From Candidatus Lokiarchaeum ossiferum (GTDB taxonomy: Archaea; Asgardarchaeota; Lokiarchaeia; Sigyniarchaeales; Promethearchaeaceae), in the NCBI GenBank assembly GCA_025839675.1, contig CP104013.1, forward strand, positions 4,770,001-4,802,000: DNA of 32,000 nucleotides. The letters run 5' to 3'. The notes beneath the pieces were generated by a model. That model had not been told where the DNA came from, made no database searches, and worked only from the letters and a program-made list of their open reading frames with translations. The translations under genes were made by a program, and so were the position numbers. This document shows positions 1-32,000 of this stretch, piece after piece (within the stretch, counting starts at the first letter, position 1; each line of letters starts with the position of its first letter).

Positions 1-24314: not shown

Positions 24315-25205
24315 TTATTCAACCTTTGGTTCTTTATTCAATGAAGATTCCCCTTTTTCATCCGATTTCCCTTCTTCTGACTTCCCATCAAGTATCTCTT
24401 TGGGTTCCAGTTTGGGTTCGGGTTTTGGTTCTGATTTGGGTGGAGGGGGGGTTTTCTTAGAGATAATTACTTTTGCCGGACGAATAACCTCACCGTCCAT
24501 TTTATATCCCTTTTGAACAACTTGAATCACGGTATCTTCCTTTAAATCATCGTTGATTGTTTGCATTAAAACTTCATGCTGTTTATAATCGAAAGGAATG
24601 TTCACGTCTTCTATAGGGGTGACTTTGTAATTATTAAAAATTGATTTAAGATTGTTGTTAATCGCTTCAAATCCTTTGATGAAATTCGTGACTTGACAAT
24701 TTTCAGCGTCCACACTTTTTTCTAATGCTGCTCGGTTTTTGAAGGCCATTTCAAAACTATCGATGATAGGAGTAAAAGATGTGATTACTCTCATTCTTGT
24801 GCGATTTTCTGCCATTTTTTGCTGTTTTATATAATGCTTCCGCATATTTTCAAGTTCAGCCTGTAAGAAAGCAAATTTGGTTTGGTGTTCCTTAATTTCT
24901 TTGTCTTTTTTCTTGATTTCATCTTGAAGTTTTTCCACCTCTGTTTTTTTGGGTTCTTTTTTCTTCTTCTCTTTCTTTTGTTTCTCATTCTTATTTGTAT
25001 CAGAAGAATTTTGTTCGGTGGGATCTTGTTTGGCGGGAGTTTCTTCAGGGGTGGCCTGCGGAACTTCATCCTCAATTTGAGTTAAAACCTTATTAATTTT
25101 CTCTTTTGATTCTTCGAAATCCGGTTTTTCCTTAGAAGTTGGTTGTTCCATTTTCAAAAGTATATAAGGAAGAATATGATTTAAATTTTTCCTAATTGAC
25201 AACAA
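24315..25205 (-). CDS. grpE: GrpE nucleotide-exchange factor with K/E-rich N-terminal and P/K/E-rich C-terminal tails
   Basis: 296-aa ORF with a probable start at ATG 25151 (MEQPTSKEK). It has the long coiled-coil helix (LQAELENMRKHYIKQQKMAENRTRMRV) and the beta-domain FDYKQHEVLMQ...VIQVVQKGYKMDGEVIRPAKVIISK (family pattern fdP..HeAv......V..v.qkGY.l.grvlRpA.V.V.k). Confidence 0.85.
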   Translation of the reverse strand: MLSIRKNLNHILPYILLKMEQPTSKEKPDFEESKEKINKVLTQIEDEVPQATPEETPAKQDPTEQNSSDTNKNEKQKKEKKKKEPKKTEVEKLQDEIKKKDKEIKEHQTKFAFLQAELENMRKHYIKQQKMAENRTRMRVITSFTPIIDSFEMAFKNRAALEKSVDAENCQVTNFIKGFEAINNNLKSIFNNYKVTPIEDVNIPFDYKQHEVLMQTINDDLKEDTVIQVVQKGYKMDGEVIRPAKVIISKKTPPPPKSEPKPEPKLEPKEILDGKSEEGKSDEKGESSLNKEPKVE

Positions 25206-25363
25206 AAGGTTGGCTTATCACAAAAACAGTCTTCGAGTGAGAAAATATCGTTATTTATATATTAATCATTTTCCTAACTCAAATTTTTTTGGCTTTTTTC
25301 TTTTCCCGTTTGGAAGGTAACCCATATAGCATCACTAAATGAAGTAAATTATAGTGATGACTT

Positions 25364-27088
25364 TTGGCTGAAAATAACGAAAACAATACTACTCTGTCTG
25401 ATTCTCAACAACCAGAAACTGAAAAAAAATCATCGAAAAAGCAAAAACTCAAGAAATTTCAATTCTTTCCTAAAAAACGAAAGTGGGAAGAAAATTATGA
25501 TACAAATGGGGAATTTATTTCCAGATCACAAGATCGATTAACTCTTTATTCCGACTATTATGGACCCATTATTGAAGATAAAAACGGTCATAAAGCGGGT
25601 AAATTTTTCTTTGAAGAATACTATGAGTTAGGTCACATCCATCGATTTGGTGAATTTCTGTTAGTTCTGCTTTTTGGAATCTATTTTGCTTATGGGGGAT
25701 ATAACCTATATTATCTTGGTGGAGTTGTGCGTGATGCCTATGCAGATCTCGGTCTAAGTTTAACAACTGATTATGCTGAATATATGATATTTGTTCTCTA
25801 TATTATCCTCATTATCATTGGAATCTGGATATTATCATTAATCATTTCATATATCTTTGTAAGAATTTTTGCAGAAATTGCCGGAATTTTAATGTATATG
25901 CTTGTAATCATCGAAATTGGGTTATTGGTTCTTTTATACATCAAAATTGATTGGGAGTACAACTGGATTTTTATAGTTGCAGTGGTTCCCAATGTTCTCA
26001 TGTTGACATTTTGGTATAAAAAATTTAAAAAAGCAATTTATACCATTCGCATGAGCAGCATTGCTGTTGCAAAACAGCGGGAAATTTTGACTCCTCAAAT
26101 TACTCAAACACTATGGATTTTAGTTTTAGGCTTTTTCCATATTGTCACTTCCTTGGAAACCTTTTTGGATATTACTCCTATATCTGGAGCGACCTTTGAA
26201 CTCCAAGGAAAAGCAATTGAAGTCTCCAAGGGATGGATCTACTTTGGTTACACCGCTCTCTTCGTATTCTGCATTTTCACGATCTATTTTGTTTCTCAAG
26301 GTATGAAAATGCTCATGGTCCATAATTGGTATCGGGGAGGAGGAAGTTTGGGTTTCGGTAAAGCATATGGAATTATTCGCAAGCGATGGTGGGGAATTAT
26401 GGGCTATGCTTTCAATTCAACGCTCGTTCATATGGTTCAAGCATTTCGAAAAATGATCAAAGGAGAGTTTGGTCCTCAGAACATTAAAGAATGTTTTACT
26501 CAGACAGGAGAAATCATCCCGACTCAAGTAAATGCTCTTCGAACAAAAAAAAATACACCTTGGTATGAACGGGTGTGGATGAGTTTAAATTTCTATACAT
26601 TGCCTGCAATAGTGATTGAAAATCGTCTTTATCATCGGGCTCTCCTTCGTTCGTTGTTTTTGTCTATTCGTGATATCCCTTCTCGGTATATTAAAGCATC
26701 CAAAGTTAATGTCCTATTCAATTTTGTTAAATATGCCTTAATCATAATTAATGGCTGTATTGGTGCGTTAGTTGGGTATACATTTGCCAGTTTGTATGGT
26801 TTTCCTGAATTCACGACTTATATTATCACAGGACTTGCCGTGCCCGTTTTTATTTGGGTCGGAGGTGGAACAGCAACATTAATTGTAAATGATTTAAATA
26901 ATACTTATATCACTTTGCTGTATATCCACACAGTTGATGATTTGAATAACAAGGAACATTTCACGCTAAATGAGTTACAGAAATTAAAGGGTGATACATC
27001 CGTAGTGGTTGAAAAACCCAAATGGTACCAATTCAAAAAGAAACAGCAATTTGAAGAAGATGTATCAGTCGATCCAGACCAAAAATAG
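25364..27088 (+). CDS. Polytopic membrane protein, collinear by eye with the CTL/SLC44/Pns1 (choline-transporter-like) family
   Basis: 574 aa. The TTG start at 25364 is forced, because in-frame stops lie immediately upstream and the first in-frame ATG falls after TM1. It has a hydrophilic K-rich N-terminus and about 10 hydrophobic helices. Blocks resembling CTL-family conserved segments are [83 protein letters not shown] and [18 protein letters not shown]. The CDS call is confident. The family call is tentative. Confidence 0.5.
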   Translation: [574 protein letters not shown]

Positions 27089-27099
27089 AATTTGGTTAC

Positions 27100-27109
27100 T
27101 TTTTTTTTT
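27100..27109 (+). terminator. Oligo-T (T10) tract after the membrane-protein gene
   Basis: The T10 run starts 12 nt after the stop at 27088. Confidence 0.4.
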
Positions 27110-27114
27110 GAATT

Positions 27115-27555
27115 TTAATTACAAATAATGGGTAAGAGTTCATCTCGAATTTTACTTTGATCTTCTTCCTCTAAATCCTGAAAATTCTGGTATATTCCCG
27201 TATGACCTTTCCCAAATAAACTTAAAATCAGAATAATCGTATTTTTTGCAATATCACCAATTTTTTGTTGCTCTTGTTCGTCATTTTCCAATTTTAACTC
27301 CGTTAGAATGGATACAATTTCACGAGATGCAAAGGTTTCAAAATTCTTTATATCATTGAATTCCATTTTTTCCATATATTTCTCAAGGATTTGTTCATAA
27401 TACTGGGTTTCATCTTGAAATTTTAAGGGATTCATTTTTTTCATATCCGGATTTGGCATTTTTTTTGGGAACGAGAAGTGCAATTTTTGGTGTAAACCAT
27501 ACAATGCAAAACACCTACGTAACTTTCTAAGATCCTTATAACAATTTTCTAACAA
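27115..27555 (-). CDS. Hypothetical small helical acidic protein
   Basis: The ORF is 146 aa from TTG 27555. ATG 27459 (MPNPDMKKMNPLKFQ..., 114 aa) is the more plausible start. I could defend no recognisable family motif. Confidence 0.4.
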   Translation of the reverse strand: MLENCYKDLRKLRRCFALYGLHQKLHFSFPKKMPNPDMKKMNPLKFQDETQYYEQILEKYMEKMEFNDIKNFETFASREIVSILTELKLENDEQEQQKIGDIAKNTIILILSLFGKGHTGIYQNFQDLEEEDQSKIRDELLPIICN

Positions 27556-27879
27556 TAATTCTAATTATTGAATCCACATGTTATTCTCGGAACATTCTCG
27601 AAGTATTTGCGAAGTATGACTTACGGAATTTTTGAACGTGATCTTACTTTTTCTGTTTTTTTTTAAGATTTCTATTTCATTCGAAACTTTCTCTGTGGAA
27701 GAAATCCTAACATGATTATATATATCAACTAGTTTAGAAACTCTCCAATACTTTGTTTTTATAGATCTATATCAATTCCGACATTTTTGGTATCTATCTC
27801 TTTACTTCTTTTATATTCTACTCTTCATTGCAAAATTCATATTACACCATTGTCTTAATGAATTGGATTTGCAAAGTGT

Positions 27880-29679
27880 ATGAAGGAATCAAATGTAATT
27901 ATAAAACCATGGCGGGATGATTATCTGAAAATTGGATTAGTCTATCCAAATTCTTATTCTGCGATGGCGGGTTTGACAATTCAAACGCTTTATAATATGT
28001 GGAATTCCCATCCCAATATCATTTGCGAACGATTTTTTCTTCCTTCTCCCGAATTTTCTTTAACTGATTCCAAACAATTGAAAGGCCATCGTTCGAATAA
28101 AAAAAAACAATTTATTTCAAGTTCTTTAAGGACTGGTGATGATTTCACGCATAATCATCCTGGACAACATCAACCGATGATCCGCAGTTTGGAAAACAAC
28201 ATGCCCTTAGTTTCTTTTGATATTATTGCAGTGTCCCTTTGCTATGAAATGGATTATCCAAATTTATGTTGGATTCTAGAAAATTCTCATATTCCTGTAT
28301 TTCGGAAAGATCGAATAAATGCGACCTCAGAAATGGAAGAGCTGATTGATTATAAAAATTATCCTCTCATCTTGGTGGGGGGGCACGTGATTCGCTCTAA
28401 TCCACTTCCCATAGATTCCATTTTCGATGCTGCATTCATCGGGGAAATTGAACCTATGAATGAGAAATTAATCGAGGCTTGGTTTTCTGCAAAGGATGAT
28501 ATTTCAAACACTTCCTATTTGATGATTCAGAATGACTTTTTAAAATCTATCAACAAACTGCGGGGATTTTGGATACCTTGGCTCCGTCCGTTGCAAGATG
28601 ATCCCCATATTTCTCGAGTCTATGTCAAAAATTTAGATTTAAATCCGCATCCAATTTCCCAAATTATTCCTCATTTTTCATCTTCAGAATCCAATTCTCT
28701 GCCTTTTGGAGAATCATTATTTGTTGAAGTCAATCGAGGATGTCCGCATTTTTGCCGATTTTGCATGACTGGGTCACAAATCAAACCCTTTCGGAATCGT
28801 TCCCTATCAGTTTTACAAAATATCATTCAAAAGGGATTAACGGCGACCAAAGTAAAAAAAGTCGTCTTAATAGGGTCATCCGTGACCGATCATCCTCAAT
28901 TTTTGGAATTATGTAATTTTTTGATTGATCTTAATATCGAGTTTTCTATCCCTTCAATCCGCATTGAAACTTTAACACTCCCTATGGCAAAAGCGTTGGT
29001 GAAGGGAGGTATGCGTACGGTGGCAGTTGCTCCTGAAACAGGTTCTGATAGATTGAGGAAAACTATCAATAAACGTATTTCGAATTTACAAATTTTAAAA
29101 GGGGCCAAAATTCTCTTGGATGCTGGGATTCCTAATATTAAATTGTACATTTTATATGGGCTGCCCCATGAAAATGATTCCGATTTGGATGCCATAGTGT
29201 CCTTGGCCAAATCTATTGCAAAATTGGGATATGGAAAGAGTGGAGTTAGGTTGAGTGTGAACCCCTTTATTCCAAAATCCCATACTCCCTATGAATCATC
29301 AATAGAGTTGTATCTTGATGCTAAAATGGCTCGATTCAAGGAAAAATTGGCCCGGATTTATGTCCCACTTAAAGGTGATAAACAAATCAAATTCGAAACT
29401 TTACCTTTGGAAGAAGCTTACCTACAAACTTTATTTTCGCTTGGAGATTCTTCTTTTGTAACATTTATCTATGAGTGTTATCAACATGGGTTAAGTATAA
29501 AGAAATGGTATCGGTTTGCCAAGGCAAAGCAAAATGCTTATGCTGGTCTTCATCAAGATTACTTACAAAAGGTTGCTGAGAGTTCTTTTGGGGGCCATCC
29601 ATGGAATTTCATCGATCAAAACCTTCCTCCCCGCCTCCTTCAAAGAGAATTTGAGAAAAGTTTTATTAAGGATAACTAA
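27880..29679 (+). CDS. Radical SAM enzyme with N-terminal B12-binding-like/Rossmann-like module
   Basis: 599 aa. The CxxxCxxC cluster motif is NRGCPHFCRFCMTG. The N-terminus KPWRDDYLKIGLVYPNSYSAMAGLTIQTLYNMWN resembles the uncharacterised radical-SAM subfamily that begins ...l.valvfPd.Y.vgmsnlgl.iLy..ln. Confidence 0.8.
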   Translation: MKESNVIIKPWRDDYLKIGLVYPNSYSAMAGLTIQTLYNMWNSHPNIICERFFLPSPEFSLTDSKQLKGHRSNKKKQFISSSLRTGDDFTHNHPGQHQPMIRSLENNMPLVSFDIIAVSLCYEMDYPNLCWILENSHIPVFRKDRINATSEMEELIDYKNYPLILVGGHVIRSNPLPIDSIFDAAFIGEIEPMNEKLIEAWFSAKDDISNTSYLMIQNDFLKSINKLRGFWIPWLRPLQDDPHISRVYVKNLDLNPHPISQIIPHFSSSESNSLPFGESLFVEVNRGCPHFCRFCMTGSQIKPFRNRSLSVLQNIIQKGLTATKVKKVVLIGSSVTDHPQFLELCNFLIDLNIEFSIPSIRIETLTLPMAKALVKGGMRTVAVAPETGSDRLRKTINKRISNLQILKGAKILLDAGIPNIKLYILYGLPHENDSDLDAIVSLAKSIAKLGYGKSGVRLSVNPFIPKSHTPYESSIELYLDAKMARFKEKLARIYVPLKGDKQIKFETLPLEEAYLQTLFSLGDSSFVTFIYECYQHGLSIKKWYRFAKAKQNAYAGLHQDYLQKVAESSFGGHPWNFIDQNLPPRLLQREFEKSFIKDN

Positions 29680-29715
29680 GAAGAAAAGTAAAATGAATGG
29701 CGGTTAAACATTAAT

Positions 29716-30231
29716 TTAATCGTCAAAGAGATCGCGGCGTAATCCAAAGGGACGTGTTTTAACTGGGCAAGATTCGTGTTCATTACAACAAATTGGGATG
29801 TAGGACCAGACTTTAAATTGATCCCAAGGGACTAAGACGTATTGCAACGATTGAGTTAAAGGGCATTGAGTTGCTAACTCGCGAATTGGTCCATCACATA
29901 ACATTTCTTTGTGGGATTTTTTTTGAGAAAAAATACACAATCCATCAGTAGGTCGAAATCCAAATAAGAATTGCTTATGGGGGATTACATGGGATGCTTT
30001 ATCGGCACTGATCACTTTGCGTTCATATAAAATTTCAACATGACCTGCATCAAAAGAAAATTTTATTGCTTTGTACATATCGTTTTGTTGATCGAGGGGA
30101 GTTAATCGTAAGACGTCGACAAAATCTTGTTCTATGGCCTCATCTATCATGCGTTCTAAATACTGCGGAAGTGCATCGGGTTCGTTGAATAGACTGGGCA
30201 TAGTGAAGTTTAACTCCATCAAATTTTTCAC
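29716..30231 (-). CDS. Hypothetical protein with C-terminal Cys/His cluster
   Basis: The ORF is 171 aa from GTG 30231. ATG 30219 is preceded by aggtga and is the likely start. Cys/His-rich segments are MLCDGPIRELATQCP and YIPICCNEHESCPV. No family recognised. Confidence 0.5.
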   Translation of the reverse strand: MKNLMELNFTMPSLFNEPDALPQYLERMIDEAIEQDFVDVLRLTPLDQQNDMYKAIKFSFDAGHVEILYERKVISADKASHVIPHKQFLFGFRPTDGLCIFSQKKSHKEMLCDGPIRELATQCPLTQSLQYVLVPWDQFKVWSYIPICCNEHESCPVKTRPFGLRRDLFDD

Positions 30232-30382
30232 CTAAATTGCACGATTTATGGCAATTTTGTTTTATGATTGATTAAAAACTAATGTTCTAATTTAAATTCT
30301 AGCATTTTGTTTTTATACGTGTCACGTCGAAATTTTTATATATATTAAAAGTAACATATATTGAGCACCTATTTAAAGCTAA

Positions 30383-30413
30383 CCCACTTTCGACAAAAAA
30401 AATTTGAGGTGGG
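30383..30413 (-). terminator. Short hairpin (cccac/gtggg) with a T8 loop on the minus strand, downstream of the GTPase pair
   Basis: The minus strand reads cccacctcaaattttttttgtcgaaagtggg. It begins 44 nt after the stop at 30457. Confidence 0.35.
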
Positions 30414-30456
30414 CGACTAAAAATTATAATTTTCTAAGAATTGATTTCCATAAATG

Positions 30457-31215
30457 TTAATCTTGCCAAATTCTTTCATTATCTTCAGGGTTCAACTCTT
30501 CATCAAGATTTTCTTGAAAACCGATCTTTTCTTTGTCTTGCTTGGGAGAATTTTCGGGAATCTCTGCCAAACCATCATCTTCTAAGTTAACATCAATTTT
30601 ATCATCGGGAAGTAATTTCATAGAGACTAATTCGGATCCATGTTGGACTCGGGACGATGTGACCGATATCTGTAATGAAGAAAGTACATAATTTAAGGTA
30701 AATTGGAAGCCTTTGTAAAAATCGGGTAGGATTGAAGTACCAAAAACGCGAATTTTATCCTTACCAAATTTTTTCTCAATGGCTAAGCGAATTGTGCTTA
30801 TTTTTTTTTCCCGCTTTTTATCAGAGGGAATTAAATCTATTTTGTGAAGCAGAACATACACGAACGGAATATCATAGCGAGATACGATGGTATTTAGCTG
30901 TTCCACCAACTCAAGTATTTTACGTTTCGAATGTCGACAATCGAAAATAATAAGTAATTCATCCGTTGCCGGAAAAATATATTCATTTTCTCTCTTAAAC
31001 CATGTTTCTAATTCTTGGCCAGCAAGGTCAAAAACTCCAATTTGTAAATTTCTCCATTGAAAATTAGAAACATCAATTCCTCGGGTTGGTTCAATAGAAC
31101 TTCTCAATATGACTTCAGGTTCGACATATCCAAAAGTAGTTAGGACAATCGAGGATTTACCACTCGCGGGAGGACCGACGAAAATTACTTTTTTTTCAAT
31201 TTCCATTATGATCAA
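30457..31215 (-). CDS. Rag/Gtr-like small GTPase (paralogue B), G domain plus short acidic tail
   Basis: 252 aa. The motifs are G1 VGPPASGKSS, switch I IEPTRG, G3 FDLAGQE, G4 in the Rag-type HKxD form (LLHKIDLI) and G5-like FGTSILPDFYKGF (RagA: FRTSIWDETLYKAW). The tail contains VNLEDDGLAEIP. Confidence 0.75.
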   Translation of the reverse strand: MIIMEIEKKVIFVGPPASGKSSIVLTTFGYVEPEVILRSSIEPTRGIDVSNFQWRNLQIGVFDLAGQELETWFKRENEYIFPATDELLIIFDCRHSKRKILELVEQLNTIVSRYDIPFVYVLLHKIDLIPSDKKREKKISTIRLAIEKKFGKDKIRVFGTSILPDFYKGFQFTLNYVLSSLQISVTSSRVQHGSELVSMKLLPDDKIDVNLEDDGLAEIPENSPKQDKEKIGFQENLDEELNPEDNERIWQD

Positions 31216-31245
31216 TTTTTTAAGGGATTAAAGGGTGCTTCTGGC

Positions 31246-31989
31246 TCAATCACGATCTCGTTCAATTTCCTGGATGGTTAAATCTTTTTTGACTGTTGCC
31301 ATTTCATTATATCCGTTTGGGTTGACCTTCGGGACTTCTGCTAAACTATCATCGTCTAAATTAACGCCAATAAATCCTGCTGTCCGTAAACTTTTTAGCA
31401 ATGCTTCGGAGACTGGAACTGCTCGGAGTTCTTTCATATTTCGGACAGATATTTCCAAGGCGGTAAGCATCCAATCCATTTGAAATTTGAATTTTCCAAA
31501 ATGATCTGGAAATAGTGAAGTAGCAAAAATTTTGATCCGATCCATTCCAAAGGTATCATCAATATTCTTTTTTAAAGTCGCAATATAAGTTTCCCGCTCG
31601 TTGATGGTTTTTGCTTTATCAATTTTATGTAAAATAAGGTAATAATAAGGGATTTTAAACTTTTTAACAATGGAGAGTAACACTTTTATTAACCCGACGA
31701 TTTTTTTCGGATTCATACCAAACTCAAAAACAATGAGAAGTTCATCAGTTCCTGGAAAAATGAAATCTTGTTCATTAGTAAGAAAGAAATTGAGTTCTTG
31801 GCCTGAGAGATCATGAACTCCAATATTGACATGCCCATAACGATAAACTGAGTTCTCCATTCCACGTGTGGGTTCTGCTGGTGATGCTAAAATCAAATCT
31901 GGTTCAACAGAACCAAAAATAGACAACAATATTGAAGTTTTCCCGCAGTTCGGGGGACCTAAAATAACGAGTTTTTTATCAGAATCCAT
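31246..31989 (-). CDS. Rag/Gtr-like small GTPase (paralogue A), G domain plus short acidic tail
   Basis: 247 aa. The motifs are G1 LGPPNCGKTS, switch I AEPTRG, G3 HDLSGQE, G4 LILHKIDKA and G5-like FATSLFPDHFGKF. The tail contains VNLDDDSLAEVP. It is about 45% identical by eye to paralogue B over the G domain, and a 30-bp spacer separates it from the downstream paralogue. Confidence 0.75.
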   Translation of the reverse strand: MDSDKKLVILGPPNCGKTSILLSIFGSVEPDLILASPAEPTRGMENSVYRYGHVNIGVHDLSGQELNFFLTNEQDFIFPGTDELLIVFEFGMNPKKIVGLIKVLLSIVKKFKIPYYYLILHKIDKAKTINERETYIATLKKNIDDTFGMDRIKIFATSLFPDHFGKFKFQMDWMLTALEISVRNMKELRAVPVSEALLKSLRTAGFIGVNLDDDSLAEVPKVNPNGYNEMATVKKDLTIQEIERDRD

Positions 31990-32000
31990 ATCAGAATTTT

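Follow-up and report, generated by a model that had tools for sequence, protein, structure and literature searches.

CTL/SLC44 proteins are linked to human disease, and in animals, plants and yeast, CTL proteins have been connected with membrane trafficking or organisation. What they do at the molecular level is still debated, also for the human proteins, and studies published in 2026 favour lipid binding and membrane deformation over choline transport. The unusual fold of the CTL family consists of ten transmembrane helices and three amphipathic helices, which link M4 to M5, M6 to M7 and M8 to M9 (PMC13160678). In CTL1, an extracellular domain of approximately 150 residues (residues 63-213) is inserted between M1 and M2 (PMC13160678). 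In that study, no choline transport was found for CTL1 or Pns1. Their hydrophilic central pocket contains a ligand density too large for choline, and lipid- or sterol-like densities occupy a conserved rear groove; a single pocket tyrosine is common to CTL1 (Y495) and Pns1 (Y394) (PMC13160678). Another study again detected no choline transport, reported bound PE, PS, PI and PA, and described CTL1 as lipid-modified and cholesterol-binding; simulations showed membrane thinning and curvature (10.64898/2026.10.02.755950). As for the archaeal side, a preprint of October 2026 lists an Asgard CTL/PNS1-like cluster and gives the link in a single line (10.64898/2026.10.28.762692). Our literature search found no dedicated study of an Asgard or prokaryotic CTL/SLC44/Pns1 protein.

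Here, we analysed a stretch of 32,000 nucleotides (hereafter, the window) from the complete 6.04-Mb genome of Candidatus Lokiarchaeum ossiferum, a single contig of 6,035,313 bp. The ORF listing of the window shows an open frame of 574 codons on the forward strand, exactly at 25364-27088, with the stop codon at 27086-27088, and its product is a multi-pass membrane protein of 574 residues. An in-frame TGA is located at 25358-25360, two codons 5' of the TTG at 25364, and no further in-frame ATG, GTG or TTG occurs downstream of this TTG for more than 150 codons. TTG 25364 is thus the only usable start, as the original prediction had stated. In Promethearchaeum syntrophicum MK-D1 and related MAGs, the orthologous genes begin with ATG at the corresponding position and encode a comparable acidic-then-Lys/Arg-rich N-terminal tail. 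Alignment of 22 orthologues (35-81% identity) revealed 42 invariant columns; the polar or charged core residues K315, H320, R324, R341, E402, R403, N409, E419, R429, Y442, K444, D510, N512, and D525 are invariant in all of them. The ORF is a real single-copy gene. Its named relatives belong to Promethearchaeum/Promethearchaeota, that is, to Lokiarchaeia. Among 1.84 billion representative proteins searched exhaustively, only 29 relatives were found, indicating that this Loki-type subfamily is small.

The structure of the protein was predicted by AlphaFold2 without templates, using a 21-sequence archaeal alignment as input (mean pLDDT 77.4, pTM 0.78). The model contains ten transmembrane helices, where about ten had been predicted from the sequence, and three short amphipathic helices (AH1-AH3). 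Its helix order is that of the CTL family as described in PMC13160678, including the amphipathic helices between M4 and M5, M6 and M7, and M8 and M9. The features of the gene are as follows, with helix positions taken from the AlphaFold2 model.

25364..27088, + strand: complete gene with TTG start, encoding a Loki-type CTL/SLC44/Pns1-like membrane protein (based on ORF, start, orthologues and fold)
25364..25543, + strand: N-terminal tail (aa 1-60), disordered and probably cytosolic, acidic and then Lys/Arg-rich (based on pLDDT, composition and fusion alignment)
25544..25642, + strand: conserved Loki-type-specific module before M1 (aa 61-93; based on conservation, model strands and the start of the hhalign alignment)
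25643..26014, + strand: helices M1-M4 (aa 94-217), predicted as M1 (aa 94-129), M2/M3 (aa 133-194) and M4 (aa 201-214) (based on model helices, hydropathy and the alignment of Pns1 over model residues 90-541)
26015..26953, + strand: equivalent of the PF04515 core (aa 218-530), predicted as AH1 (aa 218-237), M5 (aa 239-268), M6 (aa 289-323), AH2 (aa 331-339), M7 (aa 342-365), M8 (aa 400-419), AH3 (aa 423-436), M9 (aa 438-477) and M10 (aa 482-528) (based on PF04515 matches of homologues, hhalign, hmmsearch and the model)
26576..26620, + strand: most conserved motif of the Asgard family, aa 405-419 in M8 (based on conservation, hhalign and hmmsearch)
26954..27085, + strand: charged C-terminal tail (aa 531-574) of low model confidence (based on model and composition)

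Residues 1-33 have pLDDT values below 50, and residues 20-42 include 11 Lys or Arg, in agreement with the K-rich N-terminus noted originally. The module preceding M1 carries the motif Y.DYYGP..ED.KG..AGKFFF.EY with invariant Y62 and Y66, and is predicted to form a beta-hairpin (strands 66-72 and 77-81). A Loki-specific insert (aa 366-399) is positioned inside the equivalent of the PF04515 core. In the model, the loop between M1 and M2 comprises approximately 3 residues, so that the Lokiarchaeal protein has no large extracellular domain; the absence of the large Cys-rich loop that follows the first helix in the eukaryotic proteins had likewise been part of the original prediction.

Searching the model against the PDB with Foldseek, as had been proposed for the SLC44A1 structures, returned yeast Pns1 (9F63, E 1.1e-6) and human CTL1 (9QU3, E 5.3e-5; 7WWB, E 5.3e-4), and the next match after these dropped to E 1.6e-2 with a TM of about 0.14. 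Judged by the model, the protein belongs to the compact form represented by Pns1 and not to the metazoan SLC44A1-5 type.

The relationship is not visible to direct sequence searches. The hmmscan against PF04515, named beforehand as a test, gave no match for the protein itself even at E<=10 (curated cut-off 26.9 bits), and searching all six frames of the complete genome with PF04515 found nothing at E<=1. The Pfam search produced only weak chance matches (DUF3382 and DUF6264), and no match was obtained with NCBIfam or with the DUF6159 (PF19656) and GPDPase_memb (PF10110) HMMs. Against PDB sequences, the protein gave nothing informative (one chance match at E 2), and the family profile A1 gave no match.

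Its homologues bridge this gap. Residues 78-544 of the protein are 44% identical to P0024 (E 6.6e-114), for which PF04515 gives a score of 39.8 bits and an alignment spanning profile positions 2-320 of 326. Three relatives at greater distance, P0039 (41.3 bits), P0023 (33.4 bits), and P0043 (32.7 bits), likewise exceed the cut-off, and P0012, P0019, P0028, and P0042 show collinear PF04515 matches below it. We then compared two disjoint profiles with no sequence in common, A3 (the Loki-type family, 22 sequences) and A4 (Asgard short forms of other families, approximately 470 aa). They aligned over 415 columns with a probability of 99.93% and an E-value of 1.1e-35 in hhalign, the alignment of our protein to the short form beginning at aa 97. 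In an hmmsearch of PDB sequences, A4 in turn found the yeast Pns1 sequence (9f63_A) at E 2.3e-11; of the profiles tried against PDB sequences (A1 and A4), A4 was the only one to reach Pns1. The short forms themselves score up to 65.4 bits on PF04515. The proteins returned by a search with alignment A2 were all archaeal. In a protein language-model atlas, our protein adjoins a Thorarchaeota DUF6159/PF04515 cluster (0.91), followed by eukaryotic CTL clusters (0.85).

Transitive sequence homology to the CTL family is thus demonstrable, from P0024 to PF04515 and from A3 through A4 to Pns1. The negative PF04515 hmmscan would mislead, since homologues, profiles and fold show the relationship; the homology is visible through profile, transitive and structural evidence only, and not through a direct PF04515 match. 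Such a direct match is an operational yardstick and does not define the family biologically. Taken together, these data support the homology that the original prediction had proposed, and we are highly confident that the protein is a divergent homologue of CTL/SLC44/Pns1 in both ancestry and fold.

The conserved blocks were paired along the chain from our protein to the A4 short-form profile (hhalign) and from there to the yeast Pns1 sequence (hmmsearch). All five collinear CTL blocks pair with the corresponding blocks of Pns1, the protein used for this comparison, in a register that agrees with that of the original prediction within about 1 residue. They comprise the basic helix YKKFKK... (block 1), ...HNWY with WY at aa 322-323 (block 2), IRKRWWG...FRKMI at aa 338-365 (block 3), aa 408-430, including 408-419 and ending ...RS (block 4), and the C-terminal T.L(Y/F)I.T.D (block 5). 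In the transitive alignment, with a register uncertain by a few residues, the Pns1 pocket residues W390, E393, Y394, and H397 correspond to R403, M406, S407, and F410, so that the pocket tyrosine of CTL1 and Pns1 falls on S407. Pns1 N396 corresponds to the invariant N409 in this alignment, and the WY motif is kept. Judging from these positions, the pocket ligand of the Loki protein may differ and need not match the eukaryotic one.

We surveyed 400 Asgard genomes in six frames, including family f1, to which the window's genome belongs, and family f3 of the same order. Profile A1 matched in 138 of the 400 genomes, among them 12 of 13 in f1 and the single genome of f2. PF04515 scored above its cut-off in 100 of the 400, with none of 13 in f1 (2 sub-threshold matches) and 0 of 1 in f2. 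The comparison in f1 (12 of 13 versus 0 of 13) indicates that the Loki-type subfamily is systematically missed by the curated model, and censuses of eukaryotic signature proteins based on Pfam miss it as well. The subfamily is nevertheless present in cultured strains, namely the organism of this window and MK-D1, which has one copy with 65% identity to our protein. As to the distribution, a check suggested with the original prediction, the gene recurs across Asgard genomes and in nearly all of f1, but none of the 135 genomes of f3, many of them at least 94% complete, contained a CTL-like gene detectable by A1 or PF04515, nor the solenoid gene described below, in the six-frame searches. We read this as loss or absence of both genes in f3, not found with these queries.

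The assumption that the CTL family is confined to eukaryotes has to be abandoned, given the 100 Asgard genomes with PF04515 above the cut-off, the database records of archaeal relatives that already carry PF04515, and the cluster listed in the preprint. The link between Asgard archaea and CTL is already on record, and, contrary to the original suggestion, the protein does not represent a new class of eukaryotic signature protein. What is new here is incremental: a divergent subfamily that is invisible to Pfam, occurs in cultured Lokiarchaeia, possesses a distinct N-terminal module and has a candidate partner suggested by fusion.

The window also encodes an Arf-family GTPase, two Gtr1/RagA-like GTPases, and a mu-homology-domain protein, which are Asgard hallmarks. 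None of the 13 neighbours in the window is conserved at the loci of MK-D1 or other relatives (tblastn, up to +/-10 kb), so the gene context gives no functional clue. An operon or neighbourhood reading, also one that would tie the gene to the GrpE or Arf-like GTPase genes next to it, was rejected because none of these neighbours is conserved beside the orthologues.

A membrane-anchored HEAT solenoid emerges as a candidate partner from a naturally occurring fusion. Within genus g5 (G135, with a complete genome of 4.36 Mb, and G137), the CTL-like domain forms the last ~560 residues of an uninterrupted frame of 2037-2042 aa. In the first 1460 residues of this frame, HEAT repeats extend over about 1000 residues behind approximately 9 hydrophobic segments. 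Residues 21-543 of our protein align with residues 1473-1997 of the fused protein P0025, and the junction coincides with the Lys-rich tail at the N-terminus of the CTL-like protein. The fusion is confined to this genus. In the window's genome, the solenoid is encoded by a separate gene (1491 aa, C1:1178751-1183154, 40% identity over residues 7-1460), at a distance of 3.6 Mb from the gene for the CTL-like protein; MK-D1 likewise has two separate genes, with about 65 kb between them. At E<=1e-30, the solenoid was detected in 13 of 13 other f1 genomes and in the one genome of f2, and it was not found in f3-f7. Its range is close to that of the Loki-type CTL (12 of 13 in f1, 1 of 1 in f2). This co-occurrence is restricted to one clade and therefore counts as a single evolutionary event.

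Because the solenoid is joined to the Lys-rich tail, the positive-inside rule would place it on the cytosolic side of the membrane. The label 'adaptin' was considered for the solenoid and rejected, since the Adaptin_N match covers profile positions 350-429 of 524 and occurs in the fused protein only, whereas the copy of the window's genome lacks this match and hits generic HEAT models only. A search of PDB sequences with this copy gave no match. Based on the fusion and the shared range, a physical partnership between the CTL-like protein and the HEAT solenoid is a tentative proposal, to which we give about one chance in three. It appears rather unlikely that the Loki-type CTL and the membrane-anchored solenoid constitute a clade-specific two-protein module, coupling a cytosolic solenoid to a lipid-binding, bilayer-deforming fold. 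Were such a module real, the connection of CTL proteins with membrane trafficking or organisation that is known from eukaryotes would have an archaeal precursor in it.

The overall best explanation, which we consider probable, is a divergent Lokiarchaeal protein of the CTL/SLC44/Pns1 fold that may bind lipid or another ligand and may contact the solenoid. It would be a bowl-shaped membrane protein, with a hydrophilic central cavity that could accommodate the polar head group of a lipid or some other polar ligand. Its Lys-rich N-terminal tail would probably contact the membrane-anchored HEAT-repeat solenoid encoded elsewhere in the genome, and the protein may influence the surrounding bilayer, possibly together with the solenoid. 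By homology with CTL1 and Pns1, a plausible activity is the binding of a lipid or ligand, and not the import of choline, with slightly less than an even chance in our estimate. Archaeal membranes are composed of ether lipids; the lipid ligands of human CTL1 are thus not simply transferable.

Two other explanations were considered. The protein could be a true secondary transporter that carries choline, ethanolamine or a comparable small organic cation. The family has historically been annotated as choline transporter-like (PF04515 description), and CysZ, which has the nearest fold outside the family, has been described as a permease for sulfate, but in two independent studies of 2026 choline transport was detected neither for CTL1 nor for Pns1, and both studies propose a role other than transport. 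The polar and charged core residues that are invariant in the 22 orthologues would suit a transporter; however, the transitive alignment, with its uncertain register, does not show the CTL1 and Pns1 pocket residues to be kept. Moreover, no gene of choline or ethanolamine metabolism lies near the gene in the window, and the gene order is not conserved. We regard a transporter as quite improbable, and the probability left over from lipid or ligand binding and transport goes to other functions.

Alternatively, the protein could be one branch of an old prokaryotic DUF6159/GPDPase_memb/CysZ-like superfamily, without a special tie to eukaryotic CTLs and hence no eukaryotic signature protein. Besides PF04515, the Asgard short forms match DUF6159 (up to 51 bits), GPDPase_memb (38.5 bits), and DUF7544, and NCBI names the Baldrarchaeal relatives 'GPDPase membrane domain-containing protein'. 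The transmembrane domain of WhyD, a bacterial GlpQ-type enzyme, has been reported as remotely similar to PF04515, and CysZ is the third structural match of our model. The matches of the short forms indicate that these families are related, but the ten-helix architecture of the Loki protein exceeds their core, and a branch of this kind seems very unlikely. The preferred reading remains a divergent member of the CTL/SLC44/Pns1 fold, and it can be set against the known systems as follows.

CysZ (PDB 3TX3) and the DUF6159 and GPDPase_memb domains are six-helix proteins without M1-M4, whereas the Loki protein has ten helices; the structural score of CysZ is far below those of Pns1 and CTL1. The Asgard short forms (approximately 460-510 aa; Thor-, Heimdall-, Hod-, Baldr-, and Njordarchaeia-type), which appear in the preprint 10.64898/2026.10.28.762692, are homologous to the Loki protein over M1-M10 with about 20% identity. 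Both types occur as a single copy per genome and share the motif (N)(Y/F)(F/Y)TLPAIVIE. The short forms match PF04515 and DUF6159 directly, while the Loki type does not. The latter is distinguished by approximately 75 extra N-terminal residues (the disordered charged tail and then the beta-hairpin module of aa 61-93), the additional insert at aa 366-399, the charged C-terminal tail, and the fusion to the HEAT solenoid. Some short forms end in a zinc ribbon at the C-terminus, and a further Lokiarchaeial type of 673-709 aa carries a long C-terminal extension.

Saccharomyces cerevisiae Pns1 (PDB 9F63) represents the compact CTL type and shows approximately 11% identity to the Loki protein in the structural alignment, with no direct sequence match from the latter. 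Compared with Pns1, the Loki form adds the beta-hairpin module and the insert, and its host is an archaeon with ether-lipid membranes. A full ten-helix Asgard relative shows that the fold is older than eukaryotes. Human CTL1/SLC44A1 (PDB 7WWB, 9QU3) has 12-14% identity to the Loki protein and differs in its extracellular domain of about 150 residues, in place of which the archaeal protein has a loop of about 3 residues. The lipid modification and cholesterol binding of CTL1 are not expected in the archaeal protein. The Asgard form is thus a stripped-down core, free of the extracellular domain, sterols and lipidation, and should therefore simplify studies on the role of the core of CTL proteins.

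The HEAT solenoid and the Loki-type CTL-like protein are encoded as a single polypeptide in one genus (g5), in which the closest solenoid relative is joined in frame to the CTL-like protein. The genes concerned are as follows.

Contig C1 of the window's own genome (G000), 1178751-1183154 (locus L033), + strand: HEAT solenoid gene, 1491 aa
Locus L030, 966-7079, - strand: fused solenoid-CTL form, 2037 aa

The solenoid begins with approximately 9 hydrophobic segments, followed by HEAT repeats over approximately 1000 aa. At E<=1e-30, it is present in all 13 genomes of the window's family (f1) and in the single f2 genome, and was not found in families f3-f7. Family f3 belongs to the same order and comprises 135 genomes, many of them 94-100% complete. 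The CTL-like family profile, PF04515 (Choline_transpo), and the solenoid each matched 0/135 of these, a pattern suggesting absence or loss throughout the clade.

Other CTL-like proteins also carry additional regions.

Locus L031 (Asgard genome G143), 370-3546, - strand: Loki-type CTL-like protein with an N-terminal extension
Locus L018, 1470-2939, - strand: short-form CTL-like protein with a C-terminal zinc ribbon
Locus L022, 1851-3374, - strand: short-form CTL-like protein with a C-terminal zinc ribbon

A further Loki-type relative, P0028 (907 aa), is likewise extended. The extensions of the L031 and P0028 proteins span approximately 390-530 aa, match no Pfam family, and may be further fusions at the N-terminal tail to which the solenoid is joined in g5. 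The two short forms derive from Asgard genomes of two families within one class, and their zinc ribbon (Zn_Ribbon_1/DZR) is a further cytosolic addition that is lineage-specific.

Within the window, the CTL-like gene is accompanied by the following genes.

17716-20025, - strand: mu-homology protein, 769 aa, PF00928 match
23134-24249, + strand: Arf-family small GTPase, domain match, TTG start
24315-25205, - strand: GrpE homologue, TTG start
30457-31215, - strand: Gtr1/RagA-like GTPase, 59 bits
31246-31989, - strand: Gtr1/RagA-like GTPase, 34 bits

The GrpE homologue bears long Lys/Glu-rich extensions at both termini; its gene and the CTL-like gene are divergently transcribed neighbours, an adjacency not kept in relatives. 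The Arf-family domain (aa 191-355, 98 bits) is preceded by an N-terminal extension of approximately 190 aa without a Pfam match. The two Gtr1/RagA-like genes adjoin, and their products are possibly a Rag-like heterodimer pair. The 769-aa protein, which ends in a DUF11 repeat, matches the adaptor-complex medium-subunit family (42.8 bits; cut-off 31.6), a eukaryote-like trafficking domain in an archaeon.

Follow-up and report, generated by a model that had tools for sequence, protein, structure and literature searches.

Two adjacent genes for Rag/Gtr-like small GTPases, which we call gene A and gene B, lie close to the end of the 32,000-nucleotide stretch of Candidatus Lokiarchaeum ossiferum DNA that was analysed as a whole (the window). 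They make up an unusual, local version of an Asgard GTPase family that is already known, and they should not be taken as a proven ancestor of the heterodimer formed by eukaryotic Rags. We consider it reasonably probable that they are lineage-specific tandem duplicates that encode stand-alone Rag-like switches, the C-terminal tails of which dock partners in trans. According to this reading, a single gene resembling the Rag/Gtr family would have been duplicated in tandem; it would belong to the 'Gtr1/RagA' radiation of Asgards, a radiation expanded in Lokiarchaeum. Each tail would consist of a series of short linear motifs by which the GTPase is docked onto its partners in trans.

In eukaryotic TORC1 signalling, Rag GTPases are the switch that senses nutrients, and their roadblock-mediated heterodimer is central to its operation; to our knowledge the Asgard Rag-like proteins are their only prokaryotic relatives. 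In A and B, the Rag-type G domain has been kept and conserved linear motifs appear in place of the dimerisation domain, so that the pair offers a small and tractable handle. Isolation or enrichment in culture has been reported for two Asgard archaea, of which Ca. Lokiarchaeum ossiferum is one (PMC10933270, PMC9834061). A culture is available, and motif peptides could reveal what an archaeal Rag-like GTPase binds. On the origin of the eukaryotic heterodimer, A and B alone are uninformative because their duplication is young and local.

The gene pair and its G domains

From Table 1, it can be seen that the two genes are co-oriented on the minus strand. A sequence-only reading of this DNA had described them as adjacent paralogues with G domains about 45% identical, and our calculations agree with this description. 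BLASTP gave 41% identity for A and B over 237 amino acids (E 2e-65), and over the G domains the identity was 43-44%. The spacer of 30 bp given in the same reading applies when B is started at the TTG, an alternative start in the list of open reading frames that yields 252 amino acids. It does not apply when the count begins at the ATG, which is the start used by the orthologues of B. Gene A probably starts at an ATG 15 nt upstream and off the window end, since its orthologues begin with MENS.., and the protein would then comprise 252 amino acids. In four other lineages, A and B are separated by 40, 29, 14 and 11 nt, so that the tandem order A to B is present in five lineages with spacers of 11-40 nt. 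This spacing suggests that A and B are co-transcribed. A scan for sigma-70 promoters was set aside as irrelevant for archaea.

Table 1 Positions of the gene pair, its domains and its motifs in the window
Feature	Position	Strand	Remarks and basis
Gene A, Rag/Gtr-like small GTPase	31246-31989	-	247 aa inside window; ORF list, Pfam Gtr1_RagA
A G domain, aa 1-181	31447-31989	-	AlphaFold2, Foldseek
A G1 GPPNCGKTS	31933-31959	-	motif coordinates
A switch I EPTRG	31861-31875	-	motif coordinates
A G3 DLSGQE	31795-31812	-	motif coordinates
A G4 HKID	31618-31629	-	motif coordinates
A G5 TSL	31513-31521	-	motif coordinates
A tail, aa 182-247	31249-31446	-	predicted disordered; AlphaFold2
A-type tail segment VPVSEALLKSLRTAGF, aa 191-206	31372-31419	-	short predicted helix; orthologue alignment, AlphaFold2
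Shared acidic motif, A: VNLDDDSLAEVP, aa 209-220	31330-31365	-	orthologue alignment, pattern scan
A-type-specific tail motif NPNGYNEM	31300-31323	-	orthologue alignment
A-B spacer	31207-31245	-	39 nt to B ATG; 30 nt to alternative TTG at 31215
Gene B, Rag/Gtr-like small GTPase	30457-31206	-	249 aa from ATG; Pfam Gtr1_RagA
B G domain, aa 1-182	30661-31206	-	AlphaFold2, Foldseek
B G1 GPPASGKSS	31150-31176	-	motif coordinates
B EPTRG	31078-31092	-	motif coordinates
B G3 DLAGQE	31012-31029	-	motif coordinates
B G4 HKID	30835-30846	-	motif coordinates
B G5 TSI	30730-30738	-	motif coordinates
B tail, aa 183-249	30460-30660	-	predicted disordered, acidic; AlphaFold2
Shared acidic motif, B: VNLEDDGLAEIP, aa 206-217 from ATG	30556-30591	-	orthologue alignment, pattern scan
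B-type-specific C-terminal motif GFQENLDEELNPEDNERIWQD-COOH	30460-30522	-	orthologue alignment

AlphaFold2 modelled residues 1-180 of both proteins with pLDDT values (means of 10-residue blocks) of 83-97 for A and 89-98 for B. Each protein has a complete stand-alone G domain in which the residues required for GTP binding and hydrolysis are in place, namely GxxxxGK[ST] in the P-loop, Thr in switch I, Gln in DxxGQ, and the motifs HKxD and TS[LI]. Judged from these motifs, both proteins would bind and hydrolyse GTP. The HKID of A and B aligns with HKMD of Gtr1; in the orthologue alignment its H, K and D never vary and its I hardly does. The stretches quoted earlier for A and B, respectively (LILHKIDKA and VLLHKIDLI, FATSLFPDHFGKF and FGTSILPDFYKGF), were recovered as given. 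The P-loops of both proteins carry an unusual GPP. When we inspected the termini (MDSDKK.. and ..ERDRD for A, MEIEKK.. and ..RIWQD for B) for lipid-modification signals, we found no CAAX, no C-terminal Cys and no N-terminal Gly2.

Pfam Gtr1_RagA was the best family for both proteins (33.8 bits for A and 59.2 bits for B at a cut-off of 22 bits), the match spanning only positions 1-163 of the 232 positions of the profile. In a profile search of the PDB, we obtained E-values of 1.7e-15 for Gtr1, about 1e-11 for RagA, 1.4e-6 for RhoA and 1.3e-5 for Arf. When the predicted structures were compared by Foldseek, the eleven best-ranked matches of the A model and the nine best-ranked matches of the B model were all entries of Gtr1 or of RagA/RagC complexes (E 1e-12 to 4e-10). 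Pfam, the PDB profile search and Foldseek thus concur with the original assignment of the pair to the Rag/Gtr family rather than to Ras, Rab or Arf. The orthologue profiles of A-type and B-type proteins both ranked Gtr1 before RagA and RagA before RagD/C in the PDB, so that the division into A and B does not correspond to that into RagA and RagC. These profiles overturned the idea of a RagC-like A and a RagA-like B that single-sequence PDB matches had suggested.

Motifs and constraint in the C-terminal tails

A and B end 65-67 residues past the G domain. These last residues have pLDDT values below 50 (182-223 and 226-247 in A, 183-249 in B), and thus a roadblock domain is absent, in line with the earlier statement that the proteins stop about 65 amino acids after the G domain and lack this domain. 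The tails are predicted to be disordered, a call that derives from low pLDDT values and from an alignment with only about 10 tail-bearing sequences, and they may contain an element that folds upon binding or a small structured unit. The B tail contains 19 D/E and 7 K/R.

Both tails share an acidic motif, for which A-type and B-type sequences give the consensus I.VNLEDDxLAE[VI]P. The two types share about 51% of their residues within this motif, compared with 12-19% in the tail around it, and the relaxed pattern [DE][DE].[LF][AV][DE][LIV]P is confined to A/B-type proteins among 132,592 amino acids of open reading frames taken from 27 sequences; both observations argue against a chance likeness. 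For this motif, the sequence-only reading had given nucleotide positions, which are correct, and identical residue numbers in the two proteins. The latter hold if B starts at the TTG. Counted from the ATG of B they do not, and the tail alignment contains a 3-residue gap. The motif and the tandem order, for which the reading had proposed a check in other genomes, are both conserved in the orthologues.

Other tail elements are specific for one paralogue. The pre-motif tail of A (aa 183-205), which covers most of VPVSEALLKSLRTAGF, shows 73.5% conservation among A orthologues, which is more than in the G domain (64%). AlphaFold2 placed a short helix at residues 195-203. A segment related to VPVSEALLKSLRTAGF also occurs in the single-copy sister clade described below. 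Further downstream, the G, N, E and M of NPNGYNEM are invariant across six A-type sequences. B-type proteins keep a terminal W[QH]D in P0001-P0004, P0009 and P0100, which comprise the complete B-type sequences and one C-terminal fragment. Judged from these alignments, the tails of A and B are under clear constraint. When the metagenome contigs were scanned with the tail-specific patterns, no match was obtained. A membrane-targeting role of the helix in the A tail was also considered and set aside, the helix being only moderately amphipathic (hydrophobic moment 0.49, mean hydrophobicity 0.07).

If the tails act as docking elements, the shared I.VNLEDDxLAE[VI]P would attach A and B to a partner or platform that they have in common, and the paralogue-specific motifs would wire the two switches differently. 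The connections specific for A would be made by the helix VPVSExLLKSLRTAGF together with NPxGYNEM, and that specific for B by the acidic ...PEDNERIWQD-COOH end.

Origin of the pair and alternative readings

Among 1.84 billion representatives, we found 8 matches to the A/B clade below 1e-30, and in the searches run the clade is limited to a few Lokiarchaeum-like lineages. The genome contig scan returned, among the matches listed, only distant relatives with an identity of 38% or less. All named homologues originate from genomes of Promethearchaeota, Odinarchaeota or Hodarchaeota. In a neighbor-joining tree, A and B group more closely with each other than with any other sequence, with bootstrap values of 100% for the A clade and 70% for the A+B grouping. 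The sister clade (P0098/P0099) is single-copy, and this implies that the ancestral protein functioned without a paralogous partner. On these sequence relationships, the duplication is recent and lineage-specific. For the same pair of species, B is 44% and A 64% identical; B thus evolves faster, and it would be the neofunctionalised copy.

The strongest of the alternatives is an obligate heterodimer of A and B in the manner of Rags, joined either directly by the tails and the acidic motif or by the docking of both motifs onto a shared roadblock/longin dimer; the pair would then represent a stage before the roadblock fusion. In its favour, the tandem order with short spacers has been kept in five lineages, and the same motif has been retained in both proteins while the remaining tail diverged. 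Moreover, a Rag-like operon pair of MK-D1 is predicted to heterodimerise, although through roadblock domains (Tran et al. 2024, PMC10933270). However, the dimerisation domain is absent from A and B and their tails are undocked in the monomer models. In one relative (L005), A is directly followed by another gene (gene C) and B is lacking. The narrow clade, the recent duplication and the single-copy sister clade also speak against this alternative, as do the profiles of both paralogues, which are Gtr1/RagA-like and not RagA-like in one case and RagC-like in the other. In addition, the RagA/RagC split is located in published trees exclusively among eukaryotes (bioRxiv 10.1101/2024.02.28.582541). 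Rag-like proteins with a roadblock domain occur widely in both Asgards and eukaryotes, and a pre-fusion polarity is therefore not parsimonious. We therefore did not retain the proposal of the sequence-only reading that the pair might be a pre-roadblock-fusion stage of the Rag system, and we regard the obligate heterodimer as unlikely.

As to the neighbourhood, no roadblock or longin gene adjoining the pair was detectable, and the neighbouring small open reading frames lack Pfam support as roadblock or longin proteins. The conserved downstream gene C was considered as the missing partner and was rejected, because it tracks a convergent radical SAM gene instead of the GTPases. In MK-D1 and in two other lokiarchaeal contigs, gene C and the radical SAM gene are paired with no GTPase upstream.

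A related scenario, which we consider a rather distant prospect, places A and B next to each other on a single dimeric platform of the roadblock/longin type (Ragulator-like) that is provided in trans and is bound via ..LAE[VI]P, so that the pair would work as a coincidence switch. If true, this would mean a modular, motif-based assembly of a Rag-type heterodimer that needs no roadblock domain.

A third scenario is an intramolecular switch like that of Ran, in which the helix and the acidic motif would pack on their own G domain and be released in the other nucleotide state; the released tail would expose an effector-binding site. The C-terminus of Ran consists of a linker, a helix and then the acidic DEDDDL. 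The layout of A is analogous, as G domain, linker and helix (195-203) are followed by the acidic motif about 10 residues on, and the tail is strongly conserved. However, AlphaFold2 leaves the tail undocked from the G domain at pLDDT values below 50, and in neither monomer model does the acidic motif dock anywhere with confidence. B has no helix of the A type, and there is no sequence kinship to Ran, the best matches being those to the Rag family. We judge such a switch to be quite improbable.

Very improbable, in our opinion, is the explanation that the tails are functionless, decaying remnants of a lost C-terminal domain (roadblock or winged-helix) and that the pair is one further redundant duplicate among the many small GTPases of this genome. 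The nearest relatives outside the clade do bear a C-terminal winged-helix-like domain, and in the MAFFT alignment the A helix coincided with helix 1 of this domain in the 290-aa group. HMMER weakly extended the A-type profile as far as helix 1 of the roadblock domain in Gtr1/RagA (LEISLRNIKEL vs LEMNLRNFAQI). However, these two alignments of the A tail differ from each other and both are weak, and the profile-profile comparison of the tails with the winged-helix domain was not significant (hhalign probability 0.5%). Moreover, the pre-motif tail of A exceeds the G domain in conservation, the acidic motif is an island of identity and W[QH]D has been kept, which does not fit decaying sequences.

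Finally, that A and B are Arf-like GTPases (Arf/Arl/Sar), as in the database annotation, is hardly credible: the 99%-identical Ca. Lokiarchaeum ossiferum orthologue of B is named 'ADP-ribosylation factor-like protein' by NCBI and B exceeds the Pfam Arf cut-off of 22.3 bits (35.3 bits), but Arf is only second to Gtr1_RagA for B, A stays below this cut-off (14.3 bits), the E-values of the PDB profile search are about 9-10 orders of magnitude better for the Rag family, an N-terminal amphipathic helix is lacking (both models start strand 1 at residue 4-5), and A and B carry [FH]DL[AS]GQ at G3 and HKID at G4, where Arf family proteins have WDxGGQ and NKxD.

Comparison with known Rag-like systems

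Eukaryotic Rags are obligate heterodimers of a RagA/B(Gtr1)-type and a RagC/D(Gtr2)-type protein, which are joined via their C-terminal roadblock domains; the roadblock domain also docks the Rags on Ragulator/EGO. A and B resemble this family (RagA-D, Gtr1/Gtr2; PF04670) in their G domain, for which it is the best match in sequence and structure, in the HKxD at G4 and the TS[IL] at G5, in the lack of a lipidation signal and in the fact that two paralogues are encoded together. They differ from it by lacking the roadblock domain. Their duplication is independent of the RagA/RagC split and much younger, both copies being Gtr1/RagA-like. The likeness to the C-terminal switch of Ran is a functional analogy only, in which a short helix and an acidic motif would serve as an additional switch element that binds partners; Ran belongs to a different family and has no sequence relationship to A and B.

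The closest relatives outside the clade found in our searches are Asgard proteins of 290-297 amino acids (P0010-P0031; 24-31% identity to B). They share with A and B the P-loop GP[PSA]..GK[ST], HKID and TSI. In contrast to A and B, they carry a folded C-terminal winged-helix-like domain of about 110 amino acids, which gave weak matches to HTH_20, HTH_24, MarR and HTH_45. The G domains of A and B also match LokiRagO (PDB 8yl2) from near residue 40 of its 342-residue chain, which has been deposited as a homotetramer. In the searched literature, we found no paper on LokiRagO or an Asgard Rag tetramer and no description of the A/B subfamily or its tail motifs.

With the Asgard Rag-like GTPases ('Gtr1/RagA', RagGtr/ArfL), A and B share the phylum-level origin, the G-domain family, the frequent annotation as Arf-like and the lineage-specific expansion of paralogues, and operon pairs are known in this group. 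An enrichment of Gtr1/RagA GTPases has been described for L. ossiferum (PMC9834061), and eukaryotic signature proteins of Asgards are patchy and prone to duplication (10.1101/2020.10.19.343400). In the cultured lokiarchaeon MK-D1 (Promethearchaeum syntrophicum), Rag-like proteins form the second largest class of small GTPases and have variable architectures (PMC10933270). For this group, GTPase-roadblock, longin-GTPase and longin-GTPase-roadblock architectures have been described (Tran et al. 2024, PMC10933270), whereas A and B combine a G domain with a tail that is predicted to be disordered and carries short motifs.

Gene models and family of the G domains

Genes A and B, two co-oriented paralogues in the final 1.5 kb of the window (mean G+C about 34%), share 41% identity over 237 residues (BLASTP, E 2e-65) and 43-44% over the G domain alone. 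When we re-read the open reading frames, all motif strings and coordinates of the sequence-only reading proved to be correct. Its statements on motif position and spacing depend on the start of B, which is ambiguous. The NCBI L. ossiferum model uses TTG, whereas B orthologues of other lineages start with ATG (MEIEKK); B itself is 99% identical to a Candidatus Lokiarchaeum ossiferum protein. With the TTG start, the acidic motif shared by both tails lies at equal residue numbers in A and B, as had been claimed. With the ATG start this equality is lost, and the A-B spacer, described as 30 bp, measures 39 nt (window and contig L001). For A, translation most likely begins at an ATG just past the window end, since orthologues begin with MENS.. 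and this ATG is visible in the longer contig L001. The N-terminus would then read MENSDMDSDKK..., matching orthologue P0007, and the in-window ORF would be 5 codons short.

Coordinates of the genes and elements described (window positions unless a contig is named)
Feature	Location	Strand	Description
Gene A	31989..31246	-	ORF, 247 aa
Most likely start of A	L001 9986-10000		ATG 15 nt upstream of in-window ATG
Gene B	31206..30457	-	ORF, 249 aa from ATG used by orthologues
Ambiguous start of B	31207-31215		NCBI model: TTG at 31215, 252 aa, MIIMEIEKK
Gene C	29716..30219	-	167 aa, downstream of B on same strand
Radical_SAM_N2/Radical_SAM gene	27880-29679	+	Convergent, tail-to-tail with C
Small-GTPase gene	23134-24249	+	About 356 aa, adjoins GrpE
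Candidate promoter element	L001 9930-9960		About 40-70 nt upstream of A, off window
Conserved neighbour	L001 7927-8991	-	354 aa, upstream of A, off window
A-type gene and gene C	L005 607-2075		2.8-kb contig
P0099 gene	L024 1345-2577		410 aa

Gtr1_RagA was the best Pfam family for both proteins (A 33.8 bits, B 59.2 bits; cut-off 22 bits), with the match limited to profile positions 1-163 of 232. Arf came second for B (35.3 bits) and was under threshold for A. A search of all PDB sequences with a profile built from the ten A/B orthologues matched Gtr1 (E 1.7e-15), RagA (1.1e-11), RagD and RagC (2.5e-8 and 1.4e-7), LokiRagO (8yl2, a Lokiarchaeota 'RagA-like' GTPase; 1.7e-7), RhoA (1.4e-6) and Arf (1.3e-5). 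The G domains were confidently modeled by AlphaFold2 (10-residue block-mean pLDDT over residues 1-180: B 89-98, A 83-97), and the top Foldseek matches of both models in the PDB were Gtr1, RagA and RagC. G1, the switch I Thr, the Gln of DxxGQ, HKID and TS[LI] are intact in A and B alike, and HKID is aligned to HKMD of Gtr1. Taken together, these data support the original assignment of both proteins as Rag/Gtr-like rather than Arf. The label 'ADP-ribosylation factor-like' used in databases misleads here, and such naming of Asgard Rag-like GTPases has already been pointed out (PMC10933270, PMC11914678). In single-sequence PDB searches A leaned towards RagC/D and B towards Gtr1/RagA, but we rejected this asymmetry as noise since A-type and B-type profiles both rank Gtr1 > RagA > RagD/C.

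C-terminal tails

Beyond the G domain, pLDDT is below 50 (B residues 183-249; A residues 182-223 and 226-247) and 65 residues are too few for a roadblock fold. These data confirm that A and B lack a roadblock domain. The A tail showed weak, non-significant similarity to helix 1 of the roadblock domain of Rags and to the winged-helix domain of related Asgard proteins (P0010-P0031).

The tails are predicted to be disordered but conserved as discrete motifs. Across the segment I.VNLEDDxLAE[VI]P, A-type proteins share 51% identity with B-type proteins, against 12% in the tail ahead of it and 19% behind it. The shared motif is also kept in orthologues. When the ORFs of the window and of 26 fetched loci (132,592 residues) were scanned, a relaxed form of the motif was confined to A/B-type proteins. 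Among A orthologues the pre-motif tail, which holds VPVSExLLKSLRTAGF, is more conserved (73.5% identity) than the G domain (64%), and NPxGYNEM is common to their tails. B orthologues share GFQENLDEE..PEDNERIWQD and a C-terminal W[QH]D, which is kept even in the most divergent orthologue (P0009) and in fragment P0100. Both tails are under selection.

Distribution, duplication and neighbourhood

The A/B clade proved tiny both when 5.8 billion proteins were searched by word index and when HMMER was run in full over 1.84 billion representatives, with only 8 representatives below 1e-30. The tandem arrangement is conserved: A precedes B also in a second lineage (contigs L002 and L003; spacer 40 nt), in L004 (29 nt; B orthologue P0009), in L025 (14 nt; B cut off by the contig end) and in L026 (11 nt). 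On L005, the next gene after an A-type gene is gene C, 210 bp further on, and a B-type gene is missing; this lineage either lost B or never fixed the duplicate. The nearest sister proteins, P0098 (272 aa) and P0099, are encoded by single-copy genes in another neighbourhood. Their tail segment SISNSLLDTM.. is related to the A helix and the VNLEDD..LAEVP motif is absent from them. In P0099, the G domain is preceded by 135 extra N-terminal residues that are acidic and of low complexity.

A neighbour-joining G-domain tree supported A monophyly (100%), A+B (70%) and the sister clade (99.5%), and B had the longer branches. These values place the duplication inside the Lokiarchaeum lineage and mark B as the copy that evolves faster. 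Next in relatedness are Asgard proteins of 290-297 aa (P0010-P0031; named sources are Promethearchaeota, Odinarchaeota and Hodarchaeota genome records), in which a Gtr1_RagA-type G domain is joined to a C-terminal winged-helix-like domain with weak HTH_20, HTH_24, MarR and HTH_45 matches.

Gene C is 68-95% identical across the four related loci compared (L002-L005), has six invariant Cys and gave no Pfam or PDB match. Its family comprises 55 homologous clusters (42-95% identical to C), the named ones all from Promethearchaeota, Promethearchaeum or Harpocratesius records. We rejected C as GTPase partner: its convergent pairing with the radical SAM gene persists without an upstream GTPase in Promethearchaeum syntrophicum MK-D1 (DSAG12_01653) and two other lokiarchaeal contigs. 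Therefore, C lies beside A/B through inherited synteny and not as part of a functional module. It may be a partner or substrate, so far uncharacterised, of the adjoining radical SAM enzyme. Among the other neighbours of A/B no roadblock or longin protein was detectable. The 354-aa neighbour has no precomputed Pfam match and a sub-threshold zinc-dependent phospholipase C match (23.7 bits vs cut-off 26.8). The GrpE-adjoining GTPase gene (Arf, Ras, MMR_HSR1 and Roc matches) has no relation to the A/B clade; in MK-D1, the corresponding region likewise pairs GrpE with a similar GTPase (355 aa). Upstream of A, four lineages retain most of the element TTTTCTAATAnCAAGGCTATTTTGG and a fifth retains part of it; we regard this element as a candidate promoter (archaeal BRE/TATA) of the A-B unit.

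Possible function and evolutionary position

The locus encodes two intact Rag-type G domains without a dimerisation domain, in a conserved tandem. We suggest that A and B are co-transcribed and that their tail motifs may dock partners provided in trans. The shared acidic motif would address a partner common to both, and the paralogue-specific motifs would diversify output. The A-B heterodimer originally proposed is a possible alternative, but both the lineage without B and the single-copy state of the sister clade weaken it. A Ran-like switch, with the tail acting intramolecularly, and tails that represent a vestigial domain are minor alternatives to docking in trans.

The sequence-only reading further saw in the pair a possible 'pre-roadblock-fusion stage' of the Rag system. 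Distribution, tree, profile ranking and published phylogenies argue against this: the clade is tiny, the duplication is recent and local, both copies are Gtr1/RagA-like and published trees assign the RagA/RagC split to the eukaryotic proteins, which nest inside those of Asgard relatives (bioRxiv 10.1101/2024.02.28.582541). The pair is a young, local variant among Asgard Rag-like GTPases, and its reading as an evolutionary intermediate is not supported.

Its main interest is that the host lineage includes the cultured Ca. L. ossiferum, kept as enrichment culture (PMC9834061), and that the short tail motifs are ready-made baits for finding binding partners of an archaeal Rag-like GTPase. The Asgard Rag-like family shows patchy, lineage-specific expansion (10.1101/2020.10.19.343400; PMC9834061). 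The combination of G domain and winged-helix-like domain in P0010-P0031 is not included in the architectures listed for it (PMC10933270), and the A/B pair is a new variant among these already known GTPases.
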